64,000 nt of DNA from a bacterium (GTDB lineage: Bacteria; DUMJ01). Shown piece by piece: positions 1 to 64,000 of the stretch. The stretch's first letter is position 1. Every line of letters begins with the position of its first letter. The notes beneath the pieces were generated by a model, which saw nothing but the letters and a program-made list of their open reading frames with translations, ran no database searches and was not told where the DNA came from. A program made the position numbers and the translations under genes. Location: the NCBI GenBank assembly GCA_049970495.1, contig JBMFMV010000002.1, forward strand, positions 24,976-88,975. The letters are read 5' to 3'.

Positions 1-141
1 GCCAATATAAGCATGCTGATAACACCTACCCCTATAGTACTTGCATTCTCAGTCTCCGCTGTAGTAGGTATATTCTTTGGTTACTATCCAGCAAAAAGAG
101 CGGCGAATCTAAATCCTATAGATGCATTGAGATATGAATAG
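1..141 (+). CDS. 3' end of MacB/FtsX-like ABC transporter permease (partial)
   Basis: Frame 1 reads ...[34 protein letters not shown], the typical MacB-family C-terminus; not in the ORF track because it runs off the window. Confidence 0.9.
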
Positions 142-152
142 GAGGGGTAAAA

Positions 153-701
153 ATGAAAATATACCCAAAAACTATAAGTATAGTTCTCCTGATAACGTTA
201 CTTTTATCTAGTATCGTTTATGCACAACAACAGGGAGTTCCAAGTAGAAGATTTGCAAATCCAGAACTACAACAATTACTAAGGCTCATTCAGGACTTGA
301 ATGAATTAGAGAAAGATAAAAAGCTAGCATTGACCAAAGACCAAGCTAGAAAACTTATTCCCATATTACAAGATCTAATGAGGAAGGAAAGCCTTCCATC
401 TAAAGAGGCAGAGAAGTTTATTGATAAGATAGAGGGTATCCTTACCGATGCACAGATTACATTCTTAGATAAACTACAGATAGAAAGGCAGGAGAGACTT
501 AGACAATTAAAGCAACAACAGCAGAGTCAAGGACAACAGGGTCAGATACCTCCTCGGAATATACCTCCCCGAAATGTAGACAAAGATATGGAAAAGGTTA
601 TCCAAGGTTGGATGCAAGGAAAACCCCTAAATCCTTACTACTACGTAAAATCTTTTAAGGATAGACTCAACGAGTTTATAGAAAGGCTAAAGAAGAAATA
701 A
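153..701 (+). CDS. Secreted helical/Gln-rich protein of unknown function
   Basis: SD GGAGG, signal peptide ending VYA, Gln-rich tract and IPPRN x2 repeat; directly follows the MacB-like gene. Confidence 0.75.
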   Translation: MKIYPKTISIVLLITLLLSSIVYAQQQGVPSRRFANPELQQLLRLIQDLNELEKDKKLALTKDQARKLIPILQDLMRKESLPSKEAEKFIDKIEGILTDAQITFLDKLQIERQERLRQLKQQQQSQGQQGQIPPRNIPPRNVDKDMEKVIQGWMQGKPLNPYYYVKSFKDRLNEFIERLKKK

Positions 702-705
702 ACCT

Positions 706-2445
706 CTACAGTATAAATCCTCTATTTATTTCTTCTAGCTCTCTAGAAACTTCTAAAAGTCTTCCAATATTTGTCTTTATATCTTCTACAGTAGCGGTCA
801 TCTCTTCTACAGCAGCAGAGACCTCTTCAGACGAAGCTGCGTTTTCCTGTGCTATAGCGGCAACACCTTGAATAGCATCAGATATTCTTCTTCCATCATC
901 AACTAAACTGATTATTCCAGAGTTTATCTCTTGCACCATTTGACTTATCCTATGATTAGCCTGAGCTATTTTATTAAATGTCTCAGTCACTTCTGTTCCA
1001 ATTTCTATTTGGGTAGATATAGTCTTTACTGCCTCATCAGTACTCTGCGCTGCTAATGTTATTCTGTTTCTGATTTCATCTATAAATTGAGAAATTCTTT
1101 GGGCACTCTGATTAGACTCTTCTGCCAATTTCCTAACTTCATCAGCTACTACCGCAAAGCCACGACCAGCCTCTCCAGCCCTTGCCGCCTCTATCGCTGC
1201 ATTTAAAGCTAATAGGTTTGTCTGTGAACTTATACTCATTATTGTCTCTACTATACGACCTATTTCTCCAGCAGATTGCTCGAGTTCATTCATTACAGTA
1301 ACAATAGAGTTCGTAGCCTGTGTAGTCCTAGAAAAACCCTTATTGAGTTCGTCTACTACCCTTTGCCCATCTTTAGTCAAATCTACTGCACTCTGAGTAG
1401 TCTTTTCTACTATAGAAACATTTTGAGAAAGTTCTTCTACCTTTTTGCTTATAGTCTCTACAGCGCTAGAAGCAGATGTTACATTGTTTGCAGTTTCTTG
1501 AGCTCCACCGGCAACACCTTGAATTGTACTTGATATTTGCTGCATAGCCATAGACACCTGATCTATACCACTATTTACGCTACTTGCAAGGTTATTTAGC
1601 GCTTCTGAAGATTTTATAGACCTAGATATTATATCTTTTAGACCTCCCAACATCGCATTTACTTCTCTTGCTAACTTACCTATCTCATCATTAGTGATGT
1701 TTTCTATAATCTTTACGTTTAGATTACCCTTAGATATATTGGTTACTATATTAAGTAAACCATCTATCGGCTTTACTATTCCCTCAGCTATTAATATACC
1801 TAGAATAAGTGTAATAGCTAAGACTATAACAAAGATACCAATAAGCACCATAGCTTGACTTCTTAAATATCTTGCCTGCATAGCTGACCATTCTTCAGCA
1901 CCTTTGTCTATTATCTCGCCTATAACATTTAGGTCCTCTCTAGCTATATTAAACTCTTCTTGCCATTTTTTTAACATATCCCCAGAGATGTCCTTTCCTG
2001 ACTTTACTTTTTCAATAATTAAGTCCGATGTTCCTTTCCAAGTGTTTAAATGGCTTCCAAATGCAGAATGTATATCAAAGATATTTCTCCCTGAATCATC
2101 TTTATATACACTCCATCTATCTCTTGACTTACCCATTGTATCTATCGCCTTAGAAGTTCTTTCTACCACCTGTGATAGGTTCGTAGTATAATCATCTAAA
2201 AGATTACTACTCGGATTCTTTGAATAGATTATCTCTTGAAGTGCAGTAAGTGCCTGATAAAGGTCTCTATCTGCATTTAACACTAAAGATATACTGGTAT
2301 AAGCCTCTTTATAGAGAGACTCTATTAAAGTAGAGGTTGTTCTATTCAAAGTAACATAGGAAAAGATTCCAGTTACCAATATTCCTATTATAGGGATGAC
2401 TAAGTTTATAATCAACTTACTCCTAATAGAAATTCTTTTTAACAT
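706..2445 (-). CDS. Methyl-accepting chemotaxis protein (2 TM, HAMP, signalling domain)
   Basis: [35 protein letters not shown] hairpin motif; [12 protein letters not shown]. Confidence 0.97.
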
Positions 2446-2463
2446 TTTTCTCTCCCCCTAAAA

Positions 2464-3636
2464 TTATTTAAATTCTCTATGCTTCTCTCTTATTGTATCG
2501 GCAAGTCTATCTAGTAACTTTAGGTCCTCTCTTTTAGGTAGACCCTTAATTAAAACTGGCTCTAAGATTTCCACCTTTGAATTAGTTATCATGCCCTTAA
2601 TTATATCTATACTCTTTCCTCCCCATCCGTAAGAGCCTATTATAGAGACGTATCTTGTCTTTGGTCTTAAGGCATTAAATAAGTAGACCGCATAAACTAC
2701 ATTAGGATGAGGTCCAACTAAGACAGTTGGAGTTCCAACTACAACTGTTCCCGCATCAACTAGACTTATTGCCAATTTGCCTAGGTCAACAGAAGATAGG
2801 TCAAACCTCTCCACTTTTATGTCTCTTTCTGTAAGGACAGAAACAAAATAGTCAACCATAACCTTAGTGCTGTTATGCATAGATACATATGGGATTACTA
2901 CTGTGTTCTTAGGTATATCTGAAGACCAGTCTTTATAAGCCTCTATTATAAAAATGGGATCATTATATATGGGACCATGACTTGGAGCTATTATAGAGAA
3001 ATCTAAGTCTTTAAGTTTCTCTAGATTCTTTTGAATAATATTCCTAAAGGGCATCATTATCTCTGCATAGTATCTCTTAGCAGCCTCATATACCTTTGGC
3101 TTATCTACTGCATATAACTCATTAGTAGCTAGATGTGAACCAAAAAAGTCACAGGTAAATAGAATCTTATCTTCAACTAGATATGTGCACATAGTCTCTG
3201 GCCAGTGTACCCAAGGGGTATATATAAACTTTAACGTCTTATCTCCTAAAGATAGCGACTCCCCATCCTCTACTGTGATGATTCTATCCTCTGGTACATG
3301 TAAGTGGTCAATAAGCATCTCCCTACCTTTTGTAGAGATTATTACTTTAGCTGAGCTATACTTTTCTAATACTGTTGGGATAGAGCCAGAGTGGTCCTGT
3401 TCTACGTGATGGCAGACAACATAGTCAATATCTTTTACATCTTTGAGCTGTTCAAGAAGCACACTAGTCATAGCCGGATCAACTGTATCTAATAAAACAG
3501 TCTTCTCTGTTCCTTCAATCAGGTAGGCATTATAACTTGTCCCATCTGGCAAAGGGATTAATGCATCAAAAAGCCTCCTATCCCAATCTATAGCTCCTAA
3601 AAAATAGACTTTATCTTTTATCAACCTAGATTTCAT
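2464..3636 (-). CDS. fprA: FprA-family flavodiiron protein
   Basis: GTSYNAYLI, HVEQDHSG, PWVHWPE, APSHG motifs plus flavodoxin C-domain; start moved to ATG 3636 after GGAGGG. Confidence 0.92.
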   Translation of the reverse strand: MKSRLIKDKVYFLGAIDWDRRLFDALIPLPDGTSYNAYLIEGTEKTVLLDTVDPAMTSVLLEQLKDVKDIDYVVCHHVEQDHSGSIPTVLEKYSSAKVIISTKGREMLIDHLHVPEDRIITVEDGESLSLGDKTLKFIYTPWVHWPETMCTYLVEDKILFTCDFFGSHLATNELYAVDKPKVYEAAKRYYAEIMMPFRNIIQKNLEKLKDLDFSIIAPSHGPIYNDPIFIIEAYKDWSSDIPKNTVVIPYVSMHNSTKVMVDYFVSVLTERDIKVERFDLSSVDLGKLAISLVDAGTVVVGTPTVLVGPHPNVVYAVYLFNALRPKTRYVSIIGSYGWGGKSIDIIKGMITNSKVEILEPVLIKGLPKREDLKLLDRLADTIREKHREFK

Positions 3637-3660
3637 AAATCTCCCTCCTAACAAACAATA

Positions 3661-4485
3661 CTATCTTAATCTTGGGTCTAGAAAATCTCTTAAACCATCA
3701 CCAAGGATATTAAAACCTAATACGCTTAGGAGTATAGCTATGCCTGGAAAGGTCACTGTCCAAGGAGCAGAGATTATAAAACTCCTTGCCTGACTTAGCA
3801 TAGCTCCCCATTCTGGAGTTGGAGGTTGGGCACCCATTCCCAAAAACCCCAAGCCAGCAGCACTTAGGATAGAACCACCATAACTAAGTGATGCCTGAAC
3901 AGTAATTGGACCTATTATGTTCGGAAGTATATGCTTGAGTATAATCTTAAGGTTAGACTGACCTAATGCATAAGCAGCCATTACATACTCCTGCTCCTTG
4001 ATAACCAGAGCAGAAGCCCTTACTATCCTAGCAAATGTTGGTATATTAACTATACCAACAGCTATCATCGCATTCTTTAGATCTGGACCTAATGCGGCCA
4101 TAATGGCTATGGCAAGCAGAATCGTTGGAAAGGCCAACATAACATCAAATAGCCTCATAAGTAAGGTATCTATAATACCTCCATAGTAAGCAGAAATTAA
4201 TCCAGCAGAGGCTCCTACACCTAAAGCTAGAGCTACAGAAATTATCCCAATAGCAAGTGAAATCCTAGCACCATAAATAATTCTAGAGAGGATATCTCTA
4301 CCCAAATCATCCGTACCAAAAAGATGTTTCTTTGATGGTGGTTGAAGCCTATCATAAAGACTCTGTTCGTAAGGGTCATAAGGGGCGATAAAATCGGCAA
4401 GGATTGCTATAAAGACAAAGAATAAAATTATTAAGAAGCCAACTAGCGCTGCTTTATTCTTAAATACTTTGAAGACTTTCTTCAT
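3661..4485 (-). CDS. dppC: Dipeptide/oligopeptide ABC permease (DppC-like)
   Basis: FGTDDLGRDILSRIIYGAR, PPTPEWG, LRDFLDPR. Confidence 0.92.
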   Translation of the reverse strand: MKKVFKVFKNKAALVGFLIILFFVFIAILADFIAPYDPYEQSLYDRLQPPSKKHLFGTDDLGRDILSRIIYGARISLAIGIISVALALGVGASAGLISAYYGGIIDTLLMRLFDVMLAFPTILLAIAIMAALGPDLKNAMIAVGIVNIPTFARIVRASALVIKEQEYVMAAYALGQSNLKIILKHILPNIIGPITVQASLSYGGSILSAAGLGFLGMGAQPPTPEWGAMLSQARSFIISAPWTVTFPGIAILLSVLGFNILGDGLRDFLDPRLR

Positions 4486-4496
4486 ATCTTGTCCCC

Positions 4497-5501
4497 CTAA
4501 TCATATCTTATCCTTGGGTCTATAAATGCGTATAGTATATCAACTAATAGATTTATAAATACAAAGATAAGGGCAAAGAATATTATGCAACCCTGAATAA
4601 CCGGATAGTCTCTGGCATTTATAGCCTCCACCGAGAGTCTCCCAATACCAGGCCAGGCAAATATAGTCTCGGTAAGAACTGCACCACCAAGAAGACCTCC
4701 GAATTGAAGTCCTATTACAGTCACTACTGGTATCAGGGCATTTCTCAACGCATGAACATATATAACCTTTCTAGCAGGTAGACCCTTAGCCCTTGCAGTT
4801 CTTATAAAATCTTGATTTAAGACCTCTAACATACTAGAACGGGTCATTCTAGCTATAGAGGCCATAGGGATTGTCCCTAGACATACCGCAGGCAAAATTA
4901 TATGGTATATAGCATTCTTAAAGACACCGAAGTTACCTCTTAATAGAGACTCAAGAATTATAAGTCCACTTTTTGCCTTAAATGTTATCGTGGGGTCAAG
5001 CCTTCCTGAAATAGGAAGTATATGTAACTTTATAGAAAATATAATAATAGCTATCAAACCAAGCCAGAAGATAGGCATAGATATACCTGTTACCGATATT
5101 ACTGTAGTAATGTAATCTATAATAGAGTTTCTGTGGGTAGCAGCAGTAACACCTAAGACTAAACCAACTACTGAACCAAATATCATACTACATAAAGTAA
5201 GCTCTAACGTAGCAGGAAAATACTTAAAGATCTCTATCCTTACTAATTCATTAGTCAAAAATGATCTACCTAAGTCTCCTCTAGCCATATTGTAGAGAAA
5301 GTAAAAAAACTGAATAACTTTAGGTTTATCTAAGCCTAGTTGTGTCCGAACTTTTTCAACAGACTCTTCATTAGAATGTTCTCCAAGAAGAATTAATGCT
5401 GGATCCCCCGGAATTGACCTTATAAGAAAGAATACAACTGCACTTACCCCTATGATTACCGGTATCAGTATAAGAAGTCTTCTAATTATATACCTATACA
5501 A
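4497..5501 (-). CDS. dppB: Dipeptide/oligopeptide ABC permease (DppB-like)
   Basis: IPGDPA, RTARAKGL, ETIFAWPGIG, DPRIRY. Confidence 0.92.
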   Translation of the reverse strand: MYRYIIRRLLILIPVIIGVSAVVFFLIRSIPGDPALILLGEHSNEESVEKVRTQLGLDKPKVIQFFYFLYNMARGDLGRSFLTNELVRIEIFKYFPATLELTLCSMIFGSVVGLVLGVTAATHRNSIIDYITTVISVTGISMPIFWLGLIAIIIFSIKLHILPISGRLDPTITFKAKSGLIILESLLRGNFGVFKNAIYHIILPAVCLGTIPMASIARMTRSSMLEVLNQDFIRTARAKGLPARKVIYVHALRNALIPVVTVIGLQFGGLLGGAVLTETIFAWPGIGRLSVEAINARDYPVIQGCIIFFALIFVFINLLVDILYAFIDPRIRYD

Positions 5502-5525
5502 AAGCCAACCTCCTTAAAACTATAA

Positions 5526-5554
5526 GGGGAGTGAGTCTGATAAACCCACTCCCC
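5526..5554 (-). terminator. Intergenic hairpin between dppA and dppB (partial terminator or mRNA stabiliser)
   Basis: GGGGAGTGAGT...ACCCACTCCCC inverted repeat just after the dppA stop. Confidence 0.6.
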
Positions 5555-5568
5555 GATACTATCTTTAA

Positions 5569-7137
5569 TTACTTATCTAGCCATACTTTTGTAAACTTTA
5601 TAGCACCTATGGCAGGAATAGCAAAGTTCTTTACATACTTTCTTGTAGCTGCTACTGCACTTGTATGGGCTATCGTTACCCAAGGGGCATCCTCTTTTAT
5701 TATAATCTGAGCAGCCTCGTAGAGTCTCTTTCTTGCCGGTACAGAAGTTGTCTGCTGTGCCTTTATAAGTAAATCATGAAGTTTGTCATTCTTGTAGAAA
5801 GCTATATTACTAGCCACACCCTTCTTTGCATTATCTTTATCAAGCAATACATAGATAGTGTTGTCTGGGTCACCGTTATCGGAACCCCAACCAAGTATAG
5901 CCATCTCATGTTCACCATTTCTTGTCTTCTGCAGATATGTAGCCCAGTCAAAGGTAACTATCTTAGCTTTAATCCCTACCTTTGCTAGATCTGCCTGAAT
6001 GGCTTCTGCTACCTTTGTCGGCTGAGGAATATATCCTCTAGGTATCGGAGGAGTCCATAGGGTAGTCTCAAACCCATTCGGATATCCAGCCTTTGCTAAT
6101 AGCTGTTTTGCCTTTTCTGGATCGTATTCATAATCTTTTACCTTATCGTTATACCCCATCATATTTGGTGGGATTGGATTCTTAGCCACTATCCCTATAC
6201 CTTTATAAAATGCATCTACTATAGCCTTTTTATTAATCGCATGGTTTATAGCCCTTCTTACCAAGACATTATCAAAGGGCTTCTTCTCTACATTCATAGC
6301 TAGATAGCATATATTTAATGCGGGAACTTGATAGAAGTTTATGTTTGGGTCAGCCTTTATCGCAGGTATATCGTCTGGGTTTATTCCATCCATCGCATCT
6401 ATTGTTCCCCTTTGAAGCTCTAACCAACGAACAGAGTTGTCTGGTATTACTCTAAAGATAAGTTTGTCTAGATATGGTCTTCCACCCCAGTAGTCAGGAT
6501 TTGCCTCAAGAACTATCTTATCCTTCGGAACCCATTCCACAAACCTAAACGGACCTGTTCCTACAGGATTCTTAAAGAAGTCTGCTCCATACTTCTTAAC
6601 AGCGGTAGGACTTACTATAGCGCAGGAGAACATTGCTAGGTTAGCCAAGAAGGGGGCAAATGGATACTTAAGTATAAACCTTACAGTATAGTCATCTACA
6701 ATCTCCACCTTCTCTAAAGGTTCTAGTGCAAACTCTGCATACTCCCACTTCCCATACTTGTAGTATGGATGGTTCTTGTCAAACTGACGGTCAAAACTAA
6801 ATTTTACAGCTTCTGCATTAAATGGAGTTCCATCATGAAATTTTACACCCTTTCTAAGCTTGAATGTCCATACCTTTCCATCTTTAGAGACAGTCCAACT
6901 TGTTGCCAACACTGGAACTATATCAGTTGTCTCTCCCTTAAATCCAACTAACCCCTCAAAGATAATCTCTGTTACTCTGGTAGACTCACCGTCTGTTATA
7001 TCTGCAGGGTCTAATCCTACAGAATCCCCACCTCTACCAAAGATTAATGTTCCACCATACTTTGGAGTCTCTGCCCCGAATGCCAGCGAGCTAAATAAAA
7101 GGAAAACTGCTAGTATTACCCCTATAAACCTTTTCAT
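5569..7137 (-). CDS. dppA: Dipeptide-binding protein DppA (family 5 SBP)
   Basis: Signal peptide, FKLRKGVKFHDGTPFNAEAVKFSF, PVGTGPF, GWGSDNGDPDN. Confidence 0.93.
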   Translation of the reverse strand: MKRFIGVILAVFLLFSSLAFGAETPKYGGTLIFGRGGDSVGLDPADITDGESTRVTEIIFEGLVGFKGETTDIVPVLATSWTVSKDGKVWTFKLRKGVKFHDGTPFNAEAVKFSFDRQFDKNHPYYKYGKWEYAEFALEPLEKVEIVDDYTVRFILKYPFAPFLANLAMFSCAIVSPTAVKKYGADFFKNPVGTGPFRFVEWVPKDKIVLEANPDYWGGRPYLDKLIFRVIPDNSVRWLELQRGTIDAMDGINPDDIPAIKADPNINFYQVPALNICYLAMNVEKKPFDNVLVRRAINHAINKKAIVDAFYKGIGIVAKNPIPPNMMGYNDKVKDYEYDPEKAKQLLAKAGYPNGFETTLWTPPIPRGYIPQPTKVAEAIQADLAKVGIKAKIVTFDWATYLQKTRNGEHEMAILGWGSDNGDPDNTIYVLLDKDNAKKGVASNIAFYKNDKLHDLLIKAQQTTSVPARKRLYEAAQIIIKEDAPWVTIAHTSAVAATRKYVKNFAIPAIGAIKFTKVWLDK

Positions 7138-7167
7138 CTTTTCACCTCCAGGGATTAAAATTTATTA

Positions 7168-7196
7168 AATAATAACATCTCATAGCTATAAGTCAA
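7168..7196 (-). promoter_or_regulatory. Sigma70-type promoter for dppA
   Basis: Minus strand TTGACT-17-TATTAT with extended TG. Confidence 0.6.
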
Positions 7197-7201
7197 TATA
7201 C

Positions 7202-8533
7202 CTACACTTTAAAGTGTTTAAATTGAGGCAGATACTCTTTGTTTGCCTCAAACATTTCATTTACCATATCCCTTATTTCAGCTAAACTGAGCACCGCTGA
7301 AGTTAATGGGTCATAACATACTGCGTGAAATACCTTCATCGGGTCTCCAGTTAATGAGCCTTCTACAGCTAACTCTTCACACATAGAATTTATATAGTTT
7401 AAGATTGCTATCTGCGGAGGTAGAGAACCAACCTTTATTGGACTAAAACCTCTCTTTGATGCTACTATAGGGACCTCTACACATGCCCCATATGGTAGAT
7501 TATCTATAAGTCCAAAATTTCTTACATTACCATTAAATTCAAACATTGTTCCATCGCCTATTATTGCGTTAAATATGTACGCTGCATACTCTTTACCTCT
7601 TTTTAGCTCCACTGGTGCATACTCCAACCAGTACTTTACATCATCTTTCCACGTATCCTCTCTAGCCAGATACTCTTTTAGAATATAGGCATATTCTCCT
7701 GGATTCCATCCTGTCCCGTGGGTGCAGTACTTCTCTATTAAATCTGGTCTCTTCCTGAACCAAGCATTGTACTCTGAGTTATGCCCACTTGACTCTGTTA
7801 CATAGTATCCTAGATGCAAAAACATCTCGTTCCTTACCTGTTCTTCATTGTATATCTCTGGTCTAGTAGTTACCGCCTCTCTTATTAACGGATATGCATC
7901 CTTTCCCTTCCATTTAAACTCTAAAAACCATGCTTGATGGTTTATCCCTGCACAGAAATACGTTATCTCTTCCATCGGCGCTCCTATCCATCTTGCTAGC
8001 ATCTCCGCTGTACCCTGTACACTATGACATAACCCTACCACATTTACCTTGCTTACAGTCTGCATAGCCCTACATAACATTGCCATAGGGTTTGTATAGT
8101 TTAGAAACACTGCATTCGGGGCATACTTCTCTATATCTCTGCATATATCTAACATTACCGGAATAGTCCTTAATGCCCTGAATATGCCTGCCGGACCCCT
8201 TGTATCCCCTACATTGATGTCTACACCATACTTCTTTGGTATCTCTATATCTTTCCTCCATACATTCACACTGTGAGCTAAGATTGTGCATACTACACCA
8301 TCTGCTCCCTCCAATGCCTCTATTCTATTCATTGTCGCCTGTATCTTTGCAGGATAATTCCCTGCCTTTATTATCTTTTCTACCGCAGTCTTAGCAAAGT
8401 TCAATCTCTCTTCATCTATATCCATTAGTGCTAGTGTTGCGTCTTGAAATGCTGGAAATGTGAGTAGATCTCTTACCAACGCTCTTGTAAAACCTAGACT
8501 CCCTGCACCTATAAATGTAATTTTTTTAGACAT
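7202..8533 (-). CDS. melA: GH4 alpha-galactosidase/alpha-glucosidase (MelA-like)
   Basis: [37 protein letters not shown]. Confidence 0.88.
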
Positions 8534-8582
8534 AGAATCACTCCCTTCCTTAAACTGTTTCTTGGATTATACCATAAAATAC

Positions 8583-9062
8583 TTAAGATATACACAATCT
8601 CTTTATAAGTCTAGCAATACGTCTACCATACTCCTTACATGACCCTAATAATCTTTCATCTGGATTACCTACTGAAACAGGGCCATAGTGGTCTCCACCA
8701 GGGTTGCCTTGGATAATCATCCCATGGACTAGTAAAGCTTCTATTATCGAAATTAGAGTAGTCTCATTACCTCCAGCAATACCTCCAGAAGATGTAAAAG
8801 CTCCACCTACTTTACCTTCTAATTTACCATGAAACTTTACACTCTCATCTAACAACTTTTTAATCTCACCTGCAGGTAGGCCATAGTAAGTTGGAGAACC
8901 TAATATTATACCATCATACTCAAGGAGCTCTTCTACCTTTGTCTCTTTTACATCCTTTACTACTACATCAACCCCTTCCTCCCTCATCCCGTCTTCTATA
9001 CTTAGAGCCATCTTTTTAGTATTTCCTGTTCTTGAATAATAAACTATAAGCACTTTAGCCAT
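8583..9062 (-). CDS. Flavodoxin / WrbA-like NAD(P)H oxidoreductase
   Basis: YYSRTGNT, GSPTYYG, GGNETT. Confidence 0.9.
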   Translation of the reverse strand: MAKVLIVYYSRTGNTKKMALSIEDGMREEGVDVVVKDVKETKVEELLEYDGIILGSPTYYGLPAGEIKKLLDESVKFHGKLEGKVGGAFTSSGGIAGGNETTLISIIEALLVHGMIIQGNPGGDHYGPVSVGNPDERLLGSCKEYGRRIARLIKRLCIS

Positions 9063-9148
9063 AACTCTTAACTCCTCCTATCCAAAAATTTTATGATATA
9101 ATTCTAACTTGAAATCCCTAAAAAAATCTATATAACGGAGGCAGAGAA

Positions 9149-10171
9149 GTGGAAGGTAAAGTAAGGGTTGCACTGATTGGCTGTGGAAGAGTAGCGGGGG
9201 TCCATGCACAGGCATTAAAGAGGTTGCAAGAGACAGAATTAAAAGCCGTAGTAGATATAGTGGAAGAAAAAGCAAGATTTTTTAGCGAGACTTACGAAGT
9301 AAAAGACTGGTATACTGATTATCACAAGGTACTAGAGAGAGATGATATAGACGCAGTAGAGATCTGTCTTCCTCACTATCTACATGCCGAGGTAGCCATA
9401 AAGGCTATGAGGTCTGGTAAGCATGTACTTACTGAAAAACCTATGGCAATAACACTAGAGGATGCAGATAAAATGATAGCTACTGCTGATGAATGCAAAG
9501 TAAAACTTGGTGTAATCTTTCAGAATAGATATAATGATGCATCTATCGCGGTAAAAAAAGCCATAACATCTGGACAATTAGGAGAGATAAAAGGAGCAAG
9601 GATGATGCTTACATGGCATCGTCCTGACAGCTATTATAGAGAGAGTGATTGGAAGGGGACATGGGACAAAGAAGGAGGAGGAGTCCTTATAGATCAGGCT
9701 ATTCATACTATAGACCTTATGCAGTGGCTTATAGGAACAGAAATAGACTATATAAGAGCCACTTATGACACAAGAGCTCATAGTTATATAGATGTAGATG
9801 ATGTAGCGGAGGCTTATATAAAATTTAAACCAGATATAGTAGGATGTGTCTATGCAAATTGCTTCTATCCCTATGATGCTCCTGTGTTCTTAGAGATATA
9901 TGGAACTAAGGGTATCGCTCATATTATTGGAGACAAGGCAACTATTTATCTAGGCAATACAACAATACAGGTAGAACAATCTAGTAATCCAGGAAGTGGA
10001 CTTAGGTATTGGGGTTCAAGCCATGAAAGACAGATAAAAGACTTCTATAAGGATGTGCTATTAGGGAGAACCCCCTTTATAGATGGAAGAGCGGGTAGAG
10101 TTGCTCTGGCTATGGTTTTGGCTATGTACGAATCTAGTAGAACTGGTAAACCAGTAAAATTTCCTTACTGA
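9149..10171 (+). CDS. Gfo/Idh/MocA oxidoreductase
   Basis: GCGRVA, HVLTEKP, GGGVLIDQAIH. Confidence 0.93.
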   Translation: MEGKVRVALIGCGRVAGVHAQALKRLQETELKAVVDIVEEKARFFSETYEVKDWYTDYHKVLERDDIDAVEICLPHYLHAEVAIKAMRSGKHVLTEKPMAITLEDADKMIATADECKVKLGVIFQNRYNDASIAVKKAITSGQLGEIKGARMMLTWHRPDSYYRESDWKGTWDKEGGGVLIDQAIHTIDLMQWLIGTEIDYIRATYDTRAHSYIDVDDVAEAYIKFKPDIVGCVYANCFYPYDAPVFLEIYGTKGIAHIIGDKATIYLGNTTIQVEQSSNPGSGLRYWGSSHERQIKDFYKDVLLGRTPFIDGRAGRVALAMVLAMYESSRTGKPVKFPY

Positions 10172-10172
10172 G

Positions 10173-10628
10173 ATGAGCCCTTATCTAACTACTTTCTTTT
10201 TGGCAATGACACCAGTGGGAGAACTTAGGGCGTCTCTCCCACTGGCTTTATTAGTGTATAAGATGCCAATAGGAGTAGCGTTTCTTGTCTCCTATATCGG
10301 TAATATAATCCCTCCAATACTCATTATCCTCCTCTTAGGAAAGATTTCTGAGCTTATAAGTAAGAAATTTACTTTTGCAAAGCACTTTTTTGACTGGGTC
10401 TTTAAGTATACACGCTCCAAGAGTAACCTAATAGAAAGATATGGGACTTTAGGATTAATAGTTTTTATTGCTATACCTCTTCCCCTGACTGGAGCATGGA
10501 CAGGTTCGATTGCCTCATTCTTATTGGGCATGAACCCCATTAAGTCAATTCTTTCTGTATTGGTGGGGGTATTTATTGCTGGAGTTATTGTAACTTTAAG
10601 TACTCTAGGGATGTTATCACTATTTTAG
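10173..10628 (+). CDS. Small multidrug export-like membrane protein (COG2426)
   Basis: PVGELRASLP and AIPLPLTGAWTG motifs. Confidence 0.85.
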   Translation: MSPYLTTFFLAMTPVGELRASLPLALLVYKMPIGVAFLVSYIGNIIPPILIILLLGKISELISKKFTFAKHFFDWVFKYTRSKSNLIERYGTLGLIVFIAIPLPLTGAWTGSIASFLLGMNPIKSILSVLVGVFIAGVIVTLSTLGMLSLF

Positions 10629-10637
10629 AGGGTTAAG

Positions 10638-11462
10638 GTGGGACTCTGTTTAGGTGCACATCTATTTACATCTAAGGGGATTTCTAAAACCATAGAAGAA
10701 GTTTATAGATTAGAACTCTGTACATTCCAAATATTCTCAAGGAATCCTAGAAGTCTAAGAGATACAAAAAGATTGGAGAAGATAGAGATACCCTTTAAGA
10801 TGTTTTTCTTACACGGTCCATACCTCCTAAATCTAGCCAGCCCTGAAGAAAGTATATATGATAGCTCCAAACAAGCTTTACTAGAGGACCTCTTATGGGG
10901 AGACTCAATAGGAGCTATTGGAATAGTAGTACATCCTGGTAGTCATAGAGGAAGTGGTAGGGAAACAGGACTTTATAGAATTTTATACACCCTAGAAGAG
11001 ATTATAAGTAGGACTAATACTAAGTGTAAGATCATAATAGAAAATACATCTGGTTCGGGGACAGAATTAGGTTCTATCCCAGAAGATTTTGAGCTTATAA
11101 TAGACGGATTACAGGATAAGACAAGGATTGGAATCTGCCTAGATACCTGTCATCTCTTCTCGGCAGGGTTTGATATAAGGACGAAAGAAGCTATAGAAGA
11201 AACATTTGACAAGTGGTTTTCATTTATAGACCCCTCTTATATTATGCTATTTCATACAAATGACTCCAAAGGCTTATTGGGATCTCATCTAGATAGACAT
11301 GCACACATAGGGGAAGGAGAGATAGGGGAAGAGGGATTTAAGAATCTATTATCCTTTGAGATATTTAGAAGTAAGCCCCTAATAATAGAAACGCCAAAAG
11401 AACCTGCCGGGTCCGATGAGAAAAATCTCAAGAAGCTAAGAGACTTAGCAGGAACTTGTTAA
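10638..11462 (+). CDS. nfo: Endonuclease IV
   Basis: HGPYLLNLAS, HPGS, CLDTCHLF, HTNDSK, DRHAHIGEG, IETP. Confidence 0.93.
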   Translation: MGLCLGAHLFTSKGISKTIEEVYRLELCTFQIFSRNPRSLRDTKRLEKIEIPFKMFFLHGPYLLNLASPEESIYDSSKQALLEDLLWGDSIGAIGIVVHPGSHRGSGRETGLYRILYTLEEIISRTNTKCKIIIENTSGSGTELGSIPEDFELIIDGLQDKTRIGICLDTCHLFSAGFDIRTKEAIEETFDKWFSFIDPSYIMLFHTNDSKGLLGSHLDRHAHIGEGEIGEEGFKNLLSFEIFRSKPLIIETPKEPAGSDEKNLKKLRDLAGTC

Positions 11463-11490
11463 TGGATAGATTAAGATGAGCTATACATGA

Positions 11491-11610
11491 GATGAGAAAA
11501 TATCTGATGGACTGTACATTATAGATCTACAGAGAAGGATTCTTTATTGGAATGAATCAGCCAAAAAGATAATAGGATACTCAAAGCTAGAGGTATACCT
11601 TCAATTATAA
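11491..11610 (+). pseudogene. Remnant of a PAS-domain gene
   Basis: DEKISDGLYIIDLQRRILYWNESAKKIIGYSKLEV.. is a PAS N-terminal signature; in-frame TGA at 11488-11490 upstream and TAA at 11608-11610. Confidence 0.7.
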
Positions 11611-11621
11611 GGATCGCCCTC

Positions 11622-11650
11622 TTGACATGAATCATTTGAGTATATATAAT
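11622..11650 (+). promoter_or_regulatory. Consensus sigma70 promoter of arsR
   Basis: TTGACA-17-TATAAT exact. Confidence 0.85.
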
Positions 11651-11656
11651 TTGTTT

Positions 11657-11986
11657 ATGCGAAAATTTGAATATAATAATAAATTGTTAGATTTAATATG
11701 GAAAAGTTTTGGAGCCTTGGCCAATCCTGTAAGGCTCCGCATACTCTTAGCATTAAAAGAGGAACCTATGTGTGTATGCGAACTTGCAGAATATCTCAAT
11801 GAAAGGCAGCCTCTTATTTCTCAGCATTTAGCTATACTTAAGGATAGTGGATTAGTCGAGGCTAAGAGGATGGGTAATAGGATTCAATACAATATTAGCG
11901 ATGAGAGAATCATAGATGTTATATCGCTTATAGGAGAAATCACAATCAAAAGAGTAAAAGAATTAGTAGAGATACAGGAGGGATGA
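11657..11986 (+). CDS. ArsR/SmtB metalloregulator
   Basis: ALANPVRLRIL, MCVCEL, ISQHLAILK; the ORF-track start (11627) lies inside the promoter, so ATG 11657 is preferred. Confidence 0.9.
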   Translation: MRKFEYNNKLLDLIWKSFGALANPVRLRILLALKEEPMCVCELAEYLNERQPLISQHLAILKDSGLVEAKRMGNRIQYNISDERIIDVISLIGEITIKRVKELVEIQEG

Positions 11987-11989
11987 TTT

Positions 11990-12187
11990 ATGGCAAAGAA
12001 CTGGTATCCAATCATAGACTATGATAAGTGCATAGGAGATTTTGTCTGTGCTAATTTCTGTCCACATGGGGTGTATGCAATTGATGGTAATAAGCCAATT
12101 GTAATAAACCCCGATGAATGTGTAGAATTTTGTAGGGGATGCCAAAAGATATGCCCAGCAGATGCAATATCATATTTTGGGAGATAA
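11990..12187 (+). CDS. Dicluster-type ferredoxin
   Basis: CIGDFVCANFCP and CVEFCRGCQKICP; SD GGAGG. Confidence 0.9.
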   Translation: MAKNWYPIIDYDKCIGDFVCANFCPHGVYAIDGNKPIVINPDECVEFCRGCQKICPADAISYFGR

Positions 12188-12200
12188 GGAGGGAAAGTAA

Positions 12201-12550
12201 ATGGCAAAGAAAGGTGTAATTCTATGTGTATGTCAAGGTACCTGTCCATCTTTTCAACAGATGAATATCTTTGAGGTATTAAATACGTTAAGACATGAGA
12301 GACTTGTAGACTTTGTTGCTATCCATCCTCAGCTCTGTGCAGATGATGGAGACGCATTCTTTAACGTATTTCTCTCAGGAACAAATAATGAAGTAGAAAA
12401 ATTGGTGGTAGCTGGATGTGATCCCAATATGCAGAAAAAGATGTTTAGAGATGCCTTTGAATCTACAGGATTCGATAAGGCTAAGCATGTTGGGGTTGAC
12501 ATTCGTAATATGACCACAGAACAGGCTATAGAGGCGATAAAGAACGTCTT

Positions 12551-12554
<4 letters not shown>
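12201..12554 (+). CDS. Heterodisulfide reductase subunit A N-terminal-like protein
   Basis: GVILCVC, HPQLC, VVAGCDP, VDIRN resemble the HdrA N-terminal domain. Confidence 0.75.
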
Positions 12555-17399
<4,845 letters not shown>

Positions 17400-17403
<4 letters not shown>

Positions 17404-17822
17404 TTTAGTTCCTCCTTCAATACGTTATATAGCTTTATCAGCGACTCTCTTATCTCCTCCCTTTCTTTTTCATCTAATAGGCTAAGGGCTTTATTCAAGA
17501 CTTCAAGCTTTTCTTCCTTAATGTTCTCTAGTAAAGAGGCGCCTTCCTCTGTTACCTCTAAGATTATTACTCTCCTATCTTCTCTGCTTCTAACTCTCCT
17601 TACAAGATTATTACTCTCAAGCCTATCAACAAGGTCTGTTACAGTACTTGAGGAAAGATATAACAAGTCACACAAATCACCCATTGTAGGATGCTCATCT
17701 CTTATTATCTTTAGGGCTCTATACTGAAGAGGAGTAATATCATATTTCTCCATTAGTCTTCTATTTTTGCTCCTTATCAAAGCCAATATATCATTTAATA
17801 GAATCTCAATTTCTTCGTTCAT
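17400..17822 (-). CDS. MarR family regulator
   Basis: ITPLQY, SSTVTDLVDRLE, EDRR; likely start ATG 17822; overlaps the MATE start. Confidence 0.9.
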
Positions 17823-17825
17823 CGT

Positions 17826-17888
17826 AAATTTCGTCTCTCGAATATTTTGGATTAAGAAGATTTTACACAAAAATTAAGCTAATGTAAA
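17826..17888 (-). promoter_or_regulatory. marR-MATE promoter and probable operator
   Basis: Minus TTTACA-17-TAAAAT; downstream imperfect inverted repeat TTCG-N5-CGAA at about 17826-17847. Confidence 0.5.
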
Positions 17889-17902
17889 GATATAAGGGTT
17901 TA

Positions 17903-18961
17903 CTATTTTGAGAGTTGGCACATAGAAGCTACTATAACATTATGTAACCTTGGACGAAATTCAATTATTCTCTCTGTACTTTCATCTAGGGATCCAACCT
18001 TTCTAGATAGATGAGTTCTATTAGAGAGAAAGACCACTATAAGTTTTTTTATTGGGTCTATCCAAAGACTTGTCCCTGTATAGCCAGTATGCCCAAAAGA
18101 TTTTTCGCTAAACAAGTCTCCACAAGAAGAATTTATACTTTTTATCACCCATCCTAATCCTCTTCTCTCTTCCCCAAAAGAGATATGTTCCTTTGTGAAA
18201 AGCTCTATAGTGAAAGGAGAAAATATACAGTATTCAGGATTTATATATGATCTAGCATATTTATATAAATCTTGAGCGGTAGAAAATAGACCAGCATTAC
18301 CACTAACTCCGCCTTGATAATAGGATAGTTCATCATCAGGTTCCCCCCTAAGGATTTTACCATCTCTTTTACAAGTAGGAGCTACCCTTGAGATGTCTTT
18401 TGGAAGAAAGTCTGTATCTTTCATTCCCAAAGGGATAAATATATGTTCTTTTACAAACTTATCCAGAGAGCTCTGAGTAACCTTCTCTACGATATACCCT
18501 AAGAATATAAAATTAAGACAAGAATAGACGGTATTAGTCCCTGTTTGATAGGAGAGTTCTGTCTTTAAAAGCTCCTCTTTTAACTCAGATGGACTATTAG
18601 TGTATCTCCACGCATTAGAATAAGGGGGAAGCCCTGAGGTATGAGTTAAGAGATGGAAGATTCTAACTTCTTGTTTTGGCCCAACAGAAAACTCCGGTAA
18701 GAATCTCTTAACAGGGTCCCATAATCTTATCTCACCTAGCTCCAAGAGTCTCATAATAGCTGGAGTAGTTGCTATTACCTTAGTAAGACTAGCTAAGTCG
18801 TATATAGTATCTATAGTATTTATCTCTTTTTCAGGATAAACTGTCCTATAACCATAAGCCTTTTCTAAAAGGACCTCTTTATCTGTCCCTACCAGTAAAA
18901 CACTACCAGGAAAAGTGCCATAATCCACATATCTCGATATAAGATTATCTGTACTTTCCAT
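17903..18961 (-). CDS. Beta-lactamase-family serine hydrolase
   Basis: ASLTK (SxxK), LLTHTSG, YSCLNF, FGHTGYTG. Confidence 0.9.
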   Translation of the reverse strand: MESTDNLISRYVDYGTFPGSVLLVGTDKEVLLEKAYGYRTVYPEKEINTIDTIYDLASLTKVIATTPAIMRLLELGEIRLWDPVKRFLPEFSVGPKQEVRIFHLLTHTSGLPPYSNAWRYTNSPSELKEELLKTELSYQTGTNTVYSCLNFIFLGYIVEKVTQSSLDKFVKEHIFIPLGMKDTDFLPKDISRVAPTCKRDGKILRGEPDDELSYYQGGVSGNAGLFSTAQDLYKYARSYINPEYCIFSPFTIELFTKEHISFGEERRGLGWVIKSINSSCGDLFSEKSFGHTGYTGTSLWIDPIKKLIVVFLSNRTHLSRKVGSLDESTERIIEFRPRLHNVIVASMCQLSK

Positions 18962-19107
18962 ATCCCCTCCAAAAACTTTTTGGGTTTTAATATTATTATA
19001 CCCATTAAAAGAAGAAAAATATTATCAACTTGACAAAATTATTCTAGCCGTTATACTTTTTACTATTAGTTAAAAATCAATATTAGGGGGTATCTATAAT
19101 AGCAGAA

Positions 19108-20220
19108 GTGTTTGGAATAGGATTTTGGATTATTTTTGCTATCTTAAGATGGAGTTTCAAAAAGCCTAGAAGAATCATCTTTTTCCCGAGGATCATCTCT
19201 CGATTTGTTATTGCTAATGTCAGAAGGAGCAGATTATCAAAGCACATTGAAGGACAAATTCCAGGAGTTTTAGCTATAAGTCCAACTATGAATTGTAACT
19301 ACAATTGCATTGGCTGTTATTCTAGAGACAGACTTACAGATGAGGAGCTCTCTACTGAGGAACTTGATAAACTCTTTACTGAAGCAGAACATCTGGGTAT
19401 CTCCTCTGTTGTAGTTACTGGAGGAGAACCATTCTTAAGAAGAGACCTTATAGGACTTATGGAGAAGCATAAAACTCTATTATTTGTAGTTATTACAAAT
19501 GGTTCTTTCTTTTCTCCTATGCTTGTAAGAAGAATTGCTGATAGTGGAAATATAATAGTCCTAATAAGCATAGAAGGATTTGAAGAAGACACTGACAAGA
19601 GAAGAAAAGACGGGGCATATAATACTGCTGTTAAAGCTATGAGATTAATGAGCACTAAAGATGTACTATATGGTTTTGCAGCTACTAATACTTGTAGAAA
19701 CTTTGGTACACTCTCCTCTGATGAATTTATTGATAAAATGATCTCGTTGGGTTGTACTTTAGGGTTTTTCACCGAATATGTTCCATGTGGAAATAATCCA
19801 AGATATGATTGGTTAATGAGTCAATCCCAGAGAGAAGAATTAAGAAGAACTGTTATAAAGCTTCGTAAGACTAAGCCAATAGTCATTATACAGTTTCCTC
19901 ACGATGAATATGGGAAGGATAATATATGTTCAGCAGCAGGAAAGGCCTCTTTTCATATAAACTCAAAAGGTGATGTAGAACCCTGTCCCTTTTCTCCATA
20001 TTCTTGTGATAATGTGAGAAATGGCGGCTTAGAATTAGCCTGTAAATCTAAGTTCCTCAAAACTATAAGAGAACATCAGGAACTTTTAAGAAGAAAGGAC
20101 TATGCCTGCGCCCTATTTGAACATAGAGAGGAGATAGAAAAGCTTTGTGAAAACTTGAAAGGGAAGAAAAAAATGATAAATTATAAAGGCCTATCAATAG
20201 CCTATGATGCAGAACATTGA
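19108..20220 (+). CDS. Radical SAM protein with SPASM/twitch-like C-terminus
   Basis: CNYNCIGC, TGGEPF, TNG, CSAAG...EPCPF; start codon uncertain. Confidence 0.85.
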   Translation: MFGIGFWIIFAILRWSFKKPRRIIFFPRIISRFVIANVRRSRLSKHIEGQIPGVLAISPTMNCNYNCIGCYSRDRLTDEELSTEELDKLFTEAEHLGISSVVVTGGEPFLRRDLIGLMEKHKTLLFVVITNGSFFSPMLVRRIADSGNIIVLISIEGFEEDTDKRRKDGAYNTAVKAMRLMSTKDVLYGFAATNTCRNFGTLSSDEFIDKMISLGCTLGFFTEYVPCGNNPRYDWLMSQSQREELRRTVIKLRKTKPIVIIQFPHDEYGKDNICSAAGKASFHINSKGDVEPCPFSPYSCDNVRNGGLELACKSKFLKTIREHQELLRRKDYACALFEHREEIEKLCENLKGKKKMINYKGLSIAYDAEH

Positions 20221-20227
20221 CACACAC

Positions 20228-20278
20228 TTGACTTTGTAGTTGTACTATGTTATACTCTTCGGTAAGATGGTAAGACCA
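20228..20278 (+). promoter_or_regulatory. Promoter of the ABC operon with a FadR/GntR-type operator
   Basis: TTGACT-17-TATACT (20228-20256); palindrome TGGTAAGACCA 20268-20278. Confidence 0.65.
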
Positions 20279-20408
20279 CTAGAAAGGTGGTGAGAGGGAA
20301 AAGTAAAATCTTTAACTTAAAGAAGTACTAGTATTTAGTCTAGTTAACCTGCAATAAGGTATTCAGTATTTAAAATTAATCTTCTATTTTAAGAAATATG
20401 GGAGGTAT

Positions 20409-22136
20409 ATGGAGATGAAAATTTTAAGAGTTTTTCTAGCTATTAGTTTAGTGTTGTTAATCTCTATAATGTCTACACCAATAATGGCTCAAGAGTATCC
20501 TGTCCCTAGAAACCAGGCTTATGTCTATGAGACAGACACCAAGTATACTGTATTTGACAAGGCAAATACATTCGTTCCTAGAGGTACTCAATGGGGATCT
20601 GGTTGGCACCAAGTTGCAAATGAGTGGGACTGGTATATAAATTACGCCACAGGAGAGACTATCTATTGGAGAATAACTGGTTGGAAGTACTCTAGAGACC
20701 GTCTAGAACTGAGATGGTTTGTAAGAAAAGGAGTCACTTGGAACGATGGGACTCCTTATACTGCACACGACATTGTATTTACCATAGAGACTCTAATGAA
20801 AAATCCTGATCTATTGGGGTCTGTTCATGTAACTAATGTCAAATCTGTAAGCGCAATAGATGATTATACTGTTAGCATAAAGTTTAAGAACCCAGAGTAC
20901 AGATTCCATCACAAATTGAGAATGTGGGGAGGTATTACAGTAGTAGCTAAGCATAAATGGGCAGGAAAAGACCCAAGGGATTATGCTAACTGGCCTCCAG
21001 TAGAGACAGGTCCATATAAGTTCCATAGTTATAATAAAGACCTAAACCTATTTATTTGGGAAAGAGATGAAAATTACTGGGCAAAGAAGGTATTTGGAGT
21101 TTCTCCAGGACCTAAATACGTAGTCTGCAGGATGGCGCCACCTCCTGATATAGACCTTGCTGACTTTATAAGGGGTGGCGTAGATGCTCCTCTACCTCAT
21201 ATCTTTACATGGGAGATGATTAAAGCTGCCCAGAGAAGGACTGAACATGTAGTACTTGCTCCCTATATGGACGCAGTATCTCAAGGGCTTACATATAACT
21301 GCGCTAAGTATCCAACAAGTTTAAGGGACTTCAGATGGGCAATACAGTATCTTATAAATAGAGATCTATTAGCAAAGACATATCCTATGGCAGAGAAGTC
21401 TTATCCTACAATGTGGCCATGGCCAGACTGGAAGGCTCTAGATAAGTGGGAATTTCCGGATATACAGAAAAAATACGGTGAAATGATGAAGTATGATCCT
21501 AAGAAGGCTGAAGCAATTCTCGATAGACTTGGATTCAAGAAAGGACCAGATGGTAAGAGAAGAACACCCAAGGGTGAACCCTTAAGTTTGGTACTACTTA
21601 CAAGGCCTGCACCAGACTTAGGTTACGTCCATGCAAAACACCTATCAGATGAGTTAGCTAAAATAGGAATAGAGGGAATAATAAAATCTGTAGATCCAGG
21701 AATGTTTGGAGAACTTGTCAATACTGGGAACTATGATATCGCCTTTGATGTCTTAGACGTAGCAGTAGCATTTCCTAACGATATATATCCATTCCTCGAT
21801 TCATACCATAGTAGACATGTAAAACCGATCGGAGAATATCAGACTTCTGGAGACAGAATGAGATCTAAGTTACAGTCTAAGGACTTGGATAAGATTACAG
21901 ATACCCTTGCCAATATGGATCCAGATAGCTCTAAGTATATGCTCTATGCCAAGAGAGGACTAGATATATGGTTTAGAGAGCTCCCATCTGTTCCAATCGT
22001 AGAAAAGATGTTCGTTCAAGTATTTTCTGATCAATACTGGAAAGGTTGGCCTACCGAAGGAAATATGTATCATGTTCCTTATCAGTGGTGGCCCAGTTTT
22101 ATCTTTATCCTATTTAAATTAAAGCCGGCTAGTTAG
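20409..22136 (+). CDS. Family 5 ABC solute-binding protein (probably oligosaccharide)
   Basis: Signal peptide, VRKGVTWNDGTPYTAHD, PVETGPY, Trp-rich C-terminus. Confidence 0.88.
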   Translation: MEMKILRVFLAISLVLLISIMSTPIMAQEYPVPRNQAYVYETDTKYTVFDKANTFVPRGTQWGSGWHQVANEWDWYINYATGETIYWRITGWKYSRDRLELRWFVRKGVTWNDGTPYTAHDIVFTIETLMKNPDLLGSVHVTNVKSVSAIDDYTVSIKFKNPEYRFHHKLRMWGGITVVAKHKWAGKDPRDYANWPPVETGPYKFHSYNKDLNLFIWERDENYWAKKVFGVSPGPKYVVCRMAPPPDIDLADFIRGGVDAPLPHIFTWEMIKAAQRRTEHVVLAPYMDAVSQGLTYNCAKYPTSLRDFRWAIQYLINRDLLAKTYPMAEKSYPTMWPWPDWKALDKWEFPDIQKKYGEMMKYDPKKAEAILDRLGFKKGPDGKRRTPKGEPLSLVLLTRPAPDLGYVHAKHLSDELAKIGIEGIIKSVDPGMFGELVNTGNYDIAFDVLDVAVAFPNDIYPFLDSYHSRHVKPIGEYQTSGDRMRSKLQSKDLDKITDTLANMDPDSSKYMLYAKRGLDIWFRELPSVPIVEKMFVQVFSDQYWKGWPTEGNMYHVPYQWWPSFIFILFKLKPAS

Positions 22137-22143
22137 TCTACTA

Positions 22144-22187
22144 AGAGCCACCTGGCTTTCTTAAACAAAAGCCAGGTGGCTCTATTT
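22144..22187 (+). terminator. Hairpin after the SBP gene (stabiliser or partial terminator)
   Basis: 16-bp perfect stem AGAGCCACCTGGCTTT/AAAGCCAGGTGGCTCT. Confidence 0.7.
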
Positions 22188-22218
22188 AAAATCTTATGGA
22201 TTAGGAGAAGGATAAAAG

Positions 22219-23229
22219 ATGAAAAAATCGATTTTCAGTTATCTAATTAATAGAATTCTTCTCTATGCATTAATTTTTCTTATCTCTCTAAGTGCTTTCT
22301 TCTTCTTTATAAATCTTGTTCCCGGAGACCCGGTTACCCGTTACATTCAGATGATGGAACAGAGATATGGACTATCTACCCCAGCCTCTGAGATAGTTAT
22401 TCAAAAGTATAAGGAGGTCTTTGGTCTCAATAAGGGGCTATTCGAAAGATACACTTCCTATCTTTCTAGACTTATATTGCACTTAGACTTTGGCCCATCA
22501 TTTGTAGCGTTTCCAAAACCGGCTATTGAACTTATATTAGAGTCTTTACCTTGGTCTATAGGACTTCTAGGAACATCTGTAATAATAGCGTGGGTCTTAG
22601 GAGTAATGCTAGGAACTATTATAGGATGGAAGAGAGAATCCAAGATAAGCTCAATAGTCTTTACTACAGGGCTAGTAATATCTCAGATACCAACGTATCT
22701 CTTAGCTATAGTCTTAGTCATGATTTTTACCTTCTGGCTAAATCTATTCCCTATGGGCGGAGCTTACTCTGCTATGCTACAGCGTAGTTTTAGTTTACGA
22801 TTCATACTTAGCCTTATAAAACATGCATTTCTACCATCTATGTCTCTTGTCTTTGTCTATGTCTTTGGAACAATGATATCTCAAAGGGCATTAGTAATAA
22901 ATGTCTTAGGAGAAGATTATATAAAGCTTGCGGAGGCTAAAGGATTAAAAAGTTCTCGTCTAGTGAATAGATATATATTGAGGAACACATTATTACCCCA
23001 GACTACAGGGCTTGCTTTAAGTTTAGGTTTTATTGTGAATGGATTCTTCCTGATAGAATGGATATTTAACTATCCTGGAATTGGAAGGCTATTTATGATG
23101 GCGATAAGAGAGATGGACTATAATGTCCTTATGGGAATCACAATTACTACTATGTTCTGTGTTCTTACAGCAAATCTTATTATAGAATTCCTGTACCCAT
23201 TAATTGATCCAAGGATAAGGAGAGGATAA
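22219..23229 (+). CDS. OppB/DppB-type permease
   Basis: VPGDP, AEAKGL, FNYPGIG, DPRIR. Confidence 0.92.
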   Translation: MKKSIFSYLINRILLYALIFLISLSAFFFFINLVPGDPVTRYIQMMEQRYGLSTPASEIVIQKYKEVFGLNKGLFERYTSYLSRLILHLDFGPSFVAFPKPAIELILESLPWSIGLLGTSVIIAWVLGVMLGTIIGWKRESKISSIVFTTGLVISQIPTYLLAIVLVMIFTFWLNLFPMGGAYSAMLQRSFSLRFILSLIKHAFLPSMSLVFVYVFGTMISQRALVINVLGEDYIKLAEAKGLKSSRLVNRYILRNTLLPQTTGLALSLGFIVNGFFLIEWIFNYPGIGRLFMMAIREMDYNVLMGITITTMFCVLTANLIIEFLYPLIDPRIRRG

Positions 23230-23230
23230 G

Positions 23231-24097
23231 ATGAAGAGAGTCTTATTAATCTTAAAATATTCCCCTAAACTCACTACTGGAATTATTATAATATTATCTT
23301 TAGTGCTTTTAGCAATTTTAGAACCAACTATAAATTACTACAGACTTGGTGGGAGGTCGTCTACAGAGATTGGTCTATTCGATACATTTCTTCCACCAAG
23401 TCGCGAACATCCATTTGGGACAGAGGCATATGGTAGGGATGTGTTTTCTCTATTGTTAACAGGTTTAAAGTATTCTCTTCTTATTGGTTTTACTGCAGGT
23501 GCCTTAGCTACAGCTATCGCTGTAGTTTTGGCATCAATAGCTGGTTATAAAGGAGGAAGAATAGAGGCATTTATAACTACCATAGCTAACGCTATTCTTA
23601 TTATTCCTTCATGGCCTATATTGGCTATAATAGTTCTTTTTGTTAGAAAGGTAGATTTGTTTCTACTCTCACTGATACTGGCATTCTTTAGTTGGGCAGG
23701 ATCTTCTCGACAGATAAAGGCTCAGATTGCTAGCTTAAGAGAGAGACCCTACATAGATCTTGCCAGAGTCACAGGGTTTAGTGATCTAGAGATTATGTTT
23801 AAAGAAATACTACCAAACTTTCTCCCTTACATCTTTGTTGGTTTTTCCTACGCAGTAACGGGAACAATAATGGCTGAGACCGCCTTAAGGCTTGTTGGTT
23901 TAGGACCAGCAGATATTCCATCTCTAGGACAGTTCATAAATTGGGCAATATATTCAGGAACATTAGCCCAAGGACATTATATAATTGTTATTTCTCCTAT
24001 AGCATTTCTTATACTGACATTTGTTTCTTTGAATCTTATAAATGTAGGATTAGACGAAGTATTTAATCCTAGACTCAAACAGGTTACAGGAGTATAA
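23231..24097 (+). CDS. OppC/DppC-type permease
   Basis: HPFGTEAYGRD, DEVFNPRL. Confidence 0.92.
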   Translation: MKRVLLILKYSPKLTTGIIIILSLVLLAILEPTINYYRLGGRSSTEIGLFDTFLPPSREHPFGTEAYGRDVFSLLLTGLKYSLLIGFTAGALATAIAVVLASIAGYKGGRIEAFITTIANAILIIPSWPILAIIVLFVRKVDLFLLSLILAFFSWAGSSRQIKAQIASLRERPYIDLARVTGFSDLEIMFKEILPNFLPYIFVGFSYAVTGTIMAETALRLVGLGPADIPSLGQFINWAIYSGTLAQGHYIIVISPIAFLILTFVSLNLINVGLDEVFNPRLKQVTGV

Positions 24098-24098
24098 A

Positions 24099-25055
24099 AT
24101 GAATACGATACTTGAAGTGGAAAATTTAAAGGTGTATTTCAAAACAATTCTTGGTGATGCAAAATCGGTTGATGGGGTATCCCTGAAAGTATTTGAAGGG
24201 GAGATCTTAGGTATAGCTGGGGAATCAGGATGTGGTAAGTCTACTCTAGTGGAGGGGGTATTAAAGATCTATAAACCTCCATGCTATATACCTGAAGGTA
24301 AAGTCTATTATAAAGGTATGGATCTATTAAACCTCCCAGAAGAAGAGTTTAGAAAACTAAGGTGGAAAGAATTGTCTTATGTTCCTCAGGGTTCTATGAA
24401 TTCATTGAATCCTGTTATAAAAATTGAAGAGCAGATGATAGATGGTATTATGTCACACACTGATATCTCATACCGTGAGGCTAAAGAATTAGCACTATCT
24501 GCTCTTAATTCTGTAGGTATGCCGCCTGATGTATTGGAGATGTATCCTCATGAACTAAGTGGAGGTATGAGACAGCGTGTCTGTATTGCTATGAGCATAT
24601 GCTTAAATCCTAAGATAGTATTTGCTGACGAACCAATAACTGGCTTAGATGTCGTAATGCAGAAGTTAAATCTACAGACCTTAGGAGATTTGAGAGATAG
24701 ATTTGGTATAACTGTTGTAATGGTTGCACATGATATGGCTTGTCATGCAGAGATATGTGATAGGATATGCATTATGTATGCTGGGAAAATATTAGAGATT
24801 GGATCTACCTTCGATATATTTTCTGATCCTCTCCATCCATATACCAAGGGACTCTTATCTGCAGTACCTTCTTTAGAGAAGAAGGATCTAAAAGGCATTC
24901 CTGGTCTTGCACCAAGTCCCCTAGAATGGCCTAGTGGCTGTAGATTTCATCCTAGATGCTCATACAGGATGAAGATATGTGAGGAAAAAGAACCTATTCT
25001 AAAAGAAATTCAGCCCGGTCGTTCTGTAGCTTGTTTTCTTTATGGAGGAGAATAA
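24099..25055 (+). CDS. OppD-type ABC ATPase
   Basis: GESGCGKS, LSGGMRQR, DEP, C-terminal Cys domain. Confidence 0.94.
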   Translation: MNTILEVENLKVYFKTILGDAKSVDGVSLKVFEGEILGIAGESGCGKSTLVEGVLKIYKPPCYIPEGKVYYKGMDLLNLPEEEFRKLRWKELSYVPQGSMNSLNPVIKIEEQMIDGIMSHTDISYREAKELALSALNSVGMPPDVLEMYPHELSGGMRQRVCIAMSICLNPKIVFADEPITGLDVVMQKLNLQTLGDLRDRFGITVVMVAHDMACHAEICDRICIMYAGKILEIGSTFDIFSDPLHPYTKGLLSAVPSLEKKDLKGIPGLAPSPLEWPSGCRFHPRCSYRMKICEEKEPILKEIQPGRSVACFLYGGE

Positions 25056-26033
25056 ATGAACGATGGTCTATTAACATTTCAAAATGTTTCTAAGGTTTTT
25101 AGAAGGGTGGGTTTTGGTTTTTTAGGTAGAGCTACAGTTCAGGCTCTTAAGGATGTTTCTTTCTCTTTAAGTCTAGAACCAGAAGTTCTAGCTTTGGTAG
25201 GAGAAAGCGGAAGTGGAAAGAGCACCATATGTAGGCTTATTCTGGGTTTAGAAGAGCCTACTTCTGGAGAGATACTCTATAAGGGTAGGGGTATTTCTGA
25301 TTGGTTAAAGAATAGTAAGAAGGAATACATAAGAGAGGTACAGATCATATTCCAAGACCCATATGAAGTTTACAATCCTTTCTACAGGGTAGATAGGGTC
25401 TTATGGATGGCCATCAAAAAATTCAATATTGCATCTGATAATGAGGCTGAAAGACTCATCTATGAGAGTTTAGAGGCGGTGGGCTTAAGGCCTAGAGAAA
25501 TATTAGGGAGATATCCTCACCAATTAAGTGGTGGAGAAAGACAGAGGATTATGCTCTCTAGAATTTACCTCATAAAGCCTAGATTACTGGTGGCGGATGA
25601 ACCTGTTTCTATGCTAGATGCTTCCTTAAGGGCTATATTCTTAGACCATTTGAGAGAATTTAAAAAACTAGGGATAAGCTCCCTCTATATAACTCACGAT
25701 TTGAATACTGCCTATTATATAGCTGATAGAATAATGATCATCTACTCTGGAAGGATCCTTGAGAGGGGACCAACAGAGGATGTTATAAAAGACCCGTTGC
25801 ATCCATATACTAAGATGCTGATAACTTCTATTCCCGTGCCCGATCCAAACAAGAGGTGGCAAGACAGAGTAGTAATTGATATAGCAAAACTACAAAAGGT
25901 ATCTGGAAGAGAGTCTATAGATGGCTGTCCATTCTATAATAGATGCCAATTCGCAATGGATAAATGTGAAAGTAACTTTCCGCCAATAAGGAGAATTAAT
26001 AATCAGGAAGTTAACTGTTTTCTCTACGAATAG
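25056..26033 (+). CDS. OppF-type ABC ATPase
   Basis: GESGSGKS, LSGGERQR, DEPVSMLD. Confidence 0.94.
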   Translation: MNDGLLTFQNVSKVFRRVGFGFLGRATVQALKDVSFSLSLEPEVLALVGESGSGKSTICRLILGLEEPTSGEILYKGRGISDWLKNSKKEYIREVQIIFQDPYEVYNPFYRVDRVLWMAIKKFNIASDNEAERLIYESLEAVGLRPREILGRYPHQLSGGERQRIMLSRIYLIKPRLLVADEPVSMLDASLRAIFLDHLREFKKLGISSLYITHDLNTAYYIADRIMIIYSGRILERGPTEDVIKDPLHPYTKMLITSIPVPDPNKRWQDRVVIDIAKLQKVSGRESIDGCPFYNRCQFAMDKCESNFPPIRRINNQEVNCFLYE

Positions 26034-26042
26034 GAGGTTTTT

Positions 26043-27113
26043 ATGAATAGAAAGTGGCGTATAGCTGTTGTTGGTTGTGGACTTATAGCAAACTCCAATT
26101 ATCTGCCGGAAGTCAAAAATATGCCTAATGCAGAGATAGTTGCAGTTTGTGATATTATCCCAGAGAGGGCAAAGCAGAGTGCAGAGAAATTTGGTATTCC
26201 TAGATATTATGTGCATATAGATGACTTACTGAAAGATTGTGATTTTGAAATCTTGCTAGACCTTACATCTATAGATGCTCATTTTGAAATTAATCTCAAG
26301 GCTCTTCAGGCAGGAAAACATCTGTACTCTCAGAAACCTATAGCCACTACTGTAGAGGAGGTTAAAATCCTTATTGAAGAGGCTAAGAAGAGAAATCTTA
26401 AGATAAGTGCATCTCCAATACATATGTTACGTCCAGACATACAAGAAGCTAGAAGATTAATAAAAGAGGGGATTATAGGAAAGGTGTCTTTTATTAGATG
26501 CTCCTCATCCCATGGAGGGCCAGAGTATTTCCAATTTCGTGATGTAGACCCAAGCTGGTTCTATAAACCAGGAATAGGACCCCTCCTAGACTTAGGAGTT
26601 CATGGGCTTCATCAGGTAACAGGACTCTTAGGACCAGCTAAGAGAGTTGCTTGTTTCTCTGGCATCTCGGAGAAGAAGCGCATCGTTCGTACAGGTGCTT
26701 TTGATGGAAAAGAGATAGAGCCTCTAGTTGATGATAATACTCTAATCCTTTTAGATTTTGGAGAGGCAACATTTGCCTTCGTAGATGCTACATACTGTGT
26801 AAAATCAACAAAAGCGCCATATATGGAAATTTACGGATCAAAAGGGACAATAACTTTTACCCGTGATCCAGAGAAGCCGATAATGTTATTCTTAGATGAA
26901 AGGGAAAAGGGTATCAGGGGTTGGACAGAGCCTATATACTATTGGCAGAGAGTTCAGCAATCTTGTGGGGTAAAAGACTTAATAGAAGCATTAGAGGAGA
27001 ATAGAGAACCGGTTCTTACTCCTCAACATGCCCTTCATGTTATTGAGATAATGGAAAAGGCTTATATCTCCGCTAAGGAGGGAAAAGCTATAGAATTAGA
27101 AACAATATTTTAG
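26043..27113 (+). CDS. Gfo/Idh/MocA oxidoreductase
   Basis: GCGLIA, HLYSQKP, GPLLDLGVH. Confidence 0.9.
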   Translation: MNRKWRIAVVGCGLIANSNYLPEVKNMPNAEIVAVCDIIPERAKQSAEKFGIPRYYVHIDDLLKDCDFEILLDLTSIDAHFEINLKALQAGKHLYSQKPIATTVEEVKILIEEAKKRNLKISASPIHMLRPDIQEARRLIKEGIIGKVSFIRCSSSHGGPEYFQFRDVDPSWFYKPGIGPLLDLGVHGLHQVTGLLGPAKRVACFSGISEKKRIVRTGAFDGKEIEPLVDDNTLILLDFGEATFAFVDATYCVKSTKAPYMEIYGSKGTITFTRDPEKPIMLFLDEREKGIRGWTEPIYYWQRVQQSCGVKDLIEALEENREPVLTPQHALHVIEIMEKAYISAKEGKAIELETIF

Positions 27114-27128
27114 AGGAGGTTTACCAGG

Positions 27129-28226
27129 ATGAGCAAGGTTTATCGAATAGGGATAATAGGTTTTGCCCATATGCATATAACTTCATTAATTGATTACTTC
27201 TTAGAATTATCAAATATTGAATGGGTAGCATGTGCAGATACTATACCAGAAGTTCCTTCTATATCATCTGAACCAGGGACACGTAGGGCTAATCTTCAAT
27301 ATGCAGTAGAGAAAACAGGTATGAAGGTATACGAAAATTACAGAGAAATGTTAGAAAAAGAGAGTCTTAACATTGTCCTCTTTTGTCCTGAAAATGCCAG
27401 GCATGGGGAGGTGGCAGAAGCTATAGCTAGAAAAAAGGTCCTTATGATGATAACAGAAAAACCTATGGCAAGTAGTCTATCAGAAGCTCTTAGAATGGCT
27501 CGGTCTGCCTATTATAATAGGGTAGAGTTAGTGGTCAACTGGCCAACTACTTGGTCCCCAGCTATAAGAAAGGTAAAAGAGCTTATAGATACGAATGAGA
27601 TAGGTGCAGTATGGCAGGTTAAGTGGAGAAATGGAGCTTCAATGGGCCCTTTAGCATACGGGCAGAGGATAACTGATTGGGAAAAGGGACAAGAGTGGTG
27701 GCATCAAGAAAAAACAGGTGGTGGAGCCCTTTTGGACTATTGTTGCTATGGTGCCTGCCTAGCCAGATGGTTTTTAGGGGAGCCTGCGACATCTGCTTTT
27801 GGCATTAGGGCAAACTTTACTAGTCACTACGGAGATGCAGACGATAACGCAGTCATACTTGTAAGGTTTCCTTCTAGCATGGCGATTCTAGAAGCTACTT
27901 GGAGTACTGTAAATACAGGGATACCTAATGGTCCTATAGTATACGGAACAACAGGGACTATTGTTGTCGACCATGGAAGGGTACTGGTCTTTAAAGATAG
28001 AAGAAGCAAAGAACCTACTACTGTCTTCGAAAACCTAACACTTCCTGAGAATAGAGAAACTTTGGCAAAGGAAGTAATACATCATCTAGAGACAGGAGAG
28101 CCTTTACATCCTACCTTAGATATACCATTAAATCTAGATGCAATGGCTATCTTAGACGCAGGTATACGCTCGGCAAAAAGTGGAAAGATGGAACTGGTGA
28201 ATAACGTAAACTGGTGTATAGGATAA
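27129..28226 (+). CDS. Gfo/Idh/MocA oxidoreductase
   Basis: GFAHMH, EKPMA, VNWP, GGGALLDYCCYG. Confidence 0.9.
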   Translation: MSKVYRIGIIGFAHMHITSLIDYFLELSNIEWVACADTIPEVPSISSEPGTRRANLQYAVEKTGMKVYENYREMLEKESLNIVLFCPENARHGEVAEAIARKKVLMMITEKPMASSLSEALRMARSAYYNRVELVVNWPTTWSPAIRKVKELIDTNEIGAVWQVKWRNGASMGPLAYGQRITDWEKGQEWWHQEKTGGGALLDYCCYGACLARWFLGEPATSAFGIRANFTSHYGDADDNAVILVRFPSSMAILEATWSTVNTGIPNGPIVYGTTGTIVVDHGRVLVFKDRRSKEPTTVFENLTLPENRETLAKEVIHHLETGEPLHPTLDIPLNLDAMAILDAGIRSAKSGKMELVNNVNWCIG

Positions 28227-28281
28227 TCAAAAATTAAAAAGAGAAAAATAATTGTCCTAAGACGTTTTCACTCTATACACC

Positions 28282-28363
28282 TTTAAATAATATTTAACAA
28301 AATCTTAATTATTCCTTAATATAGTCTTATTTTTTTCTTAACATTCTTCTTTTAATCTATAAT
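28282..28363 (+). promoter_or_regulatory. Phased direct-repeat array plus -10 box (OmpR/PhoB-type activated promoter?)
   Basis: TTAA/TTAT at 28283, 28294, 28305, 28316, 28327, 28338 (11-bp period); TATAAT 28358-28363. Confidence 0.55.
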
Positions 28364-28369
28364 TGGATA

Positions 28370-28454
28370 GTTTAATATTTAACTTAGCAGTCTAGTTATC
28401 TCTTAAACCTCCTCTTCATATATTTGGGCTAGGGGATCCTAGCCCAAAATTTTT
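28370..28454 (+). ncRNA. Candidate ~85-nt sRNA with an anti-SD motif
   Basis: Upstream -10 box, internal AAACCTCCTCT, ends in an 11-bp hairpin plus T run; no ORF. Confidence 0.45.
28423..28454 (+). terminator. Intrinsic terminator (may also serve hpt on the minus strand)
   Basis: TTTGGGCTAGG-ggat-CCTAGCCCAAA then ATTTTT. Confidence 0.8.
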
Positions 28455-28962
28455 ATTCTTCTAAGACAACTATATCCAAAAGATTCCTGTACCTTTCTCT
28501 GTAGTCTAGGCCATAACCAACGACAAATACATCTGGTATCTCAAAACCTCTATAGTCTACAGAGATATCCACTATACGCCTACTAGGACAATCTAAGAGA
28601 GTGCATACCTTAAGAGACGATGGCCCTCTAACCTTTAGATTTCTCAAAAGATATCCAAGCGTCAGACCAGTATCTACTATATCCTCAATAACAATTACAT
28701 CCTTTCCATATATGTCTACATCTAGGTCTTTTGTTATTCTTACTACACCTGAGGAACTCCCGCTATATTTAGATATAGACATAAAATCTATAATAAAGGG
28801 GATGGTAAGATGGCGAGTCAAGTCAATGGCAAAGTACACTGCACCCTTTAAGATGCAAATCAAGATAGGTTCTTTTCCCAAATAATCTTCTGATATCTTT
28901 CTGCCAAGCTCTTCTATCCTCTTATTGATATCTTCTCTTGAAATTAGAAGCTTCTCCTTCAT
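28453..28962 (-). CDS. hpt: Hypoxanthine phosphoribosyltransferase
   Basis: ILKGA, VIVIEDIVDTGLT, FVVGYGLDY. Confidence 0.96.
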   Translation of the reverse strand: MKEKLLISREDINKRIEELGRKISEDYLGKEPILICILKGAVYFAIDLTRHLTIPFIIDFMSISKYSGSSSGVVRITKDLDVDIYGKDVIVIEDIVDTGLTLGYLLRNLKVRGPSSLKVCTLLDCPSRRIVDISVDYRGFEIPDVFVVGYGLDYRERYRNLLDIVVLEE

Positions 28963-29888
28963 ATAAGACCAAACTTACGGAGTATATTTTTGTAGTCTTT
29001 GCCATATATCATCTTTATATTTACATCAGGATAGAGCTCCTTAAGCCTCTTAATCTTTCTATTTTTATAGTTTACAAGTCTCTGCCTTTGGGTTGTGAGC
29101 TCAATATATAGGTCAAAATCTGGAAGATAAAAATCCGGAGTAAAGGCAGAGGTTATATTCCCTTCACTATCACACTCAAGGATAAATGTCTTTGGCTCAT
29201 AAAGCCATCTTATCCTATAGAAGTCTAAGAGTTTTGCAAATTCTTCTTCAGATGAATGGGCAAAATGCGGTACAGACCCTGTGGCATCCTTAAGGATTTC
29301 ATGGTCTACCTCTATCTTTTCAGAGCCATTCCTTTCTGCGAGCTTTATCGAACGTATTATCATCTTGACTACGTTAGATATGTTAAAATAATCCATGTTT
29401 ATTACAAGACTATAAAGGGATGGGTCATGCCAATCTCCTCCAAATATCTTACTTATATATAGATCTCGTCTACGGTCCTGTTCTGATATAAGTTTTAAAG
29501 CGCTAACCTTGTCTAACTTATACTGAGACATCACTGCTTTTACCCTATTTTCAATAGACCCTATCAGTTTTATATGAAATGCAGAGGGATGACCTTTAAA
29601 GAGGAACTGTCCTCCTCTTCCAAGAAGAACAATAGACCTCTCTTTCGCTAGGTCAAGTATAACCTTGTTCATAAGTTCTATGTATCTCTTTCTTGTCTCA
29701 TTAAAAGGTTGTAAAGAGCTCTCTTCTAAAGACTCTAACTGTTCATCGCTTAATCCATATTTGACCATAGCCTCATTAAGATAGCTTTTATTTACAAGGA
29801 GAAATTTGAGACTCTTGGCTAACTTCTCTGCCACCTCTGTACCATTACAACCAAATTCTCTAGATACAGTAATAATTTTTACATCCAT
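28959..29888 (-). CDS. Cytidylate-kinase-like domain fused to a PD-(D/E)XK-like domain
   Basis: N-term ITVSREFGCNG, LLGRGG, YSLVIN; C-term YEPKTF...FTPDFYLPDFDLYIELT. Confidence 0.8.
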   Translation of the reverse strand: MDVKIITVSREFGCNGTEVAEKLAKSLKFLLVNKSYLNEAMVKYGLSDEQLESLEESSLQPFNETRKRYIELMNKVILDLAKERSIVLLGRGGQFLFKGHPSAFHIKLIGSIENRVKAVMSQYKLDKVSALKLISEQDRRRDLYISKIFGGDWHDPSLYSLVINMDYFNISNVVKMIIRSIKLAERNGSEKIEVDHEILKDATGSVPHFAHSSEEEFAKLLDFYRIRWLYEPKTFILECDSEGNITSAFTPDFYLPDFDLYIELTTQRQRLVNYKNRKIKRLKELYPDVNIKMIYGKDYKNILRKFGLI

Positions 29889-29931
29889 ATCAAGTATATT
29901 TTAACAGAAAATTGGAACCTTTGATACTCTA

Positions 29932-29960
29932 TTGAGTTTGAAGACGTTTTCAGATATAAT
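29932..29960 (+). promoter_or_regulatory. Promoter of the orphan SBP with a LacI/cre-like operator in the spacer
   Basis: TTGAGT-17-TATAAT; near-palindrome TGAAGACGTTTTCA 29939-29952. Confidence 0.65.
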
Positions 29961-30098
29961 TATACAGAAAGAATTTAGGAGGAGGTGGTTAGATAGAATA
30001 ATTGAAAAAGTTCTATAATCCTAATTTTTATACCAGTTTAGTTATCCCAAAAAGGGAGATGTGGTTCTTATAGTATATAAGAAGGGAGGAGACAGTTT

Positions 30099-32093
30099 AT
30101 GAAAAGGTGTTTTTATGGTTTAATATCTTTAGTTTTAGTAGTTATACTTTTATCTACTGTAATACCTGTGTCTTTTTCTCAGGAAGCTAAATTTCACAAA
30201 CAGTATAATACCCCCACAGAATACTACAAGGTCACTGGAAAGAAAATAACTAAGTATAGCGAGGCACCTGTGCTTGCAGAGCTGGTAAAACAAGGGAAGC
30301 TTCCTCCTGTTGAAAAGAGACTTCCTAAAGAGCCGATTGTTATCTCACCAGTAGAAGAGATAGGACAGTATGGAGGAAGAGCTAGGGTTATAGGTCCTAT
30401 AGATGGTTATGGAGATACGGAGGCATTTCGTCCCCATGAAGGAATCTTAAGGGTAGGCCCAGATGGTTTTTCTGTAGTACCTAATATAGCAAAGAACTGG
30501 AGCTTTTCAGAAGGTGGTAAAGTTCTTACTATCTACCTTCGTGATGGTATGAAATGGTCTGATGGAGCACCATTTACTGCTGATGACATTATGTTCTGGT
30601 ATGAGGATGTCCTATTAAATGATGAGCTTACGCCAGTTAAACCTGTAGAGTGGTCTCCAGGTGGAAAGCTAATGAAACTAGAAAAGATTAACAATTACAC
30701 AGTCAAAGCTACTTTTGCTGTCCCTTATCCAGTTGCAATTCTTCATTTAGCACACTCAGCAGGAGTTGCAGGTAGATTCTTCCTACCAAAACATTATCTA
30801 AAGAACTTCCATCCAAAGTATACCCCTATAGATAAACTCTTAGAACAAGCTAAAAAAGAGGGTTTAGATACCTGGTGGAAGCTCTTCCAAAAGTACGGAG
30901 ATTATTATGGAGGTAGTGGGATAAGGATAGCCCCTGATGCTCCTACCCTTCAGACTTACTACGTAGAGAAGAAGGGATTAGACTTTGTTGTTCTTAAGAG
31001 AAATCCGTACTATTGGAAGGTCGATACAGCTGGGAATCAGCTACCCTATATAGACGAGATCTTTGTCACAGATATAAGAAATAAAGAAGTGGCAAATATG
31101 AAGATAGCAGCAGGAGAAGTAGATTTAGCAGAGATAAACACTACTATGGAGGACTATCCGTTCTATATGGAGAATAAGGACAAAGGAGGATATAGAGTTC
31201 TTCTCTGGCAGTCTATAATAGGCGCAGATGTTGCCTATCAGTTAAATCTTACATATAAAGAAGACCCTGTTCTAAGAGATATATTTAGAGATGTAAGATT
31301 TAGAAAAGCCCTATCATTGGCTCTAAATAGAGATGAGATAAACAAGGTTCTTTATCTTGGATTAGGGACTCCAAGACAGGCAACAGTGATACCACAGTCT
31401 CCGTACTACGAAGAATCCTTTGCTAAAGCTTACATAGAGTATAATCCTAAAGAAGCAAATAGACTTTTAGATGAGATGGGTTTAAAGCGAGGACCGGATG
31501 GTTACAGATTAAGACCTGATGGAAAGAGGCTTGAGATACTCCTTGAGTATGAAGATGTAGAGACACCAAAAGGAAAGACATCGGAGATGGCTGTCCATTA
31601 TTGGGATGCTATAGGAGTAAAGGTAACTGCAAAAGAGATCTCCTCGAGTTTGAAGAGTCAAAGGACTTCTGCTAACCTTATACAGATGGGCCTATGGCAT
31701 GCAGATAGGGCAGGATTCTTATTTATTATAGAGCCTTACTATTGGGTTCCTACAGAGGTAAGAAGCGAAGCTCCTTGGTGTGTAGAGTGGGCTAGATGGT
31801 TTGCTACAGGAGGAAAAGCTGGAGAAGAGCCACCTGCAGAGATAAAGAAGATAAGAAGCTATTGGGAAAAGATGAAGTCTGCTATGTATGAAAAAGATAG
31901 GATTAAATATGCCAAGGAGATACTTAAGTCTAATGCGGAAAATCTATGGACTATTGGAACGATTGGTCTAGCTCCACATCCAGTTGTGGTAAAGAATAAC
32001 CTGAGAAATGTCCCAGAGAAAGGATTGTGGGGCTGGGATTTAAGAAGATTTACTTCATATGCACCTGAGACATTCTTCTTCAAACAGAAGTAA
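30099..32093 (+). CDS. Family 5 ABC solute-binding protein (orphan)
   Basis: EAPVLAELVKQGKLPPVEKRLP, LRDGMKWSDGAPFTADD, RNPYYWKVDTAGNQLPYID. Confidence 0.9.
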   Translation: MKRCFYGLISLVLVVILLSTVIPVSFSQEAKFHKQYNTPTEYYKVTGKKITKYSEAPVLAELVKQGKLPPVEKRLPKEPIVISPVEEIGQYGGRARVIGPIDGYGDTEAFRPHEGILRVGPDGFSVVPNIAKNWSFSEGGKVLTIYLRDGMKWSDGAPFTADDIMFWYEDVLLNDELTPVKPVEWSPGGKLMKLEKINNYTVKATFAVPYPVAILHLAHSAGVAGRFFLPKHYLKNFHPKYTPIDKLLEQAKKEGLDTWWKLFQKYGDYYGGSGIRIAPDAPTLQTYYVEKKGLDFVVLKRNPYYWKVDTAGNQLPYIDEIFVTDIRNKEVANMKIAAGEVDLAEINTTMEDYPFYMENKDKGGYRVLLWQSIIGADVAYQLNLTYKEDPVLRDIFRDVRFRKALSLALNRDEINKVLYLGLGTPRQATVIPQSPYYEESFAKAYIEYNPKEANRLLDEMGLKRGPDGYRLRPDGKRLEILLEYEDVETPKGKTSEMAVHYWDAIGVKVTAKEISSSLKSQRTSANLIQMGLWHADRAGFLFIIEPYYWVPTEVRSEAPWCVEWARWFATGGKAGEEPPAEIKKIRSYWEKMKSAMYEKDRIKYAKEILKSNAENLWTIGTIGLAPHPVVVKNNLRNVPEKGLWGWDLRRFTSYAPETFFFKQK

Positions 32094-32115
32094 TTATAAG
32101 AACTAATTAACTATT

Positions 32116-32160
32116 AGCCGGCGGATAACATGTTATAATATCAGTTATCTGCCGGCTTTT
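32116..32160 (+). terminator. Intrinsic terminator
   Basis: AGCCGGCGGATAAC...GTTATCTGCCGGCT then TTT. Confidence 0.75.
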
Positions 32161-32185
32161 ATTAATATAGTTAGGAGGAAATTAT

Positions 32186-32707
32186 ATGAAGATAAAGGCG
32201 ATCTTCTTTGATTTGGGAGATACATTGATGGATGAGACAACAGAGATCAAAGATCAAAATCTTGTTACTATAGATGCAGAATTAGTGGATGGTGCTAAAG
32301 AATTATTGGTAAGATTGAAAGAGTTAGGTTATAAAATAGCGCTAGTTGCAGACACTAAGATTGGTACTTATAAAAATGTCTTAGGTAAGTTTGATATGTT
32401 TAAATACTTTGATTGTTTTGCTATATCTGAAGAGTTGGGCGTTCAAAAACCAGACCCGAGGATATTCCTCTTTGCCCTAAATTCCCTAGGTATAAAGGAA
32501 GAAGATTATAAAAATGTTATAATGGTGGGGAATAATCTGAAGAGGGACATAGTTGGTGCTAACAGGGTTGGCCTTATATCTGTATGGTTTCACTGGAATG
32601 ATAGATATCCATCTAGACCTGAAAGCAGCGAAGAGGCTCCTAGGTTTGAGATAAAGAAACCCTCAGAATTACTGGGGGTAATAGAAAAATTAGAGAAAGA
32701 AGAATAA
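32186..32707 (+). CDS. HAD-family hydrolase
   Basis: FFDLGDTL, KPDPRIF, MVGNNLKRDI. Confidence 0.9.
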   Translation: MKIKAIFFDLGDTLMDETTEIKDQNLVTIDAELVDGAKELLVRLKELGYKIALVADTKIGTYKNVLGKFDMFKYFDCFAISEELGVQKPDPRIFLFALNSLGIKEEDYKNVIMVGNNLKRDIVGANRVGLISVWFHWNDRYPSRPESSEEAPRFEIKKPSELLGVIEKLEKEE

Positions 32708-32720
32708 GATTTGAGTAAAG

Positions 32721-33575
32721 TTGGGAGGAATGAATTTGTCATCTAGATTTTTAAAATGGGGCTTATTTTCGGTCGGTATATTAACTATTATATCCTTACT
32801 CGGCTGGTTTTACTGGCAGGGATATATATTCGACGGAAAGCCACCAGATGTCCTAATTACTCATCCTTCTAAGAATAAAGAATTTATACTAAGTCCTATA
32901 AAACCGAAGGCTAGGGAAGTCATTCAGATAAAGGTAAGTGATAATAAGTCTGTAGATAAGGTGATACTATTCCTTAACAATTCCCAGCTTAAAGTCTTTG
33001 AGCGGAATGACAAACTCTCCTTTAATTGGGAAACAGATAGTAAGGGTAGATACACATTTAAAGCTATAGCATATGATCGTGCCAAAAATAAGGGGGAGTC
33101 AAAGCCTGTAACTATCACTGTCAAAGTAAAAGGTATCTTACCACAAAATTATACAGGATTCCAAAAACCAATAGAAACATATGTGAGTGCTAGTGGCGTC
33201 TTTTTAAGGGAAGGTCCTTCTGTTAACTACAGAGTAATTAGAACCCTAAAACACAAAGAAAGGGTTCTAGTCTTTGGCAAATGGTCCTCTACGAGCCCTA
33301 ATGAGGCTATTACAACTGATAGAGTTACCTTAGTTACTTTTGATGGAGAGTCTATTGGTTTGGATCGTGGAAAGGCTCTATTAATAGTTAAAAAAGAAGA
33401 ACCTTACTATATCGTGTCTGTTCAGATTGATAACAGAAAGGTTACTGGTAAGCTTCCTGTTTATGCGGTAAAGGATATTTTTAATAAACCCTGGTACTAT
33501 ATCAGGACTAAAGAAGGGAAAGAAGGATGGGTGTTTGGAGAGTTTCTAGAAGGCGTAGAAGAGTCTTTAAGGTAA
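32721..33575 (+). CDS. Membrane-anchored Ig-like + SH3b domain protein
   Basis: N-term TM, Big-like KAIAYDRAKN, SH3b LREGPSVNYRVI...WYYIRTKEGKEGWV. Confidence 0.75.
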   Translation: MGGMNLSSRFLKWGLFSVGILTIISLLGWFYWQGYIFDGKPPDVLITHPSKNKEFILSPIKPKAREVIQIKVSDNKSVDKVILFLNNSQLKVFERNDKLSFNWETDSKGRYTFKAIAYDRAKNKGESKPVTITVKVKGILPQNYTGFQKPIETYVSASGVFLREGPSVNYRVIRTLKHKERVLVFGKWSSTSPNEAITTDRVTLVTFDGESIGLDRGKALLIVKKEEPYYIVSVQIDNRKVTGKLPVYAVKDIFNKPWYYIRTKEGKEGWVFGEFLEGVEESLR

Positions 33576-34681
33576 GGCTTACATTATTTATCATTTTACT
33601 TATAGGGATATTTATCATAATCTTTTTTAGACCAATATTGAGTAGATTTAAATTTGCCAAAAAGTTAAACGTAGAGATATATAATGGCTGCCTAGATTTT
33701 TCCAGGGCAGTCGGTATAGAGGAAATCACTGAGGAATTAGTTAAAAAGATTAAAGATGAACAATTTAATGTTTTAGAGCCAAAGGAACATCCCCTCTTTA
33801 GAGCTAAACTTCAATCCGAAATTGTCATTCCCTCTAATAAAAGAGAAGATATCAAGAAACTTTACTCCCTAGTTCCTTTCGCATCTATTAGAGAGGACAG
33901 AAACCAGTCTAACTCTATTAAAATTATTCTAGGGATTGATTCTATAAAGAGTTTAGTTGGTCAGAGAGAAGACGACAAAAGAGTTGTTTTTATTATTGAT
34001 AAGAAGAACTTTGAAAGACTAAAAAATAGACTATCTAGAGATTTTAGAAGCCTGAACCCCATTTTCATATCTGGTGATGAGGATATAAACGAGTATAAGA
34101 CTATCAATATCTTTTTCCCAAGGGATAAATCAGAAAGGGTAAAAGATATTAAAAGGATCTTTGGCAGAGAAGAGATTAAAGAGAAGTTAGACAATAACTA
34201 TAACCATGTTATTGTAGTTATTCCTCCTTCGTACACTGGGGCAATTTATCGTAACTATAGTATAGTTGTCAGAAAGAATAAGTTTAAACTCTACCTATAT
34301 AAAGGAAACTGCCTTATAAAGACATATCCGATTGCTATTGGTAAGAATCCTGGTGATAAAAGAGAAGTTGGAGATTGTAGAACTCCAGAAGGAGATTTCT
34401 ATATAAACAGTATAGAAGATTCCAGCAGTTGGGTCCATGACTTTGGGGATGGGAAGGGTCCAATAAAAGGAGCATATGGACCCTGGTTTTTAAGACTATA
34501 TACAGGAGCTGATAGGACAAAATCAGGTAAGGCATGGGAAGGAATAGGTATTCATGGTACCCATGACCCTACCTCAATTGGTAAGATGGCATCAGAAGGC
34601 TGTATTAGAATGAGAAATGAAGACATAATGGAGTTGAAAGAAAAAGTAAAGATTGGAACCCCAGTGAAGATTGAGCCCTAG
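33527..34681 (+). CDS. L,D-transpeptidase (YkuD domain), membrane anchored
   Basis: YPIAIGK, RTPEGDF, GIGIHGT...ASEGCIRM; start uncertain. Confidence 0.88.
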   Translation: MGVWRVSRRRRRVFKVRLTLFIILLIGIFIIIFFRPILSRFKFAKKLNVEIYNGCLDFSRAVGIEEITEELVKKIKDEQFNVLEPKEHPLFRAKLQSEIVIPSNKREDIKKLYSLVPFASIREDRNQSNSIKIILGIDSIKSLVGQREDDKRVVFIIDKKNFERLKNRLSRDFRSLNPIFISGDEDINEYKTINIFFPRDKSERVKDIKRIFGREEIKEKLDNNYNHVIVVIPPSYTGAIYRNYSIVVRKNKFKLYLYKGNCLIKTYPIAIGKNPGDKREVGDCRTPEGDFYINSIEDSSSWVHDFGDGKGPIKGAYGPWFLRLYTGADRTKSGKAWEGIGIHGTHDPTSIGKMASEGCIRMRNEDIMELKEKVKIGTPVKIEP

Positions 34682-35839
34682 TCATCTCTTGACTCTATTC
34701 GTTATCTCACTCATCACTTCTTGTATTGACATACCTGTCTTTTCCGCTATAACCTTACAGTCATCATACTCAGGCATAACTTTGGGGGTTCCATTTATAT
34801 AAGATATCTTTACTCTAGCAGTTCCCCAAGGGGTCTCTACCTCTACTATTTCTCTAGGTAACATTATCTTCTCTACTTGATACGTCCTAACTCCAATTGA
34901 TGTTGTCTCCCTAAATATCACATCTACAAGTTTATTTACAAGATGATTGGGAGAAATAACAGTAAGTTTTACCGCCGGTCTAGACTTTTTCATATAGATT
35001 GGGGTAAAGAAGACATCGAGGGCTCCGAGTTCAAACAGCTTATCCATTAGATAACCATAGATCTGCGGGTTCATATCATCTATGTTTACATCTATAATAG
35101 TATTTGTGTCTTGTTGCTTCTCCTGGTAGAGTTCTCCCATAATAGCTCTTAACATATTTGGTACTGGAAAATCCTTCTTGCCTACCCCATATCCTATCTT
35201 TTCTACAGTAACCGGAGGAATTTGTCCAAATCCAAAAGATATTGTAGAGATAATACCTGCACCTGTAGGTGTAACTAGCTCTCCCTTCATTCCATTTGAA
35301 TATATAGGAACACCTTTTAAAAGTTCTATAGTAGCTGGGGCTGGGATGGGAAGTTTACCATGGGCAGTTTCGACAAAACCTTCTCCTACAGGAAGAGGTG
35401 AACTATAAACCCTTTCTATTCCAAGTAGCTTTAATCCAACAATACTACCTACAACATCAATAATCGTATCTATCCCACCAAGTTCATGGAGGTGAACCTC
35501 TTCTAAAGGCTCGTTATGGATCGATGATTCAGCCCGAGCTATCCGAGTAAGTATCTTCAGGCTCTTCTCTTTTATATCGTCATCTAATTTGCTATCACTA
35601 ACTATGTCTAAGATCTCTTTGGCATGCCTATGAGTAACTTTATCTTCGATAATGATATCAATGTCTGTACCCATCAAGGGACCTTTTCTTTTCTTCTCAA
35701 TCTTAACTTTATACCCTTGGATATCTAATTTATCTAACTCTCTAGACCAAGCCTCTCTATCTAATCCTAGATCAAAGAGGGCTCCTAAGATCATATCTCC
35801 ACTTATACCATTAAAGCAGTCAAAATATACAACTTTCAT
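34682..35839 (-). CDS. larC: Nickel pincer cofactor biosynthesis protein LarC
   Basis: YFDCFNGISGDMILGAL, VHLHELG, HGKLPIPAPAT, ELVTPTGA, MKKSRP, PEYDD. Confidence 0.95.
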   Translation of the reverse strand: MKVVYFDCFNGISGDMILGALFDLGLDREAWSRELDKLDIQGYKVKIEKKRKGPLMGTDIDIIIEDKVTHRHAKEILDIVSDSKLDDDIKEKSLKILTRIARAESSIHNEPLEEVHLHELGGIDTIIDVVGSIVGLKLLGIERVYSSPLPVGEGFVETAHGKLPIPAPATIELLKGVPIYSNGMKGELVTPTGAGIISTISFGFGQIPPVTVEKIGYGVGKKDFPVPNMLRAIMGELYQEKQQDTNTIIDVNIDDMNPQIYGYLMDKLFELGALDVFFTPIYMKKSRPAVKLTVISPNHLVNKLVDVIFRETTSIGVRTYQVEKIMLPREIVEVETPWGTARVKISYINGTPKVMPEYDDCKVIAEKTGMSIQEVMSEITNRVKR

Positions 35840-36594
35840 TATTTATCCTCCCCAATGTGGTTTATTATACTTGCAAGATAGCCTGCTCCAAAGCCATTAT
35901 CTATATTTACAACAGCTATTCCAGGGACACAACTATTAAGCATAGTAAGTAATGCAGATAATCCCTTAAAACTTGCTCCGTATCCCGTACTTGTAGGAAC
36001 AGCTATTACAGGTTTATCTACAAGACCGGCAACTACACTTGGAAGTGCTCCTTCCATCCCTGCAACAACTATAAGTACCTTTGCCTCATTTATCTTATCT
36101 AGACTCCCTAAGAGTCTATGTAGTCCAGCTACCCCAACATCATAGAGTCTCTCTACTCTATTTCCCATAATATCTGCAGTCTCGATTGCCTCTTCAGCGA
36201 CTGGTAAGTCTGCTGTCCCTGCACTTATAACAAGTATATGACCAACTGGATCTATTTTATCCTTGACTACAGCTATAGTCCTGGCAAGTTCGTTATACCT
36301 TGCCATAGGTAAAAACTCTATTACCCTTTCATATATCTCTCTATTAGCCCTTGTAGCAAGGATGCGATTATTCTTTTCTGATAGCCTCTTTATAATTTCT
36401 ACAGACTGTTCAGTTGTCTTCCCCTGACAGAAAACAACCTCTGGGAAACCTCTCCTTAAAGCCCTATGATGGTCAAGTCTAGCATAACCGAGGTCTTCAT
36501 AGGGAAGGAACTTAAGTCTTTCTAAGGCTGAGTCTATGTCAACTAAGCCATTCTTTACTTCTAACAAGAGTTCTCTTATTATAGATAGGTCCAT
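35839..36594 (-). CDS. larB: NPN biosynthesis carboxylase/hydrolase LarB
   Basis: DHHRALRRGFPEVV, AGTADLPVAEEA, DVGVAGLHR, VNIDNGFGA. Confidence 0.96.
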   Translation of the reverse strand: MDLSIIRELLLEVKNGLVDIDSALERLKFLPYEDLGYARLDHHRALRRGFPEVVFCQGKTTEQSVEIIKRLSEKNNRILATRANREIYERVIEFLPMARYNELARTIAVVKDKIDPVGHILVISAGTADLPVAEEAIETADIMGNRVERLYDVGVAGLHRLLGSLDKINEAKVLIVVAGMEGALPSVVAGLVDKPVIAVPTSTGYGASFKGLSALLTMLNSCVPGIAVVNIDNGFGAGYLASIINHIGEDK

Positions 36595-36598
36595 CTTA

Positions 36599-37402
36599 TC
36601 AACTCCTTATTGTCTTATTCATACTTCCTGTATTATAGCCCTCCAAGTCCATAGTTATATAAGTATAACCTATAGACTTCAGTTTCTCAACAATAATGTT
36701 TCTATGCTCTAGAATCTTAGACATATCTTCAGATAAGACTTCTATCTTTGCAAGATTATCTATATGTCTCAATCTGACCTGAGTAACTCCTAAACCTCTC
36801 AAGAAATTCTCACCTTCTTCTATCATATTTAACAGCCTCTCTGTTATCCTAGTATTGTAGGGAATCCTCGTTGCTAAACATGCTAATGCAGGTTTATTCC
36901 ATGTTGGGAGACCTAATTCTTTTGAAAGTTCTCTTATCTCCTGTTTCCTTAATCCAACCTCCATAAGCGGACTCAAGATTCCAAGTTCCCTTAATGCCCT
37001 CATACCTGGTCTGTAATCGCCTATATCATCGGCATTTGAACCATCAGCTATATTTTCTATCCCATACTCTTTTGCGGTTTCTCTTATCATCGAAAAGACT
37101 ATCAACTTGCAGTGGTAACATCTATCTAGTGGATTCATTATAATATTTTCCTCGTTAGATACATCTACATTTAAAACTATATGCCTTACTCCAATCATCC
37201 TAGCAATCTCTTTAGCAGATTCTATCTCCCATTTAGGATGTATTATGCTATCTACTGTTATACCAATAGCGTTATCTCCCAGTTCCATATGGGCAACCTT
37301 TAAAAGGAAAGTACTATCAACTCCGCCAGAAAAAGCAACTGCGACACTCTTTAAGTCCCTTATTAATTTTCTTAGTCTTTCAAACCTTTCCTCTATGCTC
37401 AT
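36599..37402 (-). CDS. larE: ATP-dependent sulfur transferase LarE
   Basis: AFSGGVDS, RCYHCK, DYRPG, ACLATRIPY. Confidence 0.95.
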   Translation of the reverse strand: MSIEERFERLRKLIRDLKSVAVAFSGGVDSTFLLKVAHMELGDNAIGITVDSIIHPKWEIESAKEIARMIGVRHIVLNVDVSNEENIIMNPLDRCYHCKLIVFSMIRETAKEYGIENIADGSNADDIGDYRPGMRALRELGILSPLMEVGLRKQEIRELSKELGLPTWNKPALACLATRIPYNTRITERLLNMIEEGENFLRGLGVTQVRLRHIDNLAKIEVLSEDMSKILEHRNIIVEKLKSIGYTYITMDLEGYNTGSMNKTIRS

Positions 37403-37419
37403 TTTAAATCACCTCTTGA

Positions 37420-37484
37420 TAAAAAATATAGACCACAAAGGACCTCAACTTCGGTTGAGTATATGACCTTCGTGGTCTATATTT
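37420..37484 (-). terminator. Long two-tier hairpin upstream of larE
   Basis: About 18-bp basal stem with G-U pair, internal loop, 6-bp apical stem, followed by a U run on the minus strand. Confidence 0.6.
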
Positions 37485-37495
37485 AAATTAAAAGC

Positions 37496-38227
37496 CTATC
37501 TTCCTACCTCTAACCTCTGCCAGAGGAGTGGAGGAAGCCCTTTTAATTGCATCTTTTTCTGCACAATATCTATTCTATAAAAAACTCTATAAGCAGTCAA
37601 CTTCTTTTCTACAGTATCATATATCACATATGCAGATCTTGGGTCTCCGTCTCTTGGTTGTCCTACACTACCAACATTTATGATGTACCTCTTCCCTTCT
37701 TCGATAATAAGCTCTTGCTGATTCTTGAGAGGGAGTTGTCTTACTATTGGGGAGCCCTTTCTCTGCTCAAAATACTCCATAATGTGAGAATGCCCAATAA
37801 AGCATATATCTTCGTCAAAGGACATAAAAGCAGACCTAGCCTCCGCGGTTGTTGTTATATACTCAAAGGGATCTCCAGGTGCACCATGAACTATCCTAAA
37901 GCCATAAAGCACCTCCTCAAATGGCAACCTCTTCAGATATGCTATATAGTCATCTGATAGTTGTAACCTAGTCCACAGGATTGCCTCTCTAGCAAATGGG
38001 TTAAAATAGTCTATAAGATTATCATCATAACAGGCAGAATCGTGATTACCACATATTGAGAATATTCTAGCGCTTCTAACAATATCACAACACTCTCTTG
38101 GATTTGGACCATAACCGACTATATCCCCTAGACATATTATTTCATCAACTTTTCCTTTAAGATTTTCCAAAACAGTATTTAGAGCCTCTAAATTGCTATG
38201 TATATCAGAGATTATGCCTATTTTCAC
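37496..38227 (-). CDS. Calcineurin-like metallophosphoesterase
   Basis: SDIHSN, LGDIVGYGP, GNHD, GHSH, NVGSVGQPRDG. Confidence 0.92.
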   Translation of the reverse strand: MKIGIISDIHSNLEALNTVLENLKGKVDEIICLGDIVGYGPNPRECCDIVRSARIFSICGNHDSACYDDNLIDYFNPFAREAILWTRLQLSDDYIAYLKRLPFEEVLYGFRIVHGAPGDPFEYITTTAEARSAFMSFDEDICFIGHSHIMEYFEQRKGSPIVRQLPLKNQQELIIEEGKRYIINVGSVGQPRDGDPRSAYVIYDTVEKKLTAYRVFYRIDIVQKKMQLKGLPPLLWQRLEVGR

Positions 38228-39121
38228 CTATATAACTAGACTTCTAAGCCTCCTTATCCTATCCTCTAGGGGGGGATGGGTAGCAAACAGTCCTGTAAAC
38301 GAGACTCTGTCTTCCCCAAAGGGATTTACTATGAATAGATGAGCGGTAGCCGAGCTTGCATTAACCATCTTCTTATGGAAGTGGAGAAGTTTTTCTAGAG
38401 CATCGGCTAGTGCTGATGGGTCTCTAATAATCATAGCCCCAGAGGCATCAGCAAGATATTCTCTCTGTCTAGATATAGCAGCTCTTATAAGAGCAACTAG
38501 TATTGGAGATATTATAGCTAGAAGTATACCGATAAGGAATAGAATACCGCTACCACCTCTGTCATCATCTCTAGAAGGTCTAAAGAAGAAGAGAAAATCT
38601 CTAAGAAGTACTATAAGCCCACCCATTATTGCAGCTATAGTCATGAGGAGTATGTCGTAGTTCCTTATGTGAGATATCTCATGGGCTATAACTCCCTGTA
38701 GTTCGCTTCTATCCATCAGAAGGAGAAGCCCTGTAGTAACAGCAATCGATGCATTATTGGGATTCCTTCCTGTAGCAAATGCATTAGGAGATGGATCGTT
38801 GATTATATACACCTTAGGTTTTGGTATCCCTGCTGCTATAGCAACCTCTTCTACTACATTATGTAAGACCCTAAATTCATAAGGATCTGCAGGTTTTGCC
38901 CCTACAGATGCCAATGCTATCTTATCACTGTAGTAGTACGTTATAAGATTATAGAGGACAATAAAGAAGGCAAACATTACATAACCAGATATTCCCCAAT
39001 TGAAGAGATTTACAATAACATATCCGACAAGTCCCAATAATAGACTAAATACAACCATAAAAATCCATGTCTTTATCTTATTAGCAGAAATCAAGTCATA
39101 AAGTGTTTCTCTCAAGGGCAT
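38228..39121 (-). CDS. htpX: M48 zinc metalloprotease HtpX
   Basis: [28 protein letters not shown]. Confidence 0.93.
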
Positions 39122-39128
39122 TCACCTC

Positions 39129-39686
39129 CTAGAACTGTACCTTTACTGGTCCTGTCTCCTCCGGGGGAATCTGATAATAAACTCTAGGGGTAAGATTCAT
39201 CCATCTAGCAAGGATATTTGTTGGGAACATCTCTAGCGCTCTATTATACTCCAATACGGTATCGTTATAAAATTGACGGGCAAATGCAATCTTATTCTCA
39301 GTATTTGATAGCTCTTCCTGCAGACTTAAAAAGTTTTGATTTGCCTTTAACTCAGGATATGCCTCAGCCAAAGCAAAGAGACTTTTTAAAGCCTGGGTTA
39401 ATTGATTATTAGCCTGAGACGCCTCAGATATATTACCAGCACTCATCGCCTTATATCTGAGTTCAGTAATCTTCTCAAAGATCTCTCTCTCATGGCTTGC
39501 ATAAGCCTTTACCGTCTCTACCAGATTTGGAATTAGGTCATACCTTCTTTTTAACTGCGTATCTATTTGAGCCCAAGCATTATCTACTCTATTTTTAAGA
39601 GTTACAAGACGGTTATAGATAGTAATTATATATAGGATCAAACCAATAACTATTAACCAGAACCAAACCATATATTTCATCACCAT
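39129..39686 (-). CDS. lemA: LemA family protein
   Basis: QLKRRYDLIPNLV, EAYPELKA, ENKIAFARQFYN. Confidence 0.95.
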   Translation of the reverse strand: MVMKYMVWFWLIVIGLILYIITIYNRLVTLKNRVDNAWAQIDTQLKRRYDLIPNLVETVKAYASHEREIFEKITELRYKAMSAGNISEASQANNQLTQALKSLFALAEAYPELKANQNFLSLQEELSNTENKIAFARQFYNDTVLEYNRALEMFPTNILARWMNLTPRVYYQIPPEETGPVKVQF

Positions 39687-39717
39687 CCTTTTCTACTATA
39701 TAGTATATCACAACTAT

Positions 39718-41097
39718 CTAAAAACTAAATCCCTCACTTAAAAGACCTCTGCATATATTGACGACATCTTGATCGTACAATATTCCCTTGCCCCTTTCTA
39801 ATTCATCGACGACTTCTTCTAGTCTAAAGGCAGGTCTATATGGTCTATGTGATAACATCGCTTCAACTACATCTGCTACAGCTATGATCCTAGCGGATAA
39901 TATTATCTCCCCATCCCTAATGCCGTTTGGATATCCTGAACCATTAAGCCTTTCATGATGCTGTAAAACTATATTTGCTATATTAGAAAACGCTTCTACC
40001 TCTTTTAATATATCATACCCAGTCTTGGGATGAAGCTTTACTAAGGCAAACTCAAGATCGTTAAGTCTTCCAGGTTTATTAAGTATATCTGCCGGTATAA
40101 TCACCTTACCTATATCATGTAATAAGCCAGCTATTCTTAAGTCTTCTAAATCCCTCTGGCTTAATCCAATTCTTTTACCTATTTCACAGGCAAGTTTTGC
40201 TACCCTTGCCTGATGTCCTGCTGTATAGGGGTCTCTAAGCTCTACAAGTTTGGAGAACGATTCCACTACCTCATTTATACTTTTCCTTAATTCATTTTCA
40301 AGCATCCTCTGTCTTGTTATGTCTACAATAGATACTATCACCCTTTCTAAGCTATCTTCATAGCCTGGCGGTATAAATGTCTTTATATATACAAAAAGAG
40401 GTTTTCCATCTAAAGTATAATTGATACTTTCTCCTTCAAATTCTATCTTCTTTCTGTAAAAAGTGATAATAAGGTCTTTTCCAATCTTTATAGGTCCTCT
40501 ATCTATAATCTTAGGCCTTAATAGGTCTTCTTTTGTCTTTGCATTGTAAAGTCTGATACATGCATTATTTACATCAGTAATTATGATATTATTTAGACAC
40601 TCCAAGATTTCCCCTTCATGTTTATCTAGGTATTCCTCTATGTCAGTTATACCTAGTGATTCGATTTTGTCCAAAAACCTCTTTATCGAAGAAAAGTTTC
40701 CCTCTAAAAGTGCTATAGGCGCATTTTCAAATATGGTTTTATATCTTTTCCCTAAGGACTCTAAAGCCTTCTTATCTCTTAAGGCGAGTACTACATAGAC
40801 TATATCATCGGCAAGGACCTTTAAAATTGTATATTCTAAATCGCTTAAAGATTCATTACTGAATATCTCAAGATATCCTAACGAGATATTATCTAGCTCT
40901 AACGGAAATGTTAAATGAGTTTCGTAACCAGTTATATCCGATTGTTTCTCCCGTGTTATCCTAGATATAAAACCTGCTTTCTGAAATACATCAGTTACGT
41001 TTCGAATGAGTTCCTCCTCATCCTTAACCCTTACTAGAGCTTGATTATATTTTATTACCATGTTCAATATTCTGTTTAACCTGTCTAATTCCTCCAT
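39718..41097 (-). CDS. GAF/PAS-like + HD-GYP phosphodiesterase
   Basis: RDPYTAGH, LHDIGK, HHERLNGSGYP, HRPYR. Confidence 0.92.
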   Translation of the reverse strand: MEELDRLNRILNMVIKYNQALVRVKDEEELIRNVTDVFQKAGFISRITREKQSDITGYETHLTFPLELDNISLGYLEIFSNESLSDLEYTILKVLADDIVYVVLALRDKKALESLGKRYKTIFENAPIALLEGNFSSIKRFLDKIESLGITDIEEYLDKHEGEILECLNNIIITDVNNACIRLYNAKTKEDLLRPKIIDRGPIKIGKDLIITFYRKKIEFEGESINYTLDGKPLFVYIKTFIPPGYEDSLERVIVSIVDITRQRMLENELRKSINEVVESFSKLVELRDPYTAGHQARVAKLACEIGKRIGLSQRDLEDLRIAGLLHDIGKVIIPADILNKPGRLNDLEFALVKLHPKTGYDILKEVEAFSNIANIVLQHHERLNGSGYPNGIRDGEIILSARIIAVADVVEAMLSHRPYRPAFRLEEVVDELERGKGILYDQDVVNICRGLLSEGFSF

Positions 41098-42418
41098 AGT
41101 CTACCTCCTTATCAGTTTCTATGACTTCTAGCAATCTCTCTAGTCTCATTCCACGGGAACCTTTTATTAGAACCAAGTCATAATTTGGTATAACCGCCCT
41201 TATATAAGAAGTAGCGGATTCAATGTCCTCAAAATACAGAGACCTATCTTCTAATAACTTGTGAGTAATATAGGTTGCTCTCCCTATAAGGATTATGTCA
41301 CCCTTTACATCTTTTAGCAGTTTTCCTAGAGTCCTATGCGCTTCCTCTGTCTCCTCACCCAATTCAAGCATATCTCCAAGTATATAAAGCCTACTACTAT
41401 AATCTAAACTCTCTACCGTATCTATAGCCATTTTCATAGAGAGGGGATTTGCATTATAACCATCAAAAATGATAAGTGTTCCGTTACTAAGTCTTATAGG
41501 CTCCATTCTCCCCCATAAGGGTTTAAATTCCTCTATCCCTTTTATAGCAAGCTCGCTAGGAATATTAAACAACCAACCAATAGCTAAAGCAGAAAGGGCA
41601 TCTTCAACTATGTGTCTGCCAAATGCATTTATATAGACATCAAAGATATCTCCATTGGGATATCCAACTTTGAACGCAGTCCCTTCTTTCCTTAACTTTA
41701 TATCGAACCCTTTGATATCTGCATCTGATAAGATACCATAACTTAAGCCTTTAAGTCCTTTTAAATGTTCGTCATCTTTATTATAGATAACCTGTAAACC
41801 CTCTATCTCGTCTATAATACTTAGCTCTTCTCTAATAACATCATCAAAAGAGTTAAAAAATTCTAAATGTTCTCTATCTAGGTGTGTAAATACTACCACA
41901 TCTGGTCTAGTTATCATAGCAAGTAGCCTCATATCGCCAGGTTTTCTCATTCCAAGCTCTGCGATTGCTATTTCAAAGTTAGGGGTCTTAAATACCATAA
42001 GGGGAAGGCTGAACTCTGTATTCTGATTTCCCTCTGATTTTATAACTCTATATCTCTCTTTTAAAACTAAGTATATAAACTCTTTCGTTGTTGTCTTCCC
42101 ACTGCTACCAGCTACCCCTATAAGGGGTATAGGATATCTTCCTCTTATGCCACTTGCAAGCTCGAATAATGCCTTTGTAGTATCTTCTACTAAGATTCCT
42201 GGGAATGGGAGTTTTTTATGCATAACTGTACCAACAGCTCCATTTTCCATGGCCTGATGTATAAAATTATGTCCATCGGTTTTCTCACCTTTAAGGGCGA
42301 AAAAGAGGCTACCTTTTCCTACATTTCTAGAGTCAATAGCTATAGAATCGATAAGAGTATCTGGTGGTATCTCCTGTATATCTCCATTAACAATACTAGC
42401 TATTTCACCTATATTCAT
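41045..42418 (-). CDS. murF: UDP-MurNAc-tripeptide:D-Ala-D-Ala ligase
   Basis: [32 protein letters not shown]. Confidence 0.93.
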
Positions 42419-43050
42419 CTTGAGATATGTACAATCCTTATACCTGCAGATTCCAGCGCCTTAGTTAATCTATCTATATCCTCAACTTCAGCCCTTACGA
42501 CAACGTTTCCTTCCTCTTTGTATTCCTCTTCAAAGACAACGATGCTTATTATGTTTATCCCCAGATTTTTAAATATGTCTGCAAGGTCAGCTATGGCACC
42601 TATTCTATTTTCTAAAGAGAGGGTAAGCCTTGTCCCTTTTCTAAATCCTAATAGTTTTACAAGCATATCAAAGATATCTGTTTCAGTGACTATCCCTACA
42701 ACCTTTCCGTCCTCAACCACTGGTAATCCACTTATCTGATTGTCTCTCATTATTACCGCTGCCTCTTCTATCGTAGTATCAGGTGTAACAGTGATAGGGT
42801 CCTTAGTCATAACCTCTTTTACAGGCGTTTTGGCCAAGAGATAATTAAGTTCATATATACTCAAACTTGTAGCCTTCAGAGAAGGGGATTCCCTTAGGTC
42901 TTTTTCTGTAACAATACCTACAAGTTTTCCATGAGCAACAACTGGAAGTCTTCTTACCTTATTCTCTTTCATAATATGTAATGCATCTAGTATGCTTGTC
43001 TCAGGGTCTATGACTATAGGATTCGGAGTCATCCTCCATTTTACAAACAT
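42415..43050 (-). CDS. acuB: CBS-pair + ACT domain protein (AcuB-like)
   Basis: Two CBS domains, [14 protein letters not shown]-terminal ACT. Confidence 0.85.
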
Positions 43051-43065
43051 AAAGACCTCCTATTT

Positions 43066-44127
43066 TTATGGAATAATCAGTATCTTTATTGAGTTACTAT
43101 TTGGGTCTTCTGCTATCTTAATGGCATCTTGGAATTTTTCTAGTGGAAGTTTATGGGTAACTATAAGGTCGCCCCTAATTATACCCTTTGCAAGGTAATC
43201 TATAGCAAGTGGATACCTATAAGGTCCTAAATGAGAGCCATGTATGTTGAGCTCTTTTCTATCACCTATTATTGTCCAATCAGCAACTGCAGGTTCGGCA
43301 AATACTCCAAACTCAACAAAAGTCCCCAATTTTCTAATCATATCCAATCCTTGCGGAACAGATTTTGGATAGCCGCTTGCCTCTATATATACATCACATC
43401 CATATCCATCTGTTAAATCTTTTACCCTTTTTACCGCATCTTCTTTAGCTACATTTATAACGATATCTGCTCCAAGTTTCTCAGCCACCTCTAACCTAAA
43501 GTCTCTTGTATCTAATGCTATGAGAAGCCCAGGATTCTTTAGTTTTGCAACCTGTAGCATCATAAGCCCTATAGGCCCCATTCCGGAGATAACGACTGTA
43601 TCACCGAGCTGTATCTCTCCTCTTTCTACCGCATGAATTGCACAGGATAGTGGTTCTATAAGTGCTCCGTATTCATCTGGCAATTCTTTTGGAACCCTAT
43701 GAATAATAGAGCCCTTAGGAAATTTTGCATACTCAGCCATACCCCCGTCGTCAATTCCCCCCTGAAAACCAAAAACATAGTTTCTCTCACACATCCAATA
43801 TTTCCCTGTCTTACAGAATCTACATTCCCAGCAGGGAAGTATCTGTTCCGCTACTGCCTTATCTCCTATCTCAAGACCATATTTTTCTCTTGCTCCTTCA
43901 CCAAGAGCCACAACCTCTCCTACAAACTCATGGCCTGGTATTACAGGGGTTTTTACATATGGAGGATTGCCTTGCCAAAATGACGGACCTCCATGATAAC
44001 ACTTAAGGTCACTAGCACATAGACCACTAGATTTTACTCTAATGACTACCTCTTCTGGTCCCGGGACAGGATCCGGCACATTCTCAAATCTATAGTCAAG
44101 TGGACCATAATTTACTATTGCACGCAT
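43066..44127 (-). CDS. Zn-dependent polyol dehydrogenase (erythritol/L-threitol dehydrogenase-like)
   Basis: GLCASDLKCYHG, PGHEF, CWECRFC, DWTIIGDRKEL. Confidence 0.8.
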   Translation of the reverse strand: MRAIVNYGPLDYRFENVPDPVPGPEEVVIRVKSSGLCASDLKCYHGGPSFWQGNPPYVKTPVIPGHEFVGEVVALGEGAREKYGLEIGDKAVAEQILPCWECRFCKTGKYWMCERNYVFGFQGGIDDGGMAEYAKFPKGSIIHRVPKELPDEYGALIEPLSCAIHAVERGEIQLGDTVVISGMGPIGLMMLQVAKLKNPGLLIALDTRDFRLEVAEKLGADIVINVAKEDAVKRVKDLTDGYGCDVYIEASGYPKSVPQGLDMIRKLGTFVEFGVFAEPAVADWTIIGDRKELNIHGSHLGPYRYPLAIDYLAKGIIRGDLIVTHKLPLEKFQDAIKIAEDPNSNSIKILIIP

Positions 44128-44143
44128 AAAATCCCTCCTCTTT

Positions 44144-44917
44144 CTATAGGATACTACTCAAAAATTTCATTGTTCGAGTAATTGCAGTCTCTACATCAGG
44201 CTTATTTATAAGCTCTGCAGAGACAAATCCGTCATACCCTATGGCAGACAAAACCCTGAATATATCTTTGAAATCTATATGCCCAGCACCAGGGTATAGT
44301 CTATTGCTATCTGCTATATGCACATGCCATATTAGATCTCTAAATCTAAATATAGAACTTACAATAGAAGGTTCCTCTATATTCATATGGAATGTATCAA
44401 TCAACAATCCAAGATTATCTATATCTAAGTCTTTTATAAAATTGTAAGTATCATCTATAGTATTCAGCCAATTGACCTCATATCTATTTATAGGTTCTAA
44501 GAGGATTTTTACACCCTTTTCTCTTCCGTATTGGCATGTATCCTTTAGTGCAGATTTAAAGTAATTAATACCCTCTTCGTCATACACATTCCCCCTTATA
44601 AGCCCAACTATAACCATGCTAGAAGTCTCAATGGCTAAATCTATATGAGCTTTTAACCTTTCTATAGAGGTCTCTCTTATTCTACTATCTTTATTGGAAA
44701 GAGAAATTCCCTCCTCAGTAAATGCTCTCCCTGTCCCTAGAGCAGGGATTATAAGATTAAATTTAGAAACAATAGCCTTTAACTCTTTGGCATCTACTAA
44801 ACCAGGGTCTTTTATGCCAAGCTCTACCCCATGATATCCTAAAGAACTTATAATATCGGCGTATCTTTCAAGTTTTTCTAAATTTTCATAAGGTATGACA
44901 AAACTTACTTTAAACAT
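44144..44917 (-). CDS. Xylose-isomerase-like TIM-barrel epimerase (IolO/5-keto-L-gluconate epimerase-like)
   Basis: ALGTG, EPINRYE, DTFHMNIEE, HIADSNR. Confidence 0.8.
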   Translation of the reverse strand: MFKVSFVIPYENLEKLERYADIISSLGYHGVELGIKDPGLVDAKELKAIVSKFNLIIPALGTGRAFTEEGISLSNKDSRIRETSIERLKAHIDLAIETSSMVIVGLIRGNVYDEEGINYFKSALKDTCQYGREKGVKILLEPINRYEVNWLNTIDDTYNFIKDLDIDNLGLLIDTFHMNIEEPSIVSSIFRFRDLIWHVHIADSNRLYPGAGHIDFKDIFRVLSAIGYDGFVSAELINKPDVETAITRTMKFLSSIL

Positions 44918-45921
44918 CTACAGGATCTCCTTTCTATAAGTTTAGGTTCAAGGACAGTAGATTCGCCCTTTCCTCCCTCTATAATCTTTATCAATTCTCT
45001 GGCAGAAAGTTGTCCGATGTTATATATCTCTTGACTTATTGTAGTAAGAGGAGGGGCTATAAGTCCTGAAACCTTTATATTATCAAAACCTATAATAGAA
45101 AATGTCTCAGGTATGCTTATCCTTTCTTCCCAAAACCTCTGTAACGCCCCTATAGCCATTGCATCATTTGCAAAGAAAATAGCAGAAGGAAGAGGGTCTA
45201 ACTTTAATATATCTTCAGCACTTTTATATCCACCCTCCATTGTAAAATCACTATTTATTATAGCAACATCCTTTTCTCTTACTTTATATCTCTTAAGTGT
45301 ATCCAAGAATCCAGCTAACCTTTCTCTACCAGCAGAGTTATCTAAAGGTCCTGAAACATGTGCAAACCTTTTATGCCCAAGGCTAAAAAGATACTCCCCT
45401 GCAATGCATCCCCCTTTATAGTTATCGGTCACTACATAAACTAGACCCTTTATGTTCTCTGGCTTTCTGCCAACAAGTACACAAGGAACCCCATCAGCTA
45501 AAAGCGATCTTATAACATCCTCCCCTATCCTTAGAGATGTAAACATAAGCCCATCTATACCCTTGTTTAGGAGTAACTCAACATACTTCTTTTCATTCTC
45601 AGTTTTTGCATCTGTATTACAGAGAATCAAGGAATATCCAGCAGAGCTTATATAATCCTCTACACCTCTTGCTAACTCTGGGAAAAACGGATTAGTTATA
45701 TCAGATATAATAAGACCTATACTCTTTGTCCTTTTTGTCCTCATACCGTGGGCAAATGGATCTGGAACATAGTTTAATTCACTGACCGCAGATAAGACCC
45801 TTTTTGTAAGTTCAGGACTTACCTTAGCAGTTTTATTAAGAACTCGCGACACGGTAGCTGGAGAAACCCCTGCTCTTTTGGCAACATCTAATATATTTAT
45901 CTTCTCTTTTTTTGCAATCAT
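44905..45921 (-). CDS. LacI family regulator
   Basis: DVAKRAGVSPATVSRVLN, IGFDN. Confidence 0.95.
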   Translation of the reverse strand: MIAKKEKINILDVAKRAGVSPATVSRVLNKTAKVSPELTKRVLSAVSELNYVPDPFAHGMRTKRTKSIGLIISDITNPFFPELARGVEDYISSAGYSLILCNTDAKTENEKKYVELLLNKGIDGLMFTSLRIGEDVIRSLLADGVPCVLVGRKPENIKGLVYVVTDNYKGGCIAGEYLFSLGHKRFAHVSGPLDNSAGRERLAGFLDTLKRYKVREKDVAIINSDFTMEGGYKSAEDILKLDPLPSAIFFANDAMAIGALQRFWEERISIPETFSIIGFDNIKVSGLIAPPLTTISQEIYNIGQLSARELIKIIEGGKGESTVLEPKLIERRSCRCLK

Positions 45922-46083
45922 ATTCCTAACTAAACCCCTTTGATTTTATTTTAAGACTCACTCTTTAAAGTTTTTATGACTCTTCTCAAAGACATTATAC
46001 CATATCTATACTAAGAGTTTGCGACCATTTTATAAATAACGGACAAAATTGTAATATTTGCCGCATAGCTAAAAATTTTGTCC

Positions 46084-46112
46084 TTGACTTTATTATCCCA
46101 TGAAATTATAAT
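46084..46112 (+). promoter_or_regulatory. Sigma70 promoter of the ROK regulator
   Basis: TTGACT-17-TATAAT. Confidence 0.8.
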
Positions 46113-46119
46113 CTTTGCT

Positions 46120-47352
46120 ATGGAGAACCTGAAAAGAAGGCACAGTATAATAAGATTAGGTTCAAATAAGGCAGATATACTTTCTGCGATAAGTCAGCAC
46201 GCACCTATCTCAAGGACAAAACTGGCAGAGCTTTTTGACCTGAGTTTTACTGCAATCACTCATATAGTAAATGATTTTATAGAACTTGGAGTAATTAAAG
46301 AGATAGGAAATGGGCATGACCTTAGGCCTAGAGGTAGAAGGGCTTCGTTCCTACAGTTAAATGAGGATTATGGATATATCATAGGATTAGAGGTAACAGA
46401 TGTTCGTGTAAAGAGTGCATTGGCAGATTTTGCAGGAAATATAAAGGCAATAAAAAGGATTATCTTTGAAAATCATAGTGAAGATTATCTCATTAATACA
46501 ATTATAGAAAGTATTGACTCATTAATAAGGGAAAACAATATTAGTTTGGATAAAATTAAAGGCATAGGTATTGGGATGCATGGACTAGTAGACTATAAAA
46601 ATGGAATCTCTCTAACATTTCCCTCAAGTGAAGAGTGGAAGAATGTCCCTTTAAAAGCTATACTAGAAGAGAGATTTAACGTTCCAGTAAAGTTAGATGC
46701 TAGACTTTATGTGGCAACTTTAGCAGAACTTATCTATGGGGAGGGGAAATATAACCTAGACTTTGTGTACTTTAACTCAGGACCAGGAAATGGATTTAAC
46801 ATCGGTCTTGTCTCTGATGGAAAGATAATAAGAGGGAAGGACGGGTTTGCAGGACAATTTGGCCATCTTGCTCTAGACCCTAGAGGTCCGAGGTGCTTCT
46901 GTGGGAGTAGAGGTTGCCTAGTAACTCTTGCATCTCCATTAGCTATAGAGAGAAAAGCTATAGAGGCTATAAATGAGGGAATAGATACATTATTGACTTC
47001 AGTATATAGGGAAAAGGGAGTAATTTTATTTAAAGATATTGCTGACTCTGCGCTAAAGGGAGATAAATTTTCTATAAACCTTATAGAAGAGGCGGGAAGA
47101 TATCTAGGATTGGGATTTAGTTATGTAATAAACCTTTTTGCCCCTCCGCTGGTAATCCTTGCAGGGACTCTAAACTCTGCTGGCAATATGCTTCTTGACA
47201 CTATAAAGAGAGAGATAGCATTACACTCAGTTCCCCAGGTATATCAAGGTATTGAGATTAAGTTTTCCACACTTGAAGAGGATATAGCAGCAAGGGGAGC
47301 AATCGCTCTGATTATAAGAGAGAATCTTAAGCAAATAGCAGAGATAGCATAA
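46120..47352 (+). CDS. ROK family transcriptional repressor (XylR/NagC-like)
   Basis: HTH ISRTKLA, GQFGH, CFCGSRGC; start at ATG 46120 because the ORF-track start (46078) overlaps the promoter. Confidence 0.9.
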   Translation: MENLKRRHSIIRLGSNKADILSAISQHAPISRTKLAELFDLSFTAITHIVNDFIELGVIKEIGNGHDLRPRGRRASFLQLNEDYGYIIGLEVTDVRVKSALADFAGNIKAIKRIIFENHSEDYLINTIIESIDSLIRENNISLDKIKGIGIGMHGLVDYKNGISLTFPSSEEWKNVPLKAILEERFNVPVKLDARLYVATLAELIYGEGKYNLDFVYFNSGPGNGFNIGLVSDGKIIRGKDGFAGQFGHLALDPRGPRCFCGSRGCLVTLASPLAIERKAIEAINEGIDTLLTSVYREKGVILFKDIADSALKGDKFSINLIEEAGRYLGLGFSYVINLFAPPLVILAGTLNSAGNMLLDTIKREIALHSVPQVYQGIEIKFSTLEEDIAARGAIALIIRENLKQIAEIA

Positions 47353-47353
47353 A

Positions 47354-47494
47354 ATAAGTTTTACTCAAGGAATACGATTAGAAGGCTTATTAAATGCCCT
47401 CCTCGATGTTATTCATAGGGAATATATCATTATAAAAGCTCTAGATAGTATCTCTTTTACTACGATGGAATTATATAGCCCTACTGGAAGCTAA
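47354..47494 (+). pseudogene. Remnant of an ABC-2-type ATPase N-terminus
   Basis: GLLNALLDVIHREYIIIKALDSISFT resembles the segment preceding Walker A; no start codon, Walker A degenerate. Confidence 0.45.
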
Positions 47495-47499
47495 GATTT

Positions 47500-48456
47500 T
47501 TATCTTCTTCCCCTCTGTAACAGTACTGCCCCTATAATTACTAGACCCTTCACCGTCCCTTGAAGGTATGGCGAAACACCGAGCATATTCAGCATATTAT
47601 TTATGATTCCAAGGATAATAGCACCGGCGACAGTTCCAAATACAGAACCGCTACCTCCAATCATAGGCGTTCCACCTATAATTACTGCAGAGATTGCATC
47701 TAGTTCAAAGTTCAGTCCTGCATTAGAGGAGCTTATGGAGTTCAGTCTCGAGGATAAAAGGACTGCCGATACCGCTACAGAAAATCCGACTATTATATAA
47801 GATATAAGTCTTACGCGATCAACATTGATAGCTGCATATTGGGCCACCCTCTCATTTGAACCTACTGCGCATATATATCTCCCGTACCTAGTATTGTTCA
47901 GTACGATGTGAAAAATTACTGCTAAGCCAATAAAGATCCAAACAGGTATAGGAATGAAAAGAAAAGAACCCATTCCTATAGAGGGATATTTATCACTAAT
48001 TGAACGAAATTCTCCGGCATTGCTTATATATAGTGTCAGAGACCTAAATATAGCCATAGTTCCCAATGTAACAATAAAAGGTGCTATCTTTCCTTTAGTC
48101 ACTAGGGTACCGTTTATTGCCCCTCCAACAAGACCAAGGAAAATACCAAAAAGAACAGCTATAAGAATTGCACCAAAATCCCCACCAAAACGATTAAGGG
48201 TGAGGATGATTATACCACCTATTAAGGCGGTCATAGAGCCTACTGATAGGTCTATGCCACCACCAATAATTACAAAGGTCATCCCTAAAGCAATAATACC
48301 CGTATATGAGACCTGTCTGAGGATATTCAGTATGTTTTGAATCTGCAAAAAGTATGGACTAGCGATAGAAGATGCTATAAAAAGGATAATTAATGTTATA
48401 ATAGACCCATATTTTTCATAATTTATACGTTTTAAGAAAGAGGATACATTATCCAT
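47500..48456 (-). CDS. Monosaccharide ABC permease (RbsC-like)
   Basis: GGIDLSVGS, FIVTLG, ELDAISAVIIGG. Confidence 0.93.
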   Translation of the reverse strand: MDNVSSFLKRINYEKYGSIITLIILFIASSIASPYFLQIQNILNILRQVSYTGIIALGMTFVIIGGGIDLSVGSMTALIGGIIILTLNRFGGDFGAILIAVLFGIFLGLVGGAINGTLVTKGKIAPFIVTLGTMAIFRSLTLYISNAGEFRSISDKYPSIGMGSFLFIPIPVWIFIGLAVIFHIVLNNTRYGRYICAVGSNERVAQYAAINVDRVRLISYIIVGFSVAVSAVLLSSRLNSISSSNAGLNFELDAISAVIIGGTPMIGGSGSVFGTVAGAIILGIINNMLNMLGVSPYLQGTVKGLVIIGAVLLQRGRR

Positions 48457-49960
48457 ATGTCTCTCCTTTTTCTTTTAATCCTGTAGCGTATAACATAATC
48501 TCTTCTTCATTAATCTCATCACCTTCCAAGATGCCAGTTATTCTTCCATTATGCATTACAGCAACTCTATTACACATGCCTATTATCTCCTCTAACTCAG
48601 AGGAGATAAGTATACAGGATAGCCCAGATGAGGCAAGGTTATGAATAAAGTTATATATGTCCCTCTTTGTTCCAACATCGATACCTCTAGTTGGCTCGTC
48701 TAAAATAAGGATTTTAGGCTCAGCATCAAGGGTCTTAGCAAAAGATACCTTTTGTTGATTTCCACCACTTAAAAATTCCAGTTTTGTATCTAAAGAGTGT
48801 GTTTTTATCTCGAATGTATCAATATAATAGTATGCCTTATCTATCTCTTTCTTAATATCTATTAGCCCAAGGTGGTTACAATAGTTTGGAAGAGAAGTAA
48901 GAGTTATGTTATTCTTTACTGAAAAGTTTCTTAATATACCAATTCCCTGTCTATCTTCTGAAAGATAACCTATACTGTACCTTACTGCGTCCTCAGGGGA
49001 ATTTATCCTACATTCTTTACCCTTTATAAATATCTTTCCTCTATTGATCTTTCTAATACCAATTATCGCTTCCGCTAGTTCTGTCCTCCCAGAACCTATT
49101 AATCCAGCAAAACCTAACACCTCACCTTTCCTTAAGTCAAAGCTTATACTGTGTAAGAGTCCATCTATTGTTAAATCTTTCACTTCTAAGACAATCTCAT
49201 TACTAGGTATCACTTTAGAAGGGAATATAGTACTTAATTCTCTTCCAACCATTCTTCTTGCCATCTCATTCTCATCTATATTAGTAATCTTATCTACACT
49301 AATAAGGTCCCCGTCTCTTAAAATCATAACCCGATCACATATGTTTTTAATCTCTTTTAATTTATGCGATATGTATATTATTGTTACTCCTCTCTCCTTA
49401 AGCCTCTTTATAAGGTCAAAGAGTATCCTTACTTCATGAAAGGTTAATGACTCTGTCGGTTCATCCATTATAAGGACCCTAGGATTCTGAGAGATGGCTT
49501 TTGCTATTTCAACCATTCTCCTCTGGGCTATGCTTAGACTTGCTATCCTTTCTTGAGGGTCTATCTCTGTTTCTAGTGTTTCGAAAAGTTCTCTTACCTT
49601 TTGTATCATATCTCTCTTGTTTAAAATACGAAATCTTCCAAAAGACTCATTACCTAAAAAGATATTCTCATATACTCTTAGTGTATTTATAAGATTTACC
49701 TCTTGAGGAATAGTGGCTATACCTAGATGTTTTGCTACACTTGCATCTCTAATATAGACAGGCTTTTCATCAAAGAAGATCCTTCCTTTAGTTGGGGTAA
49801 ATGTGCCGTTTAATATCTTTATAAATGTAGATTTCCCTGCTCCATTCTCCCCTATAATGCCAAAAATCTCCCCTTCCTCTATATCTACACTTATATCTTT
49901 AAGGACATAGACCCCAGAAAATTCTTTAGAGATATTTTCAGTCCTTATTATTTTTCTCAT
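48449..49960 (-). CDS. Monosaccharide ABC ATPase (RbsA-like)
   Basis: GENGAGKST, LSGGNQQK, DEPTRGIDVG. Confidence 0.95.
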   Translation of the reverse strand: MRKIIRTENISKEFSGVYVLKDISVDIEEGEIFGIIGENGAGKSTFIKILNGTFTPTKGRIFFDEKPVYIRDASVAKHLGIATIPQEVNLINTLRVYENIFLGNESFGRFRILNKRDMIQKVRELFETLETEIDPQERIASLSIAQRRMVEIAKAISQNPRVLIMDEPTESLTFHEVRILFDLIKRLKERGVTIIYISHKLKEIKNICDRVMILRDGDLISVDKITNIDENEMARRMVGRELSTIFPSKVIPSNEIVLEVKDLTIDGLLHSISFDLRKGEVLGFAGLIGSGRTELAEAIIGIRKINRGKIFIKGKECRINSPEDAVRYSIGYLSEDRQGIGILRNFSVKNNITLTSLPNYCNHLGLIDIKKEIDKAYYYIDTFEIKTHSLDTKLEFLSGGNQQKVSFAKTLDAEPKILILDEPTRGIDVGTKRDIYNFIHNLASSGLSCILISSELEEIIGMCNRVAVMHNGRITGILEGDEINEEEIMLYATGLKEKGETYG

Positions 49961-49980
49961 ATCAAATTATCAATCTATAC

Positions 49981-50011
49981 AGTAAGGGGTAGCTTAACGC
50001 TACCCCTTACT
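49981..50011. terminator. Hairpin between the SBP and ATPase genes
   Basis: 13-bp perfect stem AGTAAGGGGTAGC/GCTACCCCTTACT. Confidence 0.7.
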
Positions 50012-50021
50012 ATTTTCTTAA

Positions 50022-51005
50022 TTAGTACACAGAATCAGGTTCGTAATAGTACTTAGCATTTGCCTTTGTTATCAATTCGGCAGCTAAGATAATCTTAGAG
50101 GGAATCTGTCTTTGATAGAAGTTTGACAAACGTTGTCCCCTTAATCCCATAACAGCAAGACTAATTCCTGTAGCTATCATAGAAGGAGGATAAGTCGCAG
50201 TTGCCCTAACGTATGGGTCCCCATCCATTATCATCTTCACAATATCTTTAGAGCCGCCACCACCTACGAAGAGTTTTATATCTTTACGACCAGACTCCTT
50301 GTAAGCTTGTAGGACCCCCTTAAGAACATCATCATCACCAGTCCATACTGCATCGATCTGCTTGTACTTCTGCAAATAATTCTCCATAACTTCTAGTCCC
50401 TTCTGAGTAGACCAATAAGCAGGTTGAGAGTCTAGGATCTCTATTCCAGGATAATTCTTCATAACCTCTTTGAATGCCTCTACCCTTTCCGTGTTAATTA
50501 CACAAGGGATACCTTCTAGTATTACTATCTTACCCTTCCCCTTTAACTCCTTGGCTATATACTCAGCGGCTATTCTTCCATAACCAGGGTTATCTCCAGC
50601 TATATAGACATCTTCTACCGGTTTGGTAAGTCCTCTGTCTACAGAGACAATATATATACCCTTCTTCTTTGCCTGCTCTACTACAGGGGTAAGTGGAGCG
50701 GAGTCATGTGCTAGTATTACCAGACCATTAATTCCTTTTACCATAAGGTCTTCTACTTGTGCTACTTGTTGAGATGCAGACTCAGCCGTTACCAAGAAGA
50801 ACTCTACATTCTTGTCCTTCTTCTGCCAATCTGTTATAGCTTTTTTGGCCCACCAAACTACCCCACCAGTCCAACCGTGGTCTGCACTAGGAATAGCAAC
50901 TCCTATCTTCAATTTTACCGGGGCACTCGAGATAGGAGTTAGAGAGAAAATAGAAGCTAGAAGAGATAAAACCAAACCTAAAGCAACTAGTCGAATCCTT
51001 TTCAT
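50022..51005 (-). CDS. Monosaccharide ABC substrate-binding protein
   Basis: Signal peptide, SADHGW, VSVDR, GDN; periplasmic-binding fold motifs. Confidence 0.92.
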   Translation of the reverse strand: MKRIRLVALGLVLSLLASIFSLTPISSAPVKLKIGVAIPSADHGWTGGVVWWAKKAITDWQKKDKNVEFFLVTAESASQQVAQVEDLMVKGINGLVILAHDSAPLTPVVEQAKKKGIYIVSVDRGLTKPVEDVYIAGDNPGYGRIAAEYIAKELKGKGKIVILEGIPCVINTERVEAFKEVMKNYPGIEILDSQPAYWSTQKGLEVMENYLQKYKQIDAVWTGDDDVLKGVLQAYKESGRKDIKLFVGGGGSKDIVKMIMDGDPYVRATATYPPSMIATGISLAVMGLRGQRLSNFYQRQIPSKIILAAELITKANAKYYYEPDSVY

Positions 51006-51095
51006 AAAAACCTCCTTTTATAATGTTTTTTGCTTTTATATTCATAATGATATCACAAATACAGTAATTTTTAAAGAGTGTAATCCGTTGAGCTA

Positions 51096-51124
51096 TTGAC
51101 AGATATATAAATAAAGAGTATACT
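51096..51124 (+). promoter_or_regulatory. cspA promoter
   Basis: TTGACA-17-TATACT. Confidence 0.75.
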
Positions 51125-51171
51125 GTTCTTTGGACAAAGAGTCCACTTTAAAATTCTAGGAGGAATTTGTA

Positions 51172-51375
51172 ATGGCAACAGGTAAAGTCAAGTGGTTCAA
51201 TGCACAGAAAGGGTATGGATTCATTACCCGAGATGATGGTGGCGATGTATTCGTTCACTATTCAGCGATCAAGGGCCAAGGTTATAGAAGCTTAGAAGAA
51301 GAACAAAGGGTCCAATTTGACGTTGTCCAGGGAGAAAAAGGACCGCAAGCAGCAAATGTAACTGTCTTAAGGTAA
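51172..51375 (+). CDS. cspA: Cold-shock protein
   Basis: [30 protein letters not shown]. Confidence 0.97.
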
Positions 51376-51390
51376 TTTAAACCTGGGAAA

Positions 51391-51428
51391 AAATAAACCC
51401 TGGGATAATATCCCGGGGTTTTATTTTT
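51391..51428 (+). terminator. cspA terminator
   Basis: AAACCCTGGGAT-aat-ATCCCGGGGTTT followed by a T-rich tail. Confidence 0.8.
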
Positions 51429-51502
51429 ATAAACTTTACATAACTAGATTTATGTGCTATAAACTTAGATAAATATCTTTAAAAATCGGAGAGTGGTAAA
51501 TT

Positions 51503-52720
51503 ATGAAAGATAGACATCTATCTACAAAAGTCTTTTTATTAATAGGTATTATTGGACTCTTGCTTATCCCTAATATTACTCTAGGCAATAACGATGTAAA
51601 TACCTTAGTTTCTGGTAATAATGCCTTTGCTTTAGATTTATATAGGAGATTATCCACTGAAAAGGGGAATATCTTCCTTTCTCCTTATAGTATCTCTTCT
51701 GCCCTTAGTATGACATATGCAGGGGCAAAGGGAGAGACAGCTAAGCAGATGGCTAAGGTCTTACGTTTTACACTTCCTCAAGAGAAATTGCATCAAGCCT
51801 TCTATGATTTAGCAAAACTATTACAGTCTAATACCAAGGATTATCGGTTGTCTATAGCCAATGCCTTATGGGGGCAAAAAGGCTATAAGTTTTTACAAGA
51901 ATTCATAGACATAACAAACAAATACTATGATGCTGGATTCAAAGAGGTAGATTTTATAAATGATATAGCTAGAGAAGAGACTAGACAGATGATAAATAAA
52001 TGGGTAGAGGATAAGACTAACGGCAAGATAAAGAATCTCTTAGGTCCAAGAGATCTAAATGAACTTACCCGTCTTGTCTTAACCAATGCGATATACTTTA
52101 AAGGAAAATGGGAATCGCAATTTGATCCTAAAAACACTAAGGATATGCCTTTCTATATTTCTGAAAAGGTTAAAGTAGATATCCCTATGATGTATCAAAA
52201 ATCAGAGTTTAACTATAAAGAGGACAAAGATGTTCAGGTCTTAGAGATGCCTTATACTGGAAAAGACCTATCTATGGTCATTATCCTTCCTAAACCTGAT
52301 GTGCCACTTTCTAAGGTGGAGAGAAGCCTTACAACAAAGAAGTTAAAGAATTGGCTATCAACACTTTCAAAAAGAGAAATTGAAGTCTACATACCGAGAT
52401 TCAAAATGGAGAAAAGATTTGTACTTAATGATCCGTTACAGAAGATGGGTATGGTTGATGCCTTCGATATGATAAAAGCAGACTTCTCAGGGATGACTCC
52501 AAAACCAGATTTACACATATCTAGCGTCATCCATCAAGCCTTTATAGAGGTAAATGAGGAAGGAACAGAGGCAGCTGCCGCTACTGCAGTTATAATGGCT
52601 ACTAAAGCTGTCATTATGCCTACTATATTCCGTGCCGATAGACCATTTATCTTTTTCATAAGAGACTTACGTTCTGGCAGTATCTTATTCATGGGTAGGC
52701 TGGTAGAACCAGGTAAATAA
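51503..52720 (+). CDS. Secreted serpin (inhibitory-type hinge)
   Basis: NIFLSPYSIS, NAIYFKGKW, EEGTEAAAATA, FRADRPF; N-terminal signal peptide. Confidence 0.96.
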   Translation: MKDRHLSTKVFLLIGIIGLLLIPNITLGNNDVNTLVSGNNAFALDLYRRLSTEKGNIFLSPYSISSALSMTYAGAKGETAKQMAKVLRFTLPQEKLHQAFYDLAKLLQSNTKDYRLSIANALWGQKGYKFLQEFIDITNKYYDAGFKEVDFINDIAREETRQMINKWVEDKTNGKIKNLLGPRDLNELTRLVLTNAIYFKGKWESQFDPKNTKDMPFYISEKVKVDIPMMYQKSEFNYKEDKDVQVLEMPYTGKDLSMVIILPKPDVPLSKVERSLTTKKLKNWLSTLSKREIEVYIPRFKMEKRFVLNDPLQKMGMVDAFDMIKADFSGMTPKPDLHISSVIHQAFIEVNEEGTEAAAATAVIMATKAVIMPTIFRADRPFIFFIRDLRSGSILFMGRLVEPGK

Positions 52721-52832
52721 TCTAAAATAATAAGTTATCTAATAGTGTTAGTAATAACAATACTAATTACCCTAGTCACAATTTTATTTATTAGAAAGAG
52801 ACAGACAAGAGTTAGTTAATTGATAAAACTCT

Positions 52833-53909
52833 ATGAACCCTAAAATCTTATACCTTCTAACATATTTTGGCATTGCCGGAACCGAGACCCATGTATTGGA
52901 ACTTTCTAAATATCTTAGAAACTACTATCAGATATTAGTAGTAGCTCCATATGGAAAAGGTTTTACGCTACTAGAAGAGAATAGTATACCCTATATAGAG
53001 ATTATACCGCTTAATTTTACAAATGTAGGAGAGTATAAAAAAGGGCTTAGAAAGATAATAGAAGAATTCAAGCCAGATATAATACATATACATGGGGCTC
53101 ATGAATTAGTCTATATCTCTAGGAGTATTACACCTCATACCCCGATAGTATTTACTTGTCATGGATATAATACGTTCTTCCCCAATGTCGACTATAGAAT
53201 ATCTGCCTTTATAAATAAAAGATGGACAGACAAAGTCATAGCAGTAGCTAACTATGAAAGAGAAAAGCTAATTAGGGCTGGATTACCCAAAGAGAAAATT
53301 ACTCTAATCCATAACGGAATACCTGAAACTTTAGAGAAAAGAGAACTTCCTATAAATATAGAAGGCTTTATCATAGGGACAGCAGCAAGACTTACTAAAT
53401 TTAAAGGAATAAACTATCTTATAGAAGCCTTTAACTACCTTTATGATAAGTATAGGGACTTAAATCTTGTAATAATAGGAGACGGGGAGGAAAAAGAGAA
53501 TCTAGAGAGATTAGCTAAGAAACTAGATGTAGAGGATAGGGTCTTTTTCCTAGGGGCTCTTCCAAATGCCAGATTCTATTTTAGAAACTTCCATATATTT
53601 GTCTTACCATCACTTTTTGAGGCTTTAGGTATTGTACTTTTAGAGGCTATATCTCAGAAGGTCCCTGTTATAGCAACAGATGTTGGCGGAATTCCTGAGA
53701 TTATTGAAGATAGTAAAACTGGGCTTCTTGTCCCTCCTAAGGACTCTACAGCTCTTGCTCAAGCCATAGAAAAACTTATTAATAGCCAAGAACTAAGAGT
53801 CTCTCTAGGAGAAGGAGGTTATAGAAGGTACAGAGAAGAATTTACATTAGAGAGTATGTGTCTAAAGACTAGAGCCATCTATAAGGCTCTTCTAAACACC
53901 TCCGCGTAA
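52833..53909 (+). CDS. GT4 glycosyltransferase
   Basis: IHNGI, PSLFEALGIVLLEA, DVGGIPEII. Confidence 0.93.
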   Translation: MNPKILYLLTYFGIAGTETHVLELSKYLRNYYQILVVAPYGKGFTLLEENSIPYIEIIPLNFTNVGEYKKGLRKIIEEFKPDIIHIHGAHELVYISRSITPHTPIVFTCHGYNTFFPNVDYRISAFINKRWTDKVIAVANYEREKLIRAGLPKEKITLIHNGIPETLEKRELPINIEGFIIGTAARLTKFKGINYLIEAFNYLYDKYRDLNLVIIGDGEEKENLERLAKKLDVEDRVFFLGALPNARFYFRNFHIFVLPSLFEALGIVLLEAISQKVPVIATDVGGIPEIIEDSKTGLLVPPKDSTALAQAIEKLINSQELRVSLGEGGYRRYREEFTLESMCLKTRAIYKALLNTSA

Positions 53910-53912
53910 ACC

Positions 53913-54267
53913 TTACCTACTTACACTTACAGATACACCTAGTGATGGCTTTATTTCTAACGTACCGCTATAAGTACCTATTAAAACCCCTAATTCCCAA
54001 AAGCTTCTAGTACGATTTAGGTATGTAGTATATCCTATACCAAGGCCTACTCTAAATCTTGTAATATTAGTATCTTCAAAATTGGAGATTAAGGCCAAAA
54101 CCTCCATTAATGTAAAGTTTATAACTAAGATTATATTCAAGTTCTACCCCTACTATCTCCTCCTCTACACCTGCCCTGACATTCATCCTAAATCTTTCAC
54201 TAGCTAAAGCCTGCGTAGATATTAATACTAAAACTAATAAAAATAAGATTTTATAAAAACGTACCAT
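53913..54267 (-). pseudogene. Frameshifted small secreted beta-strand (outer-membrane barrel-like) protein
   Basis: ORF 54076-54267 has SD plus signal peptide (QALA); overlapping ORF 53913-54140 continues the alternating-hydrophobic beta strands in another frame. Confidence 0.55.
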
Positions 54268-54313
54268 CCCTCCAACTCCATCTTTTCTTTACCTCTTGTT
54301 GACATCAAATATA

Positions 54314-54469
54314 TTAATTCTCTAAAACTTCCTTTGTCAAAATCGCAAAGATAAGTGCATCTACAAAGCTAAAATGTCCTCCATACTTTATCCGTATCTT
54401 TTCTATTATGCTATTAAAGTTCTCTATTCGAATTTTAGGATATTTATCTTTATACCTTAATAGATGCAT
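54314..54469 (-). pseudogene. Possible PIN/VapC-domain fragment (51 aa)
   Basis: ...KYGGHFSFVDALIFAIL.. resembles the PIN SFxDAL helix; no SD, N- and C-terminal motifs missing. Confidence 0.3.
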
Positions 54470-54596
54470 CTTTGGAGAAAATCGAAGTGCAAATCCACAT
54501 CAAATCTAAAATCTTTCTTACAATAATTAAATATTTAATTAACAGGATGTTATACCCATCTCATAATGACCATACTTGAATAATACCTTTAGATAT

Positions 54597-54622
54597 AGGG
54601 CTGGCTTTTAGCCAGCCCCTTT
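54597..54622. terminator. Terminator hairpin after cobC
   Basis: GGGCTGGCT-ttt-AGCCAGCCC. Confidence 0.7.
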
Positions 54623-54627
54623 AATCT

Positions 54628-55224
54628 TTATGGCTCGTCTAAAATCTCAGTCATACTAATCCTATAATCAGTATCCTTATCTATAACTACAACCGTGCTA
54701 TGAGAGATTTTGATGTTCCAGTAAGCCTTTCCTGTAGCGGATAATAAACCAAAGATCATAGCCTTTATCGGTCCTGCATGCGATACTACTAATATATCTT
54801 CGCTCTTATGCCTTTTGATTATCTCTTCTAAAACTCTTACTACCCTCTCTGTCAGTTCTCTAAAGGTTTCACCACCTGGTGGAGAGATATTCCACGGATC
54901 TTCTTGCCACTTCCTAAAAAGTTCAGGGTCTTTCTCTTCCATCTCCCAAATAGAGATTCCTGTCCAATCCCCAAAGTCTAATTCTCGCAAGTCTTGAGTA
55001 TAGTGTATTGGAACATTTAGGAAACTATTTATAATCTCTGCTGTTTCTCTTGCCCTTAATAAATCACTAGAATAGATAGCGGAAAAATTTATCCTACTTA
55101 AGCTCTTCCCAAGTTCTCTAGCAGTTTGTCTACCGTTCTCATTAAGAGACGTATCGGTCTGTCCCTGATATATACCTTCTCTATTCCAATCTGTCTCTCC
55201 GTGTCTTATTATATAAATACTCAT
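54628..55224 (-). CDS. cobC: Histidine phosphatase, alpha-ribazole phosphatase-like
   Basis: RHGETDWN, SSDLLRA, SHAG; cob operon context. Confidence 0.85.
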   Translation of the reverse strand: MSIYIIRHGETDWNREGIYQGQTDTSLNENGRQTARELGKSLSRINFSAIYSSDLLRARETAEIINSFLNVPIHYTQDLRELDFGDWTGISIWEMEEKDPELFRKWQEDPWNISPPGGETFRELTERVVRVLEEIIKRHKSEDILVVSHAGPIKAMIFGLLSATGKAYWNIKISHSTVVVIDKDTDYRISMTEILDEP

Positions 55225-55931
55225 AGCGTTAAAAGCACAATGACCTCAGTAAACTCACATATAGCACCGTAATTATCTCCTGTAAGCCCACCTATACGCC
55301 AGTTTAGATATAGACTAAAGAGGTAACCAAAGAAAAGGCTAGAAAAGAGGACTATCAAACCATGAAGCCTTCCTATAACTATAACTAAAGCAAGGGTTAT
55401 AATAAATCCAAAGACTAAATTCTCCTTAGCTAAAGCACCAGTAAAGATACTACCCTTTCCCTCTTTTCTTGCATAGGGGAATAGATAGATACTAAGAGTA
55501 ATCAAAAATCTAGCTATTACAGGGGAGAGTAAAAGAGAAACAGAAATATTGCCTGAGTTCTTAAGAGCAAGATATTTTATTCCAAGAATGAAGAATATAG
55601 CTAAGGCTCCGAAGGTCCCTATCCTACTATCCCTCATCACTTCTAATATTCCTTCTCTATCTTTTCTACTCATAAGCCCATCTAATGTATCAGCAAATCC
55701 ATCTATATGGATGCCTCCGGTGATAAATTCCCATACAAATATAGTTATAAAAAAAGATATATCTTTAGAGAAAAGCTTAGAAAGGATAAAAAAGCTTAAA
55801 AGAGAAACAACTCCTATAAATAGGCCTACTAATGGGAAGAATCTAGGACTTCTCCTTAAAACAGATTCATCAAAAGGAGCCTCTACAGGTATTACTGTCA
55901 GAAATCTAAGGGCTTCTATAAATTCAGACAT
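55221..55931 (-). CDS. cobS: Cobalamin synthase
   Basis: FLTVIP, TGGIHIDGFADTLDG, MRDSRIGTFG, GGLTGD; start ATG 55931 preferred. Confidence 0.95.
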   Translation of the reverse strand: MSEFIEALRFLTVIPVEAPFDESVLRRSPRFFPLVGLFIGVVSLLSFFILSKLFSKDISFFITIFVWEFITGGIHIDGFADTLDGLMSRKDREGILEVMRDSRIGTFGALAIFFILGIKYLALKNSGNISVSLLLSPVIARFLITLSIYLFPYARKEGKGSIFTGALAKENLVFGFIITLALVIVIGRLHGLIVLFSSLFFGYLFSLYLNWRIGGLTGDNYGAICEFTEVIVLLTL

Positions 55932-56982
55932 TTCTAGACACGCCAGCTTCTTCAAAGGTCTTCATATTATAGTATGCACTAAGAGCACAATCTATAACAA
56001 GCATCCCAATAGCAGAACCAGTGCCCTCTCCTAATCTCATATCTAGCATAAGTAGTGGTTTAAGGCCCATAAGGTCTAATGCAACTTTGTGTCCAGGTTC
56101 TTTAGAAAGATGTGAAGGTATAATATAGGGTAATACATTAGGAGTTATCTTATACGCTAATAAAGCCCCTACTGTAGAAATAAACCCATCTATTATGACA
56201 GGCTTACCTAGACTGGCACATCCAATAACCAATCCTGCTATAGCGCCAATCTCCAGTCCTCCAACTTTAGATAAGACATCTATCGGATCATTAGGGTCAG
56301 GTTTATTAAACTCTATAGCTCTTGATATAATATCTATCTTCTTTTTTATCCTTTCTTGGTCTAGCCCTGTCCCCGGTCCCACTAATAGCTCCAAAGGGGT
56401 TGAAGAGGAAAATACACTCAATATGGCAGAGCTTGGAGTAGTATTACCTATTCCCATCTCACCAGTTCCCAATATATCAAAACCCAAAGCGTTCAGCTCT
56501 TCTACTACTTTTATTCCTACCTCTATAGATTTTATAGCTGACTCTCTACTCATACTAGGACCTTTAGAAAAATCCTCGGAGCCCCTAAGGACATTGTAAT
56601 CTCTAAAAAAGGGATGGGAAGTTTCAATCTTCTTAGCAACCCCTACATCTACTACAAACACATTGGCATTGGATTTAAAAGCAATTGCATTTATCCCTGC
56701 TCCACCGGATAAAAAGTTATATACCATCTGTACAGTTACTTCTTGGGGATATGCACTTACACCACTTTTTGCTACTCCATGGTCTCCAGCCATAACAACA
56801 ATATACCTATTATCTATCTTTGGTCTATCAGTTCTCATTATCCCTGCTAGTTGAACTACAATCTCTTCCAGTCTACCCAAACTCCTAGGGGGCTTGGTAA
56901 GGTTATCCCATCTTTCCCAAGCCCTATTCTGAGAGTCTTTATCTAAGGGTCTTATATTAGATATTGCTTCGCTTAGATTCAT
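55924..56982 (-). CDS. cobT: Nicotinate-nucleotide-dimethylbenzimidazole phosphoribosyltransferase
   Basis: LTKPPRSLGRLE, GDHGV, GEMGIGNTT, MRLGEGTG. Confidence 0.97.
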   Translation of the reverse strand: MNLSEAISNIRPLDKDSQNRAWERWDNLTKPPRSLGRLEEIVVQLAGIMRTDRPKIDNRYIVVMAGDHGVAKSGVSAYPQEVTVQMVYNFLSGGAGINAIAFKSNANVFVVDVGVAKKIETSHPFFRDYNVLRGSEDFSKGPSMSRESAIKSIEVGIKVVEELNALGFDILGTGEMGIGNTTPSSAILSVFSSSTPLELLVGPGTGLDQERIKKKIDIISRAIEFNKPDPNDPIDVLSKVGGLEIGAIAGLVIGCASLGKPVIIDGFISTVGALLAYKITPNVLPYIIPSHLSKEPGHKVALDLMGLKPLLMLDMRLGEGTGSAIGMLVIDCALSAYYNMKTFEEAGVSRNV

Positions 56983-57484
56983 TCTTTACCTCCAAAGGGA
57001 TTCCTGCTATCATAAAGAATATCTTATTAGAATACTTGGCAAAGGTTTGGTTTACCCTACCAAGCAGGTCTCTATACCTCCTACCAAGCGGATACTCCGG
57101 AACAATTCCAAGACCAACCTCATTAGAGATTGCGATAACCTCTGCTTTAATATCCCTAGAGTATATGGCAATATCTTCAGACATCTTCAGTAACTCTTCG
57201 TCTGTACATATCTCTAGAAGATTTGAAACCCACATAGTGAGGCAGTCTAAGATTATAATATCAACATCGACAATACTCTTTATTGCTGAGAGCAAGTTGA
57301 TTGGTTCTTCAACTGTCTTCCAATGTGAAGGTCTCTCCTCTTTATGATGTCTTATGCGCTCATCCATCTCCTTATCTAAAGGTAAGGCAGTAGCTATAAA
57401 GGCTACCTCCTTACCTTTAGCTAAACTTAATGCAAAATTACTCTTACCGCTTCTAGCTCCACCAAGTATAAAAGTTAAACTCAT
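56957..57484 (-). CDS. cobU: Adenosylcobinamide kinase/guanylyltransferase
   Basis: GGARSGKS, DCLTMW, NEVGLG. Confidence 0.96.
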   Translation of the reverse strand: MSLTFILGGARSGKSNFALSLAKGKEVAFIATALPLDKEMDERIRHHKEERPSHWKTVEEPINLLSAIKSIVDVDIIILDCLTMWVSNLLEICTDEELLKMSEDIAIYSRDIKAEVIAISNEVGLGIVPEYPLGRRYRDLLGRVNQTFAKYSNKIFFMIAGIPLEVKNESKRSNI

Positions 57485-58377
57485 CTAAAAGCTTCCGGAT
57501 GAAGATATTTTGCTATAATCTCAAGGGCTAAGACTAACCTTGGTCCAGCCCTAAATATTATGTCATCATTTATTGTATATACTCTTTGATTCTTTACCGC
57601 TTTTAGGGTATCCCAGCCTGGTCTTTTAGCAATTTCTAAAGGATTAGCACCCATACTGGATTCTGCCCCTATAATTACATCGGGGTCTTCCTTTATAAGC
57701 TGTTCTAGACTAAAGATTGGATAAGCAGACTTTGCAGTTCCAGCAATATTTATTCCTCCTGCCTTCTTTATAATATCATCTATAAAGCTTCCAGGTCCTG
57801 CACTCATCAGTGGCTCATGCCAGAGTTCAAAAAAGACTTTAGGTTTTGTCTTTACTTTACTTACCTTACTTGTAACCTTTGCAATTCTTAGTTTCAAGTC
57901 AAAAGCTAATCTCTTAGCATTTTCTTCTGCACCAGTGATGCGTCCTATGGTATAGATTCCCTTTATTACCTCATCTATATTATGTGGATAAAAGACATAT
58001 ACAGGTATACCAAGCTGTTCAAGTTTTTCTATGACCTGTCTTTGGACCCCACCTGTAGCTACTATAAGGTCAGGTTTTAGAGAGAGAATCTTTTCTATAT
58101 TCGGATTAGCGAAATCTCCAATCTTCTCTTTAGTCTTTGCCCCCTCTGGATAATTACACCATGTAGTTACACCTACAACCTTATCTCCTAAATTTAGTGC
58201 AAAGAGTATCTCTGTTACATCTGGGGCGGTAGATATAATTCTCTTTGGCTCCTTGGAAATAGTTATCTTACGCCCTACATCATCTTTAATCGTTATAGGG
58301 AAACTACTAGCAAAAGAGAGGTTAGTTATAAGTATAAAGGATAGTATTATACTTAAAAAATATATAAACCTTTTCAT
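57481..58377 (-). CDS. btuF: Cobalamin-binding protein BtuF
   Basis: KRIISTAP, VVGVTTWCNYP, NIEKILSLKPD, RAGPR; downstream of the B12 riboswitch. Confidence 0.9.
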   Translation of the reverse strand: MKRFIYFLSIILSFILITNLSFASSFPITIKDDVGRKITISKEPKRIISTAPDVTEILFALNLGDKVVGVTTWCNYPEGAKTKEKIGDFANPNIEKILSLKPDLIVATGGVQRQVIEKLEQLGIPVYVFYPHNIDEVIKGIYTIGRITGAEENAKRLAFDLKLRIAKVTSKVSKVKTKPKVFFELWHEPLMSAGPGSFIDDIIKKAGGINIAGTAKSAYPIFSLEQLIKEDPDVIIGAESSMGANPLEIAKRPGWDTLKAVKNQRVYTINDDIIFRAGPRLVLALEIIAKYLHPEAFR

Positions 58378-58522
58378 TATCTTTCCCTCCTTAAACTAAA
58401 GAATTACTACCCCCATAATACCTCAAAAAACGAAAAGGATTTATTTCTAAAAGAATAATCTATGAAGTATTCAATCTCTCCATAATGCCAAGCCTCCTTT
58501 CCTCGAAGGATCTGGCATACAT

Positions 58523-58676
58523 CCTAATAGGCAGGTCTCCTGGCTTCCAGCACAGGTCCTACGCCTTCCCAGTTTCCCAGTGGCATCTTGTAGGACCCAT
58601 ACGCTGGTTACAGTAGCGGGACTGCAGCGGATTTTCACCGCTTTCCCTTTTAATCCCCTTAAGGGAACCTACTAGA
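58523..58676 (-). ncRNA. Cobalamin riboswitch
   Basis: Minus strand AAAAGGGAAAGCGGTGAAAATCCGC..CCCGCTACTGT..GCCACTGGGAAACTGGGAAGGC..AAGCCAGGAGACCTGCC (B12 box). Confidence 0.95.
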
Positions 58677-58697
58677 ACTATGCGTCCTTTTTAAGCT

Positions 58698-58726
58698 ATG
58701 ATACTACAATAACAAAATCGAATCAA
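58698..58726 (-). promoter_or_regulatory. Promoter of the riboswitch-btuF-cob operon
   Basis: Minus TTGATT-17-TATCAT. Confidence 0.6.
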
Positions 58727-58797
58727 GAGACTATATTTAAACAGCCTTGTATAATCTCTACAATTGCATCATACCTCTCAATTCGAAAGTCTTTCAT
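58723..58797 (-). CDS. 24-aa small ORF or truncated gene start
   Basis: AGGAGGAAAG-ATG MKDFRIERYDAIVEIIQGCLNIVS*; TATAAT at 58841-58846 (minus). Confidence 0.35.
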   Translation of the reverse strand: MKDFRIERYDAIVEIIQGCLNIVS

Positions 58798-58953
58798 CTT
58801 TCCTCCTAATAGTTTATCCTAAAGTGAGTTTATTTTTCATATTATACCAAAACGTTCCTTATAGTTACTCACTTTTTGATAGCCCCCCATATAACTTGAT
58901 ATATCTCCAATTCAGTGGTATTATCATAAAAAATATAGGGAGGGATTCAAGCC

Positions 58954-59472
58954 ATGAAGATAGATGGAAGTATTTTTTGGGGGATATTATTGGTAATCAT
59001 TGGAATATTAGTTATCTTAAAATATAGTCTTCACATTAATATCTCAATTTTTAGAATAATTTTGGCTGTAATACTTATCTATCTTGGGATTTCATTAATA
59101 TTTGGGCAGTTTAGAGTACAGAGTGGTTCTAATGTCATATTCAGTGAGAGGACTATTAAGCCTGAGACATTAGAAGAAGAGTACAATATAGTATTTGGTA
59201 GAGGCTATATAGATCTTACTGGTATTTCTCCTAGTGAATTAAATAAGTCTATAAAGATAGCTACGGTATTTGCTAATACTACATTAAAAATTGACCCTAA
59301 TATGCCTATAGAGATAGATATAGATTGTGCATTTGGGAGTACTATAACACCTGATGGAGTTAGTATCTCTTTTGGTGATCGAACCTATAGGACTCCTAGT
59401 GTAGGAAGCAATCAGTCATACCTAAAGATTAAGGCAGATACTGTGTTCGGAGTATTAGAAATAATTCAGTGA
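58954..59472 (+). CDS. LiaF-like membrane protein
   Basis: N-terminal TMs IFWGILLVIIG; beta-rich C-domain YNIVFGRGYIDL. Confidence 0.7.
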   Translation: MKIDGSIFWGILLVIIGILVILKYSLHINISIFRIILAVILIYLGISLIFGQFRVQSGSNVIFSERTIKPETLEEEYNIVFGRGYIDLTGISPSELNKSIKIATVFANTTLKIDPNMPIEIDIDCAFGSTITPDGVSISFGDRTYRTPSVGSNQSYLKIKADTVFGVLEIIQ

Positions 59473-61139
59473 GGTTGAATTCTAGAGGCTTTTTATATAT
59501 CTGGATTATAGTCAGTATTGTAATAGTTTTTATGTATCTCTTTGGAGGATTCGATAGAATAAATTACTCTATTCTAAATTATCTCTACCATCTTTCAAGT
59601 AAAGCAGAATTCTCAGAAGATATAGTGGTTATTGGTATAACGGATGAGTGTCTAGGAAAACTTGGTAGATGGCCCTGGAAGAGAAATTATTTTGTAAGAT
59701 TACTTGAGATATTAAAAGAGGAAAAAGTAAGGGCTGTAGGTGTAGATATACTCTTTGTAGAACCGGAAGGCACAGTCGATGACCAGTTGGCAGCTATCTC
59801 TAAAGGACTAAAAAGAGTAGTATATTCGGCGTATTATAACACAGAGGATGCCAGACTATATCTTCCCATTTCTAAACTTACTAAGAGTTCTTATGGGGTG
59901 GGACATATAAATGTAACACCAGAGATAAATGGATTTATCTACAGTCTCCCTGAAAGTTTACCTTATGGGGATGAAAAGATAAAGGCCTTTAGTATTAGAG
60001 TAACTGAAGCCTATCTAGATAGAACTATTAATAATCTACCCACTGAAAATGGAAATCTACTTATAAATTACACAGGTAAAAGGCCTAAGATAATACCTTT
60101 TGTTAATGTTCTAGAAAGAAAGGTTCCTAGGGAATTTTTTAAAAATAAACTGGTTTTAATAGGAATAACTGCTAAAGGGCTAGGAGATTATTTCTTGGCT
60201 CCATCATACAAAGAGCCTATTTCTGGGATAGAGATTCATGCAAATGCAGTAAATACGATAACTAAAGGGGTATTTCCTAAAAGAGTTTCAAAGACGATTG
60301 TTATAGTAATTACTCTAATAGTCACATTATCTTTCTTCCTTATGAAGGAAAAGCCTTTAAGAGTCCTCTCTATAGGTCTATTAATAATCCTTATTTCTTT
60401 CGCTAATAGCTACATAATCTTTTCAACTAAAAGAATAATATTTGATTGTTTTCCTATAATTCTTTCAACTATATCAGATGTTAGTATGACTACTCTGTAT
60501 GGATACTTCAAAGAGAAAAAAGAGAAGGATAGAATAAGGAGCATATTCCAGATGTATCTACCGCCTGAGGTTATAGAGAAACATTTAAACAATTCTGAGT
60601 TATGGAATTTAGAAGGAGAAGAGGTGGAAGTTACAGTGATGTTCATTGATATAAGCGGGTTTACTAAATTCTCTCAGGAACATAAACCTCAAGAGGTAGT
60701 AAAATTTTTGAATAGGTATTTTTCTATCGTAACAGACATCATCTTTAGGCATAGAGGAACATTAGATAAATTCATAGGTGATGGAGTAATGGTTATTTAC
60801 GGTGCTCCTATAAGATATAATGAGCATCCATTAGAAGCCTTATTATCTGCCTTTGAAATCATGGAAGCGGCTAAAAGATATGAGATATCTCTTAAAATAG
60901 GTATAAATACTGGAAATGTTATACTAGGAAATATAGGAACAGAGAAGCGGATTCAGTATACCGCTATAGGAGATACGGTAAATATGGCAGAGTATTTAGA
61001 ATCTATAGCAAATCCAGGGGAGATTATTATAGGAGAGACAACTTATAATAGGATTATAGGTACAATTAATACAGAAAGGATAGTATTAACTGGAAAGTAC
61101 GAAGGAAGGATTGCCTATAGGGTAATAGGGCATGGATAG
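59469..61139 (+). CDS. CHASE2-domain class III nucleotidyl cyclase
   Basis: CHASE2 IVVIGITD..LGRWPWKR, GIEIHANA; 3 TM; FIDISGFT, DKFIGDG, YTAIGDTVN. Confidence 0.93.
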   Translation: MRLNSRGFLYIWIIVSIVIVFMYLFGGFDRINYSILNYLYHLSSKAEFSEDIVVIGITDECLGKLGRWPWKRNYFVRLLEILKEEKVRAVGVDILFVEPEGTVDDQLAAISKGLKRVVYSAYYNTEDARLYLPISKLTKSSYGVGHINVTPEINGFIYSLPESLPYGDEKIKAFSIRVTEAYLDRTINNLPTENGNLLINYTGKRPKIIPFVNVLERKVPREFFKNKLVLIGITAKGLGDYFLAPSYKEPISGIEIHANAVNTITKGVFPKRVSKTIVIVITLIVTLSFFLMKEKPLRVLSIGLLIILISFANSYIIFSTKRIIFDCFPIILSTISDVSMTTLYGYFKEKKEKDRIRSIFQMYLPPEVIEKHLNNSELWNLEGEEVEVTVMFIDISGFTKFSQEHKPQEVVKFLNRYFSIVTDIIFRHRGTLDKFIGDGVMVIYGAPIRYNEHPLEALLSAFEIMEAAKRYEISLKIGINTGNVILGNIGTEKRIQYTAIGDTVNMAEYLESIANPGEIIIGETTYNRIIGTINTERIVLTGKYEGRIAYRVIGHG

Positions 61140-61812
61140 ACTAAACCTTTTAAAAAATATTCCTATCTTTTCTAGATTAGATAAAGAGTCATTAAAAAGG
61201 ATAGATTCCATCTCTATAGAGAAATACTACAAAAAGGGAGATATCATAATCCTACAAGATTCAACGGTAGAAGGGCTCTATATCATAAGAGAAGGTAGAG
61301 TCAAGATAAGTAGGATATCTGAGGACGGAAAGATAAAGGTATTAGCTATTCTATCATCAGGGGATATCATGGGAGAGATGTCTATATTGGACGAAGAATC
61401 AGCATCAGCTACGGCAGAAGCTATTGAAAATTCTATATTAATATTTATAAATAGAGAGGGCTTTCGGTCCATTCTAGTTAGATACCCTATAATAACTCTT
61501 AGTATAGCACAGATATTAGCTAAAAGGCTTAGACTAGCGGACAGAGAGATTGAGGAGCTCGCCTTTTATAGTGTAAAGTCTAGAGTCATTAAGATGTTAA
61601 TAGAGCTAGCAAGTAAATATGGTGAAAAGACTGACTTTGGCATAAAGATTTCTCTTAAACTTACCCACCAAGAACTAGCAGATATGTTGGGTACATCTAG
61701 AGAGACGGTTTCAAGGATAATGAGTGCCCTTGAAAAGAGACAATTAATTGTTAACGAAAAGGGTTATATTATTATAAAAGATATCGACACTCTAGAGGAT
61801 TACATCTTTTAA
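61132..61812 (+). CDS. Crp/Fnr family regulator (CRP-type recognition helix)
   Basis: cNMP domain GEMSIL; HTH LTHQELADMLGTSRETVSR. Confidence 0.95.
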   Translation: MDRLNLLKNIPIFSRLDKESLKRIDSISIEKYYKKGDIIILQDSTVEGLYIIREGRVKISRISEDGKIKVLAILSSGDIMGEMSILDEESASATAEAIENSILIFINREGFRSILVRYPIITLSIAQILAKRLRLADREIEELAFYSVKSRVIKMLIELASKYGEKTDFGIKISLKLTHQELADMLGTSRETVSRIMSALEKRQLIVNEKGYIIIKDIDTLEDYIF

Positions 61813-62450
61813 CGTTCAAAGGGATGGTTAGATTCGTCTTCTTTAGCTGATCCCTTATTCCCCGAACCGTGAGAAGAACTTTTACCTTTTTCAATATCAT
61901 CTTTTGATACCCCTTTATTCATAGTAGGAGGAGACTTCGGTCTTACTACACCAGACTCTCCTTTCTTTAGTCTGATTGTCTTTCCTTGAGCGGTCACATC
62001 AACTTCTCCCTCGTATACTGTAACAATAGTGGTTTGATCTATCAAGACCTCTACACTAAACTCAGTCCCTCTAACACCAGCTACTGCCGAAGGTGTTCTT
62101 ACCTCAAAATTAGGAAAGAGCTTAGTTATATATAATCTTATGTATCCGATAGCTAGAGAAAGATAATCTTTATATATCGATAGATCTGTGTTTTCACTTA
62201 CCTTAACTATACTCCCATCAGAGAATTTTAACTCCGCATAACTATTTTCTTTTGTTCTAAGAGAATCTCCATCATCCAATATATCTCCTTTACTTACGGG
62301 GACCCAAATATTCTGATAGTTATCTTTCTTTAACACCATCCCTTCTGCCTTAGTAACAGTAGCTCTATATGGAGATACTATGTTTACTGTACTGCCTATA
62401 ATGATAAAACTCAGTATTATTATCAAAGATATCTTGGTTATCTTTTTCAT
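61809..62450 (-). CDS. Exported FecR-domain protein
   Basis: N-terminal hydrophobic segment, GDSLRT..AELKFSDGS, VRTPSAVAGVRGTEF, VYEGEV. Confidence 0.88.
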   Translation of the reverse strand: MKKITKISLIIILSFIIIGSTVNIVSPYRATVTKAEGMVLKKDNYQNIWVPVSKGDILDDGDSLRTKENSYAELKFSDGSIVKVSENTDLSIYKDYLSLAIGYIRLYITKLFPNFEVRTPSAVAGVRGTEFSVEVLIDQTTIVTVYEGEVDVTAQGKTIRLKKGESGVVRPKSPPTMNKGVSKDDIEKGKSSSHGSGNKGSAKEDESNHPFER

Positions 62451-62466
62451 CTATCTTCACCTAAGT

Positions 62467-62493
62467 TAGGGGCAGGGATAAATCCTGCCCCTA
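62467..62493. terminator. Hairpin between the secreted-protein and FecR-domain genes
   Basis: TAGGGGCAGG...CCTGCCCCTA. Confidence 0.65.
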
Positions 62494-62504
62494 TATTTTG
62501 ATTC

Positions 62505-63041
62505 TTACTTCCTTCCGCCACTGGAGCCATGTCCTTCTTGGATATGCTGTTGTGTTTGCTGTTGGATATGTAATTGAACTTGCTGATTCTCTTGCTGATT
62601 CTGTTGATGTATTTGCTGTTGTGTCTCTTGTTGAATCTGTCCTTTATCGGAATCTTTATTCATTTCATGACGGAGATAACTTATTCCGGCAGACTCTCCT
62701 CTATCTTTCTGATTCAGAACTAACCCTAACTTAGAAAGTTTGACCCCAAAGTGATTAGCAACTTCACCCCAGCCCAAGTTATTCTCCTTTGCATAGTTTA
62801 TCACATCAGTTAGAGATGTACCGCTCTGGCTTGCTATTAAGCACATTATTGCTATCTCTCCGTAACCATACCCCTGAGCTCGTAACTCATTAATCATCTC
62901 TTCTGTGAGGAGATTACTGAATACTGAGAGCAGAGTATCCACCATCTTTCTACTTTCCAATCCAGTCTCCTCATCTGCCAGTGCCAATACAGGCAATAGA
63001 AGAATACTAACCACTAAAATGCCTACTACTAATTTTTTCAT
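62505..63041 (-). CDS. Secreted protein with GYGYGEIA/GWGEVA motifs and Gln/His-rich tail
   Basis: SD AGGAGGTG before ATG 63041; signal peptide ending ALA. Confidence 0.8.
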   Translation of the reverse strand: MKKLVVGILVVSILLLPVLALADEETGLESRKMVDTLLSVFSNLLTEEMINELRAQGYGYGEIAIMCLIASQSGTSLTDVINYAKENNLGWGEVANHFGVKLSKLGLVLNQKDRGESAGISYLRHEMNKDSDKGQIQQETQQQIHQQNQQENQQVQLHIQQQTQQHIQEGHGSSGGRK

Positions 63042-63081
63042 TTTAACATCACCTCCTAAATTTTCCAGTCTTTCCACTAAG

Positions 63082-63124
63082 ATTATACCCCCAAGTAATA
63101 TGCCTGTATGTGACGTATATCACA
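63082..63124 (-). promoter_or_regulatory. Class II CRP-dependent promoter
   Basis: TGTGA-CGTATA-TCACA at 63109-63124; TATAAT on the minus strand at 63087-63082; no -35 consensus; site centre about -41.5. Confidence 0.85.
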
Positions 63125-63143
63125 ATGTGATAATATATATTCT

Positions 63144-64000
63144 ATGGATAAGATTATAAGGACTTACGGTAATCTAATAAGAAGGAATCTTCATAAACCT
63201 GAACTAGTTAAACGCTTAGTAAGATTGGGCTTAGAGGTAGGAAAGATCTGGGTAGACCATGTAGGAGATAAGAACACGCCAAAATCACTAAGGTATCTGA
63301 ATAGTATCTGTTTTCAGTTTATCCTAGAACCTTTGAGAAATCCAGAGAATAGTGGATTTGTAAATCTCTTTGCTCCAACCGAAATCCTTCATGCAATGGA
63401 TATATATCCCCTATTTATAGAGGCATACTCTTCATTTGTATCTGGCTTTTACTGCGAGGATACATTTATAGATAAGGCATCAGTAGAAGGTATATCTGAT
63501 ACTCTCTGTAGTTATCACAAGACATTCCTAGGTGCGTTAGAATTATCTGTCTTACCAAGGCTTAAATTTGCAGTCACCTCTTCTATCCTCTGTGACGGTA
63601 ATTCTAATACATTCAAGTATATTGCTAATAAGTATAAGATTCCATATTTTATAATAGATGTTCCCTATAATTACAACGACGAAGCGGTAAGGTATGTTGT
63701 TAGTCAGCTAAAAGAGATGATATCTATAGTAGAGTCTGCAGTTAGAAAGAGATTAGATATAGATAGACTTAGAGAAGTGATTCGTCTAGAAAATGAGACA
63801 AGGAGATACTTAAAGAGATATATAGAAACTCTTAAGAGCCATACAATGCCTAACTCCATTACCCTAGAGATGTATAAGTTATTTGTTACCCATCCTTATA
63901 TTGGAAGGGAAGAACCACTTGAGTTCTTTAGACTCCTAGCAGAAGATGTTAAACAGTACCCAAAAGATGGCTATAGAATATTTTGGGTACAAATTCTACC
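63144..64000 (+). CDS. 2-hydroxyacyl-CoA dehydratase subunit (HgdA/B-like), partial
   Basis: Open frame to the window end: NLFAPTEILHAMDI, DTLCSYHK, ILCDGN, FIIDVP; missing from the ORF track. Confidence 0.88.
   Translation, partial: MDKIIRTYGNLIRRNLHKPELVKRLVRLGLEVGKIWVDHVGDKNTPKSLRYLNSICFQFILEPLRNPENSGFVNLFAPTEILHAMDIYPLFIEAYSSFVSGFYCEDTFIDKASVEGISDTLCSYHKTFLGALELSVLPRLKFAVTSSILCDGNSNTFKYIANKYKIPYFIIDVPYNYNDEAVRYVVSQLKEMISIVESAVRKRLDIDRLREVIRLENETRRYLKRYIETLKSHTMPNSITLEMYKLFVTHPYIGREEPLEFFRLLAEDVKQYPKDGYRIFWVQIL

Follow-up and report, generated by a model that had tools for sequence, protein, structure and literature searches.

The locus described here lies within a window of 64000 nucleotides, the whole stretch of bacterial DNA that was analysed. 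Its two central genes sit on the plus strand and encode a sensor cyclase of 556 amino acids (59469-61139) and a CRP/FNR-family regulator of 226 amino acids (61132-61812). The stop of the first gene and the start of the second overlap by 8 nt (ATGGATAG), and analysis of the reading frames and domains found both ORFs intact. A gene for a LiaF-like membrane protein precedes them on the same strand (58954-59472) and overlaps the GTG start of the cyclase by 4 nt. The name of this gene comes from weak Pfam matches to LiaF-TM and LiaF-like_C that lie below the cut-off, and from a match of 25.3 bits to the NCBIfam model LiaF_C_term.

On the other side, convergent with the CRP gene, is a minus-strand operon. 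Its first gene (62505-63041) encodes a protein of 178 amino acids whose N-terminus (MKKLVVGILVVSILLLP) resembles a signal peptide, an assignment that was made by eye. The ATG at 63041, which follows GGAGGTGAT, is the likelier start of this protein than the GTG at 63077 given in the ORF list. The protein has no match in Pfam and no atlas match at 0.9 or more. The second gene of the operon (61809-62450, minus strand) encodes a protein of 213 amino acids with a hydrophobic N-terminus and a FecR domain (Pfam FecR, 57.7 bits). Ahead of the operon are a perfect CRP-type palindrome, TGTGA-N6-TCACA (63109-63124, TGTGACGTATATCACA), and, 21 nt after it, a -10 hexamer TATAAT (63082-63087, minus strand).

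The window comes from genus g1 of a small uncultured bacterial phylum that also contains the genus g2. The phylum comprises seven species genomes, all of which were examined. The gene order is well conserved: in 6 of 6 orthologous loci the CHASE2 cyclase adjoins a Crp-family gene, the two genes overlap at stop and start, and a FecR-domain gene lies downstream of the CRP gene.

The cyclase has an N-terminal CHASE2 domain (amino acids 17-282, 153.3 bits), a membrane or linker part and a catalytic domain (amino acids 387-529 according to Pfam). It matches PF00211 (Guanylate_cyc) with 95.9 bits, against a cut-off of 21.9, and aligns with the solved class III cyclases 2w01, 3r5g and 1wc1 from the PDB with E-values that range from 2.7e-30 (2w01) to 5.9e-21. 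In class III cyclases the Arg of the N-x3-R motif is a transition-state residue. In HMMER alignments to these three structures the residue opposite this Arg is Tyr509 (TAT, 60993-60995, plus strand, within GDTVNMAEYLES), exactly as the original prediction had read it. The claim that both metal-binding Asp residues, the Lys of DKFIGD and the Thr are kept also stands up to alignment with the solved enzymes. Both metal-binding Asp residues, D394 (FIDISGFT) and D438 (IGDGVM), are present, as are K434 (DKFIGD) and T498, which form the substrate-specifying pair, and these four residues are invariant in the 14 aligned orthologues. The same is true of the transition-state Asn, N505, and of K543, the Lys of the L-x-G-K motif, which we take to be the gamma-phosphate Lys. 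A Lys/Thr pair is the usual adenine-specifying combination in class III cyclases.

The exchange at position 509 characterizes the whole clade. Tyr or Phe is found in 7 of 7 orthologous loci and in 16 of 16 orthologous cyclase clusters, while all 104 non-orthologous cluster representatives from the same list carry Arg. A second comparison, with 101 other cyclases from the genomes of relatives and from metagenome loci, gives 99 Arg, one His and one Gln. As one sub-lineage has Phe instead of Tyr, the Tyr hydroxyl is not a catalytic substitute for the Arg. The protein is best filed, on this evidence, as a homologue with five of the six canonical catalytic residues and not as a canonical active cyclase, because the transition-state Arg is replaced by Tyr or Phe in all of its orthologues. 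Full-text searches of the literature, judged on titles and abstracts, brought up no paper on a class III enzyme in which Tyr or Phe takes the place of this Arg.

Two further positions of the active site have changed. E403 is Gln across the whole clade and Glu in 91 of the 101 other cyclases, and D496 is likewise Gln across the clade, with Asp in 73 and Glu in 18 of the same 101. This neutralization suggests that the active site has been remodelled more extensively. Basic residues that are specific to the clade occur at positions 449 (Arg or Lys) and 476 (Lys), are common to both genera and are candidates only for compensating the missing Arg of the cyclase.

The regulator has the cNMP_binding and HTH_Crp_2 domains of its family, and matches PF00027 with 86.9 bits, PF13545 with 75.8 bits and PF00325 with 39.9 bits. 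Its score against the CRP equivalog model of NCBIfam (NF008732) is 102.6 bits, below the cut-off of 266. The phosphate-binding cassette (GEMSILDEESASAT, 61372-61413, plus strand) keeps its Gly, Glu and Ser, and Ala91 (GCA, 61402-61404) aligns with the Arg of Thermus thermophilus CRP (4ev0) and with R82 of Escherichia coli CRP, which confirms the second substitution that had been proposed. The contact residues E72, S83 and R123 of E. coli CRP correspond to E82, S92 and R132 here, so all three are kept. At the positions of T127 and S128 the regulator has Ala and Asp, as does T. thermophilus CRP. The cassette reads ASAT in 22 of 22 representatives of CRP orthologues at 60% identity or more, a set that contains no CRP from genus g2. 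Among 98 more distant CRP/FNR homologues, 54 have Arg at this position and 44 do not. The Ala of the CRP is less unusual than the Tyr of the cyclase.

The original prediction had named a compensating basic residue as evidence that would speak against it. When 21 sequences of the ASAT clade were compared with the 54 homologues that contain Arg, genus g1 showed no basic residue of its own in the cNMP-binding domain, at the level of sequence comparison. One candidate, K69, is the sole clade-specific basic residue of the CRP. It was rejected as compensation since it is also present in genus g2, which keeps the Arg, and no basic residue is therefore tied to the loss of the CRP Arg.

A second candidate was a mark of independence from cAMP. 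Mutations that make E. coli CRP independent of cAMP arise at hinge and D-helix positions, including 140, 141 and 144 (PMC6603298). At these positions the clade has Lys or Arg, then Ser, Ala, Asn or Thr, and then Ile. Similar residues occur in genus g2 and in 4ev0 (Arg and Asn at 140 and 141), the latter presumably a cAMP-dependent protein, so these residues are not diagnostic of cAMP independence and the candidate was rejected.

The RETVGR residues of E. coli CRP read the sequence TGTGA. The recognition helix of the regulator has RETVSR (61699-61716, plus strand), in which R181, E182, T183 and R186 are invariant (numbering includes the Met). A perfect TGTGA-N6-TCACA was found once in the genome, inside the module, where base composition leads one to expect about 2.3. 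The palindrome is perfect and in the same position in 7 of 7 orthologous loci, with Ala and with Arg CRPs alike; it carries one mismatch in the genome G002, which has no module. The spacer from the palindrome to the TATAAT or TATACT hexamer is 21 nt in six of the seven loci and 22 nt in G006. The centre of the palindrome, calculated from the spacer, is at -41.5, which is the geometry of a class II activator. The box and the -10 hexamer precede the operon for the secreted and FecR-domain proteins, and the putative promoter is 1.3 kb from the activator gene. No second CRP box with two or fewer mismatches was found upstream of the cyclase operon (58688-58953). The recognition helix and the conserved perfect site together suggest that the Ala91 CRP is a working DNA binder.

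The genome measures 1.99 Mb and contains a single match to PF00211, the cyclase, and a single match to PF00027, the CRP. A class IV cyclase (CYTH) had no match in it. The genomes G000, G001, G003, G005 and G006 each contain exactly one match to PF00211 and one to PF00027, and the two lie at the same locus. G002 has neither; in this genome one deletion takes the catalytic domain and the CRP, FecR and secreted-protein genes together. The cyclase of G004 has an in-frame TGA near its N-terminus.

Genus g2 is informative for the order of events. There the Tyr-cyclase, the sole class III cyclase of the genome, adjoins a CRP with a canonical PRSAT cassette (G006), and PRSAT is present in 4 of 4 CRP cluster representatives of the g2 lineage, which are 71-100% identical. 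The retention of Arg in g2 is read from one genome with DNA context and three further protein clusters without context. A scan of metagenomes for g2-type pairs returned one close locus, L039, which holds a g1-type pair. Neighbouring cyclase and CRP genes that both keep the canonical Arg are found elsewhere, at L018, L023 and L059.

The substitution in the cyclase is common to both genera and that in the CRP is limited to genus g1. On these sequences, therefore, the losses are sequential, with the cyclase Arg lost first, in the ancestor of the phylum, and the CRP Arg later, in one genus. The idea of a matched loss, with the two residues co-varying, does not survive the g2 combination of a Tyr-cyclase with an Arg CRP. 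The g2 genome has one PF00211 protein, so there is no second class III cyclase whose product its canonical receptor could read. This state argues that the Tyr-cyclase may still feed a cyclic-nucleotide receptor.

Both proteins are evidently maintained. Orthologous cyclases are 48-72% identical, with conservation highest in the catalytic domain (59-85%, compared with 47-76% for CHASE2 and 25-66% for the membrane or linker part). Ratios of dN/dS are 0.05-0.17 where defined, with dS saturated, and purifying selection on both proteins is supported by these comparisons. As had been stated, the codons of Tyr509 and Ala91 are each at least two substitutions away from any Arg codon, which we checked by hand. 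The possibility that the changes are private to one strain and under relaxed selection, raised beforehand as a ground for doubt, does not apply, since they are fixed in the lineage (16 of 16 cyclase clusters and 22 of 22 CRPs) and the genes are under purifying selection.

A module with a matching set of genes is known from Sinorhizobium meliloti. As described in PMC5498481, the locus consists of cyaD1 (SMc02176), clr (SMc02175), smc02177 and smc02178. The likeness extends to a receptor-type adenylate cyclase with CHASE2, a Crp-family neighbour, a FecR-domain protein and a protein with a signal peptide (likened to SMc02178 by its description), whose promoter has the palindromic box of the regulator. 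According to the same paper, the cyclases of S. meliloti make cAMP and number about 28, and Clr, which needs cAMP to bind DNA, recognizes the box TGTT-N8-AACA and governs a wide regulon. In contrast, the module described here has one class III cyclase, one receptor, the box TGTGA-N6-TCACA, and Tyr and Ala in place of the two Arg residues.

At the level of the single proteins, the cyclase has much in common with CyaB (3r5g), CyaC (1wc1) and Cya2 (2w01), which are homodimeric enzymes of the Lys/Thr type. They share the fold family, the Asp pair, the Lys, the Thr, the Asn and the Lys of L-x-G-K. The cyclase differs from them in having Tyr or Phe for Arg, Gln for the Glu after F-T-x-x-S, and Gln for the Asp two residues before the Thr. 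The regulator, in turn, resembles the CRPs of E. coli and T. thermophilus in its domain order, in the equivalents of E72, S83, A84 and R123, in the RETV-x-R helix, in the TGTGA-N6-TCACA site and in the class II geometry. It differs from E. coli CRP in that R82 is Ala in genus g1.

Other exceptions within these families are instructive. DdrI of Deinococcus and SdrP of Thermus belong to the CRP family and are activators that need no cAMP to bind TGTGA-N6-TCACA, and DdrI keeps the Arg and has its pocket filled by the side chains of Tyr113, Arg55 and Glu65, as set out in PMC11253593. The pocket of the g1 CRP, however, looks canonical apart from the Arg, and its gene is coupled to a cyclase. For the cyclases, PMC4215837 describes Ma1120 of Mycobacterium avium, a natural class III enzyme that is active with Ala164 in place of the Asn of its N-R pair and with the Arg retained, which is the reverse of the situation in our cyclase. 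The same paper cites Yan et al. 1997, where the transition-state Arg is called essential for catalysis in a mammalian cyclase, hence the Tyr/Phe enzyme could be nearly dead.

Our verdict is that the locus probably encodes a working, non-canonical variant of the known CHASE2-cyclase/Crp/FecR module. A CHASE2 membrane sensor would be fused to a class III cyclase, whose gene is predicted to be translationally coupled to that of a CRP-type activator. The activator would act on a single perfect target in the genome, the class II promoter of the secreted and FecR-domain proteins. The cyclase would bind Mg-ATP and make a 3',5'-cyclic nucleotide at low turnover, and this product is most likely cAMP because of the Lys/Thr specificity pair. 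In the sister genus the product would be read by the canonical PRSAT CRP. In genus g1 the Ala91 CRP would be a sequence-specific class II activator with a strongly weakened response to the cyclic phosphate, and might be either an activator of low sensitivity or one that is largely independent of its ligand.

We give about even chances to this reading, in which a low-turnover cyclase is combined with a g1 CRP that has a weakened or lost response to nucleotides and still serves as a class II activator. Some observations count against it. It would be strange for a signalling system to join a slow cyclase to a receptor of reduced sensitivity, the neutralization of E403 and D496 goes beyond the loss of one Arg, and the genome encodes three GAF_2 proteins that could be other receptors.

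Might the cyclase make no messenger at all? It would then be a pseudo-cyclase, that is, an ATP-binding or dimerizing output domain, accompanied by a ligand-independent CRP like SdrP or DdrI, and the CRP would be controlled by its own expression level via translational coupling to the sensor gene. The transition-state Arg is indeed missing from every orthologue, the cassette Arg is missing from all 22 representatives at 60% identity or more, and effector-free relatives with the same DNA consensus are documented in PMC11253593. The residues at hinge and D-helix positions 140, 141 and 144 (PMC6603298) could be added to this list, but the same residues occur in g2 and 4ev0 and are not diagnostic. 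A domain without catalysis would be expected to lose its catalytic residues, yet the five others and the presumed gamma-phosphate Lys are invariant here, and no other part of the protein is as well conserved as the catalytic domain. Furthermore, g2 keeps the full PRSAT cassette, down to 71% identity, next to its sole class III cyclase. We consider a pseudo-cyclase with a ligand-independent CRP unlikely.

A change of messenger would also account for part of the pattern. The remodelled site (R509Y/F, E403Q and D496Q) would make a product other than cAMP, and the Ala pocket of genus g1 would be re-tuned to this product or to another small molecule. The clade has three specific changes at positions that other cyclases conserve, which fits this proposal. 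In the CRP the Gly-Glu, the Ser-Ala-Thr and the equivalent of Arg123 are kept, suggesting that the pocket is still used, and the CRP/FNR family has adopted many ligands, with Arg lacking in 44 of the 98 distant homologues. That said, K434 and T498 are the usual adenine-specifying pair, g2 couples the same cyclase to a canonical cyclic-phosphate cassette, and no sequence feature indicates a particular alternative product. We therefore find a changed messenger improbable. We think just as little of a two-step exit from cAMP chemistry, in which the cyclase would have been remodelled for another product or another transition-state strategy, and the g1 CRP pocket would then have dropped its clamp for that or another ligand, with the DNA site and promoter kept.

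Signalling by direct contact, in which the cyclase-like domain would touch the CRP and no diffusible messenger would be needed, could be read into the 8-nt overlap in 6 of 6 loci and into the joint presence and absence of the two genes across genomes. But an enzyme and a receptor that binds its product would be equally expected to show this gene context, and cyclase and CRP genes are also neighbours at the canonical Arg/Arg loci L018, L023 and L059. No conserved surface was identified. A complex prediction for the catalytic domain (amino acids 375-556, 14 rows) with the CRP (21 sequences, 18 rows), run without controls, gave a score of 0.00 against a mark of 0.32 and speaks neither for nor against contact. 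We regard direct contact as very improbable. Finally, decay or artefact, meaning errors of sequencing or the neutral drift of disappearing genes, could draw on the loss of the module in G002 and the in-frame TGA in the G004 cyclase, but is largely refuted and scarcely credible given the same residues in independent assemblies and metagenomes (16 cyclase and 22 CRP clusters), the distance of both codons from Arg, the strong conservation throughout and the perfectly conserved target site. The interpretation in the original prediction is partly supported overall. Both substitutions are borne out as fixed in the lineage and co-variation is not supported. Of the consequences that it proposed, a non-cAMP messenger and a ligand-independent CRP are candidates, and nothing beyond shared gene context speaks for direct contact.

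In the textbook view, class III cyclases cannot do without their transition-state Arg, nor CRP without the Arg of its cassette. Here a phylum has persisted without the first and a genus without the second, with both genes under purifying selection. The system is minimal, with one class III cyclase, one receptor and one perfect target promoter, and the sister genus, with its Tyr cyclase and Arg CRP, is a natural intermediate. These genomes offer a comparative set for studying how much catalysis is left without the Arg, whether a CRP pocket without Arg can sense nucleotides and what the role of the CHASE2/FecR-domain module is. Should the enzyme be merely slow and the CRP merely constitutive, the result would be no more than a small example of how much change these families tolerate.

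Not every orthologous locus has the LiaF-like gene. A homologue of the LiaF-like ORF is absent in L004, L007 and L008 and present upstream of the cyclase in L005, L006 and L009.

The sensor cyclase gene (59469..61139, plus strand) encodes a 556-residue protein in which CHASE2 (153.3 bits) and class III cyclase (95.9 bits) domains are recognised. In HMMER alignments to the solved cyclases 2w01, 3r5g and 1wc1, Tyr509 (TAT at 60993-60995) lies opposite the transition-state arginine, and both metal-binding aspartates, the lysine, the threonine and the asparagine align as usual. The predicted absence of the arginine from a site that keeps its metal aspartates, Lys and Thr is therefore borne out; indeed, the original prediction described both genes correctly in every particular that we checked.

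Loss of this arginine is, in the sequences compared, a rare change. A comparison with 101 other cyclases, drawn from the genomes of relatives and from 80 metagenome loci, shows Arg at this position in 99, His in one and Gln in one. Among the best 120 cluster representatives in a large protein collection, the non-orthologous cyclases all have Arg (104/104), and the 16 orthologous clusters (at least 60% catalytic-domain identity) have Tyr (15) or Phe (1). A full-text literature search found, as far as titles and abstracts tell, no description of a class III cyclase whose residue here is Tyr or Phe. Residues D394, K434, D438, T498, N505 and K543 are invariant among 14 aligned orthologues. The arginine loss is accompanied by further clade-specific changes. 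Two conserved acidic residues are neutralised, at Gln403 (60675-60677; Glu in 91/101 other cyclases) and Gln496 (60954-60956; elsewhere Asp in 73/101 and Glu in 18/101), and two basic residues are fixed, Arg/Lys449 (60813-60815) and Lys476 (60894-60896), either of which is a candidate stand-in for the lost arginine. One orthologue (locus L005, G004:C16, about 1500-1525) has an in-frame TGA some 10 codons past its likely start, which could be a sequencing error, a sign of a later start or the onset of decay.

The CRP/FNR-family gene (61132..61812, plus strand, 226 amino acids) follows directly, overlapping the cyclase ORF by 8 nt (ATGGATAG). When aligned to T. thermophilus CRP (4ev0) and E. coli K-12 CRP, its Ala91 (GCA at 61402-61404) falls opposite R82, confirming that the cassette lacks its key arginine, and the equivalents of E72, S83, A84 and R123 are retained. 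The cAMP contacts of E. coli CRP, in an excerpt of PMC11253593, are E72, L73, R82, S83, V86, S62, T127 and S128. The recognition helix reads RETVSR. All 22 CRP representatives at 60% identity or above carry ASAT in the cassette. The same list holds 98 more distant homologues, 54 with Arg and 44 without, so the loss of the CRP arginine is unremarkable by itself; the CRP family at large is, on these counts, far more variable at this position than the cyclases are at theirs. Two of the 44, the protein clusters P0027 and P0055, lie outside the lineage (40-43% identical) and also have Ala (KTASAT and KTASAN), in what looks like an independent occurrence.

Seven species genomes represent the phylum, all from a single family that divides into the genera g1 and g2. 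Pairs of orthologous cyclase and CRP genes, the end of the first overlapping the start of the second, are found in G000 (the window's own genome), G001, G003, G004 and G005 of g1, in G006 of g2 and on the metagenome contig L039. All of these cyclases have Tyr or Phe at the arginine position. The CRP cassette, however, has ASAT in every g1 locus but PRSAT in G006, and the four CRP clusters of the g2 lineage, which share 71-100% identity, all read [RK]PRSAT. For g2, DNA context comes from one genome, and the three further clusters are known as proteins alone. As Tyr or Phe occurs in both genera and ASAT only in g1, the cyclase arginine was lost before the g1/g2 split and the CRP arginine later, in g1 only. 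On this distribution the losses are sequential. The 'matched' loss originally proposed does not hold, since g2 joins a Tyr cyclase to a PRSAT CRP.

PF00211 and PF00027 each have exactly one match, at this locus, in G000, G001, G003, G005 and G006. G002, another species of g1 (97% complete; G000, 95.5%), has no match to either family. Its cyclase ORF (L009, G002:C133, about 2560-2600) spans 359 amino acids, ends in TAA just past the membrane part and runs straight into the promoter region, so a single deletion took the catalytic domain together with the genes for the CRP, the FecR-domain protein and the secreted protein. G000 gave no match to CYTH-type cyclases, and its three GAF_2 proteins may be further receptors.

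What might such a pair do? We give roughly an even chance to a cyclase with residual activity, coupled to a g1 CRP whose nucleotide response is weakened or which is largely effector-independent. Residual activity seems likelier than a dead enzyme because g2 long kept a complete cyclic-phosphate cassette beside a Tyr enzyme as its only class III cyclase, and because all other catalytic residues are invariant under strong constraint. Both points count against a pseudo-cyclase with a constitutive CRP, which we consider unlikely. Tolerance in the N-R pair also has precedent, since Ma1120 is active with Ala replacing the Asn (excerpt of PMC4215837). In the g1 CRP the guanidinium that would hold the cyclic phosphate is gone, and sequence comparison revealed no g1-specific basic residue in the nucleotide-binding domain, so much weaker binding is expected. 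A response could persist at high local concentrations, or the protein could be largely effector-independent like its relatives DdrI and SdrP (as excerpted from PMC11253593). A changed messenger is rather improbable, and direct cyclase-CRP contact very much so. Decay or artefact is hardly credible, as identity and dN/dS show no sign of relaxed selection in the cyclase and CRP orthologues. Identity between orthologues is 59-85% in the cyclase catalytic domain, 47-76% in CHASE2, 25-66% in the membrane/linker part and, within g1, 61-82% in the CRP nucleotide-binding domain. The dN/dS is 0.05-0.17 in the catalytic domain where computable (dS is saturated and the values rough) and 0.06-0.19 in the CRP domain within g1. 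The changes are not private to one strain under relaxed selection, the outcome that would have counted against the original prediction: orthologues share the cyclase change across both genera and the CRP change within g1, and dN/dS is low.

The 1.99-Mb genome has one perfect TGTGA-N6-TCACA, at 63109-63124, a count that means little alone because about 2.3 are expected from base composition. On the minus strand the palindrome is followed by 21 nt, a TATAAT hexamer (63082-63087), GGAGGTGAT, the ATG (63041) of a gene whose 178-aa product begins with what looks, by eye, like a signal peptide, and the FecR-domain gene (61809-62450). Taking the hexamer as -12 to -7 puts the centre of the palindrome at -41.5, which is class II activator geometry. 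It is perfect and in the same place in 7/7 orthologous loci, with Ala or Arg CRP alike, 21 nt from the hexamer in six and 22 nt in G006; in G002, without the CRP, it was left behind with one mismatch. To judge by this sequence conservation, the CRP with Ala91 remains under constraint as a site-specific regulator. The CRP and FecR-domain genes converge and share 4 nt at their stop codons (61809-61812), leaving no room for a terminator. On the other side of the palindrome, a plus-strand homologue of the 2-hydroxyglutaryl-CoA dehydratase D-component (63144-63998, running off the window; HGD-D, 135.3 bits) has its ATG 20 nt from the CRP box. The box therefore overlaps whatever promoter serves this gene, and the CRP might act here as a repressor at the same time as it activates the divergent operon.

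The module is of a known kind. The S. meliloti locus has the same gene set, as excerpts of PMC5498481 describe it: cyaD1 (a CHASE2 cyclase), clr (Crp-family, cAMP-dependent), smc02177 (FecR domain) and smc02178 (a periplasmic protein, likened to our secreted protein by description). The smc02178 promoter carries a Clr box. New here are the two substitutions and a system pared down to a single cyclase, a single receptor and a single perfect site. Among the other loci, three (L018, L023 and L059) have a neighbouring cyclase and CRP with the canonical Arg in both partners.

Upstream of the cyclase gene, on the minus strand, a Cobalamin riboswitch (RF00174, 58513-58687, 118.1 bits) precedes a periplasmic-binding-protein gene (Peripla_BP_2, 57481-58377), which is followed by an ORF (56957-57484) that looks like a cobinamide kinase.
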